A DNA stretch of 64,000 bases. Source: Promethearchaeota archaeon. GTDB taxonomy: Archaea > Asgardarchaeota > Lokiarchaeia > Sigyniarchaeales > SOKP01. Below, in pieces: positions 1 to 64,000 of the stretch. The stretch covers positions 96,001 through 160,000 of the forward strand of contig JBHLNF010000004.1 in the NCBI GenBank assembly GCA_048937405.1, in the 5' to 3' direction. Made by a program: the position numbers and the translations under genes. The notes below the pieces were generated by a model. The model did no database searches. It was not told where the DNA came from and saw only the letters and a list, made by a program, of their open reading frames with translations. The first letter of the stretch is position 1; every line of letters begins with the position of its first letter.

Positions 1-76
1 TTAAAAGCATTTTTAGCACTTTTTCTTTTCTTAGTGAAATAACTTCATTATATGGCCACAAGACTGTTTTATTCAT
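1..76 (-). CDS. 5' fragment of a CDS running off the window (MNKTVLWPYNEVISLRKEKVLKMLL...)
   Basis: ATG at 76 preceded by GAGGT SD-like motif; frame open to the window edge. Confidence 0.5.
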   Translation of the reverse strand, partial: MNKTVLWPYNEVISLRKEKVLKMLL

Positions 77-305
77 TTTTTAACCTCTAAAATTGATATT
101 TTTCCTAAATTATAATAACTAAAAAGAGAATTAATATCTTAGAGAGACCAATCTTTAAGATTCAATTTATCATTAAAATTCAAAATATTCTCAGATTTGC
201 AACTAAACTAACTTAAGAATTTGATATTGGTTTTAAATGAAAATCTGGATGTATGATTTTATAAGATTTAATCTTTTACTCATCCTGCTTATAATCTTAT
301 TATCA

Positions 306-776
306 CTAATCCTCAATTAAATCTTTATAGAAATCTTCATCATACCTATCTTCTTCAACATTTTCTCTTTTCATGTCTAAATACATATAGTAAGCACTGA
401 TTATACCCCCCCCAAGTAATCCAACAGGAATTGCCGTTAAAACTATATAAAGAAAAAAGACCAAAAAAACAATTATATTAGGAGCATAAATCAAGGTATA
501 TAATAATGAAATTAATAATGCTGAAATAATACCTCCAATAATTCCTACTAACATACCACATGTTAGTATTTTTTGATTCCGAGTTCTATTTTTTAAAGCA
601 AAAAAAACTCCAATAACAGTACCAATTAAAAATTGAACATCATAAATAAGATATAAACCCTGAAAATGAAGATAAAGAGTTAATAAATAAGCTAAAGTTG
701 AGGTAATAGCATTAAAAATTAAACCTCTTTTAACATTACGTTCTCGAAAATATTCAATAAAATTCAAAATATCCAC
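306..776 (-). CDS. Hypothetical membrane protein (~4 TM, acidic C-tail)
   Basis: Hydrophobic Gly-rich segments in ORF translation. Confidence 0.7.
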   Translation of the reverse strand: MDILNFIEYFRERNVKRGLIFNAITSTLAYLLTLYLHFQGLYLIYDVQFLIGTVIGVFFALKNRTRNQKILTCGMLVGIIGGIISALLISLLYTLIYAPNIIVFLVFFLYIVLTAIPVGLLGGGIISAYYMYLDMKRENVEEDRYDEDFYKDLIED

Positions 777-855
777 TAAAAATATTGATTTTTCAAAATA
801 CTTGAATTAAGAAAATGAAAAAACAATAATATAAGAAATTTTTCAATATAATTTA

Positions 856-1647
856 TTATCTATCAGCACCAGGTATATCTTTACCTTTTGTTATTACCTT
901 TGTTATTCCCTTTTTTACTAATTTTGTTGGATCCACTAAATTTTTAAGCCCCTGCACTGCGGCATCCCCAGCTTGTCCAATAACATCTCCGCTAATAGTT
1001 CCCCCTCCAATCAATTCTTCTGCAATCACGCCAACTGCTGGAGTTAATGCTGCTGAAACGATGGCTGTTACTGCTGCTACTGCTACAAACTTAGCAATCT
1101 TAAGTGCAATTGGACTGTCTTCTCCTTTCGTAGATTTTTCATCATCTCCCACAGCTTCTAATGACCTCGTAAGCCCTTTTATTAATATATTTAAAGCATC
1201 TTCTTTCTTTTCTTTATTTCCTTTATAATATATCCCATCCTTGTATGCAGATTCTAAAAATTTAGTCAAAGATTTGTATTTTTCAATTTTTTTGTACCCA
1301 TTCCAATCCTCTTCTTTGAAATTTGTCAAGATGGTATTACATGGCTTTCCGTTAGTGACATTGAAAACATATATTTTTGGTTCCTTTTTATCACTTAAGT
1401 AAATAGCTTCATAAATAAAATCTCCAAGCTCTTTCTTATTTCCAATCAAGATCCTGAAATTAATTTTATCAGTAGTACCAATCAAACCCTTAGAAAATTT
1501 TGCTAATGCTACTTTACCTTTTTTTGCTTTCTTTTCATCCTCCAAAACAGTATCAGAACGTTTTTCTTCAAAATAATCATTTAGAACATCAAAAGCATCT
1601 TTAAATAGCTTTTTAGCTTTATCAATCTCCTTTCCCATAAATTTCAC
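856..1647 (-). CDS. Hypothetical protein; Lys-rich N-part, hydrophobic Ala/Gly-rich C-terminal segment (likely start ATG 1638)
   Basis: 263-aa ORF; GAAGTGA-N5-ATG at 1638. Confidence 0.7.
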   Translation of the reverse strand: MKFMGKEIDKAKKLFKDAFDVLNDYFEEKRSDTVLEDEKKAKKGKVALAKFSKGLIGTTDKINFRILIGNKKELGDFIYEAIYLSDKKEPKIYVFNVTNGKPCNTILTNFKEEDWNGYKKIEKYKSLTKFLESAYKDGIYYKGNKEKKEDALNILIKGLTRSLEAVGDDEKSTKGEDSPIALKIAKFVAVAAVTAIVSAALTPAVGVIAEELIGGGTISGDVIGQAGDAAVQGLKNLVDPTKLVKKGITKVITKGKDIPGADR

Positions 1648-1938
1648 TTCATTTTAATAGATTCGAGTTACAATAAATATTAAAATTAAGATATTTATGT
1701 TTATTTCTTTTGAAAAGCGAAATTGAACATATTAGACATTTCCTTCTTAGTTGTCTTGTTTATAATATCGCTAAATTATATTTTTATTTTTTGTATTCTA
1801 TTCTCTTTGAATTTTTCTGACAAGAAAAAGGCAAAATTTTGCTTTTTTAAACAAGATTCCTATACTTAAATAATATTAAATCTTAAATAATAATTAAAGA
1901 ATTAATTTTCTCAATAACATAAATACAAATTGAGTTAA

Positions 1939-2292
1939 ATGAGTGAAAGAATAACTGAAATACTCGATAGTTTAAAGTCGATAAAGGGTGTTCACGGTGC
2001 GGCTTTAATTGAGAAATTTGGGCTAATAAAAGGGAGTGCTCTGCCTGGTTGGGTTGATCCCGAAGCTGTTGCCGCAATGGTGACATTAATATTAAAGGCG
2101 AGTCAGAGAGCAACCAAAGAACTGGAACAAGGTCAATTCTTTAGCGCTATAATAGAATCTGAAAAAGGTAAAATCCTTTTTAGCGAAATTAAAGGAAATA
2201 TTTTGACCATAATTACCACTCGTGAGGCAAAATTAGGTATAATTAACTTAAAATTAGATGCTGCTAGTACAGCATTAGGCGAATTGATTTAA
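1939..2292 (+). CDS. Roadblock/LC7 (MglB-like) protein
   Basis: GVHGAALI..GL...AVAAM...ELEQG....IIESEKGKIL...AKLG pattern typical of roadblock fold. Confidence 0.85.
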   Translation: MSERITEILDSLKSIKGVHGAALIEKFGLIKGSALPGWVDPEAVAAMVTLILKASQRATKELEQGQFFSAIIESEKGKILFSEIKGNILTIITTREAKLGIINLKLDAASTALGELI

Positions 2293-2580
2293 TTTTTTAT
2301 ATTTCTTTTTTTTAAAAACTTGTATATTAGTTTATTTCTGTTTCTCATAAAATTCTTTTCTTAAGATTAAAATCCACTAATATTAATTTTCAAAGTTAAT
2401 TTTCTATAAGAATATCAAATAGCGTTTCATGAAAGATTAAAAATAGAAACCAGAGTTATTTATACTAATTTTAATAGCTTTCCATATATTAACTGTTTTC
2501 AATCGATTAAACCTCTGGGTGAATGTAAAATTCAGTGAAACAACCTTAAAAAGTAATTTAAACAATTTTTTAGTAAATGT

Positions 2581-3180
2581 CTATTTCTGGAGTAGTTTTG
2601 CGACTTTTAGAATATTAAGTCCAAGAATTTCTGCTTGTCTTAACCGATTCTCTTGGTTTAAAATATCACCTGGTTCGTCAGCTGTAGCCGTTACTCCATT
2701 TAATTCACCAGGAACACATATTATCCCACACGAGAGCATCCATGTATAAATGGCATTAATTGTGATTGTTTGACCTCCACATGTTCCACGACCAACTGCG
2801 ATGGCTCCACCTACTTTCCCTTCTAAAGGTCTATCAAATTTTTGTGAATAATGTCTATCAAGTACAGAGAGTAATTGGGAACTCATATTTCGAGAATAAA
2901 CAGGACTTGAGATTATGATGGCATTACACCATCGAAACGCTTCATAAATACTTTGCATATCATCATTAATAATACAAGTACCAGTCTCTCTACATGACTC
3001 GCATGCATTACAAGGTTTTATTGTTAATTTACTTAAAAGAAAAATTTTAACATCCCATTCATTATTTTCAAAAGGTTTAAGAGCATACCTTAAAAGAATT
3101 TCACTATTCCCTTTATTCCTAGGAGTCCCTGATATACCCATAACATTCATTTTTTTTGACCTTAATATTATTTTTATCAA
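2581..3180 (-). CDS. Iron-sulfur flavoprotein / NADPH-dependent FMN reductase (flavodoxin fold)
   Basis: GISGTPRNKGNS, CxxCxxC(x5)C (CNACESCRETGTC), SPVY motif. Confidence 0.9.
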   Translation of the reverse strand: MIKIILRSKKMNVMGISGTPRNKGNSEILLRYALKPFENNEWDVKIFLLSKLTIKPCNACESCRETGTCIINDDMQSIYEAFRWCNAIIISSPVYSRNMSSQLLSVLDRHYSQKFDRPLEGKVGGAIAVGRGTCGGQTITINAIYTWMLSCGIICVPGELNGVTATADEPGDILNQENRLRQAEILGLNILKVAKLLQK

Positions 3181-3318
3181 TAGATTATTTTACAAATATA
3201 TAAAATTATTTCTATACTCTTTTTTTAATGAATTAAATTTTAGTGAGTTAATTTTACTTTCTAAATTTATAACTTAAGATTTAAATCGTAATAAAGATAA
3301 TTTTCTTATGAAAAAATT

Positions 3319-4239
3319 TTGAAGGTGATCAATATAGTAATTATAAATTCTGAGGGTAAATATGATGATAATTATTATTTATTAGATGGTATGACTATGG
3401 GACTGCAGAAATTTCTTTCAATTTATATTGTAGAACATAATGAAATGCGATTAATGATTGATGTCGGAGAAACTTTAAAAATTCGCAAAATTTTAAAAAA
3501 ACTCAAAGAGATGGGATTATATCCAATCCATAAAATCTTATTAACTCATTCTCATTGGGATCATGCTCAAGGACTTTCAAAAATAAGAAGTTCAATGAAA
3601 GATTTGGATATTGAAATATTAGCTTCTGAAAATGCTATTGAGAATTTAAAGCATCCTGAAAATATGATTGAAGGATTTGAAAATATGGGTGATTTATATC
3701 CTTTTGACGAAGAGATTACTCCTTTGAAGGAAGGAGACATTATTGATATAAATGGATTAGAATTAGAAGTAGTCAACTTATTTGGACATACTATGGATTC
3801 TATAGGGATTATTGATAAAATCAATAAAAATATATTTGTGGGAGATGCAATTTTGATGAGATTAGATCAAAATGCTTTTTTTGTACCTCTCATGCCACCT
3901 GATTTTCATGAAACAGAACTTTTGAAAACATTTGATAAATTGAGAAATATGAAGGATGATTTTAATTCCCTCTCTTTAGCGCATTTTGGGGTTTGGAAAG
4001 ATGATCATTTCGTTCAAATTTTAGAAGAGATGGAAGATCTCTATTTTAAAGTTAAAAACTCCTTAATTAAATGGTATAATGAAGATTCATCAATTGAAGT
4101 TATAACAAATAAATATTTTAAAACTATAGTGCCTAATTCAAAAGTTTGGAACGAGAAACTATTTATATTTCTCGTAGATATGATGATAAATGGTTTAAAG
4201 TATAGTGGATTAATAAATGAAAAAATTATTTCTCATTAA
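3319..4239 (+). CDS. MBL-fold metallo-hydrolase
   Basis: THSHWDH (HxHxDH), GHT, GDA, AHFG motifs. Confidence 0.9.
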   Translation: MKVINIVIINSEGKYDDNYYLLDGMTMGLQKFLSIYIVEHNEMRLMIDVGETLKIRKILKKLKEMGLYPIHKILLTHSHWDHAQGLSKIRSSMKDLDIEILASENAIENLKHPENMIEGFENMGDLYPFDEEITPLKEGDIIDINGLELEVVNLFGHTMDSIGIIDKINKNIFVGDAILMRLDQNAFFVPLMPPDFHETELLKTFDKLRNMKDDFNSLSLAHFGVWKDDHFVQILEEMEDLYFKVKNSLIKWYNEDSSIEVITNKYFKTIVPNSKVWNEKLFIFLVDMMINGLKYSGLINEKIISH

Positions 4240-5733
4240 TCATTTCTTTTTTTTGATTATCCCTTTCTCTCTTAATAGTTTAAGTACAATATTTCTAGAA
4301 ATATGAGGATCAGCTTGTCCTTTAGTTTTTTGCATTATTTTTCCAATTAACGCTTCTTTTGCTTTTGGATTTGCACGACAATCTTCCACAATCTTTGGAT
4401 TCTCTTCTATAACATCATTCCCTAATTTTATAAGAAAATTTTCATCGGATATTCTTTTTTTACCTTTTATTTCAAGAATTTCTGAAATGGAAAAACCTTC
4501 TATCATATCTTCTATTATAGTTTTTGCAATTTTGGTCGTAATTTTTCCTTCATTAATGTATCTGATAATATCAATGATTTGATGCGGGTGCAATTTTGTG
4601 TCTTTTATTGATTTATTTTGTTCATTTAATACTCTTAAAACATCATTCATTAACCAATTGCAGTATTGTTTATATTCATTGGACCCGAATGAAGCATCAG
4701 AATTTACACCTTCCTCGTAAAAATCGGCGATATCTTTATCCAGAACTAGGTTATCTGAATCAAATTCCGACAAATTGTATTCTCTCCTAAGCCTTAATGA
4801 TCTCTCATTTGGCATTTCAGGTAATTCATCTTTAACTTTTTGTATAAAAAGATTATCTATTTCTATTGGAACTAAATCTTGTTCAGGAAAATAACGATAA
4901 TCTGCTTCAAATTCTTTTGTTCTTAAAGAAATTGTAATTCTTCTTTTATCATCCCAATGTCTTGTTTCCTGCTGTAATTTCTTTCCTCGTTTAAGTGAGT
5001 TCTTTTGTCTTACAATTTCATGTCTTAAGGCTCGTTCTACTTCTTTAAAACTATTAATATTTTTAACTTCACTACGCTCATACCCCTTAATTGAGATATT
5101 AGCATCCACCCTTACTGATCCTTCAAGATCCAAACTCGAGATTCCTGTATACTGAACTATTGATTTTAATTGCTTTAGAAATTCACGTGCTTCTTCAGGT
5201 GAACTCATAACTGGTTCAGTCACTATTTCTATTAAAGTGACTCCTGATCTATTATAATCAACGAGCGTATAAGGTGAAGTTGCTATACTTCCTTTATGAA
5301 CTAGTCTTGCGGGGTCTTCTTCTAAGTGAATTCGATTGAGAATTATATCTTTCTTATGAGAATTTAATTTAATAGTAATTTTTCCACCATCTGCAAAAGC
5401 CTTTCCCCCCGCCTTATTATATTGACTTATCTGAAATCCTTTCGGAAGGTCTGGATAAAAGTAATTCTTTCTAAAGAACCAAAAAGAATCGTTTATATCA
5501 CAATCTAAAGCTAGAGCTAATCGTGTAGCAAATTCTATCGCCTTTCTGTTTATTACTGGCAATGAACCAGGAAGTCCGATACATATTGGACAGATATAAG
5601 TGTTTGACTCTGCACCTCGGTAATCAGTACTACAGCTACAAAAAAATTTCGTTTTTAGTTTTGTTAATTGGATATGTATTTCTAAACCAATTATTACTTC
5701 TTTATCTTTATATTCTAAATTAGAAAGCGTCAA
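4240..5733 (-). CDS. gatB: Asp/Glu-tRNA amidotransferase subunit B
   Basis: IGLEIHIQL, RKNYFYPDLPKGFQISQ, HLEED, DYNRSG, EVKNINS, YRYFPE. Confidence 0.97.
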   Translation of the reverse strand: MTLSNLEYKDKEVIIGLEIHIQLTKLKTKFFCSCSTDYRGAESNTYICPICIGLPGSLPVINRKAIEFATRLALALDCDINDSFWFFRKNYFYPDLPKGFQISQYNKAGGKAFADGGKITIKLNSHKKDIILNRIHLEEDPARLVHKGSIATSPYTLVDYNRSGVTLIEIVTEPVMSSPEEAREFLKQLKSIVQYTGISSLDLEGSVRVDANISIKGYERSEVKNINSFKEVERALRHEIVRQKNSLKRGKKLQQETRHWDDKRRITISLRTKEFEADYRYFPEQDLVPIEIDNLFIQKVKDELPEMPNERSLRLRREYNLSEFDSDNLVLDKDIADFYEEGVNSDASFGSNEYKQYCNWLMNDVLRVLNEQNKSIKDTKLHPHQIIDIIRYINEGKITTKIAKTIIEDMIEGFSISEILEIKGKKRISDENFLIKLGNDVIEENPKIVEDCRANPKAKEALIGKIMQKTKGQADPHISRNIVLKLLREKGIIKKKK

Positions 5734-5805
5734 AGCTGATAAATTATAAAGTATAAAAATATAAAAAATTCACTCTTAACTTAAAAAATTAATTATAAAT
5801 AAATT

Positions 5806-7548
5806 TTAAAAATTTTGAGAGTATTTATCCATAATTTGTCTATAACTTAAAGTCCTAACACCATTTTTTTCAAAAAGTCTCTCATAAAATTCATGAACTT
5901 CATCCCAAGTCATTTTTTTATATGATTTTAACTTAAATTTTTCTCCAATAATATTCCTCGGATTCATTCCACAACCCAATGACTTAATAGCTACATCCCG
6001 TCTTAATTTCTTTTGAATGCTGTCGAAAGATAAACCTCTAGTTCCTACTAACAAATGGGAAATCTGTTGATATATATAATATACCATTTCTCTTGATGTA
6101 CCAATTTTTTTCCCTATAATAATACCTGTTTTTCCTTCTATTATCCATTCTTTATATTGACCAATATCAACTCCTCTCATAAGAGTTTTTAATTTATAAC
6201 TTGAAGTACCTAAAAGATCATTTTCTTTTTTTTTTGATTCAATATGTGTTTTAACAATTTTAACGTCTAAATATCCATATTTTTTAATTATTTCCTTTAA
6301 ACATTTAATTGAACCGAAATATCGGTCAAATTTATTATTTGACCAATCCAATAAATCCAAAATATCTTTTTTCATGATATTTCTATCATATTTTAATAAT
6401 TTTTCCAGAATTGGTAACATAAATTTTAAGTATACATTTTGTTGCTTACCCAACATATTTTTGATTTGTCGATTTAATTCTCTGATTTTAAGATGCTCTA
6501 AATTTCTGTATTGTTTTTTTATTATTTCAGTAATAGAAATGTATTTTACACCAAGAGATAGCATTCCTAAAATATCCAACCAAGGAAGTTTGTAAACTAT
6601 ACCGCTTATACCACGCCCTCCTCCACCTTCTCGTTCATTTAATCCATTCTCTACGGTTCCAATAGTTCCATCATCATTTCTATATGAACGGGTATATTCT
6701 CTCTCTCTATCCCGTGCTATTCCTACACCTCTAGTTATTTCTACTCTGACAATATCAAAACAACATTTAATAATATCCTCTCTAATATAGTATAACCGTA
6801 TTTTATACTCTTTAGTACCTTTAATTTCAACTAAATCAGTATAAATTTCCTCAAAAGTTACCCCTTTTGACAAGAGTCTACTATATTTAATATTTAATTT
6901 TATTGCTTTCCTAATTGCGCTATGCAATTTTATAAGCGATACATGCATGTGATTTTCCTTACAAATCCCACGGGGTGCTAAAGATTCCATAATATGTTCT
7001 TCAATTCTTCTATTTAAATCATCAGTAAATCCAAAATATGACATCCCCTTAAATGGTTTTATTTTGCATTTTAATTGATATACCATGTGGGTTATTCCTA
7101 AAATAAATCTATTTCTCCAAATATCTTCATTGTAATCCATAAACAATTTCTCACCTTCTGGTGTATAACTGTCTAATGTCCTTTGAGAACCTTGATGTGA
7201 TTTAGAATTTCTGAATCCATATTCAAGCTTGATTAAATAGGACTTTTTATCATTATACCAACGTTCTATAAAAGATTTAGATGATTGTAAGAGTTTTTTA
7301 ACTTTTGGGCTACCTTCATGTTTTACAAAAATTGATTTTCTAACCAAAGAATAACCTTTTAAAAAGCCAACACCATCAATGGATATTTGTAACTCTATTT
7401 CTGGGTCATAAGTTTTTCTCACTAATTTATTAATCTGGGTAGAATCATCATTTTGGTGAGATTGGATATTTTCATCAAAAAATGTATTATTTTTATAATT
7501 ATTCAGTTTTTTTTTTGGGTTATCAGTACAATATAGTTTATCATTCAT
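5806..7548 (-). CDS. GIY-YIG (I-TevI-like) endonuclease with long C-terminal putative DNA-binding region
   Basis: MVY..(SYFG)FTDDLNRRIEEH, IKLHSAIRK, FDIVRVE, DRERE, NGLN-EGGG parallel GIY-YIG motifs incl. catalytic R/E/N; HTH-like TGIIIGKKIGTSREMVYYI. Confidence 0.75.
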   Translation of the reverse strand: MNDKLYCTDNPKKKLNNYKNNTFFDENIQSHQNDDSTQINKLVRKTYDPEIELQISIDGVGFLKGYSLVRKSIFVKHEGSPKVKKLLQSSKSFIERWYNDKKSYLIKLEYGFRNSKSHQGSQRTLDSYTPEGEKLFMDYNEDIWRNRFILGITHMVYQLKCKIKPFKGMSYFGFTDDLNRRIEEHIMESLAPRGICKENHMHVSLIKLHSAIRKAIKLNIKYSRLLSKGVTFEEIYTDLVEIKGTKEYKIRLYYIREDIIKCCFDIVRVEITRGVGIARDREREYTRSYRNDDGTIGTVENGLNEREGGGGRGISGIVYKLPWLDILGMLSLGVKYISITEIIKKQYRNLEHLKIRELNRQIKNMLGKQQNVYLKFMLPILEKLLKYDRNIMKKDILDLLDWSNNKFDRYFGSIKCLKEIIKKYGYLDVKIVKTHIESKKKENDLLGTSSYKLKTLMRGVDIGQYKEWIIEGKTGIIIGKKIGTSREMVYYIYQQISHLLVGTRGLSFDSIQKKLRRDVAIKSLGCGMNPRNIIGEKFKLKSYKKMTWDEVHEFYERLFEKNGVRTLSYRQIMDKYSQNF

Positions 7549-7920
7549 ATTTGAAATTGATTCCTCCCAATTAATTTTTGGTTGTTTCTAGGGTATTAAA
7601 ACATACTTTTCATTAGCTATACTATTTTCGCTTATACTGATAAATCAGTTAATTAGTCTATTTAAATATTATAATCTATCTAATTTAGTAATTTTTAATC
7701 CTTTTCATAAATACAATATGTAGAATTTACTTTTTTATTGGACTAATTAATTTATTTGCATATTCTGATTATATAAGCCGTTGAAACGACAATTTAAAAC
7801 TTTTAGAAAGCTAGCTTATCTTACCAATCTATAGTTTATTAGAATTTAGAAGTTCAATAATATAATTTAGTTCTGGTTTTCGAATTAAGAGTAATAAATC
7901 TTTATAACTAAATAGGGTAT

Positions 7921-8691
7921 TTAGTTAGTAGAAGGAAATAATAATTTCATCTGTGATTGAATTTCACGTTTATTCCATATAGAAATCTCATATAATATCT
8001 TGTAAAAGAAATTTATGATTACTTTTGGATCTTTAGTATCTTTTATTTTATCAAATTCATCCAATTTTTGTTCTAAAGACTGAAAATTGAATTTATTATT
8101 AGGATAAAATTTTTGAATAAATCGTTTTGCTTTTCTAAGATAATTTTTTACACTAATAAAATACTCATGATTTTTCATTTTATCTATAATTTTTAAAGAT
8201 AAATAATATCCTATAATTGTTTTATAACTATGAACAATGTTTATTGGTTCACCTTTAATATTACCTTTATTCTTAGCATCTTTCCATAAATGAGCATCAT
8301 CAATATATAATTCATATAGTCCTTTAAATTGAATCAGATTATAATCGACAAAACAATCTAGTAAATGATTTAAAATTAAAAAAAGACCTTCAAATATCTT
8401 ATTTTTTTTTATACCAGATCCTGCAAAATACATGTAATCTGTTTTTTTTGTTAAAAAAATATGACCTAATTCATGAATTGGTGTAAAATCATTGTCTGAA
8501 GGAAGTAAATATATACCCCATTTTTTCTCTTTTTCGTACCATTGCAAAAAAGCCCTATTTTTTGCAGAAATCCCAATATCGATGTCTTCTTTTTCTAAAC
8601 CTAAAATATTTTTATATTTCATTAAGAGTTGTTCCAATTCTTTGAGTCTTTTTACTTCTTTAGAGGTTAATAAGATTGGTTTTTTCGACAT
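7921..8691 (-). CDS. Hypothetical HExxH (zincin-like) protein
   Basis: IHELGH motif with downstream acidic residues (NHLLDCFVD). Confidence 0.6.
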   Translation of the reverse strand: MSKKPILLTSKEVKRLKELEQLLMKYKNILGLEKEDIDIGISAKNRAFLQWYEKEKKWGIYLLPSDNDFTPIHELGHIFLTKKTDYMYFAGSGIKKNKIFEGLFLILNHLLDCFVDYNLIQFKGLYELYIDDAHLWKDAKNKGNIKGEPINIVHSYKTIIGYYLSLKIIDKMKNHEYFISVKNYLRKAKRFIQKFYPNNKFNFQSLEQKLDEFDKIKDTKDPKVIINFFYKILYEISIWNKREIQSQMKLLFPSTN

Positions 8692-8983
8692 ATTGAGTCT
8701 ATTGTTTACTTTCTCTGTCTTTAATTAATATTTAGTTTACCAATTATAATTGCATTTTTTAGAACGACTTAATTAATTGTTCTTTGCAACTATTAAATAA
8801 TTATAACTCTCAGATGATTTACTAAATATTAGTAGAATTCTTAATCACAAAGATAATTGATTTATTCAATGCTTAAAAAAAATTGAATTCTGAAATTTTC
8901 TTCAATATCCGATCTGATTATAAAAAAGATACATTTTAATCTGGAATATTTAATTGATTCTTATACTATTATAGAAAATCGAC

Positions 8984-9037
8984 TAATTAAATATGAACTT
9001 CTAAACCAATGATAACATCATTATTTTGAATGCTGAT
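8984..9037 (-). pseudogene. gatB: Decayed remnant of the gatB 5' end: (I)SIQNNDVIIGLEVHI*L
   Basis: Matches GatB DKEVIIGLEIHIQL; identical 12-mer at 8999-9010 and 5680-5691; CAA>TAA; follows GGAGGT in the gatA 3' end. Confidence 0.8.
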
Positions 9038-9039
9038 AT

Positions 9040-10521
9040 TTAATTACCTCCTCTGGTTACTGGTGCAATTTTACGATAGATGTTCAATTCTTGTTCTAGC
9101 TGATAAGCTATGTTAAGTATTCCTTTCTCATCAAAATAATCCCCAATTATTTGAAATCCCACAGGCAAGTTATTACCATCAAAACCACAGGGGATAGATA
9201 CTGCTGGAATACCTGCTAAATTAACAGGACAAGTCAGTATATCTGCGAGGTACATCTGTAAAGGATCATCAATTAACTCTCCAATTTTGAAAGCTGTTGA
9301 AGGCATTGTTGGAGAGACAATAGCATCACATTTTTTAAAAGCTTCTGAAAAATCATTTTTTATTAAAGTCCTAACCTTTAAAGCTTTCATATAGAACATA
9401 TCATAATATCCCGCAGATAAGGCATAAGTACCTAAAAAAATTCTTCTTCGTACCTCACTCCCTAATTTTTCAACTCTAGTCCTACTAAATACATCGTAAA
9501 CATCCCCTGAAAGATTTTCACTCATATTTCCATATCTTAAACCGTCATATCTCGCTAAATTTGAACTAGCTTCGCTCATACAAATTAAATAATAAGTTGC
9601 AACAGTGTATTCTAAGTGAGGTATTGAAATGGGTATTATTTTTGCCCCCAATCCTTCTAATTTAGTAATTGCTTTTTTAATAATATTCTCTACTTCCTTA
9701 TTTACACCCTCTCCAAAAAATTCTTTTGGGACACCCAATACTTTCTTATTAATAGGATTATCTAATTCTTCTGTATAATTATCAACTTTTTTATCTACTG
9801 ATGTAGAATCAAGGAGATCCTTACCTGAAATTATTTCAAGCATTAGAGCAGAATCATTTACACATTTAGTAATTGTGCCAATCTGATCTAACGAATTCGC
9901 GAATGCTACTAATCCAAATCTAGAAACTCTACCATATGTAGGTTTTAATCCAACAGTTCCACAGAATGAAGCAGGACAACGAATGCTCCCGCCAGTGTCA
10001 CTCCCTAAAGCTAGTATTGTTTGTCCTGATGCTATACTAGCGGCAGAACCACCACTCGAGCCCCCTGGTACTCTTGTTAGATCCCAAGGATTATATGTAG
10101 GGCCATAACAACTGTTTTCTGTAGAACTTCCCATTGCAAATTCATCCATATTTGTATTTCCTATATGAATTGCTCCCTGATCCTCAATGAGACGTTCAAT
10201 AACAAATGCATTATAAGGTGGACAATAATCTTTCAATATTTTTGAACTACAAGTTGTTGGAAAATCTTTAATGCATATAAGATCTTTATTGGCCAAAGGC
10301 AAACCATACAAATCCCCTACTTTTTTACCATTTTTAAGATCCTTATCAATTCTTTTTGCTTTTGCTAAAGCTTTTTCTTTCGATAATTTAACAAAGGAGT
10401 GAAGTAAATCCTCTTTCTCTTCTGTCCTTTCAAAACACGTTTCTAATAACTCTTGAACTGAGATATCCCTATTTTTTATCATTTCAATTAATTCATATCC
10501 CATATATTCAAAGAGTTTCAT
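9040..10521 (-). CDS. gatA: Asp/Glu-tRNA amidotransferase subunit A
   Basis: Amidase signature GGSSGGSAA, GSDTGGSIR, NMDEFAMGSSTE, SNLARYDG. Confidence 0.97.
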   Translation of the reverse strand: MKLFEYMGYELIEMIKNRDISVQELLETCFERTEEKEDLLHSFVKLSKEKALAKAKRIDKDLKNGKKVGDLYGLPLANKDLICIKDFPTTCSSKILKDYCPPYNAFVIERLIEDQGAIHIGNTNMDEFAMGSSTENSCYGPTYNPWDLTRVPGGSSGGSAASIASGQTILALGSDTGGSIRCPASFCGTVGLKPTYGRVSRFGLVAFANSLDQIGTITKCVNDSALMLEIISGKDLLDSTSVDKKVDNYTEELDNPINKKVLGVPKEFFGEGVNKEVENIIKKAITKLEGLGAKIIPISIPHLEYTVATYYLICMSEASSNLARYDGLRYGNMSENLSGDVYDVFSRTRVEKLGSEVRRRIFLGTYALSAGYYDMFYMKALKVRTLIKNDFSEAFKKCDAIVSPTMPSTAFKIGELIDDPLQMYLADILTCPVNLAGIPAVSIPCGFDGNNLPVGFQIIGDYFDEKGILNIAYQLEQELNIYRKIAPVTRGGN

Positions 10522-10611
10522 TTAAATCAGATCAAAATCAATTGAAAGTTTTATGATAAATAAAAAATTGATAACAATTAATACTTAAGCATGAAAATCA
10601 AAATTAATTTC

Positions 10612-11913
10612 TTAAGGTGATTTTCTAATCATAGTTCTGGGAAATGGTATGGCATCTTTAATATTCTCTATTCCACATAGCCACATAACAACTCTTTCAA
10701 CTCCTACGCCATAACCAGAGTGGGGAACACTACCATAGCGTCTTAATTCAAAATACCACTCATAATTTTTAGGATTTTCACCATCAGATTCTAATCTTCT
10801 AATCATATCATCAATTAATAAAGAGCGTTCAGATCCCCCTACAATTTCACAATATCCTTCTGGTGCGAGCATATCAAAACATAATGCTTCTTTAGGATTA
10901 TCATTACTTGGTGGTTTATAAAATCCCATGATCTCAGTGGGATAATGCGTAACTACAACAGGCACCTTAAAATGATCTGCTATTTTTGCTTCTTCAATAG
11001 TTCTTAAATCCTTACCCCAAGGAACATTCATCTTATATTTAGAATTAAGAATTTCTAATGCTTCTGCATATTTAATAGTAGGATATTCTGCTTGAACATA
11101 ATGCTCTAATAATGTAATATCTCTCTCTAAGATTTCTAATTCTTTTCGATTATGTTGTAAAACTTGCTTAACAATAAATCGAATCTCATCCTTTGCAACT
11201 TCGGTAACTTCATCTAATTGCATCCAAGCAGCTTCCATTTCAGCCATCCAAAATTCTGATAGATGTCTTGAGGTTTTAGATTTTTCTGCTCTGAACGTTG
11301 GTCCCATATTATATATTTTCCCTAATGAAAAAATACCTGCTTCCGCATACAATTGCCATGTTTGGCTAAGATATATGATATCGTTGAAATATTTTACTTC
11401 AAATAAGGTAGCTCCTCCCTCAGATTGGCTAGGTTGAAAAATCGGAGCATCAAACTCATAATATCCATTATTTCTAAAAAATTCATGTATCGCTCCAACA
11501 ATAGTATGTCGTATTTTTAAAATAGCATTCAATTTTCTGGATCTCAACCATAAATGTCTATTATCATACAACAATTCTGGAGATTGGTGTTCTGTAATCG
11601 GAAACGGTTCAGCAATTTGAATTATTTCCAAATCTGAAACTGAAACTTCGTAACCTGTAGGTGCTCTATCATCTTTCTTTAATTCACCTGATACTTTTAC
11701 TGAAGATTCAATTGTTAGTTTTTCAGCCATTTCAAAGATCTCTGGATTTTTAGCTTTAGAAACAACACACTGAATTATATCTGATTCATCTCTTAATACA
11801 ATGAAAATGAATTTATTCGATTTTCGTTCTCTGTAAATCCAACCTCTTAAATTTACCTTCACTGTGCCTTTCTTAAGAGCATCATCAATTGTTGTGTATT
11901 TTGAATCTCTCAT
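10612..11913 (-). CDS. asnS: Asparagine--tRNA ligase
   Basis: N-terminal OB fold; LSQTWQLY, FRAEKSKTSRHLSEFWMAE, EIVGGSER, PHSGYGVGVER (AsnRS-type, not AspRS QSPQLYKQ). Confidence 0.92.
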   Translation of the reverse strand: MRDSKYTTIDDALKKGTVKVNLRGWIYRERKSNKFIFIVLRDESDIIQCVVSKAKNPEIFEMAEKLTIESSVKVSGELKKDDRAPTGYEVSVSDLEIIQIAEPFPITEHQSPELLYDNRHLWLRSRKLNAILKIRHTIVGAIHEFFRNNGYYEFDAPIFQPSQSEGGATLFEVKYFNDIIYLSQTWQLYAEAGIFSLGKIYNMGPTFRAEKSKTSRHLSEFWMAEMEAAWMQLDEVTEVAKDEIRFIVKQVLQHNRKELEILERDITLLEHYVQAEYPTIKYAEALEILNSKYKMNVPWGKDLRTIEEAKIADHFKVPVVVTHYPTEIMGFYKPPSNDNPKEALCFDMLAPEGYCEIVGGSERSLLIDDMIRRLESDGENPKNYEWYFELRRYGSVPHSGYGVGVERVVMWLCGIENIKDAIPFPRTMIRKSP

Positions 11914-12016
11914 TATTAAATAAAAGGGTATCTATATATATTTACATTGTATATTCAAAAATTATAACTAAATTAATAGGAGCTATCTAAAAAATTTGAC
12001 TGTAATATTAAAAAAT

Positions 12017-12802
12017 CTAATCTTCTTCTTGTTTTTTGAGAAGATATTTGGAGAAAATATTCATGTAAAGACACTCTTCTGGGCTCATCTCCGGAGTTAG
12101 CTGAGGATTATCTGTAAATACTACACTACTATTCCTGATTATAACTACTGGTGTTTGTTGATCAGCTTCACTTAATAGAAATTGAGCAGCACTCGCAAGA
12201 TCATCCGCTATTGCTCTCATTGTTATTTCCATAGGTCTATTAAAAAGATCAGGATGTCCGCGTAAATCTTCAACTGGTTCAAAACCTGCTGTTGCTATAG
12301 CTATTCCAATAGTCCCTTTTCTAAGGGGTTGAACTCTTGAATCTGCAATAATTACACCAAAATTATTAACTTTAAACTCTTTCTTTAAATCTCTCCAATA
12401 TCTCCAAGCAACTTCATTTAGATCTTTTGGTAACAGCACAACATTTCCCATACCTGCATTTGATTGATCAATTCCAGCATTAGCTATTAAAAAATCATTA
12501 ATTTTTGCTAAAATAACATGCCTCATCCCACCAAGAATCATGGAAGATTCTTGCAAGATTAATTCGACAAATCTTTCGTCCATATCATATTCTTTTGCTA
12601 ATATTTTAGCTCTTTGTGATACTTTTTCTACTTCTGATAAATTAATTACCCTACCCTGAGATATAGCAATTACTTTCTCAGCAATTACAATGATATCTCC
12701 TTCGATTATTGATTTTCCTTGATCCTTAATAGTTTGAATAATAATTTCCAATAAAGGATCTTGTTTCTTAATGAGAGGTAACTTGATTGAAAATAATTCC
12801 AT
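12017..12802 (-). CDS. cofE: CofE-family gamma-glutamyl ligase (F420-0:L-glutamate ligase or FolC2-like)
   Basis: ANAGIDQSN, VIIADS...LRKG..GIA, DLRG.PDLF, IADDLASAA. Confidence 0.85.
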   Translation of the reverse strand: MELFSIKLPLIKKQDPLLEIIIQTIKDQGKSIIEGDIIVIAEKVIAISQGRVINLSEVEKVSQRAKILAKEYDMDERFVELILQESSMILGGMRHVILAKINDFLIANAGIDQSNAGMGNVVLLPKDLNEVAWRYWRDLKKEFKVNNFGVIIADSRVQPLRKGTIGIAIATAGFEPVEDLRGHPDLFNRPMEITMRAIADDLASAAQFLLSEADQQTPVVIIRNSSVVFTDNPQLTPEMSPEECLYMNIFSKYLLKKQEED

Positions 12803-12859
12803 AGCAGATAATAGAATAATACTTATTTGAAATATTTTGTTGCATTTAATAGATAAGTA

Positions 12860-13723
12860 ATGAAGAAGATATATACAAAACTATTTAATTTTTTAGAGAT
12901 CGGTGATGATTTCCCCCCTATAATAGTTGGAGTTATAAATCTCAGTCCTGAATCATTTTATAAAGGTTCAATTTATTTAAAACCTGAAAAAGTTAAAAAA
13001 GCTGCTTTAGAAATGATACAAAATGGTGCCCAGATTCTGGATTTAGGGGGGCGTTCTACTGCCCCTTGGTCTGAGAAAATTACGATAGAAGAAGAAATAA
13101 ATCGTATAAAAACTGCTATGGAATCTGTATGTAAAGTTATTCCAGATAATATTATAATATCTGTGGATACTCAATACCGCAAAGTTGCTGAAGTTGCCTT
13201 TGATATTGCTAATAAAACAAACAAAAGAATAATTATCAACGATGTAAGTTGTTTAAAAACAGATCCTTCTTTAGAAGATTATATAGTTTCTAAAGATCTT
13301 CCAATTATTATAATGGCATCAAAAAAAATTCCTGGAGATTTATGTACTATTGAGGAGATTTTAGATGAATTCCATAATACTATTAAATCTCTAAAAAACA
13401 AGGGTTATGATGATAATAAAATTATATTGGATCCTGGAATTGGTCATTGGATTGAAAAAAAAATTCATATATATGATTTAAAGATAATAGGAAACTTATC
13501 TAAATTTAAAGAATTGGAAAAACCAATATTAGTTGCAATATCTAGAAAATCCTTTATAGGAACGACTCTAAATATCCCTGAACCTGAAAAAAGATTAGAT
13601 GGGACACTAGCTGCTACTGCAATTGCGATTTTTAATGGTGCGCATTTAGTGCGAACTCATGATGTTAATACACAACTTTTAGACTTTGTTAAAATGGCAG
13701 AAGAACTTCGAAAAAATAAGTAA
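12860..13723 (+). CDS. folP: Dihydropteroate synthase
   Basis: GVINLSPESF, ISVDT, INDVS, LDPGIG, SRKSFIG, VRTHDV. Confidence 0.93.
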   Translation: MKKIYTKLFNFLEIGDDFPPIIVGVINLSPESFYKGSIYLKPEKVKKAALEMIQNGAQILDLGGRSTAPWSEKITIEEEINRIKTAMESVCKVIPDNIIISVDTQYRKVAEVAFDIANKTNKRIIINDVSCLKTDPSLEDYIVSKDLPIIIMASKKIPGDLCTIEEILDEFHNTIKSLKNKGYDDNKIILDPGIGHWIEKKIHIYDLKIIGNLSKFKELEKPILVAISRKSFIGTTLNIPEPEKRLDGTLAATAIAIFNGAHLVRTHDVNTQLLDFVKMAEELRKNK

Positions 13724-13886
13724 TTTTGTTATTTTTACATTCTAAAACATTCAGTAATTTTGTGAATTTTATATATGTCTACTTTTATCATAATAGTAAT
13801 ATATTAATATAGAAGATCTTATCTATTATAGATAAATTTATAAAAAAATTGTATTTTTTTAGTTACCTAGTTAATCAAATCAATTA

Positions 13887-14633
13887 GTGAAAAAAATGGG
13901 TTTTGATCAACTTTCTGATATTGATAGAGTGAATGGTATTTTTGCTCTAATTTTTATTACAATTTCAATCATAATAGGCTTTAGAATTCTACTTAAATAT
14001 ATAACTCTGAAAAGAAAAGAACTGTTTACAATTGGTTTAGCATGGATTTTTTTGAGTTCAGCATGGTGGGGTGGAGCTGCTTCCTTTCTTTGGATGATAT
14101 TTACTGATGAAAGATTAAGCCTTATTCCATTCTTAATAATGAGTAATATGTTTATTCCAATCGCATTGATATGCTGGATTTACTCTGTAGTACACATTTT
14201 TTATACTGAAAGCGAAAAAATAATTACTTTTTTAGTTATTATTGTCTGTGCAATCTATGATCTATTAATTTTGGTATTTCTTTTTATTGATACTGATTTA
14301 GTTGGACATATTGAAGGTGATATCAATGCCGTACCTACACTTTTTCCACTAATTTTTCAAATTGGTGCAATCCTTACAGCGTTAATAACTGGTTCTCTTT
14401 TCTCAATAAAATCAATTAAAATTGATGATCCTGAAGTAAAATTAAAAGGAAAAATATTATTAATTGGGTTCATCTCTTTTAGTTTTGCTGCGTTTATGGA
14501 TGCTATAATTGCGGATATAACTGTATTCTTAATTATAACTCGGATAATCCTAATTTCAAGCTCAATTGAATATTATATCGGATTTTTTTTACCTAAAATA
14601 TTAGCCAATAAAGTAAATAAAGTTAAAAACTAG
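13887..14633 (+). CDS. Hypothetical ~7-TM membrane protein (likely start ATG 13896)
   Basis: Seven hydrophobic segments. Confidence 0.75.
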   Translation: MKKMGFDQLSDIDRVNGIFALIFITISIIIGFRILLKYITLKRKELFTIGLAWIFLSSAWWGGAASFLWMIFTDERLSLIPFLIMSNMFIPIALICWIYSVVHIFYTESEKIITFLVIIVCAIYDLLILVFLFIDTDLVGHIEGDINAVPTLFPLIFQIGAILTALITGSLFSIKSIKIDDPEVKLKGKILLIGFISFSFAAFMDAIIADITVFLIITRIILISSSIEYYIGFFLPKILANKVNKVKN

Positions 14634-14706
14634 TCAACTTTTTTAAATTTAATATTTTAAATTCCTAAAATCGAAGTGAGACCCTCTGGTAAAGATTTTT
14701 CAAGAT

Positions 14707-15096
14707 TTGTGGATTATGTCTGAAGAAGGAATTGTCTTATTCAGTCGTGTATTTGATCCCAAGGTTGATGCTCAATTATTTGGAGGGCTTATGAGTGCTT
14801 TGAATACTATTGCAGAGACTCTCTCTGAGGGGGGTTTATCTAATTTTCAACTAAGCGATATGCGATTTACGATAATGAAAATGAATAAACTCATATTTGT
14901 AGCAAATGCTTCATTATCGGTAAAAGATAAAAAACTTCGAGAAGAAATACAAAAGATTGCTGAAAAATTCTTTACAAAATATCCAGAGAATATAATTAAA
15001 AACTGGGATTATGATATCAGCATATTCGATGATTTTGAAAAGGATATTGAAGATACCTTAAAAAATCCTATGAAGAAGTTCTGGAATGGATTTTAG
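14707..15096 (+). CDS. Longin/roadblock-like small protein (possible CTG start at 14686)
   Basis: WI..GIVLFSR...LFGGLMSAL...L..F pattern. Confidence 0.7.
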   Translation: MWIMSEEGIVLFSRVFDPKVDAQLFGGLMSALNTIAETLSEGGLSNFQLSDMRFTIMKMNKLIFVANASLSVKDKKLREEIQKIAEKFFTKYPENIIKNWDYDISIFDDFEKDIEDTLKNPMKKFWNGF

Positions 15097-15399
15097 GTGG
15101 AAATTATTAATAAATCTTCAAAATTCAATTGAAGAAAATTATGATAATTTCTAATTTTGCAGAAAAACAACTTTGAAAATTATGATTAGTGGATTGAATA
15201 TCTGGAAAAAATGTAACGATTTCTAGTAAATCATAATATTTAATTAAAAAATATTTCTTTTGAGTGTATAGATTCCAAGAAACCTTATTTTTGAGCGTTG
15301 AAAAACTGCAGATATATTTAAATGCGTGGATTTCCATTATTTATATGTAGATCAATAAAATTTCATAGTATTTTGAATATTTTTATGACTTCAAATTAA

Positions 15400-17445
<2,046 letters not shown>

Positions 17446-17493
17446 TTCTTAATTAAAAATCTAAAATAATTTAAAATTGAGATGGTGTCATAA

Positions 17494-19932
17494 TTGACTT
17501 CAGAACAAATTGAAGAAATTTTATTAAAAGATGAAATGCAAAGTGCCTACATCGATTATGCTATGAGCGTGGTTGTTGGGAGGGCCATTCCAGATGTTAG
17601 AGATGGACTCAAACATGTACATAGACGTATTATCTATGCTATGGCAGAAAGTAATTGGAATTATAATAGTTCACATGTTAAATGTGCTAAAATTGTAGGG
17701 CAAGTTTTAGGGAATTATCATCCTCATGGGGATATGGCTGTTTATAATGCATTAGTTCGAATGGGACAAGATTTTTCTTTAAGATATCCATTAATCCATC
17801 CACAGGGGAATTTTGGGTCAATAGATGGAGATCCTCCCGCAGCTTATAGGTATACTGAAGCAAGATTGTCTCAAATTTCAAATGAATTAATTGAAGATAT
17901 TGATAAAGAAACAGTAGAATTTGTACCTAATTTTGATAATAGTACTGTTGAACCACTATATTTACCAGCAAAACTTCCAAATATTTTGTTAAATGGTACA
18001 AAAGGTATTGCTGTAGGAATGGCAACATCTATGGCACCACATAATTTAACAGAAGTTTGTAATGGTATTATCGCAACTATTAATGAGCCTGATATTTCAA
18101 TAGAGGAATTAATGGAGATAATAAAAGGACCTGATTTTCCAACAGGTGGTATTATTACTGATACTAATGGAATCTCAAATGCATATCATACTGGTAATGG
18201 GACCATAAATATTAGCGGTAGAATCGAAACTGAAACAACTGCGAAAAAGACTAGTCTTATCATTACAGAGATCCCATATTTGGTGAATAAAACCGATTTA
18301 ATTGAATCTATTGCCAAATTGATTAAGGATGGTATTCTTAAAGATGTTAGAGATTTGAGAGATGAGTCAGATAGGAAAGGTATGCGTATTGTATTAGATT
18401 TAGCTAAAAATGCTCAACCAGTCATAGTAAAAAATATTCTCTTTAAGAGAACGAGACTTCTCACAACTTTCAACATAACAAATTTAGTTTTAATTAATGA
18501 AGGTAAACAACCTAAAATCCTCAATCTAAAAGAGATAATTAATGAATATATTGAGCACCGATTAATAATCATTCAAAAAAGGACAGAGTATCTTCTCAAA
18601 AAGGCAAAAGATCGGCTTCATAGGGTTGAGGGGCTTTTAATTGCATTAAATGATATTGATAATGTAGTGAATTTGATAAAAAGTTCAAAAGATACTAATG
18701 AAGCTAAAACTAAATTAAAAACCACTTATAAGTTAAGTGACATACAAGTCCAATCAATTTTGAGTATGCCATTATCAAGATTAACAAATTTGGAACAGCA
18801 AAAGTTAGTTGATGAGCAAAAATCATTACAAGCTAGTATTAAGGAATACAATAAAATTCTGAAAGAAAAACAAGTTCGCTTAAACATTATCAAAAATGAT
18901 TTAATGGAATTAAACAAAAAGTATGGTGATGATAGAAAGACTGAAATCAAAATGGTGGAGCATCATGAAATAAAAGAAATTGAAAAGATTGATTTAATCA
19001 AAAAAGAAACCACCATAGTAATTTTTACAAAAAACCAATACATTAAAAGAATCTCGTTAGAAGAATATCAAGCTCAAAGACGAGGAGGTCGTGGGAAAAA
19101 GAGTATGACTATTCGTGAGGAAGATTTTATTACAGATCTATTTGTTAGTACAACTCATGATACCATTCTAATTTTCACTTCGAAAGGAAGGGTTTATTCC
19201 ATTAGATGTTTTGATATACCGTTACAAAAGCGAACTGCGCGAGGAAAGCCAATTATTAATTTTATCCCTCTACAATCAGGTGAAAATATTTCTGCTATGA
19301 TACCAATTAATAACTTCAATACGAATGAAATGCTTATTATGACTACAAAGAAAGGGATTATCAAAAAAGTCCCTTTAAAATTATTCTCTAAATTTAAAAC
19401 CACAGGAGTAAGAGCACAAAGAATCAGACCAGATGATGAATTGGTAAGTGCTAAAAGACTCTCAAATGAACTCCAAGATATTTTTATAGCTACAAAATTA
19501 GGATATGCAGTAAGATTCGATGAATCAGAATTACGTGAATTAGGTAGAAATTCTATGGGAGTAAAGGGAGCAGAATTAAGAGAAAATGATGAAGTTATCG
19601 ATACACTCCTTGTATCTGATGATGAGATAATATTGACTCTTACCCAAAATGCATATGGTCAAAGAACCTACGTTAAAGAATATCGAAAAACTGGACGAGG
19701 GGCAAAAGGAGTAAAAAATATAACGCTTGATAAAACTAAAGATGATAGGGTCATTGCCACAAAAATTGCTAAAAACATGGACTTATTAATTGGAACAGAA
19801 CAAGGACAAATGATCCGACTGCCAGTAGATTCTATAAGAATCACTCATAGAACAGCTAAGGGTGTTCGAGTAATTAAACTTTACGAAGATGATTTCGTAG
19901 TAGCAATTGGAAAGTGTGAACAAGAACCATAA
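17494..19932 (+). CDS. gyrA: DNA gyrase subunit A
   Basis: YHPHGD, AAYRYTEA catalytic Tyr, GyrA-box QRRGGRG, C-terminal pinwheel repeats. Confidence 0.97.
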   Translation: MTSEQIEEILLKDEMQSAYIDYAMSVVVGRAIPDVRDGLKHVHRRIIYAMAESNWNYNSSHVKCAKIVGQVLGNYHPHGDMAVYNALVRMGQDFSLRYPLIHPQGNFGSIDGDPPAAYRYTEARLSQISNELIEDIDKETVEFVPNFDNSTVEPLYLPAKLPNILLNGTKGIAVGMATSMAPHNLTEVCNGIIATINEPDISIEELMEIIKGPDFPTGGIITDTNGISNAYHTGNGTINISGRIETETTAKKTSLIITEIPYLVNKTDLIESIAKLIKDGILKDVRDLRDESDRKGMRIVLDLAKNAQPVIVKNILFKRTRLLTTFNITNLVLINEGKQPKILNLKEIINEYIEHRLIIIQKRTEYLLKKAKDRLHRVEGLLIALNDIDNVVNLIKSSKDTNEAKTKLKTTYKLSDIQVQSILSMPLSRLTNLEQQKLVDEQKSLQASIKEYNKILKEKQVRLNIIKNDLMELNKKYGDDRKTEIKMVEHHEIKEIEKIDLIKKETTIVIFTKNQYIKRISLEEYQAQRRGGRGKKSMTIREEDFITDLFVSTTHDTILIFTSKGRVYSIRCFDIPLQKRTARGKPIINFIPLQSGENISAMIPINNFNTNEMLIMTTKKGIIKKVPLKLFSKFKTTGVRAQRIRPDDELVSAKRLSNELQDIFIATKLGYAVRFDESELRELGRNSMGVKGAELRENDEVIDTLLVSDDEIILTLTQNAYGQRTYVKEYRKTGRGAKGVKNITLDKTKDDRVIATKIAKNMDLLIGTEQGQMIRLPVDSIRITHRTAKGVRVIKLYEDDFVVAIGKCEQEP

Positions 19933-19937
19933 AAAAC

Positions 19938-20300
19938 TTATTCTTTCTTTTTCAAGTATGGAATTAGACAGAGAAAGATTAGATTATCTTCACCGATATT
20001 ATCTATTCCATGTCTTTCATTAGGCGGAATATATACAAAATCACCCTCATTTGCAATTTCAACTTTACCTTCATCATTATAGAATTTTCCTTGTCCAGAT
20101 AACACATATATTTCATGATCCTCAGAATGATTATGAAGAGGAACTTTTTGCCCTTTTCCAACCTTTATTCTTCTCATTGCAAAATTCTTAGCCCCTAAAT
20201 TTTCATCAATTAACCATCTAATAGAAATTCCATCTGCTTTTGTTCCATCAGCTAATATAGCTTCTTTTTCTTCGATTTCTTTATAATTCTTTTTTAGCAT
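19938..20300 (-). CDS. Cupin domain protein
   Basis: PLHNH..DHEIYVLSG...IPPNERH. Confidence 0.9.
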   Translation of the reverse strand: MLKKNYKEIEEKEAILADGTKADGISIRWLIDENLGAKNFAMRRIKVGKGQKVPLHNHSEDHEIYVLSGQGKFYNDEGKVEIANEGDFVYIPPNERHGIDNIGEDNLIFLCLIPYLKKKE

Positions 20301-20484
20301 AAATTAATTAAAATACTTGATCTATTAAAACTATAGTTTATTTATTTGTATACTTCTTATATGAGAGTTTTATCAATTAAGAATTTTTTACATAAGAAAT
20401 GACACTAAAAATAATTATTTAAGTTATAATTTAAATAGCTAATAATAAATCAATATTATATACCAAAATTACCATCTAGAAATT

Positions 20485-21417
20485 ATGACTAAGAATATAG
20501 CAATAGGTTTCGATCACTCCCATAATAATAAATTAACAATTGAAAACAATGCGTTTACTGATTTTATTCAGTATCTTTTTGATTCTGATTTTAAATTGGG
20601 AAAAATTGAAGCAGGTCTAACCTGTGAAAAGTTAAATAATTATGATCTCTTTATAATCGGTGTACCTCATCTTGGTCCAGATCTTGATCCTGACGAAATC
20701 GACGATTTAGTTGAATATGTTAAGAATGGTGGAAGCCTCCTTATCATTAATGATGGGGGTGGGGATTATGAAAATAAAAATAATCTTTCTGAATTAACCA
20801 AAAACTTTGGTATTGCTTTTAATTCAGATATATTATTTGATGATAAAAGTTTCTCGAAAGAGAATTCTCACCCCATAATTAGAGATTTTAGAAGTCACTT
20901 TATCACAAGAGATATTACTCAGATTATTCATTCTAATGGCTGTTCTATAAAAATCGATAAATCGATTGAAGATGAAGATATTGATGTGAATGGCTTAGCA
21001 TTTTCTTCAGCAAATTCTTCATGGCAAAAGTATTTCAATGGGGATGAATGGTTAGAAAAATCTGAACAACATCTTCCAATCGCGGGGGTTTCACATTACA
21101 ACTCTGGAAAAGTCGTTGCTATCGGAAATTTATCACTATTTTCAAGTTTGAATAAATCTTACGGAATATTAGCGGGTGATAATTTTAAATTTGTTACAAA
21201 CATTGTTTCTTGGTTGTTAAATAAAATAGACTCTGATCAAGAGCTAGAATTAAAGCCAATACTTACTACTGTTGCTATTAACCAAGACTTATACTATTGG
21301 ATTAAAGAAATGGTTAACAAAGGGAGATGGGCAAATCTCGAGGAATTAGTCAATTTTGCTTTAAGAGTTGTAAAAATTAGATTGAAAGATGCAGAGAAAG
21401 ATGTCAGAGATGAATGA
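20485..21417 (+). CDS. GIFT/IFT52-like (DUF4350-type) domain protein with C-terminal ribbon-helix-helix-like tail
   Basis: FDHSH, YDLFIIGVP, EYVKNGGSLLII, FGIAFNSD, GKVVAIG..LF, DNFKF..N.V.WL. Confidence 0.65.
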   Translation: MTKNIAIGFDHSHNNKLTIENNAFTDFIQYLFDSDFKLGKIEAGLTCEKLNNYDLFIIGVPHLGPDLDPDEIDDLVEYVKNGGSLLIINDGGGDYENKNNLSELTKNFGIAFNSDILFDDKSFSKENSHPIIRDFRSHFITRDITQIIHSNGCSIKIDKSIEDEDIDVNGLAFSSANSSWQKYFNGDEWLEKSEQHLPIAGVSHYNSGKVVAIGNLSLFSSLNKSYGILAGDNFKFVTNIVSWLLNKIDSDQELELKPILTTVAINQDLYYWIKEMVNKGRWANLEELVNFALRVVKIRLKDAEKDVRDE

Positions 21418-21931
21418 AGAACAAGTATTAATAGGACTTATAAGCGATACACATGTACACTCAAATTTTCCAACCATCTTAAATAAAATTATAGATGATT
21501 TTAAAGAAAAGAAAATTGATTATTTAATTCATTTAGGAGATTATACAAGTTATACCATATATGAAAACTTCCAGAATATATTCAGTAAGGAGAAATTTAT
21601 TGGAATTAAAGGTAATATGGATGATTCAAATTTGAAGGAAGAACTTCCAGAAAAAATGGAATTAGAATTATTTGGACATAAAATATTTATTACTCATGGT
21701 GAGGGTGGACCTCACAATATTATAAAGCTTTTAAACAGAAGATTTGATTTATCTAATTATGATGTCATAATTTTTGGACATGCACACCGACCTTTTAATG
21801 AAACTTGGGAAGATGGAAAATTATATATCAACCCTGGCTCTCCAACAGATAAAAGATTTACTAAAATTAACTCCTATGGATACTTAAAACTCTCTCATGA
21901 AAAAATTGAGCCAGAAATAATATATTTATAG
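21389..21931 (+). CDS. YfcE/Vps29-family metallophosphoesterase
   Basis: SDTH, HLGD, GNMD, THG, FGHAH, NPGS. Confidence 0.9.
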   Translation: MQRKMSEMNEEQVLIGLISDTHVHSNFPTILNKIIDDFKEKKIDYLIHLGDYTSYTIYENFQNIFSKEKFIGIKGNMDDSNLKEELPEKMELELFGHKIFITHGEGGPHNIIKLLNRRFDLSNYDVIIFGHAHRPFNETWEDGKLYINPGSPTDKRFTKINSYGYLKLSHEKIEPEIIYL

Positions 21932-22034
21932 CTGAATATTCTCTTAAAAATAAAATTTATATTTAATAAATTTCTATAAAATTAAATCCTAACAAAATAA
22001 ATCTAGTCCAAATCATAAAATCTTCAATAAATGA

Positions 22035-22751
22035 GCGATCAAAATTAGACAGATAAAATACATTAAAAATTACTTTTGGGTTATAATTCTAATTAGCGGT
22101 ATAATACTATTAATATCTTCATTTATTAATAAAGGTGAAAAAAAAGAAGAGTCAACTAGTAAATCATTAGATTATAGAAGATACATCTGGATTCTACCTC
22201 TTATCGCGGGTATCCTCACTTTTATCTCGTTTTTTACTCCATCGGCTTATTTTGATATGATGGGTATTAAGGAATATTATTGGATGTGGGGATTATATTA
22301 TAATAAGATTCCTGGGTTTAGTACTACTACAACTTTATTACCTTTGGAGGAACCAGCACAATATATGATACCTATATTTTTATCAGGTATTTTTAGTGCT
22401 ATAATAATATTTTTTTGCTCATTAATACCTATAGGTGAAGCAAATAGACTAAAAAAGAATAGAAAAGACTCTAAAAATATTGGTATTAGATTAATTGGAG
22501 AAGGAATTTTAATACTTATAGCTATAATTGTCTATGTCATCGCAATAGAAATCACTACGACAAATTACACTGAATTTATTTTCTCTGACTTATATGATGA
22601 TGACTATATCAGTCTTTTTAGATATGAATTTGAATTTTGGGATATATATGATCCTGGTTTCGCTATTATTGGACCAATAATAGGCGCTTCGCTCAATATT
22701 ATTGCGGGCGGAGTTATCATATATCTTAATTCCAGAGAAAATGTTATGTAA
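22035..22751 (+). CDS. Hypothetical multi-pass membrane protein; start uncertain (frame open from 22035, first ATG 22257)
   Basis: In-frame upstream sequence encodes two more hydrophobic segments (FWVIILISGIILLISSF; IWILPLIAGILTFISFF). Confidence 0.6.
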   Translation, partial: AIKIRQIKYIKNYFWVIILISGIILLISSFINKGEKKEESTSKSLDYRRYIWILPLIAGILTFISFFTPSAYFDMMGIKEYYWMWGLYYNKIPGFSTTTTLLPLEEPAQYMIPIFLSGIFSAIIIFFCSLIPIGEANRLKKNRKDSKNIGIRLIGEGILILIAIIVYVIAIEITTTNYTEFIFSDLYDDDYISLFRYEFEFWDIYDPGFAIIGPIIGASLNIIAGGVIIYLNSRENVM

Positions 22752-22999
22752 ATCGGAAAAATGAGAGATTTTATACATAAAAGACCGATTCAATAAACAA
22801 TTTTTTATCTTAAATATTTTCCGGAGCTTGGATAAAAAATTTTATATAAAGAAAGTTAATCTTATAGAATTTATGAATTTAACTCCCAATCTTAGAAGAT
22901 AAGGCTTAAATGATTTGTAAGGAATTAAATTTATGAATATCTTAGATTTTTAGAGTTATCTGAATCAAATTCATTTTAATTTAATAGAAAAAAATTAGA

Positions 23000-23623
23000 T
23001 TAAGCACTCTCCATAGATTTTCCAGAGAGTTTTTTGTAATGATTGAGCACTGCTTGACGAGCAGCATAAACAAAAGCTCTTTTTACATTAACTCCTTGAA
23101 TAGCAATAGTCTCATATATTAGTACATGGTTCAGTTTTGCAGTATCAAGTGCTTGACGTATTTTAGATATCTCTACAATGTCCTCTAAATCCCTTTTATT
23201 AGCTAAAACTACTGTTGGTACTTCTGGGGGATCAAATTCTTTAGCGGGTATTAATTTATCTCCGTAGAATCGGAGTAATTCTTTTAAACTCCAAATGTTC
23301 TCGCCCCATTGATCTATTAACGAATCCCAGGTAAAAATACATGCATCAGTTCCTTTGAGAACTGTTTGTCGTTGAAATTTATGTCTTCGCTGCCCAGCTA
23401 CGGTATAAACTTGAAATACTACATTTGAAACCCTTGCAACTACACGATCGAAAAAGAGTGTTCGGCCAGTTGGGTCTTGTATCTGTTGCATATCTCCTGT
23501 GGCTAATCCCTCTTTTTTATAAACCCAGTCCAACGCCGTAGTCTTTCCTCCTAAACTTGGGCCATAAAAACAAATTTTGAAAACAAGTGTTCCGTCTCCC
23601 CGACGACTTGGCAAATATATCAA
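23000..23623 (-). CDS. MglA-like small GTPase (Ras superfamily)
   Basis: YGPSLGGKTT P-loop, RTLFFD switch I, YTVAGQ, NKRD. Confidence 0.9.
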   Translation of the reverse strand: MIYLPSRRGDGTLVFKICFYGPSLGGKTTALDWVYKKEGLATGDMQQIQDPTGRTLFFDRVVARVSNVVFQVYTVAGQRRHKFQRQTVLKGTDACIFTWDSLIDQWGENIWSLKELLRFYGDKLIPAKEFDPPEVPTVVLANKRDLEDIVEISKIRQALDTAKLNHVLIYETIAIQGVNVKRAFVYAARQAVLNHYKKLSGKSMESA

Positions 23624-23888
23624 TCCTCGCTTTTAAATTATCAAAAATTATTAATTAAATCTTATTAAATCTATAACACTCTTGTAATATAAAAATTTGC
23701 ATAAGAAAAGTTTTGCGATTTATAAATAATGAAGGCATTGTTTTTATATGTATTTAGCTTTATTATCTGAATACTATATGAAAATTGATGTATTATAAAA
23801 AACGAAAAGAGATAAAAACTACAGGTAATTAGGTTAAGAATCTAAAATCTAATATCATAAAATAATATTTTTAATCATAAGAAACGAT

Positions 23889-26129
23889 TTAGACTATTTC
23901 TGGAATTAAGAGGATAAATTTACTTCCTTTTGAGTAATCACTTTTTACTTTATTCTCAACCCATATTTTTCCCTTGTATCCCTTAATTATTTTTTTCACA
24001 AGAGATAAACCTATTCCCATACCTTTTGACCCTTTTAATTCTCTATTACCTCGGTTAAATATTATTTCCTTTCTATCGTCTGGGACTCCTATTCCATTGT
24101 CACTGAATTCCATTCTGATATATTTTTTCCCTTCAATTTGAGTTTCTGTTGCATTAACATCAATCTCAATACTTAGGTGCTCATTATACTTAGCACTATT
24201 TATTAAAATATTATCAAATACATCTTGGAGAAGCTCATTAGCATCAGCAATTAAATGATCTATATCACATTTTATAGTGATATTAATGTTTTTATCATCA
24301 TATGCTTTATTGACAAACTCAATTGATTGTTCCATTAATTTGCATATTTTTGTAGGACTAGTATAAATTTTTTCTTCCTCAAGTTGAGATAAAGTATTTA
24401 CATTTTGAACTAATTTAGCACCTCTCTCAACTTGTTTTCTTATAATATTTGAAATATCTTCTATAACTTTAGATTTTTCAGATCCACCTACATGATAAGG
24501 AATAAGTTCTGCTGAAGAGTTAATAATATGAAGAATATTATTTATATCGTGAGCAAAGAGATCTTTATAAAAATTAGCTCTATTAAAAGCTCTGCGGTAT
24601 TTCTCTTCAGATAAAATTAGAGCTTTTTCTGCCTTTTTGCGTTCGGTTATATCTAATACCATAGATCGAGATTCAATGATATTTCCTTCTTGATCAAAAA
24701 CAGGTTTTACAGTTAAACTGACCCAAATTGTTGTCCCATCTTTTTTTTTTATCATTAATTCTTGATCTTGAACTTTTTCTCCTTTTAGGAACCTTTTAAA
24801 AAGTTGTTTAGCTTTTGTTAAACTATTCTCATCGTTAATATATAAATCTAACACACTCATTTCCTTAAATTCATTTTTTGTATAACCAAGAAGGTTCTCT
24901 GCTGCTTTATTGCAATTTGTAATTTTATTTTCTTTTCCGATTGAAAAGTAGGCATTAGGGGCATCTTCATAAAGTTCTCGATATTTTTCTTCTGATTCTT
25001 TTATTTTCCTATCAATTCTTTTACGTTCTGTTATATCTCTTGAAATAATAAGTGCTTTGAATTCTCCATCTATATCATAAAAACCTTTTCCCTTTGATTC
25101 AATCCATACCCAATGACCATCTTTATGTCGAAAACGTAATTCCGCTCCACCTTCACCATGTTTAAATCCTTCAAATAGTGTTCGAGATATTCTTGTTAAA
25201 TCATCAGGGTGAATGAATTTCAAAGCAGATTTTCCAATAATATCTTCTTCTGTGTACCCCAAAATTTGTTGAAATGCATTAATATTCATATATTCATATT
25301 TAAATTTCTTATTTAATACTCCAATTAAATCATAAGCAGTCTCGGAGATTAATCTATATTTTTCTTCGGATTCTCTTAATTTTTCCTCTGCCAATTTGCG
25401 GTCATTAATATCTCTCGCTATTGAGAGAATCTTCTTATGCCCTTTACCATTATAAAAATATTTACCCGCAAATTCAAACCATTTATAATTTCCAAATTTA
25501 TCCTTAAATCTGGCTTCATACGAGCCTTTTCCTCTTTTTAAATTCTTAACTGTAGACCGAATAGCATGTCTGATATCTTCAGGATGGAGAAATGGAAGGT
25601 GAGTTTGACCAATCAAGTCTTTTTCTGTAAATTCTAATAAACGTTTATGTACATTTTCATTGATATATTCGAATTCGAATCTATCATTTAAAACTCTAAT
25701 TAAATCATTAGCATTTTCAGATATCAGTCTATATTTCTCTTCTGACTCTTTCAACTTATCCTCGGCTATCTTTCTTTTTGTAATGTCTCTTGATATTATG
25801 AGAAATTTTAATTCTCCATCTTTATCTACAAATTGTCTACCATTTGATTCAATCCAAATAAAGTGCCCTTCTTTATGCTTGAATCTTAATGCAAGATAAG
25901 GGATACTAGTATGTAATAAATTATCGAATTCATATATAACGTTATTATGATCTTCAAGATATATAAAATCCAAGAGTTTTCTGCCTATTAAATCTTTACT
26001 AGAATAGCCTGTTAACTTATAGTGCATACTTTCATTCACAAATTCATAGATTAAATCCTGATTTATAATCGAAACTAAATCGTTTATTTGTTTTACTATA
26101 ATTTCATTTATTTCTCCCGATCTAATCAA
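23889..26129 (-). CDS. Cytoplasmic multi-PAS (4x) sensor histidine kinase
   Basis: Repeated PAS/PAC units ending RDITERK; H-box AHDINN, N-box, DNGIG, GMGIGL. Confidence 0.93.
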   Translation of the reverse strand: MIRSGEINEIIVKQINDLVSIINQDLIYEFVNESMHYKLTGYSSKDLIGRKLLDFIYLEDHNNVIYEFDNLLHTSIPYLALRFKHKEGHFIWIESNGRQFVDKDGELKFLIISRDITKRKIAEDKLKESEEKYRLISENANDLIRVLNDRFEFEYINENVHKRLLEFTEKDLIGQTHLPFLHPEDIRHAIRSTVKNLKRGKGSYEARFKDKFGNYKWFEFAGKYFYNGKGHKKILSIARDINDRKLAEEKLRESEEKYRLISETAYDLIGVLNKKFKYEYMNINAFQQILGYTEEDIIGKSALKFIHPDDLTRISRTLFEGFKHGEGGAELRFRHKDGHWVWIESKGKGFYDIDGEFKALIISRDITERKRIDRKIKESEEKYRELYEDAPNAYFSIGKENKITNCNKAAENLLGYTKNEFKEMSVLDLYINDENSLTKAKQLFKRFLKGEKVQDQELMIKKKDGTTIWVSLTVKPVFDQEGNIIESRSMVLDITERKKAEKALILSEEKYRRAFNRANFYKDLFAHDINNILHIINSSAELIPYHVGGSEKSKVIEDISNIIRKQVERGAKLVQNVNTLSQLEEEKIYTSPTKICKLMEQSIEFVNKAYDDKNINITIKCDIDHLIADANELLQDVFDNILINSAKYNEHLSIEIDVNATETQIEGKKYIRMEFSDNGIGVPDDRKEIIFNRGNRELKGSKGMGIGLSLVKKIIKGYKGKIWVENKVKSDYSKGSKFILLIPEIV

Positions 26130-26460
26130 TATTAATCCTCTTCTTATCTTTTTATATTGTTTTCCTCTTCGAGTGATGTTAGGAATATTTTTAAAATTAG
26201 ATAGAAATTTGTCTTTCTTTCCAAATACAGAATAAATTGAGATTATTTATGTTTTTATTTTTCGACAAAAGGAAAAATGAAAAGGAAAAGTCAATATAAT
26301 TGATTCTTAATAGCTTATTTGGAAATTCATAAAATGATGTTAAATTTAAGAGAATTTTATGATATTGTAAAATCATTTGTTTTTGAGAATATTAAAAAAT
26401 AAGTTTTTTCATGATATAATAAGCAATTTAATTGTTTTAGATAACAAAATATTTTAGGTC

Positions 26461-29400
26461 ATGAAAATGAAAACTTTTTTAAAGTCAAATGGGTTATCTG
26501 ATAATGCTATTAAAATATATCTTGATGGATTAGGGAGACTACCTTATACTTTTAGTGAAATTCAATGTATTCTCCCAAATCTTTCAGAAAACGATGTAAA
26601 AGAAATTATTGATGAGCTTATTTCAAAAAAATTGATTATAATTATTACTCCAAAATATTCAAAATCATTACCTCACTATATTATTATCCCTCCATTTGCA
26701 TTGTTAATTAATAGTTTATCTGGATCAGCAAATAGTTCTGAAGAGAATGATACTCAAAATCCTAAAAATACTTTTTCATTAGAGGGATTTCAGGAAGCTA
26801 TTTATCAAGATTTTGAAAGTATTACGGAAGATTTAATTGATACTATTAGTAAACAAGAAAGTTCTATTCAAACAACAGAGATTTTAGCTGAAGTTGAAAA
26901 TAATGTAAAAAAGTTTGCTCAAGTAATATTAAATGAAGTTATAGAATTAATTTCCCCTCTTAAAATGCAATCGGGTATAGATGGTCGCGACTTAAATAAA
27001 CTTATTAGTTTAGTTAAACAAAAAATTTCAGAATCAGAAGAAATTGTAACTAATATGTTCACCCAATTTAAGGATGTCGTAAATGAAATGACCCCATCTA
27101 ATAATATATCGCATATTGAGGGACTTAAAGTCTTTATACGTAGATTAGGAGAATCAATCGAGCAGCGAGTTGATCAAATTTCTTTAGGAACTGATTTAGT
27201 CTCTTTAAATAAAATAAAATCAATTAAATCTTCTATAAATAATATATTAACAAATTATCTTAGCATTTTTAAAGTTTCAACAGAAAAATTTTGGGAAATT
27301 GATAATAATGAGAAAATTAAAGAGATTATTTCAATATTATTAGAAATATGTACTAGTAATTTGACTATAATAGTGCCTCATATTGAAGATTTTATCCCAT
27401 TAGAGAAATTAGCATTGGATTACTCAAAAGGTCTCGAAATAGAGAGGAAAGATACTAAAAAAACAAAAATCTCTAAAAAACCAGGATATAAAGGGCAATT
27501 AATTACAAAAAAGCAAAAAAAGGAAATTGAAGATAAACTTGATCTTACTGCTAAAAAAGTAGCAGAATTAAAGGGATTTGAATTAAGTCATGATATTGCA
27601 GAGATATTATCAATTATTTCTGAAATAAATCCAGAGTCTATGGCTATAGAAAGTATTCAAGGCTGGTTGAATAGACTCCTAGTTATCAGAAAACATCTGG
27701 ATTCAAACACTCAATATCTTCTCCTAGAAAATATTGAAAAATGGAAAAAAAATTTTGCCAAAGTAAAGAAAAAAGAGGAAAAGCCAAAAGAGGAATTGAT
27801 TGATGAGTTAAAAGAGAAAATTTCTAAAGAAAAACCTTCTTCTATTGGTTTACAAATAAAAATTATTTCATCGGAATCTCATGATAATAAGCATGCCATA
27901 GCTTTGGCAAATATAACGAATATTGAATATTTACAAATAAAAAGTAATGAAACTATTGCGATTATAGGGGATAATTCTTATTTAGTTATTGGAATCTGCC
28001 ATCATCTAAATAATAAATCAACTTATGAAATTGGAGGATTTTTTACAACATATTTACCTATACTCAAAATTTTTCAACCTTTTATTGAGAGAATTAAAAA
28101 TAAAGCAATTTATTCAAAAGAAATTGAAATTAACAGAGGTTTTAATGAAATCATTGAAAATATTAATGATTATACAGGAAAAAAAATCAGCAGGAAATTA
28201 AAGAGGTTATTAGATGTTGCCTTTGAACAGGACGGAATCTCTCTTGATATTTTAGAATTAAAATTATTAGTAGGGAAATTAGAGAAACACTATCATCCAT
28301 TAGATGATGAAATGAAGGAATATGTGATCAATGAACTCAATAAATTAAATAAGAAATTTTCTAACTTAGAATTAATTTATCCTCCAGATTTTAGACCAAC
28401 AATTATAGAAGCAGATACTAAAGGTGAATTAGAGTTTGAGATTACACCTGCTGAGATTGAACCTCTTGATCCAGAAAAAATTAATAACCTATTCGAATTA
28501 TTGATGGATAAAATAGATGATCTTAAGGGCACGGAAATAGGCGAGCAAATTGATAAATTTATAGAAGTAATTTTGAAATTACAGGGCTATTCCGAAATTA
28601 TTGAATGGAAAAAGAGTCTACGCTCCGTTAATGAGACTTTAGAAGAACCATTTAAAGAAAAAATTAAGAAGGATTTATTAAGTTGGAAAGAGGGAATATT
28701 GCACCAATCAATATCTTCTGATGAATCAACAAGAGAGGAAGCAATTGGAAAAGATGTACAATCACAAAGCATCCATTCTGAAAAGATGACAGCATCATCA
28801 ATTTATGAAGAAGAATATACTAGTCCAGGAATGGCACAATCACAATTTGGGAATGAAGATGAATCGGCTTCTACTGATGATTCAGATAAATCTGATTCTG
28901 AAAAAGAAATGAGAGAATTATTTAATACTATTGAGGAAAACTTAGGGGAATTAAGTGGAACTGAAATAAGTAAGAAATTGCAAAATATTGTTGATATTAT
29001 ATTAGAAAATGAAGGATATTCTATGGCTCTTAAGGAAATTAAAGACTGGATTAGCAAACTACGAATGATTAGAACTCCACTTGAAACTGAAATTAAGGAA
29101 GATTTTGAATTAGAATTTTTAAAGTTAAAACAAAAATATATTGTTGAAGATGGCAAAACTAATTTAGATTTTAGTCCATCATTTGAGAAGTTTGAAGAAT
29201 CTGTAGAGGAAAGTGGAAAAGGAGGAAGCTTAAGTGAAAAATTTAACAACTTGTCACAAACCACAGCTACTCAGAATGGTAATAAATTAAGTGAAGATTT
29301 ACAAGTGATCGCCGATATTGTATTACAATCGCACGGTGCTGTAGCTGTAAATGTTATTAGGCAATGGATCAGTCGATTAAGGTCAATAAAAGAACCATTG

Positions 29401-29463
29401 GAAGAAGATATAAAAGAAGAGTTTTTAGCTGAAGTTGAAAAATGGAAGGAGAAATTTACTTAG
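26461..29463 (+). CDS. Large protein with TrmB-like N-terminal wHTH and five ~65-aa helical repeats
   Basis: GLSDNAIKIY..L...TFSEI N-terminus; repeat consensus L.G.EIS..L..I.D.I....G.S......W...L......L.......F...L.KWK. Confidence 0.6.
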   Translation: MKMKTFLKSNGLSDNAIKIYLDGLGRLPYTFSEIQCILPNLSENDVKEIIDELISKKLIIIITPKYSKSLPHYIIIPPFALLINSLSGSANSSEENDTQNPKNTFSLEGFQEAIYQDFESITEDLIDTISKQESSIQTTEILAEVENNVKKFAQVILNEVIELISPLKMQSGIDGRDLNKLISLVKQKISESEEIVTNMFTQFKDVVNEMTPSNNISHIEGLKVFIRRLGESIEQRVDQISLGTDLVSLNKIKSIKSSINNILTNYLSIFKVSTEKFWEIDNNEKIKEIISILLEICTSNLTIIVPHIEDFIPLEKLALDYSKGLEIERKDTKKTKISKKPGYKGQLITKKQKKEIEDKLDLTAKKVAELKGFELSHDIAEILSIISEINPESMAIESIQGWLNRLLVIRKHLDSNTQYLLLENIEKWKKNFAKVKKKEEKPKEELIDELKEKISKEKPSSIGLQIKIISSESHDNKHAIALANITNIEYLQIKSNETIAIIGDNSYLVIGICHHLNNKSTYEIGGFFTTYLPILKIFQPFIERIKNKAIYSKEIEINRGFNEIIENINDYTGKKISRKLKRLLDVAFEQDGISLDILELKLLVGKLEKHYHPLDDEMKEYVINELNKLNKKFSNLELIYPPDFRPTIIEADTKGELEFEITPAEIEPLDPEKINNLFELLMDKIDDLKGTEIGEQIDKFIEVILKLQGYSEIIEWKKSLRSVNETLEEPFKEKIKKDLLSWKEGILHQSISSDESTREEAIGKDVQSQSIHSEKMTASSIYEEEYTSPGMAQSQFGNEDESASTDDSDKSDSEKEMRELFNTIEENLGELSGTEISKKLQNIVDIILENEGYSMALKEIKDWISKLRMIRTPLETEIKEDFELEFLKLKQKYIVEDGKTNLDFSPSFEKFEESVEESGKGGSLSEKFNNLSQTTATQNGNKLSEDLQVIADIVLQSHGAVAVNVIRQWISRLRSIKEPLEEDIKEEFLAEVEKWKEKFT

Positions 29464-29473
29464 GACTTTAACC

Positions 29474-30622
29474 TTAATAAAAAGGATTATGATATTTCTC
29501 TTTCTTTTTATTATATAAGGTTCTTAATTTAATTTCTTTCCCGATTAGGCCTTCAATATGACATAAATATTCATATTCATCTTTTAAACAAAGAGTAATT
29601 GCAATTCCCTTTTTACGCATTCGTGAGGTCCGCCCTATTCGATGAACATAATTATCGGGAAACTTTGGTATGTCATAATTTATCACATGAGATATATTAT
29701 CTATATCAAGACCTCTTGCCGCCACATCAGTTGCAATAAGTAAATTAATCTCATGATCCCTAAATTTCTGTAAAATTTTCTCTCTCTTAAATTGAGATAA
29801 ATCCCCTGAGATAACACCTATTTTTAAATTGATACCTTTGTATGATTTTAGTCTTTTTTCTAACCACGATGAGGTTTTTTTTGTATTAACAAATACTAAC
29901 GCATGTTTTGGTTTTTCAAGCTTTAAAATTTTGATAAATGTCCTTAACTTTTCCTCAAATCTTTCAATTAAATAATAGACCTGTAATGTACTTCCAACAG
30001 TTAGATTGTCTCTGCTTAAATTTAAAAATTCAAATTTGTTTCCTGTATGCGTTTTAACCAATTTTCTCATATCTGAATCTAAAGTTGCTGAAAAAAGCAT
30101 AAATTGAAAATCTGATCTTATTTTGCTTAAAATATATTTCACATCAGGAGCAAATCCCATGTCCCAAAGGCGATCTCCTTCATCTAAACAAACAAAACGA
30201 ATATTGTTAAGCCTAAGTTCCTTTCTTTTGTAAAGGTCAATTATTCTACCTGGTGTACCGACAATTATATTAACTCCATTCTTTAATTTTTGAATTTGAT
30301 TGTTAATAGAGACACCACCATAAATTGTCATTGATTTGACTTTAGGATTTCTTAAATCCTTAATAACTTTATTTATTTGTTTGGCAAGCTCTCTTGTAGG
30401 GACTAAAATTAAAGCTTCATTATTAAGATATTTTAACTGCTCAATAATGGGGAGAATAAAAGCTAGTGTTTTCCCACTCCCAGTTCGAGATTGGGTCATT
30501 AAATGATTGCCTTTTAAAACAAGAGGAATCGCTTTTTTCTGTACAGGTGTCGGTTTTAAAATATTTAACTTTTTTAAAGCAATATTATTTTTTTTACTAA
30601 TACCTAAATCTATAAAACTCAA
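29474..30622 (-). CDS. DEAD-box RNA helicase (DEGD variant)
   Basis: Q-motif, TGSGKT, PTRELA, TPGR, DEGD, SAT, ARGLD, HRIGRTSR. Confidence 0.95.
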   Translation of the reverse strand: MSFIDLGISKKNNIALKKLNILKPTPVQKKAIPLVLKGNHLMTQSRTGSGKTLAFILPIIEQLKYLNNEALILVPTRELAKQINKVIKDLRNPKVKSMTIYGGVSINNQIQKLKNGVNIIVGTPGRIIDLYKRKELRLNNIRFVCLDEGDRLWDMGFAPDVKYILSKIRSDFQFMLFSATLDSDMRKLVKTHTGNKFEFLNLSRDNLTVGSTLQVYYLIERFEEKLRTFIKILKLEKPKHALVFVNTKKTSSWLEKRLKSYKGINLKIGVISGDLSQFKREKILQKFRDHEINLLIATDVAARGLDIDNISHVINYDIPKFPDNYVHRIGRTSRMRKKGIAITLCLKDEYEYLCHIEGLIGKEIKLRTLYNKKKEKYHNPFY

Positions 30623-30717
30623 TTTTATTATTCTCTATTACTTTTACTTTTTCACACATTGTCATATTAGATAAATTAATCAAGACAGATAAAGGTTCGC
30701 AAATCAATAATAAAATC

Positions 30718-32913
30718 TTATTCAAATAAAACTTTTTCAGATAAATTTTGTATTTTTTTTAATTTTTGATGCAAAAACGTTTTTACTTTTTCCGAGTTTA
30801 TATTCGGATTATTCATATATAAATCATAGACTAATAACTCACATTTCTTACTAATTTTTGCTAATTGTTTATGTAGAGGATTTGATTTATCATAGAGAGG
30901 GATTGGAAATAAAAAGGGTCTCTTATGGATATGTCTTGAACTTTTTATTAATCTAATTTTTTTTGATAAATTAGGATCATTTAACAGTGCTGATAAGTAA
31001 TAAGCTTCATTCTTTGAATCAGTGGAGTAATAATAATTCTCAGATCCAATAATCATTTTTTGATTATCATTGTCTATAACTGCTGCTTTTAAGGTAGATC
31101 CACTTGCATTATAAACAACAATATATGACTTATTATTAACTTGTTTTGTAAGTTTATTCCAATAATTTATGTTATCAAATAAAGTGCTAATACTACTAGT
31201 TTCTTTCTTATTTTGTTGATAAATCTTATTCATTTCTTTATAAAACCGCAAAGCTTTGGGGTACTTCTTTAGGAAATTAAAGTTCAATTCAAATTGATCA
31301 TTTATTGGAAGAAATATATTTCTTGTATGTTTGACAAAAAAAGGAAGAAGATCTAAATTTAGAAAAGTTTTAAATTTAAACCTTTGCTCAATTTCTTTAT
31401 CTATAAATTGAAAAGACCATTTTTTTTTAGCTCGAGATAATACGTCTGGATCGGATGAAATTATGAAATAATTTTCTTTTTTTTCTTTTTTTTTAAAAAA
31501 GATCAAAGTACTTGGAACGATTGTAGCACCTTGGAAAAATTTACCTTTATAGGGACTTTTTCCTAAAGAATTTAAAAACTCTAATTGCTGTGTAGGTAGT
31601 ATTAATTTTGCACCATCCTTTTCAATTTTTAAACTGGAGTAGTATGTTTCTTCTTTTATTTCAAGTTTATCATCAAATAATTTGGTCTTTATTGGATATC
31701 TATCTTCAACTGAAATATCATTATTTTTACCGATATATTCTGCTTTTAAACAAATATGATTCACATTAAAAAAATAATTATCTGGAAAATCCCAAATTTC
31801 TAGATTTTTACCAAAAATAGAAAATGCTCTAAATTTAAGGCAATGATCTCCATTTAATACGCTTTTTGGCATAACAAAAAAGACTTGTCGATTCTTTTTT
31901 AAAAATGTTTCTGGAATAGCGTAAAAAAATATCCCCGCTAATTCAATGTGGGTAATATATTGGCTTTCTGGTTTAATTCCTAAAATTTCTGATAATTCAC
32001 GAATTCTATCTTGATATTTTTTTATAGGAATATCTTTGTATGTTATCCAAGGGGGATTTCCAATAACAATATCAAATGAATGGTATAAGCTTTTAATATT
32101 TAAATTTGCCTGCTTCTCATAAATCTTAGGAAAAAGAGAATCAATCAAAAAAATGTTAATTTCTGGTATAGTATGATTTTTAAGATCATAATATTCTAAG
32201 ATTAATAAGAGAATATTCGATTTTGTTGCCACTAAAGCAAGAGGATTAATATCAAAACCAAATATATTTGCTATTGCTTCAACCTTTATTTGATCCAATT
32301 CTACAGAATCTAATATTTTAATTACGATATTTACTAAAAAATTACCTGAACCACATGATGGATCTAAAACTTTTGATCCCATCCAGTAGACGTCCTCAAC
32401 CATTTTCTTTACTAAAACTAAAGGTGTATAAAATTCACCTATTTTATGACGAGTACCAGGAAGAAATATTTCTTGATATATTTTACTAAATAATTCCTCC
32501 TTAGCATATTTCGCATCTTGAATTAGATTATTAATTTTATCAAATAAATCCTTACTAAATTTAATCCAATGGAAGTACTCAAATTCAAATAAGTTCAATT
32601 GTTCTAAGTCGATTGTTAAATATTCCTTATAATTTCCTTTAATATTGAACTTCTTATAATTGGAAAGTTTAAAATATATTAAAAGCTCTATGAGTAATAC
32701 AAAATAGGTGTGTTTAAGAAATAAATCTGAATTAATGTCATAACCATAAATATTAACATAAAAATCCCTCCACTCCTTTAATCTTATCTCATAAGATTTA
32801 AGTTTTTCAGATTTTTGTTTAAAATATTTTAAAGATTCAAAATATATATTTGAATTTATTCCAAAAATTTCAGAAATAAATTGAGAGCTTAAGGATTTTT
32901 TAATGTTATCCAT
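30718..32913 (-). CDS. N6-adenine DNA methyltransferase (Type IIG/Eco57I-like MTase-TRD, no evident nuclease)
   Basis: GEFYTP, VLDPSCGSGNF, NPPW. Confidence 0.85.
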   Translation of the reverse strand: MDNIKKSLSSQFISEIFGINSNIYFESLKYFKQKSEKLKSYEIRLKEWRDFYVNIYGYDINSDLFLKHTYFVLLIELLIYFKLSNYKKFNIKGNYKEYLTIDLEQLNLFEFEYFHWIKFSKDLFDKINNLIQDAKYAKEELFSKIYQEIFLPGTRHKIGEFYTPLVLVKKMVEDVYWMGSKVLDPSCGSGNFLVNIVIKILDSVELDQIKVEAIANIFGFDINPLALVATKSNILLLILEYYDLKNHTIPEINIFLIDSLFPKIYEKQANLNIKSLYHSFDIVIGNPPWITYKDIPIKKYQDRIRELSEILGIKPESQYITHIELAGIFFYAIPETFLKKNRQVFFVMPKSVLNGDHCLKFRAFSIFGKNLEIWDFPDNYFFNVNHICLKAEYIGKNNDISVEDRYPIKTKLFDDKLEIKEETYYSSLKIEKDGAKLILPTQQLEFLNSLGKSPYKGKFFQGATIVPSTLIFFKKKEKKENYFIISSDPDVLSRAKKKWSFQFIDKEIEQRFKFKTFLNLDLLPFFVKHTRNIFLPINDQFELNFNFLKKYPKALRFYKEMNKIYQQNKKETSSISTLFDNINYWNKLTKQVNNKSYIVVYNASGSTLKAAVIDNDNQKMIIGSENYYYSTDSKNEAYYLSALLNDPNLSKKIRLIKSSRHIHKRPFLFPIPLYDKSNPLHKQLAKISKKCELLVYDLYMNNPNINSEKVKTFLHQKLKKIQNLSEKVLFE

Positions 32914-33014
32914 TTTTTATCATTATACTAAAATTACTTAAACAAATTCAATATTTATTGATAGTTATCTGAAAGTTAATTGTGCTTTTATAAAATCTAA
33001 AAAGAAAGAAGTAG

Positions 33015-33524
33015 TCATTTTCTCATAAATGTGGGAAGCATTAGAGAAAATATCTCTGCAATCAATTTTAGCTTAGATTTCTCTTGTATTTTTGTAACTA
33101 TTAGTATTGATTTGGATAGCTCTTCTTTGTCTAGAGTACTCCCGGAATAAATAGCTTGCTCTGTATTAAAAAGTAATAAAAACCTTACGTTGGGATTATT
33201 TACAATGCTAATTCCTTGGGTATTCTTTAAATCATCATAAATATAGACGCTTTTTTTGGAATATTCACTCCTATCAGTTGTAATTAATAGGACTGGAATC
33301 CCTCGTCCAACAATTCTTTTGAGTTCTTTTGCATAAAACTCATCTATCTTAGGAGTTACGATATTCAATTGATCTTCTGTTGAATTAATTAAATTTATTA
33401 ACATATCGTTCAGTACATTTTTTTTTTCCACACCCCCACTAGATTCTATGTTTACCATCCCTACTAAGGTCAATATTTTATTTTCCAAGCTAGTTATTTG
33501 TTCTCGCAAGCGTTTGTTTTCCAC
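33015..33524 (-). CDS. Small protein, N-terminal coiled coil plus PLD-like/TrmB effector-like domain without HKD (possible ATT start at 33551)
   Basis: LNIVTPKI...VLLITTDR...FLLLFN..AIYSG pattern. Confidence 0.55.
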   Translation of the reverse strand: MENKRLREQITSLENKILTLVGMVNIESSGGVEKKNVLNDMLINLINSTEDQLNIVTPKIDEFYAKELKRIVGRGIPVLLITTDRSEYSKKSVYIYDDLKNTQGISIVNNPNVRFLLLFNTEQAIYSGSTLDKEELSKSILIVTKIQEKSKLKLIAEIFSLMLPTFMRK

Positions 33525-33646
33525 TCGCAGTTCTACTATCCTATCTGAAATTTATATCAACTCTTTTTTAGTCTTCACAATAATAAATTTAGTAAATTAA
33601 CTATATTTTAATATTTTATATTTATTTGTTTTTACAAAAAAATCAT

Positions 33647-36238
33647 CTAAGAATTTATCTCTTTCCACGGTTTACCAAATAATGAAATACATGAAATTAC
33701 TAAAGTACTACGTAAATCAATTTTAGACGTGGTAATCCCGGAATTTGAATTTTTCATTTGTTGTTTTAAAGCCTTTTCCATCTTGTTTGCGATGTATTGT
33801 TGACGAGCCTTCAAGAAAGCGACTCCTTGACAAACCTTATTAAATAAATTTACCATGAAAATTGAAATAATTTGTCGAGTTTCATTATTAAAAATTGGAT
33901 AATTTTTTGAAGCAATTCCAGTAATTTTATCATAGTCAAATTGAGCAACGATTTCTGTAAAATTTTTTAATGTATTTCTTATTTTTTTTCCATCAACATC
34001 ATAAATTTGTGAATTGAAAAATATAAATGGTTGAATTTCAGAGGAGTTCTTACTTATGATCTGATTAATCTCATTAAATGTTAGAATCTGATTGTCATTT
34101 GTGAGAAAAAAACTATTTTTAGGACTCCAATTAGAATAGAAGATATTTCCCACAAAAACTATAATTTGATATTTTTCAGAAGATAAATTTGATATAATAT
34201 TCTCTCGTGTTGAATTAGGACCTATTAATGTTGCCAATTGTGTTACTTCTGATCTTTCATTAAAAAAATTTATCAAATAATTTATTTCATCTACTCCTGC
34301 TTGAAATGGAAAAAGTAATTCCTTTTGTTTTTGATTTTCATTCCATTTTAGAGGACTTTTTGAATTGATCGAATCAACTACTAAAACATTATATCCTATA
34401 TTAGACGACTCTAATGAGACATCTTTACTTTTAATATCATCAAAACCAATTCCTCTAAGTGGAACTTCGGATATTTTATAACCAATTGAATATTTTAAAC
34501 AGAAAAAGTTATTATCATAGATAAGATCAAAAGGAATGGTCATATTTTCTAATACAAAATATATTTGAGGGATATAATTCAAGTTTTCCATCTTATATGA
34601 TTTGAAGAAATTTCTTATTAGTTTTGGGAGAAACATATACAATAGTTCTCCATATTCGTTCAAATCAAAGTTGTATTTACGATCTTCAGATTCTACGAAA
34701 AGTTCTTCATAAAAGTCTACTAATTGAGAATCATTCCAGTATTCATCAGAGATTTTACCATCAATTAATTTACCATTAGTAGAAGTCATTCTATAAGAGA
34801 TTATCCCATTACTCTTGATACTAAGAATCAACTGTTTTATAGCAAAATCGTTTTGAAATAAATCTGGAGTATCATTATTGTCATCAAAAGCATAAATTTC
34901 TTCACGTAAATGCTTAGTTTCACTATATAGAACATCAAGATTAGTTATTATTTTACTAAAATCTTCATCTAAAAATGTAAGTATTTTTTGTGCTATACGA
35001 TAATTTTTTTCTTCAAAAAGGGCGCGATAGAACATCATTCTCCAAAAATCTCGTTGTTCCAATGCAAAGAACATAGATTTAAATTGCCATATAATATTAC
35101 AAGTATAGAAATAATGAAATATATCATTATTTTTTTGAGGCAATTTTAAGTGATTATCTAATTTTTCCAAGGATTGAAGAAGAAATTTTTTTTCTTTCAT
35201 AACTACAAACTTCTTGCATGCTTCAACCCATAATTCGATTAATAAATTATCATATGATAAATCTGTTTTATACATAAACAAATCCTCTAGAAAATCGTAA
35301 ATATCAAATGCAATTTCAAATCGATTTCTATTTATTGAAAAATCTATAAATCTTCGGGTATAAGTGACCGCTTCTCCAAATGAATTATATTCCTGAATTT
35401 TTGAGAAAATATTGCGTATGAAAAGAATAATCCATGAATATTCTCCAATATCGTTCAAATAATATATCAATTCTTCTAAATCAATTAAAATTGCATCAAA
35501 ACTTCTTTGATTAATTGAAATTCTACTAATATTACTAAACTCGGTTTTTAAATATCCTGGAAGACGGTTAATTAATAATTTATTAATCAATCTGACAAAT
35601 TCAGCAGAATCTTCCATTAAATCATACTTTAAACATACGTCTTCCAAAATTATATAAAGAAATAATGCTCGTTTACCAGGTTCTATATTAAAAATCGTTT
35701 TACCCAACGATTCCGTACTTAAATGAAAGAATTCAGAAGTTGCAACTGATTTTCTTAAAAATGCTTGCAATATCTGTAATTCAAATAATTTTTGAAACTT
35801 TTGATTTTCCTGCAATTTTTTAGAAAAAGAACTGATAAATTTGGTAATACCGATTTGAGATAAGTCATCCATTTTTACAAATTTTTTAAGAAGACTATCA
35901 CAAAAATTATTGAATAAATAGAAATCTCCTTGTTTTGATAAAAATGAGAAGAATCGTTTATATGCATCAATATATCTGATTAAATCAATACTTACTTTCC
36001 CATCTTTATGTTTTACTAATGAATTAATATACATCCACCATGAATTAGAAATAATCATTTTAAGTTGATGTTTTTTCTGAATATCAAGCCAATCATTTTT
36101 TTCTATTTCAAAACCCAAGCTGTCAAGTACATTACTTGCCCAGTTATGGTTCGCGGCGAAAAGTAATTTACGAGCAATAATAACATTCTTTTGGAAATTT
36201 TCCAAAAATTTCTTTCTTAAATCTAAATTCACAGACAT
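33647..36238 (-). CDS. Large helical protein with C-terminal degenerate CHAT (caspase-fold) domain
   Basis: IPFDLIYD, EI..L, TRENII, IIVFVGN (cf. IIHFAGH), FIFFNSQ (cf. LVFLNAC), FLKARQ, LFGKP. Confidence 0.65.
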   Translation of the reverse strand: MSVNLDLRKKFLENFQKNVIIARKLLFAANHNWASNVLDSLGFEIEKNDWLDIQKKHQLKMIISNSWWMYINSLVKHKDGKVSIDLIRYIDAYKRFFSFLSKQGDFYLFNNFCDSLLKKFVKMDDLSQIGITKFISSFSKKLQENQKFQKLFELQILQAFLRKSVATSEFFHLSTESLGKTIFNIEPGKRALFLYIILEDVCLKYDLMEDSAEFVRLINKLLINRLPGYLKTEFSNISRISINQRSFDAILIDLEELIYYLNDIGEYSWIILFIRNIFSKIQEYNSFGEAVTYTRRFIDFSINRNRFEIAFDIYDFLEDLFMYKTDLSYDNLLIELWVEACKKFVVMKEKKFLLQSLEKLDNHLKLPQKNNDIFHYFYTCNIIWQFKSMFFALEQRDFWRMMFYRALFEEKNYRIAQKILTFLDEDFSKIITNLDVLYSETKHLREEIYAFDDNNDTPDLFQNDFAIKQLILSIKSNGIISYRMTSTNGKLIDGKISDEYWNDSQLVDFYEELFVESEDRKYNFDLNEYGELLYMFLPKLIRNFFKSYKMENLNYIPQIYFVLENMTIPFDLIYDNNFFCLKYSIGYKISEVPLRGIGFDDIKSKDVSLESSNIGYNVLVVDSINSKSPLKWNENQKQKELLFPFQAGVDEINYLINFFNERSEVTQLATLIGPNSTRENIISNLSSEKYQIIVFVGNIFYSNWSPKNSFFLTNDNQILTFNEINQIISKNSSEIQPFIFFNSQIYDVDGKKIRNTLKNFTEIVAQFDYDKITGIASKNYPIFNNETRQIISIFMVNLFNKVCQGVAFLKARQQYIANKMEKALKQQMKNSNSGITTSKIDLRSTLVISCISLFGKPWKEINS

Positions 36239-36262
36239 AAGATTTTAAACCTTAAATCTATT

Positions 36263-37459
36263 TTAATTATCATTTTGAATGGGTTCTTCCACATTTTGCA
36301 TTTGATTAGTATCTTCTTGACTTGGATTCATAATCCATCCTTTTTTTAGCTTCTCTTGAGCCCATAAAACTGACGATCCAATCCAACTAATATTTTCCCT
36401 TCCAGAAACAGCAATAACCTCAATTTTATTTTTTAATCTGTCTGAAAAATGCTTTGCTATTTCCATTTTTAAACGTTTTTCTAATTCAGGAATTAGACTA
36501 CCTCCACCCGCAATAATAATATTTGGGACAATTGCCTCCCAATTTTCACGATCCCAAAATTTTATGACTTTTGATACAGCTTCAGGTAATCCTAAATAAT
36601 CGATGTGAATGAGTGAGGGATTAAATAAAGGTTCAACAAGCAGAAATCTTTCTGCATTAATCTCCAATGATGACCCATCCGGTAAATCTATTTTACTGTT
36701 AAATTTTGTTAATCCATTATTTATTCTTTTCACTTCTTCTTCTGGATTAAAAACACATAAACATAATTTCTCTTTAATTTCCTTTGCTATCATATAATCG
36801 AGATTTATGGTTTTACTCGAGCCTTTTCTTGTCAATATTAAATTTAAAAGATATTTTGTTAACTCCTTACCGGTTATTGGATATAAATCCCTTGCCATCA
36901 CATTAGAAAACCCATGTAAAAACGTGGTTATAGTTGTGTTTTCTTCTCCCATATTAATAACCACTCCACTAGTTTTCTGTAGTATAGCTAAGATTCCTTG
37001 AGATTCTGATAAAAATAATAAAGACGGAAAGTTATATACATTGAAAAAAATATCTTGCAGCTTGGTTTTTTCCAAATCTGACATATTGAAAGGTGATATT
37101 AAAATAATAGGTTGTTTGAATTGATTTTCTTCCTCAATATTCAATTTTTTATAATGATAATAGAAATACTTCATGAAAACATTATAATTACTTTCTTTCT
37201 TGAAAAAATGAATTTTAAGAATGTTAGAATATTTTAAAGCTTCCTGTCCAAAAAGTAATTTTTCAGTATCCTTTTCAGCAATAAAAATATCTTCTAGACC
37301 ATCGATTACTTCTGAGGTAAATAAAAAATCATTTTTATCTACATAGATACTAGGAGCGATAATATCTGGAAAATCATCACCAGCCCAGCCTAATCGAAAG
37401 TTCTGACTTCCAATTTCAACAATTATTGGTCGTAACTTGCTTTTTTTTTCATTAGACAT
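36263..37459 (-). CDS. Actin-related protein (divergent Asgard actin paralog)
   Basis: IVEIGS..RLGWAGDDFP, GKELTKYL, AKEIKEKLC, LPDG...ERF..EPLFNPS, IIIAGGGSLIP, SWIGSS. Confidence 0.92.
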   Translation of the reverse strand: MSNEKKSKLRPIIVEIGSQNFRLGWAGDDFPDIIAPSIYVDKNDFLFTSEVIDGLEDIFIAEKDTEKLLFGQEALKYSNILKIHFFKKESNYNVFMKYFYYHYKKLNIEEENQFKQPIILISPFNMSDLEKTKLQDIFFNVYNFPSLLFLSESQGILAILQKTSGVVINMGEENTTITTFLHGFSNVMARDLYPITGKELTKYLLNLILTRKGSSKTINLDYMIAKEIKEKLCLCVFNPEEEVKRINNGLTKFNSKIDLPDGSSLEINAERFLLVEPLFNPSLIHIDYLGLPEAVSKVIKFWDRENWEAIVPNIIIAGGGSLIPELEKRLKMEIAKHFSDRLKNKIEVIAVSGRENISWIGSSVLWAQEKLKKGWIMNPSQEDTNQMQNVEEPIQNDN

Positions 37460-37517
37460 GGTAATTTCAAAATAGAATTGTTAGTAAATTCTCGAAGTAA
37501 TCTTAAGTATTAATTAT

Positions 37518-38399
37518 CTATTTATAATACCCTACTTCATGAATAAATTCATCTGTAACTCGTTTTAATTGATATTCTTTAATTTGTAGCTCTAATAATC
37601 CTAATACTCGCTTAAATTCTCGTGACATAGTTTCAATATTAACTTCTGCAACTTTTTCAATTTCATTACGCTTAATTTTAAATTGTTCTAAACTCTCTTG
37701 AATTCTTTCAAAAATACTATTTATACTTATTGTCAAGTCATCTGTATTTTTCTTAGTTATTTTTCTCATTTTTCGCAAAATTGCTAATATATTAGATATT
37801 GACATTTCCCATCTATCATAGTTTTCGCCATAACTGACAAGTAATCCTTCAAAAAATTCTGTTAATTTTAAGTAAATATTCTCTTTTTTCACAAATGAAG
37901 GTTCTTTTTTAGTAGAAGATGATGGAGGTAATTCTTCGGCTTTTTCTAATGACTCTTTTTCGACAGGGATTTGTGTTTGTGTAGATTCAGGAGGTTCTAC
38001 TTGACTTATTTCTTCTGAGGGTTTTGATGTATCCCCTTTAGTTAGTTTATTTGATTGGGATATTTCTGCTTTCTCTTTTTTTTCAGGAATTAGGCTGGTT
38101 CTAGTTTTTTTTATATCTCGATCACGTTGAGTCAATGGAATATCTTCCATTACATAAGCTTCTGCAATTTTACTACGAGATTCATGTGTCAATTGAGGAG
38201 TAATCTTCATACCCTTATCTTTACTTGGAGAAATTACTCCTTGATCCTCAGATACACCTTTTAATAACTTTTGTAATGTAGTTTCAGTAGTCTTAGCCGA
38301 GTTTAATGCACTATCTAAAGAGTAATTAGGTATTTGAATCTCTTTTTCCTCTTTCTCTACTGTTTTCTTCTTTTTTTCTTTTTTCTTCTTTTTAGCCAC
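37518..38399 (-). CDS. Hypothetical protein: Lys-rich N-terminus, low-complexity linker, C-terminal coiled coil
   Basis: 293-aa ORF composition. Confidence 0.75.
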   Translation of the reverse strand: MAKKKKKEKKKKTVEKEEKEIQIPNYSLDSALNSAKTTETTLQKLLKGVSEDQGVISPSKDKGMKITPQLTHESRSKIAEAYVMEDIPLTQRDRDIKKTRTSLIPEKKEKAEISQSNKLTKGDTSKPSEEISQVEPPESTQTQIPVEKESLEKAEELPPSSSTKKEPSFVKKENIYLKLTEFFEGLLVSYGENYDRWEMSISNILAILRKMRKITKKNTDDLTISINSIFERIQESLEQFKIKRNEIEKVAEVNIETMSREFKRVLGLLELQIKEYQLKRVTDEFIHEVGYYK

Positions 38400-38449
38400 A
38401 ATTTAAACCTTCTTTTAAATTATTTTTATAACACCAAATAAATCAATTA

Positions 38450-38851
38450 TTAATCCAAGGGAGAGAATTCTACTTCTAACGCTTCTCCCTTTTCCTTTAA
38501 AATATTCTTTAGTTGATCCCCATTAGTAGGACTTTCAGATATCGCAGTTAATTCTGCTTTAACATTCTTCTCAATAATTACAGTTTCTGTGTATACAAGA
38601 TTAAGCTTTTCTTCTGCAAAAATATCAAGTAATTTTGCTAAAGCTCCTGGAATATCTTTCATGATTATTTTTATTTTGATAAGATTACTTTCATCTCGTA
38701 GTCCAATAGGGGTTATCCTTATCTCTTTTGTTTCTGAATCACTAACTAACATTAATTGGGAATTGGTTGTGATGCCAAGATTCTTTCTTGTCACTAACGG
38801 TAATACGATCCGTCCTCGATTATCAATTGTTATAATTTTTACATCTTTCAT
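38450..38851 (-). CDS. AbrB/MazE-type DNA-binding domain fused to ACT domain
   Basis: IDNRGRIVLP..RKNLGI; DIPGALAKLLDIFAEEKLNL. Confidence 0.85.
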   Translation of the reverse strand: MKDVKIITIDNRGRIVLPLVTRKNLGITTNSQLMLVSDSETKEIRITPIGLRDESNLIKIKIIMKDIPGALAKLLDIFAEEKLNLVYTETVIIEKNVKAELTAISESPTNGDQLKNILKEKGEALEVEFSPLD

Positions 38852-39068
38852 ATTTTTTATTATCGTTTTACTGCTATAAATTTCTAACGATAATTTATGG
38901 TGATAGTATTATTATAATTATTATCAAAATTATTATTAATAACTTTAATGTAAATTCTTTTCGATAATCCTTCTTTAATTATAATAATAAGTAAATCCTG
39001 TTTACAAAATTAATTATCTTATTCTGTATGAGATTTCAATTTAGATAATAAAGGAAAAAAAATAATCT

Positions 39069-41207
39069 TTAGATTTGATCCTTATGAGCTTTCATTTTCA
39101 CTGTTAGGTCTCTTGCTCTTTTAGAATACCAAATTAATAAATCTCCAGCATCTTCAGGTTCAAAGTATTCTCCGCCACACAAGGATGCTGCACGAGCCAT
39201 TAATTCACGATCAGGATTCCCAAGACCTACTATATAGGTGACAACGTTAACATTGATTGCTAATTTCTTAATTTCACTTAAAAATAAGCTTTCATCTGTA
39301 GCAACCCCATCCGTTAATAGAATAATCATGGTAGGTTGGTCTGGATTCATTTTTTGGAACTCAGATAGAACATTATTAGCTTGCACCATCGCAGATCCCA
39401 TATTTGTAGCCTGACCATAACTATTACCTACTCGATCAACAATCATTCGAGCGGCATCTTCAAGAACACCTTTCTTACCACTTGCAGAATCCATATAGAA
39501 ACTACCACCAAATGGAAGAATTTGGGCCTCATCTGCAAATCTTATGACTGCGACTTTTTCTCCGAATCCTCGTCCTACCTTTTCACTTAAAAAGAGTACC
39601 GCAGCAAATGCAGCTGAAATTCTGCGAGGTATATTTATTCCATCTTTAAAATGTTTCAAAAATTCTTGAATTTCTCTAGACTCCATAGCAGCTTTGATTC
39701 CCTCAATAGCAGGTGCAATATTAACAACAAGCACGTCCCTTGCCATCATACTTCGGCTTATATCTATAATAAGTATAGCATTAAATGGAATTAAACCTAC
39801 AGGACTTAAAGATAAGGTAGTATTTGGAGTTACTTTAGCGAAAATATCCCCTGTTAGATCAGGGACAGTGTCAATAATTGAGCATGCAATATTCACAGCA
39901 GACCATCGTAATTTGATACCTTTAAATATAATATAATTTGAAATCCACCCTTTCATTGAATCGACATTTTCTCGAGCAGTACTTATTATTTCCCACATAT
40001 TTTCTCCAGAAATAGGTGAGATTCCTAATGAAATACTCTGTAATGGGATTATTGTTCTCTGGTTTTTTGATACTTTTACTTCAAAACTACCAATACCAGA
40101 AGCTTCTAATATTTCACTATCAATTACAATCACATTATCTGGCGTTGTTTCTGATATATCCACCTTTCCAGCGCCCATTGCCCCAGTAAGTTCATCTTCA
40201 AAAGCTAAAATCTCATCGGGTTGGAGTGACAAAGTATATTGAGTACGTGGACTAACCAAAGCATAGCCCATCAAATTTGGTTGAGATTGGACTTCCAACA
40301 TTAATTCTGAAGCTGTATGTATTGGTGGTTCTGTAGAGTATATGACTATTTGTTCTGCTTTTATATTTGTATCTTCATAGGTATCCTTACTCATTTTTAT
40401 TTCATTCATTCCAATATTTGCTTGGTCTATTCTTGCTGACCCCATTGCTCTTGTTAACGGATCCTCCCATCCTATTAACATTCCCTGTCCTAAGCCTAAT
40501 TGCTGAAGTATACCAATATTTAATTGTATTCTTCCACCTTCGATACTATTATCTACTATGGGTGTCAGAATTATTCCATTTTTTTGAGTTTTTAGGGTAT
40601 TAATGTTAATTTTATTTGGAAATGGCTCAACTGGAGCCGTGGGTTGTATCATTTGTGGGGTAGAGCTTGGTTGTGGGATTTCCATAGGAGGAGGGGCTTT
40701 CGATGGGAGGGGTGATAATGAAGGTTGGGGGGTAGTATAAGGAGTAGGAGTGGGTTGAGGCACAGGAGTAGGTACAGGAGGAGGTGGATGGGCAAATGTA
40801 GGAGCGGGTTGGGGTACAGGAGTGGGTGCAGGAGTGGGTGCAGGAGTGGGTGCAGGAGTGGGAACCGTTGCAGGTTGAGGAACAGATTTAGATTTTTTTT
40901 TTGGGACTTTAGGAACTTGTAATGTGGGGGTAAGTTTTGCAGAACCACTAACAGGGCGAACTGTTAATTCAACTCCCGAAAATTGTATAGTATCTAATAA
41001 ATTCTTAGCAAATTGTCCAGCAAAATCTAAAATGGTATCAGAAATTTCTATTTTAGCATTTGTTTTTAAATTGTTATCAATATTTAATACTTCAACTTTA
41101 TCTCCATTCTTTACTCCCAATTTTGTAGCATTTGACTGACAAATTAGTACTTTATCTTTTATCTCATTATTTGAATCGACAAAAAGTTTTATTTCTGCCA
41201 TAATCAT
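39069..41207 (-). CDS. Cdc48-N-like (double-psi barrel) repeats + Pro-rich linker + C-terminal vWA domain
   Basis: MIDAS DISRS..T..LTDG; KLGVKNGDKVEV, QLGLGQG, IVIDSEILEASGI..VKVSK, DTVP....KVTPNT motifs. Confidence 0.75.
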   Translation of the reverse strand: MIMAEIKLFVDSNNEIKDKVLICQSNATKLGVKNGDKVEVLNIDNNLKTNAKIEISDTILDFAGQFAKNLLDTIQFSGVELTVRPVSGSAKLTPTLQVPKVPKKKSKSVPQPATVPTPAPTPAPTPAPTPVPQPAPTFAHPPPPVPTPVPQPTPTPYTTPQPSLSPLPSKAPPPMEIPQPSSTPQMIQPTAPVEPFPNKININTLKTQKNGIILTPIVDNSIEGGRIQLNIGILQQLGLGQGMLIGWEDPLTRAMGSARIDQANIGMNEIKMSKDTYEDTNIKAEQIVIYSTEPPIHTASELMLEVQSQPNLMGYALVSPRTQYTLSLQPDEILAFEDELTGAMGAGKVDISETTPDNVIVIDSEILEASGIGSFEVKVSKNQRTIIPLQSISLGISPISGENMWEIISTARENVDSMKGWISNYIIFKGIKLRWSAVNIACSIIDTVPDLTGDIFAKVTPNTTLSLSPVGLIPFNAILIIDISRSMMARDVLVVNIAPAIEGIKAAMESREIQEFLKHFKDGINIPRRISAAFAAVLFLSEKVGRGFGEKVAVIRFADEAQILPFGGSFYMDSASGKKGVLEDAARMIVDRVGNSYGQATNMGSAMVQANNVLSEFQKMNPDQPTMIILLTDGVATDESLFLSEIKKLAINVNVVTYIVGLGNPDRELMARAASLCGGEYFEPEDAGDLLIWYSKRARDLTVKMKAHKDQI
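40817..40862. repeat. 12-bp tandem repeat (CAGGAGTGGGTG x~3.8) encoding PTPA
   Basis: Read directly from sequence. Confidence 0.9.
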
Positions 41208-41438
41208 CCAACATTATTTTCAATAGTTTTTTAATATTTTAATATAATATAAGTGATACAGCTTAAAATTTCTATCAACAATTATTAATTTTACTCATTA
41301 ATTACAAACTAATATTAGTATAAGATATTTTTCTAAAATTGATAATAATGAATATAAAATATCATTAAATTAAATTCTTAAATATTTATTAGATTTTAGA
41401 ATAAAAATCAAAAGAAATTATTTCTTAAAATGTTATTT

Positions 41439-41828
41439 TTATGTTATTGGATAACGTTTTGCAATTTCTTGAGAGTAATATCTAAAAACTTTGACAATTT
41501 TACCTAGATCTGCTGTTTGTCTTGAAGCTCCCATTAAAAAAAAACGTCCAGCGGCACTAAGAATTATAAAACCATTATCACCACGTAGAACCACCTCGAG
41601 CATATTTGTATAACCTAAAGAAGCAACAGCATCACTTCCAGATTGAACAACAACAGCACTTAAACTTGAAAAGAGATCTGGATCCAAATTATAACCAGGA
41701 ATCGCACTAAAGGCTAACCTTAAACCCTCACGGGTAATTAAAGCCAAAGCTTCAAGTTCTGAATACTCTGTTATAGAACCAAGAAAAGTACTTAAAGCAG
41801 AGGCTTCATCAGGTGTTAAGTCACTCAT
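41439..41828 (-). CDS. Roadblock/LC7 protein
   Basis: LALITREGL, FSSLSA, EVVLRGDNGFII, DLG. Confidence 0.85.
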   Translation of the reverse strand: MSDLTPDEASALSTFLGSITEYSELEALALITREGLRLAFSAIPGYNLDPDLFSSLSAVVVQSGSDAVASLGYTNMLEVVLRGDNGFIILSAAGRFFLMGASRQTADLGKIVKVFRYYSQEIAKRYPIT

Positions 41829-41974
41829 AATTAACTAGGAAATACTAATCTTATTAATAATAATTAAAAAGTTTAAACTTAAAAATTTATATTACTGAGT
41901 AGTAAAATCTTTTTGCTAAGATTTAGTTAATCTTAATAAATTAATATGGATAACACTTCAGAAATTAGTATTTC

Positions 41975-42814
41975 TCAAGTGCCTCCTAATTGCTCTTTAA
42001 TTTGTTCTTTAAGCAATTCTCTTTTACTTTTTGTTTGTACGGGTTTAGATTTAGCGTCAATGCGTTTAAGAAATTCTATAGCTATAATTTTTCCATTCTC
42101 ACTAAGGATTCTTGGGGCATAATCCGCAGCAAAAAAGACACCTTCAGGAATAGCTCCAACTTTCGAAATTTCTTTAGTAACTTGTTTTTCACCTAAAAAT
42201 TGTTGTACTTTTTCAACAATGGAATATGCTTGATTACCAATGATAATTAATTCTCTTTCAAAACCAGCTGGTATTTGGATTTCTTCCAATTTTTGCATTA
42301 CTTGTTGAAAATCTATCTGGGAGGATTCTTGCATTAATCCTGTCATAGTTCCATCGCCCCTATATAAGGGACCAGTATTCTGAGCCGCTCTGTCTCTACT
42401 TCCTGCTATATTCATTCCCTCAGCGGGTTCTGGGGCTCCAAAAATATTCTTTTCGCGCAATGGATGTACTGTAGATGCAGAAACAGGTGCTGCTTTAATT
42501 TCTTTTGCTACTCCTGCTTCTGTGTGCCCTCCAATTATTTTAATAAATTCAGGTTCTTCTTCTCCTTCATCAAGTGGTACGACAGCATAATGCATTCCAA
42601 CTTGACCTCTAATTTCTTGTGATCTTTTTGCTCCAATGAACTTTGATCTGACACTACTTTTTAGGCCTTTCCATAAAAATACTTTTCTTATATCGTCTGC
42701 AACAAGAACATAACATTCTTCTGTTTTTAATATATCTTTTATTGGACCTTGGCTTTCTAATTCTGTAGTTGTCCCATCTGGGTTAATAAGAAATACTTGT
42801 GGTATTTTAATCAA
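41975..42814 (-). CDS. Single gelsolin-domain protein with C-terminal extension (Asgard 1DGelX-like)
   Basis: LKTEECYVL....VFLWKG.KSS..SKF.GA...DEGEEEPEF gelsolin repeat signature. Confidence 0.85.
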   Translation of the reverse strand: MIKIPQVFLINPDGTTTELESQGPIKDILKTEECYVLVADDIRKVFLWKGLKSSVRSKFIGAKRSQEIRGQVGMHYAVVPLDEGEEEPEFIKIIGGHTEAGVAKEIKAAPVSASTVHPLREKNIFGAPEPAEGMNIAGSRDRAAQNTGPLYRGDGTMTGLMQESSQIDFQQVMQKLEEIQIPAGFERELIIIGNQAYSIVEKVQQFLGEKQVTKEISKVGAIPEGVFFAADYAPRILSENGKIIAIEFLKRIDAKSKPVQTKSKRELLKEQIKEQLGGT

Positions 42815-42994
42815 TCTCCTTTCTATTTTTTATGAAATATAGTAGTTAATACTATTCTAAATCCTCAACTTAAGTTTTCAAAATAACGAATTTAATTATA
42901 TAATAAATAATAAATTAGAAATTAATAAATCTTTATCTTAGAGATTATTCACGTTCTGACATCTGTTAATGAACAATTATCTTTTTGCAAAACG

Positions 42995-44566
42995 TTAAAA
43001 GTTATGAACATTGTTTATTGTATTATTAATATTTTTAACCATATCTAAAGCTGTAAAACGAGACCCTATAGTATTTTTGCAATTTTCACCTATTAAACCA
43101 TTAAGAAAAGCTGCTGAGCATGCAGACTGAAAAGAATTATTTTTTGTAGCAATAAAGCAAGCACTTAATCCTGCCAATACATCACCTGTTCCTCCAATAC
43201 TCATTTCAGGGCATCCAGTTTTGTTAATCTTTATTTGCTTTCCATTAGAAATGTAATCATAGGGGCCTTTTAAAAGCAAAGTCAGGTCAAGATTTTTAGC
43301 TAAATCAAGTATAATTTTACTTCTATCGACTATATTGTTATGGGGGGGTAATTCCATGCCTGTCATAATTCTTAATTCTCCTTCATGAGGTGTTAATATT
43401 ACAGGTAAGCTTTTAATTAATGCAAGATGATTCTTCATCAATTTTAAAGCATCAGCATCAAGTATAAATGGTTTTTTATGTTCTTTTAAAATTTTGAGTA
43501 ATTCTATCAATAAGTTTTCAGTTTCTTTTTCTATTCCTAAACCAGGACCTATTAATATTGAATCTGCCCACCTTATTAATTCTCTCAGATCATCTAAAGC
43601 TTCTGTATTTAACCAATTTCCTTTACTTGATCTCACTATCATATTAGGTGAATAATTTCTGAGAACATTTGCAATTATTTCTGGTACATATGTTATAACT
43701 AGATCAATTCCAAAATTAATTCCTGTTAATGAAGCATAAGCTGGGGCTCCAGAGTAATTTTTAGAACCTCCAACTATCAAAATCTTTCCAAATTCCCCTT
43801 TATGAACATCATTTTTCCTTTTTTTTAAGGTTGGTAATAAATCACCCCTCCCAACAAAAAGATTTGCTTCTGGAGGAATTCCAATAGACTTTTCTATTAT
43901 TTCGTTAATATGGTCATTGCTGCAAGACAAACCCATTTTTCTTTTATGAAAAGTAATTACCAAGTCTGCATAAACCGCCTTATCAGAAACAACTCCAGTA
44001 TTAGGATCTACTCCTGATGGTACATCAATTGAAACTACTGTCTTTTTTCCATTCTCTACTTTTTTAATATTATTTATTAAATCTATAGCAGACGCAATAG
44101 GCTCTCTAATTTTTCCTTGTATTCCAGTTCCTAACAAGGCATCAACAATTACTTGATACGTTTTATCTTCTTTAATTTTATTACCTATGTCAACTAAATC
44201 TGTGGAATCCTTCGCTATTTCTACTTCTATAATATAATTAAGGTTGTTAAAAATTATATTCCAGTTTAATTGAGCCTCTTTTGTTCGAATATTATTTGGA
44301 TTACCAACTAAAACAACTAAAACTTTGACACCACGAGAACTTAAATGTCTAGCAACAACAAATCCATCTCCTCCATTATTTCCAGTTCCACAAAAAATTA
44401 CTGTTTTTTTGTTAGGTTCTACATAGCCACGATTCATAATTTTTGCGGCAACAGAATAACCAGCACATTCCATTAAATGACTTTTTGGGATTCCAAGCCA
44501 CTCTGAGTTATTATCTAAAATTGCCATTTCTTCAGATGTTATCTTTTCAGAATTTAATTCTTTCAT
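42995..44566 (-). CDS. nnr: Bifunctional NAD(P)H-hydrate epimerase/dehydratase
   Basis: GNNGGDG, DALLGTG, DVPSG, HKG, GPGLG, DADAL, TPHEGE, GGTGDVLAG. Confidence 0.95.
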   Translation of the reverse strand: MKELNSEKITSEEMAILDNNSEWLGIPKSHLMECAGYSVAAKIMNRGYVEPNKKTVIFCGTGNNGGDGFVVARHLSSRGVKVLVVLVGNPNNIRTKEAQLNWNIIFNNLNYIIEVEIAKDSTDLVDIGNKIKEDKTYQVIVDALLGTGIQGKIREPIASAIDLINNIKKVENGKKTVVSIDVPSGVDPNTGVVSDKAVYADLVITFHKRKMGLSCSNDHINEIIEKSIGIPPEANLFVGRGDLLPTLKKRKNDVHKGEFGKILIVGGSKNYSGAPAYASLTGINFGIDLVITYVPEIIANVLRNYSPNMIVRSSKGNWLNTEALDDLRELIRWADSILIGPGLGIEKETENLLIELLKILKEHKKPFILDADALKLMKNHLALIKSLPVILTPHEGELRIMTGMELPPHNNIVDRSKIILDLAKNLDLTLLLKGPYDYISNGKQIKINKTGCPEMSIGGTGDVLAGLSACFIATKNNSFQSACSAAFLNGLIGENCKNTIGSRFTALDMVKNINNTINNVHNF

Positions 44567-44699
44567 AACAATTTAATTTAAGATTAGACATAATAAATTT
44601 TTTAGTTTAATACTAATTTTTAATTGATTAACAACTTCATAATTCAAACCAAATCCTATTGAATTTAAGTTTTAAAAAATAAAAAAATTCTTTAAGAAA

Positions 44700-45509
44700 A
44701 TGAATGAAGATCTAGAAAAATATCAGATTTATGGTAAAAAATTTGAGGAATTTTTGCGTCCATCATCATTTCCAATAGCTATTAAACTTCTAAAGGATGA
44801 ATCAGAAATTCCCTCTTATTGTAAAAGACCAAAATCAGATTTGAATATTCAGACTTTTATATGTCAAATCTATAGGATGGTCCGAAGTTATGGATGGACC
44901 ATGGCAATGACGGAGGAGGATTGTGCTTGTAAATTAGCAAGAGGTATATACGGGTGGGATCCTATGACAGAAGAAGAAAAATCTTTTGGTAATCAGTTCA
45001 GTCTTGGACTTTATGCAAAAGATTTAGAGACTGCGAAAAAATGGCAAGATAAAATGTATTTGTCCAAAGAAAACTATGTAGGATTTATTATTTCACCTTT
45101 GACAAGAACTAAAATTGAACCTGATGTTGTACAAATTTATTGTAATCCTGCGCAGGCTATGAGGTTAATACAAGGTTATCTTTATAATAAAGGGGGGGTC
45201 CTTGAATTCACATCTGGAGGGAGGGGGGCGTCTTGTCATGAAGGAATTATTAAAACTGTCCAAACGGATGAACCACAATTAGTTATTCTTGGAAATGGTG
45301 ATCGTATTTGGGGTGGAGCTGATGATTCAGAACTTATGTTTTCAATTCCTAAAAGTAAATTAGAACTTGTTCTAGATGGATTAGAAGCAACTCATAAAGC
45401 TGGGTTGAGATATCCAATCCCGAAATATATGAATTATAATCCAGGATTTCAAACTAAATTTGAACAAAAAGCGATAGAACGAGCAGGAGGAACCATTAGA
45501 AAAGAATAA
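44700..45509 (+). CDS. DUF169 family protein
   Basis: PIAIK, CQ...R..G, C..G, PDVV..Y.NPAQAMRL, C, GDR. Confidence 0.8.
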   Translation: MNEDLEKYQIYGKKFEEFLRPSSFPIAIKLLKDESEIPSYCKRPKSDLNIQTFICQIYRMVRSYGWTMAMTEEDCACKLARGIYGWDPMTEEEKSFGNQFSLGLYAKDLETAKKWQDKMYLSKENYVGFIISPLTRTKIEPDVVQIYCNPAQAMRLIQGYLYNKGGVLEFTSGGRGASCHEGIIKTVQTDEPQLVILGNGDRIWGGADDSELMFSIPKSKLELVLDGLEATHKAGLRYPIPKYMNYNPGFQTKFEQKAIERAGGTIRKE

Positions 45510-45570
45510 TCACACTTAACTATCCCAGAATTTAATTCAATGAGTTAAATGAAATGAAAAAAAGTTAAAG

Positions 45571-45708
45571 TGCCGGTGGAGGGATTCGAGCCCTCGAACC
45601 TCCAGAATACATCCAGTCTGACCCATTTTTTCAGAAGGATTATGAGTCTGGCGCATATTAAACATACAAATAGTATTTATGTTTTATAACCAACTAAGCC
45701 ACACCGGC
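45571..45708 (-). tRNA. tRNA-Met(CAT), probably elongator, with two introns (45655-45684 at 23/24; 45607-45639 at 38/39 or 37/38)
   Basis: GCCGGTG/CACCGGC acceptor, CCAGA/TCTGG anticodon stem, GAGGG/CCCTC T-stem; 75 nt after removing both introns. Confidence 0.85.
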
Positions 45709-45721
45709 AGTTTTGCTTTAA

Positions 45722-45827
45722 TGGAGCCTCAAGGGGGCTTATCATTTTCGAGCTAGATGCTCGTATATTATGATCCCCCGACCTTTGCCTTACCAAGGCA
45801 ACGCTCTACCGACTGAGCTATTGAGGC
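45722..45827 (-). tRNA. tRNA-Thr(GGT) with T-loop intron (45739-45768, 59/60) and encoded CCA
   Basis: GCCTCAA/TTGAGGC acceptor, GCTC/GAGC D-stem, TTGCC/GGCAA anticodon stem, U73, CCA; BHB around the intron. Confidence 0.9.
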
Positions 45828-46222
45828 ACCTTTTTTTAGAACCTATGCTACAAAAATTAATTATTCCTGAATTAAAAATTTTTTTACATGATAATTGTAT
45901 TAATAAAAAGAGCATAGCTAATACAATAGATGTACGGATGGAAATTTCTTAATCACAATATTTGAAAAAAAAAAAATTTGGATTAAAGTTATTTTTGATA
46001 AATTACTTACTTATTTAGTCGTTATTATTATTTATCTATTGGATAATTTTACTCAGTTTAATACTATTTTGATTTAACCAAAGTTTTAAATATAATAGTT
46101 GTTGAAACTACATAGTACATATTTCAATAGAAATATGTATACCATTAAAATATATATCCATTGAATGGATACTTATTTCAGAACAGATGAGTTTAGGAAT
46201 AATTTCAATTAAGTAAGAAAAA

Positions 46223-47626
46223 ATGAAGATTCTATTAATATATCCTCCCTTTCAAGCTGGAAAAGGTATGGGACAGGTGATGTGCAGTCCTCCGCTTTCA
46301 TTGTTGACTTTAGCTGGAGCGGTTAAAGATCTTGATCATGAAATTGAAATACTTGACTTAAATAGTGATTATTCTTACGGAATTAAGAAAATTCAACAGA
46401 AAATTAAGCAATATGATATGATTGGAATCACTTGTATGACAAATACTTTTAAAGTAGTATTAAATATTTGTAAAATTGCTAAAAAGTGTGGAGTTAAAAC
46501 TCTATTGGGTGGGTTTCATCCGACTCTACAACCAGATATTATTGAAAAATTTGATTGTATTGACATGATTTGTAGGGGGGAAGGAGAAGAAACATTCAGA
46601 GAATTATTAGATGACAAACCGATAGATAAGATTTTAGGATTATCTTATCGAGACAACGGAAAAGTATTTCATAATCCAGATCGAAAATTAATTAAAAATT
46701 TAGATAATTTATCTTATCCATATAATAGACTTATTCCTTCTGATTCTTATCATTATTTATGGGTAAAAGCTTGGGTTGTTGAATCAAGCAGAGGATGCCC
46801 TTTTAGCTGCAATTTTTGTTGTGTAACTAAATTTCATAAAGGCAAATATAGAGTAAAATCACCCCAGAGAGTAATTAAAGAGCTTTTAAATGTGCCTAAT
46901 AATGTTAAATTAATATTTTTTGTAGATGATAATTTTTCGCTAAACTATAAGCGTGTTCTTCACATCTGTGAATTAATAAGAAAAAATAAACTTCATAAAC
47001 GATTTATGTTTGTTTGCCAAAGTCGAGTTGATGATTTAGCAAATAATCCTGATATGGTTAAAGAGATGGCAAAAGCAGGATTTATCTGTGTCTTTCTTGG
47101 TATCGAATCTACAAAACAAATGAGTTTGAATCGAATGAATAAGCAATACACTCTTGATAAATTGCATAAATGCATTAGTCTTTGTCATAAAAACGGAATA
47201 ATTATTTTTGGCTCTTTTATAATCGGTAATTTAGGAGAAAATTCTGAGGATGTATGGAAAACCCTTCATATGATGAAAAAACTTGATATTGACCTTATGA
47301 TGACTAATCCAATTACACCATTTCCAAATACACCTCTCTATGATGATGCTGTTGCTAATAATTGGATACCTAAGGACTTTAGATGGGAAAAATGGGATTT
47401 AACCGCTGTAATGGATACACCTGATATGTCGAGATTGGAAATACAAGAGTTAGTTGATGAAAGTTATTTTTTCTTCTATAAGGATATTCGCTATTTTTTA
47501 ATTGGAAAACGATTACTGAGAGTATTCAACCCAAAATATTGGTGGTTAAGAAAAGTTGTTTTTTCATTTATAACCAAAGGATTGACAAAATTCGTATTAC
47601 AATTAGATTATAATGTAATAGAGTAA
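46223..47626 (+). CDS. B12-binding domain radical SAM protein
   Basis: PPLSL, GGFHPT, GEGE, SRGCPFSCNFC, DDNF, GIES. Confidence 0.92.
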   Translation: MKILLIYPPFQAGKGMGQVMCSPPLSLLTLAGAVKDLDHEIEILDLNSDYSYGIKKIQQKIKQYDMIGITCMTNTFKVVLNICKIAKKCGVKTLLGGFHPTLQPDIIEKFDCIDMICRGEGEETFRELLDDKPIDKILGLSYRDNGKVFHNPDRKLIKNLDNLSYPYNRLIPSDSYHYLWVKAWVVESSRGCPFSCNFCCVTKFHKGKYRVKSPQRVIKELLNVPNNVKLIFFVDDNFSLNYKRVLHICELIRKNKLHKRFMFVCQSRVDDLANNPDMVKEMAKAGFICVFLGIESTKQMSLNRMNKQYTLDKLHKCISLCHKNGIIIFGSFIIGNLGENSEDVWKTLHMMKKLDIDLMMTNPITPFPNTPLYDDAVANNWIPKDFRWEKWDLTAVMDTPDMSRLEIQELVDESYFFFYKDIRYFLIGKRLLRVFNPKYWWLRKVVFSFITKGLTKFVLQLDYNVIE

Positions 47627-47645
47627 AAAAAGATAATTCCTTTGA

Positions 47646-48323
47646 TTATAGTACAGCAGTAAATAACACTCCTAATGTAATGTAAAACTGAGCCATTATA
47701 TATGTTGTCATAATGATAAACCGTGCGTTTGTAAATTCACCTGTCCATTTATTTGTTGCTATACAAGCATCAGAAAAAATGAACGATACTGAACCAGCAT
47801 ATACTAATATAAATGGCAATCCTGAAAATTCTGCCAATCTTAAAATAGCGGCAATGTGCATTAATAAAATCGCTACTAGGTATACCAATACAGGAATCTT
47901 CATATCTTCAGTTTTATTAATGAATCTTGGAACTGTGAATATAAGAATTAATATTGCAGGTCCTAGTAAGAACAATCCCCATGTATCGAAATTCGTAATA
48001 TCAGAGATTGACAAGAAAAATGATATTATATAGAAGATCTGGTTAAGTAAAAACGCAATCATTCCAAATAAAAACCATTTTTCTTCATTCTCAAACATTA
48101 AGAAAATATCTCCCGCACATCCACCAATCAATGCCATAACAATCAACCAATCTACTCGATCTATTGAAGCACCTTCAATTACTCCAAAAATATAAAATAA
48201 GATTAACAATGGCATTAAGAATGGCTTGGTTATATATACAATATTCTGATTATTTTTGAATTCAGCAAACACTTCTACTACAGCAATAATGAAGAATAAA
48301 ATTAAAAAGATGTATTCAATCAT
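47646..48323 (-). CDS. YhhN/TMEM86 lysoplasmalogenase-family membrane protein
   Basis: TKPFLMP, GDIFL, F..G..AF, PVLVY, FSD, TY..AQ. Confidence 0.85.
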   Translation of the reverse strand: MIEYIFLILFFIIAVVEVFAEFKNNQNIVYITKPFLMPLLILFYIFGVIEGASIDRVDWLIVMALIGGCAGDIFLMFENEEKWFLFGMIAFLLNQIFYIISFFLSISDITNFDTWGLFLLGPAILILIFTVPRFINKTEDMKIPVLVYLVAILLMHIAAILRLAEFSGLPFILVYAGSVSFIFSDACIATNKWTGEFTNARFIIMTTYIMAQFYITLGVLFTAVL

Positions 48324-48531
48324 AGTTTTTCACTAAAAGACATAAAAAATAGTAATTTTGAATTAATTAATATAGATTTTAATATTTTTTGGTTAATCTA
48401 TACAGAAATGAGTTATCAAAACCTATTTAGCAATTTCAATGAAAAAATTAATTCTGTAATTAAAAACAACACATCATAAATTATTATTCACAAATAACAT
48501 CAAATCAATTGATCTATTCATCAAAAAGCTT

Positions 48532-49797
48532 TCAAATTTTAAAAGCCCATTCTCCATTTCGCATTATCGGTTCAACTTTACCTTCTTCTGTAATTCCATC
48601 AATATTCATCTCTTCTGAGCCAATCATCATATCGATATGGATTGTGCTGTCATTTCCTCCTGCAGACTCGAATTCTTCATCAGTCATATCATTACCATTT
48701 TTTATGGATGGTCGATATGCACTACCAAGAGCGATATGATTTGAAGCATTTTCATCGATTAATAAATTATAAAAAACCATTCCCCGCTTTGACACGGGAG
48801 AACTATGAGGCACTAAAGCAATTTCTCCCAATCTTCGAGCTCCATTATCAAAATTAATTATTGAATTTATAGTTTGCTCACCAACTTTGGCACTTGCCTT
48901 AATGACCTGTCCCTTTGAAAATTGAAAAGTAGCATCCTCAATAACCTGACCTTCAATTATTAATGGTTTAGTAATTTTAACGTTCCCATCGACTTTATCA
49001 CGATGAGGGAGGGTAAATACCTCTTCAGTAGGCAAATTTGCTGTAAAGCTAATACCTTTTTGTGATACTTCATTCCCTCCTTGCCAGATATGGTCTTTTG
49101 GTAACCCAATAGTGAGATCTGTTTCTGGAGAAGTTAATCTTAGTTCTTTGTATTGCTTCTTATTTAGATAAATACTTCGTTTAAGTAGATAATCATTATG
49201 AGTTCGCCAAGCAGAAATAGGATCATCTTCAGTTATTCGACAAATTTCAAAGATGATCTCCCATAACTTTTGAACTCTTTCAGTTGACTTTTTATTTGGA
49301 AATAATTTTTCTGCCCATGCTACAGTTGGTATTGAGATAACTGACCAATTTAAAGCATTCTTAACAAGTGATTTTGAGACTGGTTGAAGATTTTTATTTA
49401 AAAATAATTGAAATTTTAAAATTGAACTTCGATCCACATCTTTCAGTAAATCAGGATTAGGACAAAAAATAATAAGATTGGCATCTCCCGCTTTAGAAAT
49501 ATCAAGCCTTGCATCAATTTTCCATTTTGGATATTCTCTAAGAAGTTTTTTTCGACTATGTTGAAGTCGAATCAAACGTAATTGCTCATCAGCCCATATT
49601 ACATCAACTAATCTTGCACCCATTTGATATGCTTTTTTTGCAATTATTCGAACTAAAGGTGCTGCCTCAAAAGGAACACCATCACTGAATGAAATAGGAC
49701 CTCCGATAAGTAAGCGTTGCTTTGGCTGCAAATTTAAACCAACCTTTAATATTACTTCAGCATATTTCTCTAAATTCTCTTCGAATCTGGTAGACAT
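48532..49797 (-). CDS. M29 aminopeptidase (AmpS/T/II)
   Basis: ANLPTEEVFT, LGEIAL, DENASNHIALG, HIDMMIG. Confidence 0.93.
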   Translation of the reverse strand: MSTRFEENLEKYAEVILKVGLNLQPKQRLLIGGPISFSDGVPFEAAPLVRIIAKKAYQMGARLVDVIWADEQLRLIRLQHSRKKLLREYPKWKIDARLDISKAGDANLIIFCPNPDLLKDVDRSSILKFQLFLNKNLQPVSKSLVKNALNWSVISIPTVAWAEKLFPNKKSTERVQKLWEIIFEICRITEDDPISAWRTHNDYLLKRSIYLNKKQYKELRLTSPETDLTIGLPKDHIWQGGNEVSQKGISFTANLPTEEVFTLPHRDKVDGNVKITKPLIIEGQVIEDATFQFSKGQVIKASAKVGEQTINSIINFDNGARRLGEIALVPHSSPVSKRGMVFYNLLIDENASNHIALGSAYRPSIKNGNDMTDEEFESAGGNDSTIHIDMMIGSEEMNIDGITEEGKVEPIMRNGEWAFKI

Positions 49798-50144
49798 CAG
49801 ATTTCAACTATTATTTTTTTAATAATTTCGCTAAATTTATTGTTCCACCTTTTATAAAAATTGTGACTTTGATGTTAACATTCAATTAGAATCCTATTTT
49901 GAGATATTAATCTGTTTAGTCAATTTTATTATTTTTATACTAAGCAAACACTTTTAATACTACCACAATAAGCAATAAAACTAAAAGAATGTATTCGATC
50001 ATAACTTCTCATTATAGTGATCTTTTGTTTAGTAAAATTCTATTAATTTAGATCTGATTAAATAATTTTGGAACAATAAGTTAAAAACTAAATATTTTTG
50101 AGTTCCAAGTTTAATTCCAAAAGATTTATATATGAAAAAAGATA

Positions 50145-50192
50145 TTTGTTCTATATTGAACGTTCGATATCGAACATTCGAAATAGAACAAA
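50145..50192. promoter_or_regulatory. 48-bp imperfect palindrome, probable MarR operator downstream of a TATA-like box (50125-50132)
   Basis: 21 of 24 symmetric positions pair around GTTCGATATCGAAC; upstream of a MarR-containing operon. Confidence 0.7.
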
Positions 50193-50350
50193 AAATAACA
50201 CAAATAAAAATTAAGCAAAAAGTATGGAAACAATGTCATTTCGTATTGGAATTAATCATTATATTTACTATAATGGACCAATTACCCAAAATAATGCCAA
50301 ATATAAAAAGAAAAATCCTATTGAAATAAAAAGCACAAAAATATATAATA

Positions 50351-50932
50351 TTGGTGAAAAAAATGAATAAAGTCAAAACTGGTTGGAAATTACCATTATT
50401 GCCCCTACCAGTTTGCCTATTAGGAGCCCATGTAAATGGTAAACCAAATTTTAATACAATTATATGGTTTAACATGTTAAACGATAATCCACCTCTAATT
50501 GGTGTTGCAATGAGAAGAACACACTATACTAATCAAGGTGTTAAGCAAAACAGATCTTTTAGTATTAATCTCCCTACTAGTAACATGGTTGTTGTAACAG
50601 ATTATTGTGGTTTACATTCTGGTTCTAAGATTGATAAATCCAATGAATTTGAGCTCTTTTATGGAGAGCTTAAGACAGCTCCGATGATTAAGGAATGTGG
50701 TATAAATATTGAATGCAAGCTAATTAACACAATAGAATTCAAATATGATGATTTATTTATTGGAGAAATTATTGAAATCTATTCTGATGAAAAATACGTG
50801 AAGGATAAGAAGCCAAAAGCAAACAAATTCGATTCATTTATCTGTTTAATGCCTAATGGTCCATATTTCAAAATTGGGGATTATTTAGCAGAAGCCTATG
50901 AAGTAGGAAGAAGTTATAAACCTAAAAAATAA
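50351..50932 (+). CDS. Flavin reductase (flavoredoxin-like) family protein (likely start 50363)
   Basis: PLPVCLLG, FSINLP, DYCGLHSG, APMIKEC, LFIGEI. Confidence 0.9.
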   Translation: MVKKMNKVKTGWKLPLLPLPVCLLGAHVNGKPNFNTIIWFNMLNDNPPLIGVAMRRTHYTNQGVKQNRSFSINLPTSNMVVVTDYCGLHSGSKIDKSNEFELFYGELKTAPMIKECGINIECKLINTIEFKYDDLFIGEIIEIYSDEKYVKDKKPKANKFDSFICLMPNGPYFKIGDYLAEAYEVGRSYKPKK

Positions 50933-50988
50933 AAATTTTTTTTATTATTTAATCAAAATTAGATATAATTCAAAAGAGCTATAATAAA

Positions 50989-51327
50989 ATGGAAAAATCA
51001 ATTGCATATTGCGGGATTAATTGTACTGAGTGTCAAGCATATTTAGCAACCCAAAAAAATGATATTGAAGAAATCAAAGAGGTAGCAAAAGATTGGTCGA
51101 GTGAATCAATGTCATTTAAACCAGAAGATATTTATTGTGATAGTTGCAAACAGAATGATAGAATATTTAGTTGGTGTAAAGATTGTACAATAAAGAGTTG
51201 TTGTATTGGGAAAGGATTTGAAAATTGTGCATATTGTGAGGATTATTTTTGTAACAACTTAAAGATGACTTTTGATAGAACTCCATCAGCTAAAGAAAGA
51301 CTAGATCAAATCTGGAAATATCTATGA
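50989..51327 (+). CDS. DUF3795 Cys-rich protein
   Basis: YCGINCTEC, CDSC, C..C.IK.C, CAYC...C. Confidence 0.85.
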   Translation: MEKSIAYCGINCTECQAYLATQKNDIEEIKEVAKDWSSESMSFKPEDIYCDSCKQNDRIFSWCKDCTIKSCCIGKGFENCAYCEDYFCNNLKMTFDRTPSAKERLDQIWKYL

Positions 51328-51352
51328 GATATTTGATAGAGAGAATTTAGAG

Positions 51353-51832
51353 ATGAAAAATATGGAATTAGAAGAAGCAAAAAAATTAAGTTTGGAATTA
51401 ATGCACTATTCCAAAGCGGTATATTTAACCACAATTAACTCTAAAGGATATCCAATAACTAGAGCAATGTTTAATTTAAGAAACAAGGAGCAATTTCCTG
51501 AATTTTCAGAGTTCTTTAAAGAATTAGATAATCAATTTGATGTATTTATTTCAACAAATACGTCATCCTCTAAAATTGCTCATATTAAAAAAGATCCTAA
51601 GGTTTCAGTTTATTACTGTGATCCAGAAGAATTTAAAGGAGTGATGTTTGGAGGTGAAATTGATTTTATTAATGATATGAATATAAAGAAAAAATTATGG
51701 TTAGATTGGTGGACCAAATATTATCTTAAAGGTCTAAACGATCCAGATTATTCATTGCTCCGATTAAAACCAAAAATAGCACATTTCTATTATAGATTAC
51801 AAAAAATTCAGTTTAAACCCGGTGAAGTTTAA
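51353..51832 (+). CDS. Pyridoxamine 5'-phosphate oxidase-like FMN-binding protein
   Basis: YLTTINSKGYP, STNTSSSK...I..DPKVSVY, DPDY. Confidence 0.85.
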   Translation: MKNMELEEAKKLSLELMHYSKAVYLTTINSKGYPITRAMFNLRNKEQFPEFSEFFKELDNQFDVFISTNTSSSKIAHIKKDPKVSVYYCDPEEFKGVMFGGEIDFINDMNIKKKLWLDWWTKYYLKGLNDPDYSLLRLKPKIAHFYYRLQKIQFKPGEV

Positions 51833-52293
51833 TGGAAAAATTAAGGGAAGGAGGTTTTTTAATCACAAAGATCCGTCAGCTTTCTCAAAGAATTTTTGAT
51901 AAATTATTAAAAGATTATAATATGAATGAAATCAGTGCTGCTCAAGGTAGAGTTATGTTTCCACTTTGGCAAAAAGACAATATTTCCTTCCAAGAACTTA
52001 AAAAAAAAGCTCTGTTGAGTAAAGCAACCCTTTCATATATGTTAGACAAACTTGAAGAAGCTGGTCATATTAAACGAATTCGCAGTGAAGAAGATAAGCG
52101 GACTATCAATATAAAATTAACAAAAAAAGATAAAGCATTACAGGAGAAATTTCTTCAAGTATCTTATAAGATGAATGAAATTTTTTATAAGGATTTTTCT
52201 GAGAAGGAAATAAATGAATTTGAAGGCTATTTAAGAAGACTTTTGGATTCCTTAATACAAATTAGCAAGGAAAATAAGTTGAAGAATGTTTAA
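51832..52293 (+). CDS. MarR family transcriptional regulator
   Basis: QGRVMF.LW, SKATLS.MLDKLE..G.I.R....DKR. Confidence 0.92.
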   Translation: MEKLREGGFLITKIRQLSQRIFDKLLKDYNMNEISAAQGRVMFPLWQKDNISFQELKKKALLSKATLSYMLDKLEEAGHIKRIRSEEDKRTINIKLTKKDKALQEKFLQVSYKMNEIFYKDFSEKEINEFEGYLRRLLDSLIQISKENKLKNV

Positions 52294-52300
52294 TTTTTTT

Positions 52301-52549
52301 TTAATCTCTTTTTATCGATTTAATTATCATCAATAAGTAACAGTAAGAACAATAAAATTTTATTTCAGGATTCTTCCAAATTGTTGTTATAGGAGTCTTG
52401 AATAATTCTGGATATTTCTTTATAACATCTTCATATAAATATTCTTTTTTACAATTTCCACAATACCTTTTAGAAAGATTTTGCGCTTTAATTTTATTTT
52501 CTCTACAAATATATTTGAATTCTCCTGAATTGACATTAATTTTTGACAT
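52301..52549 (-). CDS. Small CxxC...CxxC zinc-binding protein
   Basis: CGNC and CSYC; begins 2 bp after the carbonic anhydrase stop. Confidence 0.65.
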   Translation of the reverse strand: MSKINVNSGEFKYICRENKIKAQNLSKRYCGNCKKEYLYEDVIKKYPELFKTPITTIWKNPEIKFYCSYCYLLMIIKSIKRD

Positions 52550-52551
52550 TC

Positions 52552-53466
52552 TTATTTATTTTCAGAAATACTTGAAATTTTTCTTTTCTTTGTATATATT
52601 TTTGGAATATGTATTTTAACCCCATGAAATTGGATTTTTGGAATAGAAATTTTTGGTACTATAGTTGAATTGTTATCTTTTAATTTATCTTTTATATCAT
52701 CAAGTTCTATTATGGATATTTTCTTAAATTTATCATCATTTTCAGAGATGAAAGAATTTATATATTCTTTTAATTCTATATCTTGAGAATTATCGTTTGA
52801 GTTATCAATTTTTATATCCTCAGGTTCTATTTCCTCTAAAAAATCTGTGAATTGATTTTTCTTATCAGTCAGTATTTCTTTATAATTTTGTCTAAAACTC
52901 TGAATATTTTTATAATCTTTTATTTTCTCATATTCAAAAACCAGACCTGTTTCAACATCATAGAGCATTCCGCAAATTTCAGTTTCAGGATAAAATTCCT
53001 TAATCAATTCTAATGATTTGATTTGTTCTTTTATATTTTGTATCTCATCTAAGAATGGTTTAAAGAAATTCCTTATTTTTGAAATATGTTCATGATAATT
53101 TTGTGTTAAGCTTGAAAGAAATTTTATTGGTAATTTTTCTCTAAATTCATTTAAATTAATTTTTGTCATTCCACAATCCAAATGCCCCAAAACTACAATA
53201 AATTTAATATTGAATTTAACTATAGCTAAAATAATAGATCTTAACACATCCAAAGTATAGAGATTTCCAGCATTCCTTAAAACAAAGACATCTCCAAGAT
53301 TGAATTGAAAAATTTCATTTACATTTATTCTTGGATCCATACATGTAAGAATTAAAACAGGAAATTTTGGAATACTCTCAATCTTATTGATATTTTCTAA
53401 TTCTTTTGAAATTTTTAAATGATACCGATAATTGCCCTTTAAAATATCTTTAATAATATCTTCCAT
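52552..53466 (-). CDS. Beta-class carbonic anhydrase with C-terminal extension
   Basis: CMDPR, RNAGN, HLDCG zinc ligands. Confidence 0.9.
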   Translation of the reverse strand: MEDIIKDILKGNYRYHLKISKELENINKIESIPKFPVLILTCMDPRINVNEIFQFNLGDVFVLRNAGNLYTLDVLRSIILAIVKFNIKFIVVLGHLDCGMTKINLNEFREKLPIKFLSSLTQNYHEHISKIRNFFKPFLDEIQNIKEQIKSLELIKEFYPETEICGMLYDVETGLVFEYEKIKDYKNIQSFRQNYKEILTDKKNQFTDFLEEIEPEDIKIDNSNDNSQDIELKEYINSFISENDDKFKKISIIELDDIKDKLKDNNSTIVPKISIPKIQFHGVKIHIPKIYTKKRKISSISENK

Positions 53467-53558
53467 TATTTATCTAACTTATTCTACTGATTTTTGATTC
53501 ATTGCTTAAATTCCTTATTTAATATTTAATAGAATAAAAAAAAATCAATTTTTAGTAG

Positions 53559-54728
53559 CTATTTTTTAACCAGTATTTCCTTTAGCTTTTCCGCACCGCC
53601 GTTATTAAAGAACGCTTTAATTTTGTCTGAATACTCTGGCAAAAGTTGTAAGAATGGCATTATTGCTCGAGAAAGGGAACTAAATGCTTCATTACCGTCA
53701 CCCATTATGAACATTTTATCTGGACTCAGGTTTTTAAATACTTCTGGTAAAATGTTCGTTAATTGAACTGCTAAGAACCTTTCATCTGCAGTAGTCATCG
53801 CCTCGACTTGCTTCTTAAAACCTTCCGCTTGGGCAAGCATTTGTTGCTTTATATTCTCTGCTTCACCCTCCGCTTGAGCAATCAGTTTTCGCTTTATTTG
53901 TTGAGCATCAGCATCAGCTTCAATGATTTTCTTCTGTCTATCACCATCCGCTTCTATTTGTTTACGTTCTCTCTCCTGTTCTGCTATCGCGATTTCTTTA
54001 TCCTTCCTTCTCAATTCAATTTCTTTTTCAACTTGTTGGTTTTGAATTCCAATCTCATTTTGAACTTCCAATTCTCTTATTCTGGATTCTCTTTCAGATT
54101 CAGCATTGGCTATCCTCGCTTTTCTTGCTTCAATTGCCTGTTTTACCGCTTCCATATTCTTTTTTAATCCAGGTTCCAAAATATTTACTTCTCGTATTTC
54201 AATTGATTCGATTACTACACCCCAATCCGCTGTTAACTCGTGAATTTCTTTACTTACGATGTTTATTATTTCTCGACGCTCCCGAATTATCTTTTCAATG
54301 GGCATATTAGCACAGGTAGTTCTGATAATCGCTTCTGCAGCATTTTTAAGAATCTTCTCTACATAGTTTTCATCTCTAGGAATCCAAGATACAGCACTAA
54401 ACGCTTTTTCAGGATCAATTACTTTCCATATTAGCATTCCTACAATTGAGATATTTTGGTATTCCATTGAAACAACTTGCTCGTGAGCTTCTAAAGTTGT
54501 TTGAATACTTGTGGTTGGAATTACGAGATATTCATCAATCAAAGGTAGTAACCATATACTTCCTCCCAATCCAGCATGCTTTACTTTTCCATTGCGCAAA
54601 TGTATAACAAACTGGTTTGTTTTGAATTTTCTATATCTTGTTGCCATAAAAATTAGAAATAAGAATGCCACTACTATTACTATAACAACTAACCAAGTTA
54701 TCCATGTATATATTTCTTGAAACAACAT
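53559..54728 (-). CDS. SPFH/flotillin-like protein
   Basis: N-terminal TM, SPFH core (WGVVIESIEIREV), Ala/Glu coiled coil (AEGEA). Confidence 0.9.
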   Translation of the reverse strand: MLFQEIYTWITWLVVIVIVVAFLFLIFMATRYRKFKTNQFVIHLRNGKVKHAGLGGSIWLLPLIDEYLVIPTTSIQTTLEAHEQVVSMEYQNISIVGMLIWKVIDPEKAFSAVSWIPRDENYVEKILKNAAEAIIRTTCANMPIEKIIRERREIINIVSKEIHELTADWGVVIESIEIREVNILEPGLKKNMEAVKQAIEARKARIANAESERESRIRELEVQNEIGIQNQQVEKEIELRRKDKEIAIAEQERERKQIEADGDRQKKIIEADADAQQIKRKLIAQAEGEAENIKQQMLAQAEGFKKQVEAMTTADERFLAVQLTNILPEVFKNLSPDKMFIMGDGNEAFSSLSRAIMPFLQLLPEYSDKIKAFFNNGGAEKLKEILVKK

Positions 54729-54833
54729 CGCCTTATTTTTTACCTCCTATTTTTTAATTTTAATATATTTTTGATAATTTTTTTTAGAAAATTTTAAATG
54801 ATGATTAATAATTTGACTTGATATCAATTTTAT

Positions 54834-55790
54834 CTACCTCCCCCTATTTCGAATTGAACTAAATTTATTATCAACTAATAAAAAACCATCTTTTATATCA
54901 CAGATATATACTTCTTGTCCCTTTTCGAAAGATGAATCAGGATTTATTGGTTTTACATGAATTTTCTCAAACTTCATTGGATTATTAGAAGGAATTTTAA
55001 TAACTCCACCTCTTCTATCTACTTCCAAAACAATGATTCCTTTTTCTCCAATTAAATTTCGAGTTGAAGATATGTTGTAGAATCTAGATACAGCTATCTT
55101 TTTCCAACTAGTAGAAATGAGTTTTGTAAATAGATATGTCACAACTAATGATGCAAAAAATATCATATATTTCAGTTCATCAGCAAGAAGATAATAGAAT
55201 AAAATGCCTGATATCCCGAAGATCAATAAAGATGTCGAAAACAATAACATAAATGGAGCAGGAGTCGTATCATTCAATAGACTAACATCTCCAGTTTCAT
55301 CAAAATGATCAATATGATCTACATGCCCTAAATCTGCGTGATCTATGTGATCAATATGATCTACATAGTCTATATGCCCTAAATCTGCGTGATCTATGTG
55401 ATCAATATGATCTACATGGTCTATATGCCCAAAATCTGTGTGATCTATGTGATCAATATGATCTACATGGTCTATATGCCCTAAATCTGCGTGATCTATG
55501 TGATCAATATGATCTACATGGTCTATATGCCCTAAATCTGCGTGATCTATGTGATCAATATTCTGTAGATCATGAGTTGATATTTCAGCAAGGATAGTCG
55601 AAATAAAAGACATTATTATCCCACCAATAAATAAACCTAAACAAATACTAAATAGCACATCATTGAAATAATTATTATAGAAACTAATTAAAGTAAATGC
55701 TAAACCAGAAAGAATAATTGAAAGAATCATTACATTATTTTTTCTTTTCCAATGAATAACAAACATTTTCCTAAACATTGTGGTTTCCAC
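54834..55790 (-). CDS. NfeD/YqiJ-like membrane protein with His-Asp repeat loop and C-terminal OB fold
   Basis: 4 TM segments; LIGEKG.V...G.IKI...G.EVYI OB domain; upstream of flotillin. Confidence 0.8.
   Translation of the reverse strand: METTMFRKMFVIHWKRKNNVMILSIILSGLAFTLISFYNNYFNDVLFSICLGLFIGGIIMSFISTILAEISTHDLQNIDHIDHADLGHIDHVDHIDHIDHADLGHIDHVDHIDHIDHTDFGHIDHVDHIDHIDHADLGHIDYVDHIDHIDHADLGHVDHIDHFDETGDVSLLNDTTPAPFMLLFSTSLLIFGISGILFYYLLADELKYMIFFASLVVTYLFTKLISTSWKKIAVSRFYNISSTRNLIGEKGIIVLEVDRRGGVIKIPSNNPMKFEKIHVKPINPDSSFEKGQEVYICDIKDGFLLVDNKFSSIRNRGR
55306..55560. repeat. 51-bp coding tandem repeat (4 full units plus one 42-bp unit) encoding HIDHADLGHIDHVDHID
   Basis: TGATCAATA recurs at 55306, 55348, 55399, 55450, 55501, 55552. 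Confidence 0.95.
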
Positions 55791-55827
55791 CTATAGATTA
55801 ACTCTAACTTAAAATCTTAATTACTTT

Positions 55828-56331
55828 TTATGAAGATATATTAGTTCCGCATTGATGACAAAAAATGGCATCTCTATCTAGTTTTGCTCCGCAAAATCTA
55901 CAAAAGTTAATAATTGGGACTGATGGGATATCATACTTGACTTTTCTGAAAATTTGTTCTTCAGGTTCATTTTGATTTTGAAGAGACTTAGGGATTATAT
56001 ATGGATTATATTGCTGTTTTTGAGTTTGAGATTCACTACGAAATTGAGAATTATATGATTTCAAATTTTTTTCTTTTGGTTTTTTATATACTTCACTCAT
56101 TGAAATTGAAATTGCACTAATACAAGTAATCATTAAAAAAATGAAAATAAATCCGCTAATCATAGGTACGATTGGAAAACTAAACCCATTAAAATCAAAT
56201 ATACTAAACATGAAAAAGAACATCAAACCTAGAAAAACTAGGGCTAAAGCCACAGCAGTAAAAATAGTCCCTGATCGAGATCTATAACTATTTTTTCTTC
56301 TATTCGGTTCAATTATAGGGACAAAAGCCAT
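55828..56331 (-). CDS. 2-TM protein with C-terminal zinc ribbon
   Basis: CRFCG...FCHQCG. Confidence 0.8.
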   Translation of the reverse strand: MAFVPIIEPNRRKNSYRSRSGTIFTAVALALVFLGLMFFFMFSIFDFNGFSFPIVPMISGFIFIFLMITCISAISISMSEVYKKPKEKNLKSYNSQFRSESQTQKQQYNPYIIPKSLQNQNEPEEQIFRKVKYDIPSVPIINFCRFCGAKLDRDAIFCHQCGTNISS

Positions 56332-56667
56332 TTTTTTTCTCTTTATTATATTTCTTTATATTTATTTATATTTTTTTTAATGTTTAATATATGGGTATAT
56401 ATTGATATATTTAAATGTTATGAAAATATCAAGAACATACAGAAAAAGCAGGAAGTCTTTAAATATTATTATGAATATATATATAATAATATATATAAAC
56501 AAATAGAAATTTAGGAAGATATAAGTATTTCTTTTCTATATATAATTTTATATATTCAAAAAAATATTTTTTAGAGCCCAATAAACCTTTGATAAATAAA
56601 ATTAAACTTTATTAATATAAGGATATATATTCAATTTGATAACTTATTTTATATAAGAATATAAGAG

Positions 56668-57432
56668 ATGATTTTAATAGCAAAGCAAACTGAAAAAACA
56701 ACCGAAGAAAAAAATGGAACTATAAAAGATGAGATAAAAGAACCTGAACCCAAAGACAAGCCAATTTATGTTAAAGTAAGTGATGAAACAAGGAATTTAA
56801 TTGATAAATATAAAGAACAAGGAACTACTATATCTGATCTTGTGAGAAATGCTGTAAAATACTTTGATGATTTCAATTCAATTTCTCCAGAAATTCAAGC
56901 AATAATAAAAAAATACAAGGAAGTAGATGAAAATGAAATATCTTTTGTAGAACGAGCAATTAAATATTATGGAGAACAGAAAAACCTTGATAGAGATCTT
57001 TGGGTGCGAGCTAGAGATGAAATGAAAATGATGCTGATAGGAAAAACAACTTTTAACCAACTCATACATGCTGCTGAAATACCAGAAGAAAGTTTGGATA
57101 AGCCATGGCGGAAAAATGTTGCAATTGATTTAATTTTATGGTATAACGATTCCAAACCACTTAAAAGTCTTAGTATAGAGGAAATTATAGGCACAGTACA
57201 GAAACTTTGGGTTGTCGCGAATTACTTCCACACAATTGATGTAAACAAAGAAAGTGCTGATGAATTTCATATGCTTTTCAGACATCGGCAAAATAAGCGA
57301 TATGGTACATATTGGTTAGGTTATTTTACAGAATTATTTACTTCTGAAGAAATGCCATTTAAATGTGAAGTTGAGGGCCAAGCTTTTGATGAATCCGTTT
57401 CATTGACATTAAAAATTGGATATGAAAAATAA
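56668..57432 (+). CDS. Ribbon-helix-helix-containing putative regulator
   Basis: IYVKVSDET..LI......TISDLVRNAV and a second EISFVERAI helix. Confidence 0.6.
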   Translation: MILIAKQTEKTTEEKNGTIKDEIKEPEPKDKPIYVKVSDETRNLIDKYKEQGTTISDLVRNAVKYFDDFNSISPEIQAIIKKYKEVDENEISFVERAIKYYGEQKNLDRDLWVRARDEMKMMLIGKTTFNQLIHAAEIPEESLDKPWRKNVAIDLILWYNDSKPLKSLSIEEIIGTVQKLWVVANYFHTIDVNKESADEFHMLFRHRQNKRYGTYWLGYFTELFTSEEMPFKCEVEGQAFDESVSLTLKIGYEK

Positions 57433-57662
57433 AAGTTGACTATTTAATTCTGTTTGAATTAAAAACCATTCTATTTCAAATTAGAGTGAGTTATTTCTTT
57501 TATATCCTTTATATTTTTCATACTTATCTCTTTTATCCCAATTATAAAATTCTATTATAATTCAAATAAATCTAAGTAAAACTTAAAAAGAATTATTTAA
57601 AGATTACCCATAAATAATTATTTAAAAAAATGGTTCAAATTTAATAAAGAAGGAAAAAAATT

Positions 57663-58424
57663 ATGTCAAAGGAAGTTTTAAGTTATGAAGTAAAAGATCA
57701 GATCGCATACCTTACTATAGACAATCCAGAAGCTAATAGATTGGATCCTCCCTTATGTAGAGCTCTAGGAGCTGCATGGGCACGTTTTACAAATGAAAAA
57801 GAAAGTAGGGTGGCAATTCTCAGTGCTAAAGGGCCGGATTTTAGTCGAGGAGCAGATATTTATGTCGAAGGTTTGTTAAAAGATCTTATAAAAGCGTTTC
57901 CACCGAATGGTACTAAAATCCTGAAACCCATCATAGGAGCAGTCCATGGAAATGTTATTGGTAGTGGATATGGACTTGGTGTTATAGGCACAGATATAAC
58001 TTATGCAACAGAAGATACTAAATTTATCTTTGGTGAAGTCTATGTTGGAATTGTTGGTTCAGTGGTAGATTATAGACCTCATATGCCGTTTAAAGCATCT
58101 TTAGAATTTTACATGTCAGGAAAACCATTAGGAGCTCAACGAGCATATGAATTAGGATTAATCAACGGTGTTACAAAAAATAAAGAAGATCTCATGAAGG
58201 AAGCTATTAAGATGGCAGAAATACTACGGGATAATGCGCCATTATCATTAAGAGCGATCAAATATGGACATTACAAAGTCATGGAAAATGAACAAAGGAA
58301 AGCAATGCGTATAGCACAAGAGGAATTTAATGCTTTTATACAACCTCAATTAGTTAGCGAGGATTTCAAGGAAGGTAAAGCAGCACTTAAAGAAAATAGG
58401 AAGCCAGTATTCAAAGGTCGCTAA
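57663..58424 (+). CDS. Enoyl-CoA hydratase/isomerase family protein
   Basis: FSRGAD, KPIIGAVHG..IGSG, A.ELGLIN, EDFKEG..A..E.RKP.FKGR. Confidence 0.9.
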   Translation: MSKEVLSYEVKDQIAYLTIDNPEANRLDPPLCRALGAAWARFTNEKESRVAILSAKGPDFSRGADIYVEGLLKDLIKAFPPNGTKILKPIIGAVHGNVIGSGYGLGVIGTDITYATEDTKFIFGEVYVGIVGSVVDYRPHMPFKASLEFYMSGKPLGAQRAYELGLINGVTKNKEDLMKEAIKMAEILRDNAPLSLRAIKYGHYKVMENEQRKAMRIAQEEFNAFIQPQLVSEDFKEGKAALKENRKPVFKGR

Positions 58425-58462
58425 AGTCTCGAATTAATATTTTTAAATTTAAATTTTAATAA

Positions 58463-60973
58463 TTATATTTTATTTTTTTCCAATCTATCAATATCCGCTA
58501 GTAAGTTCTGTTTTTTTTCCATCCATTCATTTCTCGTTTCCACCCTACAAAAACACGTCTGGGTGGCTTGAATTCCTCTTTCTGCATTCTCCCGTGCTAA
58601 ATCATAATTTCCAAGTTCTTTATAACATCTTGCTAAAAGAAAATAAGTATTATATGTAAACCAACCTAGTGGATCAAGTTTTAATGCTTTCTGAAAAAAT
58701 TTTATAGCCTGGTCATATTCTCCGAATTCTGTTAAGATTTCTCCAAATGAGTCGTGAAAATTTCCATTTTCAGGATCAAGCTTAATTAATTGATTCCCTA
58801 CTTTTATTGCTTCTTCTTTATCCCCTTTATATAAATGATAATAGAGCTTATTGTTCAGTATATCAAGATCGTCAGGATTCTTCTCCCATAATTCATCAAT
58901 GATTTCCAAACATTTATCATAGTTCATCATCTTCTTATATAAATATGCTTTATGTGTCATAAGTTTAACTTCCTTCTCAGGAAAAAGTTTTATTCCCTCT
59001 TCCACTAATTCTATAGCTTCATCGATTTTTCCATAATCATACAATATATAGTACTTCAAGAGATGTATAGCAAGATCTTTAGGATTTAATTCAAGCGCAG
59101 TTCCAATTGTTTCAAGAGCCTCATCAAATTTCTTTAAATGATTTAAAAATAGAGCTTTAATATAAAGATAGTATATCTTATTTTTTGTTTTTTCCTCTAA
59201 AGAAATTGCAGTATCAATATCCATTAAAACCTGATCGATTTTTGAGCTTTCTGAATCTACATCATAAATAATTTTATAACTTTCAATTAAAGCTCTTGTA
59301 GTGTAAAATAAAGGATGATCTGTATAAATATTACCTATTCTATCACTCAATTCAAAAGCCTTATCAAATTCAGCTAAGGTTAGATGATTATAAACTAATA
59401 TGTAATGATAAGGAATAAATATTTCTTCTTCATTTTTATTTGGATGTTTTTCAAATTCTTTTTTAAGGAAATGAATACTTTCTTGATGGCGATTTGAGAT
59501 ACTTAATATAATTGATTTCAAAAAAAGGAAATTAGAATTTTCAGGTTTAGTCTTAATCTTCTTATTTATTTCTTTTAAAACATCCTCAAATTCTCCCTTT
59601 TTCATCCTGTGTTTTGCTTCTTCAAAAATTTTTTCAAGTTTAGGATTTGAAAAAATTTCCAAGACTTTTAGTACTGTAAAATCGATATAATATTTGAATT
59701 GGGCTTGCTCAATTAAATCATACTTAGAGCCATATGATTGAAAAACCTCGGGAATATCCCGCCACGCTACTCCCTCTAACTTATCGAGAGTATCTATTAA
59801 CTTACCCTCTGATTCTATTCTATAAGCTAAATATTTAATATATTCTGGTAAAAATGTGCGTAACGCATCTTTTAATTCATCATTAAATAAATTATTACAA
59901 ATTTCCGCTAATATTGATTCAATTGTATGGCTTAAACTTAATTTACTTGCCCCATTTGGAGAATTCTCATAAAGTTTATTCAAATAAGTAAATTTTGTAA
60001 TATAATCTTCTGTGATGGCACTTAAGACCTTTTCAATTTTCTCATTTGCTTGAAAATAGTAAATCTTATCCTCATCAACTACCAAGTGAAAAAATTTAAC
60101 AGGATAAACATTCTTCTCAACTATTTTACGAATATTAAATTCAAGATCCAATCTGTCAATTTGGTATTCTTCTGAAAAATCTTTAATTGAAATATAAAAT
60201 GGATATTGATTAGGGTGATTCATTGAAAGATATAATAGCACTTTATTGAACTGTTCTTCAGAATCTAATGATCCTTTTAAATTGGCAAATGGTAACTTTA
60301 AAACGTTATTTAAAAACCGAAACTTGATATCACCATCCTCTATATGATAATTCTCAAAGAATCTAATTGTTTTTTTCGTAATTTCTTCAATACGGTGGCT
60401 TTCTTCATCCAAGATAGATTGCCGATCTAAATCATATAATTTCAACATTCGCGAATATCCAGATTTACCTTTTTGTGTAATCCTGTACTCCTTATCTTCT
60501 TTTTTTATAATTTCTCTCTTCTGAAGTTCATTAAGATTTTTTGATAAACTTGATTGATTAATCTTTAGAGGTTCGTCAATAAAGTCCGACCATTTACAAA
60601 ATGTATTATTATAAACCATCCATAAAATCCAATGATCATAATTTCTAGTATTAGTTATTGCTTTTGGAGGATAATTTAATTTTCGCTCCTTTTTCACTTT
60701 CGATAGTTTATTATATCGTTCCTCTCCTTTAGATGTGATTTTATATACTCCTCTTTCTACTTTTTCGACGTACTCATCCAGCATTAACGATTTAAGATAA
60801 TAGGATAGGGTTGATTGAGAAATATCTACTGGTTTATCTTTAAAATCAGACCATTCCACAACTTCATTATTTCGTAACATCCAAAGGATAATATGTTCGA
60901 TATTTTGTCGAACTTCCATGCTTGGGTTTAAAATTTCTTCAGGGGGGTAATTTATTTCTTGGTGGCGACTCAT
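58463..60973 (-). CDS. Tandem wHTH (MarR/ArsR-like) domains plus C-terminal TPR repeats
   Basis: Duplicated NYPP...ILWM..NN....WSDF...P..I.QS.LS..L..L....Y.IT.KG unit; TPR motifs. Confidence 0.8.
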   Translation of the reverse strand: MSRHQEINYPPEEILNPSMEVRQNIEHIILWMLRNNEVVEWSDFKDKPVDISQSTLSYYLKSLMLDEYVEKVERGVYKITSKGEERYNKLSKVKKERKLNYPPKAITNTRNYDHWILWMVYNNTFCKWSDFIDEPLKINQSSLSKNLNELQKREIIKKEDKEYRITQKGKSGYSRMLKLYDLDRQSILDEESHRIEEITKKTIRFFENYHIEDGDIKFRFLNNVLKLPFANLKGSLDSEEQFNKVLLYLSMNHPNQYPFYISIKDFSEEYQIDRLDLEFNIRKIVEKNVYPVKFFHLVVDEDKIYYFQANEKIEKVLSAITEDYITKFTYLNKLYENSPNGASKLSLSHTIESILAEICNNLFNDELKDALRTFLPEYIKYLAYRIESEGKLIDTLDKLEGVAWRDIPEVFQSYGSKYDLIEQAQFKYYIDFTVLKVLEIFSNPKLEKIFEEAKHRMKKGEFEDVLKEINKKIKTKPENSNFLFLKSIILSISNRHQESIHFLKKEFEKHPNKNEEEIFIPYHYILVYNHLTLAEFDKAFELSDRIGNIYTDHPLFYTTRALIESYKIIYDVDSESSKIDQVLMDIDTAISLEEKTKNKIYYLYIKALFLNHLKKFDEALETIGTALELNPKDLAIHLLKYYILYDYGKIDEAIELVEEGIKLFPEKEVKLMTHKAYLYKKMMNYDKCLEIIDELWEKNPDDLDILNNKLYYHLYKGDKEEAIKVGNQLIKLDPENGNFHDSFGEILTEFGEYDQAIKFFQKALKLDPLGWFTYNTYFLLARCYKELGNYDLARENAERGIQATQTCFCRVETRNEWMEKKQNLLADIDRLEKNKI

Positions 60974-61312
60974 ATAATTACACCTTAGTACTCTAATTAG
61001 TATACAACAAAAGTCTTATTTATAGTTTTTTTCATGAACTTTTATTGTACTTTGAATCTTTTTTTGAACTATCAATTAAAATTGGGATTATAAATGTAAT
61101 TCAATTCAGGAAAAATTTGAATACTTTCGATGATAGAATAAATTTACCTTCTATTACGATATTTAATTAGCAATTTTTGAACTAATGGGGGATTACTCTA
61201 TAACTCTTTCTCTAATCATCGATGGATTAATATAAAATCCTCTTAAACTTAACGTTTAAATAGAATTCGATATAATTCAATATCATAAGAATAAAAAAAG
61301 GCTGTAATTTCA

Positions 61313-64000
61313 ATGTCACAAAAAAAACGAATAATTATTCTCTTCTTGTCATTTTTAGTTTTTATTAATATCTTCACATACTCTTTTCAATTTATTAATA
61401 ATTCCGATAAAAATAAAAACCCAAATCATAAGGAATGCTTTCAAAAACCTAAAAGCAGTATTGCTAAAGTATGGGAGTATGATATTGGTACTGGTGGTAA
61501 TCCCTTTGTTGATATATCATCCGATGGAAAATATTTTGTTGTTGGGGTAGAAGAGACTAATAATTTTTATTTATTTAACAGTTCAAGTAAAAGTCTATTA
61601 TGGTCATATTCATTGCCATCTAGTAGTGAAATCACCGATATTGCAATTTCTTCAGATGGATATTACATTGCCGTAGGAGGTGGTTCAAATGGATTCCTGT
61701 ATTTATTTGATAGGACCAGTTCTACACCAATTTGGGAGTCAGATAGTAGTTTAGGAACTACGTGTAAGTATGTTTCAATATCTTCTGATGGGCAATATAT
61801 TAGCGCAGTAGGTGACCCTTTATCAACAGCAGATATATATCTTTTTACCAGAACGAGTTCTGGTTATATTTGGAGGAATACTACTATTAATGCGATGTCA
61901 GCTGTAATGGCTTCAGACAGTAACTATATTGCAGTAGGTGAAGGACCTAGTTTTCATTTATTTCAAAGATCTGGTAGCAGTGTTAATTGGGAAGGATTTT
62001 ATTCCGGAGGTGGAGTAATACCTGATCTTATAGAAATATCATCAGATGGATATCATATGGCTGAAGGTGGTAATTCGAAAATTGCTTTCTATAATCGCTC
62101 TTCTTACAGCCCCATGTGGGATTATTCTATAGCAAGTGATTTCAATGACTTTGCAATGTCTTCTAATGGAGATTATTTGGTAGTAGGAAGTAATGATAAA
62201 GGAGTTTATTTATTCAATAAATCATATTCAAGCTCAAAGACTCCTATGTGGAATAAATCAACCGGGGGATATGTTTCATCAGTAGCTATTTCTGGTAATG
62301 GAAATTATATAGCAGCTGGAAGTAGTGACCATAATGTATATTTTATAAATAGGACGAGTCCTTCACAAATGGATTATTGTTTGATTACAGATGTGATATC
62401 AGATATAGCTATGTCTGATGATGGTCATTTTATTGTAGCTGGATCTGTAGATGGTTATATCCATTTTTTCCATTCTTTACCACCAGATCCTTTTATATTA
62501 GATTCTGATGCAGGAGATCCGATTGATGATGATGGAGAATTCAATTTAAATTGGGATCCATCTCCGGGTGCTATTGAATATTATGTATATACCCATGATT
62601 CGTATTTTACTGATGTTAATCAAGGTGCAACAAAAATATCTTCTAAAATATATGGTAATTCATATCCAATTTCAGGACTGTCGAGTGGGGATTATTACTA
62701 TGCAGTTCTTGCGGTTAATGAAGCGGGAAATACAACATCAAACTGTATTAGTGTAAGAGTATTAGCTCCTCCAGGACCATTTGATTTATATTCTGATGCT
62801 ACTAATCCTGATGATGATGGTGAATTTACTCTATTTTGGGATGAATCTAGCTCTGCTAGAAATTATACTATTTATGTGGATGATGATTACATTTCTAGTA
62901 TTTATGTAGGGATTGATATTGTAGATGACGGTATTGAAAACAATTCATATACTATCTCTGGATTGAATAACGGAGAGTATTATTATGTAGTTGTGGCTTA
63001 TAACGAAATAGACTCTCAAATTTCTAATAATTTACGTATTACAGTTAAATTAAGAACGTATTGGGATCTTTCAGGTTCACCTATATATATTGATGATTCC
63101 AATCCAAATTACAAATGGAGTGAAATTTCATCTGATAATATTTGGTGTAAAGGAATGGGTACTTCTACTAATCCCTATATAATTGAAAATACAATTCTTA
63201 ATGGTCAAGAACTAGGAAATTGCATTGAAATCAAAAATTCTAACGTTTTTTTTATTATTAGAAATTGTACCCTATTCAACTCAAGCTCTTCACCGTTAAA
63301 TGCAGGAATAAAATTATCAAATACAAAAAACGGCATAATCGATGATAATAACTGTTCCTATAATCAAAATATAGGAATACTCCTTGATAATAATAGCAAT
63401 GATAATACTATCTCAAATAATATAATTAATCATAATGATAAGAATGGTATAGCTCTTTTTAACAATTGTCAACATAATAACGTTTCACATAATATTGGAT
63501 TATTCAATGAAATTGGCCTTCATTTGAGGAATAATAGTAATTTTAATACCATTTCTGGTAACACAATGAATAACAATAATATTAGTGGAATTACCATGTA
63601 CAACTGTTATAATAATAGTATTATTAATAATCAAGAGACTATTAGTTATAATGGATTATACGGTATCTTTTTACAATATAGCGATGAAAATGAGATCTCG
63701 AATAATCGTATAGAATTCAATCCAATTGGAATCTATTTAGATGAGTCAAATGATAACCAGATTATAAATAACGAATTTATTGGAAATGAAAATAATTATG
63801 AAGAAAATAACTGTGTTGGTAATGTATTCAGAAGTGATCGGAAACCTGGTTTTCTTATGGAGTTGCTTTTTATTGTAATACCCATCATCAGCGTTTTAGT
63901 AATTGGTGCTGGATTAATTTTATATAAGAAGAACATCATATTTAAAAAGGAACCACAAGATAGAGAACAAGAATTAGAAAGATTAAGAGAAAAAGTCAAA
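61313..64000 (+). CDS. Cell-surface protein: signal peptide, 8-blade beta-propeller, 2x FN3, NosD/pectin-lyase beta-helix, PGF-TM anchor; truncated by window end
   Basis: Translated manually from ATG 61313; absent from the ORF track because no stop is reached; eight ISSDG-like blades, two Y.ISGL..G.YYY.V.A.N units, GI.L..S.NN repeats, KPGF-TM-KK in the same frame. Confidence 0.88.
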   Translation, partial: MSQKKRIIILFLSFLVFINIFTYSFQFINNSDKNKNPNHKECFQKPKSSIAKVWEYDIGTGGNPFVDISSDGKYFVVGVEETNNFYLFNSSSKSLLWSYSLPSSSEITDIAISSDGYYIAVGGGSNGFLYLFDRTSSTPIWESDSSLGTTCKYVSISSDGQYISAVGDPLSTADIYLFTRTSSGYIWRNTTINAMSAVMASDSNYIAVGEGPSFHLFQRSGSSVNWEGFYSGGGVIPDLIEISSDGYHMAEGGNSKIAFYNRSSYSPMWDYSIASDFNDFAMSSNGDYLVVGSNDKGVYLFNKSYSSSKTPMWNKSTGGYVSSVAISGNGNYIAAGSSDHNVYFINRTSPSQMDYCLITDVISDIAMSDDGHFIVAGSVDGYIHFFHSLPPDPFILDSDAGDPIDDDGEFNLNWDPSPGAIEYYVYTHDSYFTDVNQGATKISSKIYGNSYPISGLSSGDYYYAVLAVNEAGNTTSNCISVRVLAPPGPFDLYSDATNPDDDGEFTLFWDESSSARNYTIYVDDDYISSIYVGIDIVDDGIENNSYTISGLNNGEYYYVVVAYNEIDSQISNNLRITVKLRTYWDLSGSPIYIDDSNPNYKWSEISSDNIWCKGMGTSTNPYIIENTILNGQELGNCIEIKNSNVFFIIRNCTLFNSSSSPLNAGIKLSNTKNGIIDDNNCSYNQNIGILLDNNSNDNTISNNIINHNDKNGIALFNNCQHNNVSHNIGLFNEIGLHLRNNSNFNTISGNTMNNNNISGITMYNCYNNSIINNQETISYNGLYGIFLQYSDENEISNNRIEFNPIGIYLDESNDNQIINNEFIGNENNYEENNCVGNVFRSDRKPGFLMELLFIVIPIISVLVIGAGLILYKKNIIFKKEPQDREQELERLREKVK

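What the first reader, a model, noticed from the sequence alone, without database searches (positions are those of the whole stretch)
5665..9037. Free-standing GIY-YIG homing-endonuclease island that appears to have replaced the 5' end of gatB
Seen: 2 bp after the gatA stop, and 8 nt after a GGAGGT SD, the minus strand reads ATC AGC ATT CAA AAT AAT GAT GTT ATC ATT GGT TTA GAA GTT CAT ATT TAA TTA = (I)SIQNNDVIIGLEVHI*L. The functional gatB 3.3 kb away reads ...GAA GTA ATA ATT GGT TTA GAA ATA CAT ATC CAA TTA (EVIIGLEIHIQL). Core differences are mostly synonymous or conservative (GTA/GTT, ATA/ATC, ATC/ATT, E/D, I/V), plus a CAA>TAA stop. A GIY-YIG nuclease gene and an HExxH gene lie between the copies; no integrase or transposase is present. 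Known: free-standing GIY-YIG elements in fungal mitochondria (Allomyces atp6) insert into a conserved gene and supply a diverged replacement gene end. Inference: this is a chromosomal, intron-less homing element in an Asgard archaeon that targets the conserved IGLE(V/I)H codons of gatB and restores the gene with a cleavage-resistant 5' end. I know of no description of this in archaea.
Basis: partly seen in the sequence, partly recalled or inferred. Interest (0 to 1): 0.88.

Follow-up and report, generated by a model that had tools for sequence, protein, structure and literature searches.

The report
Homing nuclease island rebuilding archaeal gatB
In an Asgard archaeon, a selfish DNA-cutting gene and a passenger gene have lodged in the start of the gatB gene and kept it whole with a new front end borrowed from another genus; this trick is known from fungal mitochondria, and I found no description of it for archaeal chromosomes.

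Summary
Observation confirmed and extended. The 54-nt stub after gatA is the native gatB start (51/54 identical to the two closest relatives; about 100 genomes have gatA-gatB abutting). The working gatB is a mosaic: a non-homologous N-terminus, codons ~13-113 resembling another genus (34:4 informative sites), then native sequence (101:17; p=2e-17). The 580-aa protein keeps the GIY-YIG catalytic residues, and its model best matches the I-TevI catalytic domain (Z 8.5), followed by helix-turn-helix modules. Related nucleases lie directly before gatB in four other genomes, with different cargo. Native stubs mostly end at codons 16-26, and one replicate has a 30-codon foreign tract. The wider family (40/133 genomes of one family) clusters by insertion locus and flanks other duplicated gene ends; a second copy here sits at the rfcS start. 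Best reading: an intron-less homing cassette with gene-end replacement and co-conversion, like fungal mitochondrial mORFs. Cleavage is untested, a recoded resistant allele is not supported, the HExxH gene is cargo, and one locus breaks at codon 104. The scan noted related nucleases on other Asgard DNA before (e1-5425878, e1-5425925).

The parts
9040..10521 (-). gatA, native left flank
   Evidence: Pfam Amidase; 88% nt to G036/G103 vs 73% to genus g27; informative sites 102 own: 24 g27
8984..9037 (-). native gatB 5' stub, codons ~6-23 in working-gene numbering, start ATG>ATC and CAA>TAA; left junction of the island at codon 21-23
   Evidence: 51/54 nt identical to empty alleles of G036 and G103; similarity stops after codon 23
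8692..8983 (.). non-coding island DNA, 21% GC
   Evidence: no Rfam match
7921..8691 (-). 256-aa HExxH protein of unknown function; cargo
   Evidence: no significant Pfam or PADLOC hit; atlas look-alikes are unnamed or metallopeptidase-like folds; homologue P0009 (68%) lies at an unrelated locus; absent from the other gatB islands
5806..7548 (-). 580-aa GIY-YIG nuclease: N-terminal extension, catalytic domain ~153-307 (Y157, Y171, G173, R181, H185, E282, N304), helical and helix-turn-helix modules to the C-terminus
   Evidence: Pfam GIY-YIG; conserved columns in 60 homologues; model pLDDT 85; best fold match I-TevI 1ln0, Z 8.5, rmsd 2.2, 86 of 92 aligned; AraC-like double HTH at 453-575
5734..5805 (-). 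72-nt spacer, 11% GC, presumed new promoter and leader for gatB (inferred; no Shine-Dalgarno sequence before the TTG)
   Evidence: function not tested
5698..5733 (-). new gatB codons 1-12, not homologous to empty alleles, TTG start
   Evidence: codon alignment with empty alleles
5395..5697 (-). foreign gatB tract, codons 13-113, closest to genus g27; crossover to native sequence between codons 113 and 125 (5395-5359)
   Evidence: 87/85/84% to G087/G093/G092 vs 75-76% to G036/G103; three-way scan 34:4 then 17:101, p 2e-17
4240..5394 (-). native remainder of gatB, open to its stop
   Evidence: about 90% nt to G036/G103 vs 72-75% to g27; Pfam GatB_N and GatB_Yqey

Best explanation
A free-standing homing cassette of the gene-end-replacement type. 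Shown: a GIY-YIG nuclease gene plus exchangeable cargo occupies the 5' part of gatB; the old start is left as a dead stub, and a new start plus a foreign gatB tract follows the nuclease. Inferred: the I-TevI-like enzyme binds a long site with its helical/HTH modules and breaks uninterrupted gatB near codons 20-26. The left end is repaired on the donor's own stub (short homology in IGLE(V/I)HIQL), the right end on the donor's gatB copy. This copies in cargo, nuclease, new promoter and N-terminus, and a variable stretch of donor gatB (about 100 codons here, about 30 in L031). The filled allele escapes cutting because the site is split, perhaps helped by substitutions. How donor DNA reaches the cell is unknown.
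For: Empty site is the rule (about 100 abutting genomes). Native stub and foreign working end in two independent cases: the window and L031, whose stub is 44/45 identical to empty G158 and ends at H20 while the new copy differs at 21 of 90 nt in codons 13-42 and only 3 of 180 in codons 43-102. Nuclease, or its 3' relic in G092, lies directly upstream of the new gatB start in all five filled sites while cargo differs completely. The closest nucleases (G090 71%, G092 relic 73%) are in genus g27, the same genus that best matches the foreign tract. Catalytic residues and fold intact. Tree clusters by locus: 11 label changes vs 23.6 shuffled, 0 of 200 as low; gatB clade 100/100. Other family members flank duplicated gene ends, 5' (L084, L117) or 3' (L087, L096), and a second member in this genome sits at the rfcS start with a new N-terminus. 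Precedent: Allomyces and Glomus mORFs (PMC3630166).
Against: Filled alleles are rare (3 of about 105 sampled genomes), and the G092 nuclease is a relic; this fits the decay phase of a homing cycle but not strong current drive. L033 keeps gatA plus native-context codons 1-104 beside an apparently intact nuclease and is broken at codon 104/105 instead. A truncated gatB-clade copy lies at an unrelated locus in G001. Most other family loci (roughly two thirds of about 30 tested) show no detectable duplication. No excess recoding at the presumed site. Tree clustering by locus is also expected from vertical descent of old insertions, and genomes are not independent. Some family members are C-terminal domains of giant proteins.
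Confidence: 0.7

Rival explanations
1. A cargo hot spot filled by ordinary homologous or microhomology-aided recombination. One ancient rearrangement separated gatA and gatB; the island then moves between lineages by exchange in conserved gatB blocks, and the nuclease is a passenger (for example defence) with no role in mobility.
For: Crossovers fall in the best-conserved gatB blocks (codons 14-23 and 113-125). Cargo is defence-like at some loci: PADLOC PDC-M30A and DitA hits, AlbA_2, AbiTii. Genus g22 has gatA and gatB apart with neither stub nor nuclease.
Against: The nuclease is the only constant gene and always abuts the new gene end; the design repeats at several unrelated host genes with separate nuclease clades; the nuclease has no PADLOC hit.
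Confidence: 0.15
2. A decayed integrase-driven island, like SXT/R391 at prfC, that restored the gene with a new 5' end and later lost its recombinase.
For: SXT/R391 elements integrate in the 5' end of prfC and restore it with a hybrid gene (PMC7251087); the layout (old start, island, new start) is the same.
Against: No integrase-sized candidate in the window island, and none recognised in the other filled gatB sites or the rfcS island. Site-specific recombination leaves a short fixed core, not foreign tracts of 30 and 100 codons with different right ends.
Confidence: 0.05
3. The nuclease cuts near its own gene, but the result is local break repair (segmental duplication and capture of stray DNA), not allele-to-allele homing; or its site lies near codon 105 rather than 20-26.
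For: G090 has a 182-nt, 96%-identical direct repeat of the new gatB start around 1.1 kb of captured DNA. L033 is split at codon 104/105 by a segment holding a whole second gatB. Phage SegB drives segmental amplification (PMC13096335).
Against: The working 5' tract in the window comes from another genus, which needs a foreign template. In L031 the foreign tract ends at codon ~42, well before 105.
Confidence: 0.1

Closest known systems
Fungal mitochondrial mobile ORFs (mORFs) with a foreign gene end: Allomyces macrogynus atp6; Glomus atp6, atp9, cox2, nad3 (PMC3630166); free GIY genes duplicated with the N-terminus of atp9 (PMC7487136)
   Same: Endonuclease ORF between a native, now unused gene end and a foreign functional copy; native piece nearly identical to a close relative; no intron
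   Different: Archaeal chromosome; 5' end replaced, with a new promoter and invented N-terminus; exchangeable cargo of 1-9 kb; 580-aa nuclease with internal catalytic domain and HTH modules; activity untested
I-TevI (PDB 1ln0) and related GIY-YIG homing endonucleases
   Same: Catalytic fold (Z 8.5, rmsd 2.2) and Y-Y-G-R-H-E-N residues; separate C-terminal DNA-binding modules
   Different: Not in an intron; about 150 residues precede the catalytic domain; about 70-residue helical insertion in it; DNA-binding part ends in an AraC-like double HTH
Intronless homing by T4 Seg/Mob enzymes (SegF, SegB, MobE; PMC13565253, PMC2790892, PMC13096335)
   Same: Free-standing gene next to a conserved gene; co-conversion of flanking sequence between diverged lineages
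   Different: Those are phage elements that lie between intact genes and tell alleles apart by substitutions; here the target gene is interrupted and its end duplicated
SXT/R391 ICEs at prfC (PMC7251087)
   Same: Insertion in the 5' end of a conserved translation gene, restored by an element-borne 5' end; variable cargo
   Different: No integrase, no fixed 17-bp att core, no conjugation genes; long variable foreign tracts

Membership tests
GIY-YIG nuclease superfamily | GIY-YIG motif with conserved Arg, His, Glu, Asn | tested here: met
   PF01541 23.0 bits vs cut-off 22.6; 25 of 60 homologues hit it; Y157, Y171, G173, R181, E282, N304 conserved in at least 90%
GIY-YIG nuclease superfamily | GIY-YIG fold | tested here: met
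   VIA-align top hit 1ln0 Z 8.5, rmsd 2.2, 86 aligned; also T4 EndoII and UvrC; Foldseek on the whole model gave nothing significant
Homing endonuclease | Filled and empty alleles at an orthologous site | tested here: met
   about 100 empty, 5 filled with nuclease or relic
Homing endonuclease | Co-conversion of flanking sequence from the donor | tested here: met
   foreign tracts of about 100 and about 30 codons on the gatB side; none on the gatA side. The cause is inferred
Homing endonuclease | Cuts the empty allele at a long specific site and spares the filled allele | not testable with these tools
   needs a biochemical assay
Homing endonuclease | Clades track insertion site | tested here: met
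   11 changes vs 23.6 shuffled; exceptions: ectopic truncated G001 copy, two lineages at one radical-SAM gene; relatedness of hosts contributes
Fungal mORF hybrid-gene elements | Native gene end stranded, foreign copy functional | tested here: met
Fungal mORF hybrid-gene elements | Mitochondrial location and C-terminal replacement | tested here: not met
   archaeal contig; 5' end here; 3' ends are duplicated at L087 and L096. Works like an mORF, not a member
T4 Seg-type intronless homing | Self protected by substitutions in an uninterrupted target gene | tested here: inconclusive
   no excess synonymous change at codons 14-29; gene is interrupted and duplicated
Integrase islands (SXT/R391 type) | Site-specific recombinase and short identical att cores | tested here: not met
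   only two genes in the island; repeat is 44 nt at 80%
Group I or archaeal intron with homing endonuclease | Intron RNA structure between contiguous, non-duplicated exons | tested here: not met
   no intron family in Rfam at E up to 1; exon 1 is duplicated and its start mutated; RNA not examined

The most novel reading that the evidence does not exclude
One family of Asgard archaea carries a whole family of integrase-free, intron-free mobile cassettes. Each clade of a large GIY-YIG-HTH nuclease cuts one end of a conserved chromosomal gene (gatB, rfcS, radical-SAM genes and others), homes across genera, rebuilds the gene end and ferries kilobases of defence-like cargo. This would be a route to genomic islands and mosaic core genes that is not described for archaea.
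Probability: 0.45. Interest if true: 0.85.

Novelty: new variant of a known kind. Interest (0 to 1): 0.74.

Why it matters
It would carry a strategy known from fungal mitochondria (a homing nuclease that replaces the gene end it destroys) to the chromosomes of the archaea closest to eukaryotes, and show islands moving without integrase, transposase or intron. It records gene conversion between genera about 75% identical in a translation gene, so such marker genes can be mosaics. It implies DNA exchange among these archaea. It also supplies a set of large nucleases whose likely targets can be read from the junctions, so specificity is directly testable.

Tried and rejected
Recoded resistant allele: no excess divergence at codons 14-29. 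Cut near codon 105 as the general site: suggested by L033 and by the window tract end, rejected because the L031 tract ends at codon ~42. Intron: no Rfam intron match; only a sub-threshold PreQ1 hit, E 0.24. HExxH gene as a fixed partner: absent from other gatB islands, homologues elsewhere. Defence-system identity for the two window genes: no PADLOC hit. First structure model from 6 sequences was poor; Foldseek and PDB sequence search did not find the catalytic domain. Terminal inverted repeats or target-site duplication: none convincing in AT-rich DNA. gatA-gatB separation in genus g22: no stub or nuclease found, not counted as the element. Paper searches and two Asgard mobilome papers gave no description of such elements; the library lacks most subscription journals.
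Full report
1. Observation. The window has asnS, gatA (10521-9040), a 3.3-kb insert and gatB (5733-4240), all on the minus strand. Two bases after the gatA stop lies a 54-nt stub that repeats the gatB IIGLE(V/I)HI codons and ends in TAA. The repeat is 44 nt at 80% identity, marginal by itself. It is real by orthology: in 26 same-genus genomes gatB starts right after gatA, and the stub is 51/54 identical to G036 and G103 against 37/54 to the working copy. Reading the class-wide searches together, about 100 genomes have the genes abutting (my count from the tables). The host is an Asgard archaeon: the nearest nuclease record is labelled Ca. Hermodarchaeota by NCBI and lies in the same GTDB family as the window. 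Lokiarchaeia is my inference; the tools give no class name.

2. The working gatB is a mosaic. Identity to G036 is 70-82% over codons 11-105 and about 90% afterwards. The 5' tract matches genus g27 best (87, 85, 84%) and the nearest own-genus genomes at 75-76%, whereas the gatA end is 88% to the own genus and 73% to g27. A three-way scan gives 34 g27-like to 4 native sites before codon 114 and 17 to 101 after it (p 2e-17), with the crossover between codons 113 and 125. gatA is native throughout. Codons 1-12 have no homology to empty alleles. The frame is open and most differences are synonymous (26:10 against G087), so the gene looks functional; the TTG start has no Shine-Dalgarno sequence, and expression is untested.

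3. The nuclease. Pfam GIY-YIG is just over cut-off. In 60 homologues Y157, Y171, G173, R181, E282 and N304 are conserved; by my knowledge these match I-TevI Y6, Y17, G19, R27, E75 and N90. The model (pLDDT 85) aligns best with the I-TevI catalytic domain (Z 8.5, rmsd 2.2, residues 153-307) and with AraC-type double helix-turn-helix domains at 453-575. Z 8.5 is only a little above background for this search, but it agrees with Pfam and the residues. The HExxH gene has no family hit, its 68% homologue sits at an unrelated variable locus, and only distant relatives occur in 8 other genomes: it is cargo.

4. The same site in other genomes. L031 (55% nuclease): stub, four cargo genes, nuclease, gatB. 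Its stub is 44/45 identical to the empty allele of G158 and ends at H20; the new copy differs at 21 of 90 nt in codons 13-42 and 3 of 180 in codons 43-102. This is an independent replicate with a shorter tract. G092 (g27): decayed stub to about codon 26, a TPR gene, a 44-aa nuclease relic (73%), new gatB start. G090 (g27, 71% nuclease): a stub ending near codon 16 on one contig; on another, nuclease, then the new gatB start twice (182 nt, 96%) around 1.1 kb of captured DNA, broken at codon 25; linkage of the two contigs is inferred. L033 (53%): gatB 1-104, a DUF5677 gene, nuclease, a whole second gatB, then the rest of the old gene from codon 105. All new alleles have different, non-homologous N-termini before codon 13-14. 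Five of six left junctions fall in codons 16-26; L033 is the exception. Four g22 genomes have gatA and gatB apart without stub or nuclease.

5. The family. Profiles find it in 40 of 133 genomes of the window's family, 1 of 14 in a sister family and none of the 239 other genomes of the phylum searched; 121 representatives exist at 50% clustering. The tree groups members by neighbouring host gene, sometimes across genera, though shared descent contributes. Duplicated host-gene ends flank members at L084 (5', 61 codons), L117 (5', 55), L087 (3', 50) and L096 (3', 113), and longer duplications at L097 and L110. Most other loci show none by this test. This genome holds a second member at the start of rfcS, in a 9.5-kb island with AbiTii, AlbA_2 and DUF6602 cargo; G001, G014 and G023 are empty there, and rfcS has a new N-terminus.

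6. Mechanism. Shown: filled and empty alleles, native stub, foreign tracts of variable length, constant nuclease, variable cargo, intact catalytic residues. Inferred: a break near codons 20-26 of uninterrupted gatB, repair on a donor allele with the left crossover in the short conserved block and the right crossover further down gatB, and protection of the filled allele by splitting of the site (0.70). Rivals: passenger nuclease in a recombination hot spot (0.15), local break repair or a different cut site (0.10), decayed integrase island (0.05). gatB may not be essential: asnS is adjacent, and six same-genus genomes of 83-98% completeness gave no gatB or gatA match; gatC is elsewhere on this contig.

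7. Comparison with what is known. It works like the fungal mitochondrial mORFs, where an endonuclease ORF brings a foreign gene end and strands the native one (PMC3630166; PMC7487136), but it is not a member of that group. It shares co-conversion with T4 intronless homing, which a 2026 review documents mainly in phages (PMC13565253), and 5' restoration with SXT/R391 (PMC7251087) without an integrase. Paper searches found no archaeal description; the library is incomplete. Earlier scan notes report similar nucleases at a vWA gene end and beside an E2 mini-intron in other Asgard genomes, and a tiny cassette replacing a transketolase tail in a CPR bacterium; I did not test them and do not count them as support.

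8. Verdict. A real feature; a new variant of a known kind; interest 0.74. The comparative case for nuclease-linked gene-end replacement is strong. Cleavage, the exact site and present activity remain untested, and reads could not be examined.

Noticed in passing
G000:C7:899012-908345 (L180:4012-13345): Second member of the nuclease family (629 aa) in a 9.5-kb island with defence-like cargo at the start of rfcS; relatives are empty and rfcS has a new N-terminus.
   Followed up: partly
L099, L107, L110, L113; G000:C28 (L181): Some family members form the C-terminal domain of giant ORFs (1,300-13,700 aa). The G000 homologue ends in a different domain followed by a small coupled gene, which resembles polymorphic toxin organisation or repeated in-frame invasion.
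   Followed up: partly
L036:1195-2510 (G090): 182-nt, 96% direct repeat of the new gatB start around 1.1 kb of captured DNA; looks like a second round of breakage at codon 25.
   Followed up: partly
L033:4142-10967: Old gatB split at codon 104/105 by a segment with cargo, nuclease, a whole 593-aa gatB with a C-terminal extension and a Roadblock fragment; the working copy is closer to G091 than the split copy is.
   Followed up: partly
window 10612-11913 next to gatA; G000:C17:67485-67700: asnS lies directly upstream of gatA-gatB; gatC is about 33 kb away; six fairly complete same-genus genomes gave no gatA or gatB match.
   Followed up: partly
L156 (G091:C3): Tandem gatA-gatB duplication with a diverged second pair.
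   Followed up: no
L149, L150, L151, L164 (genus g22): gatA and gatB separated by 3-16 kb with no stub or nuclease detected.
   Followed up: partly
L029, L152, L155, L161-L163; L073:11638; L116:3872: Many empty gatB alleles start with TTG or CTG, one apparently ATA; two filled alleles lack ATG/GTG/TTG and may use ATA or ATT.
   Followed up: partly
L085 (G001:C396), L115 (G088:C331): Truncated fragments similar to the gatB-clade nuclease at unrelated loci.
   Followed up: partly
L040:2566-3681: Group II intron reverse transcriptase gene upstream of a distant family member; probably coincidental.
   Followed up: no
window 15421-19932: Bacterial-type gyrB-gyrA-like pair (from the translations only).
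   Followed up: no
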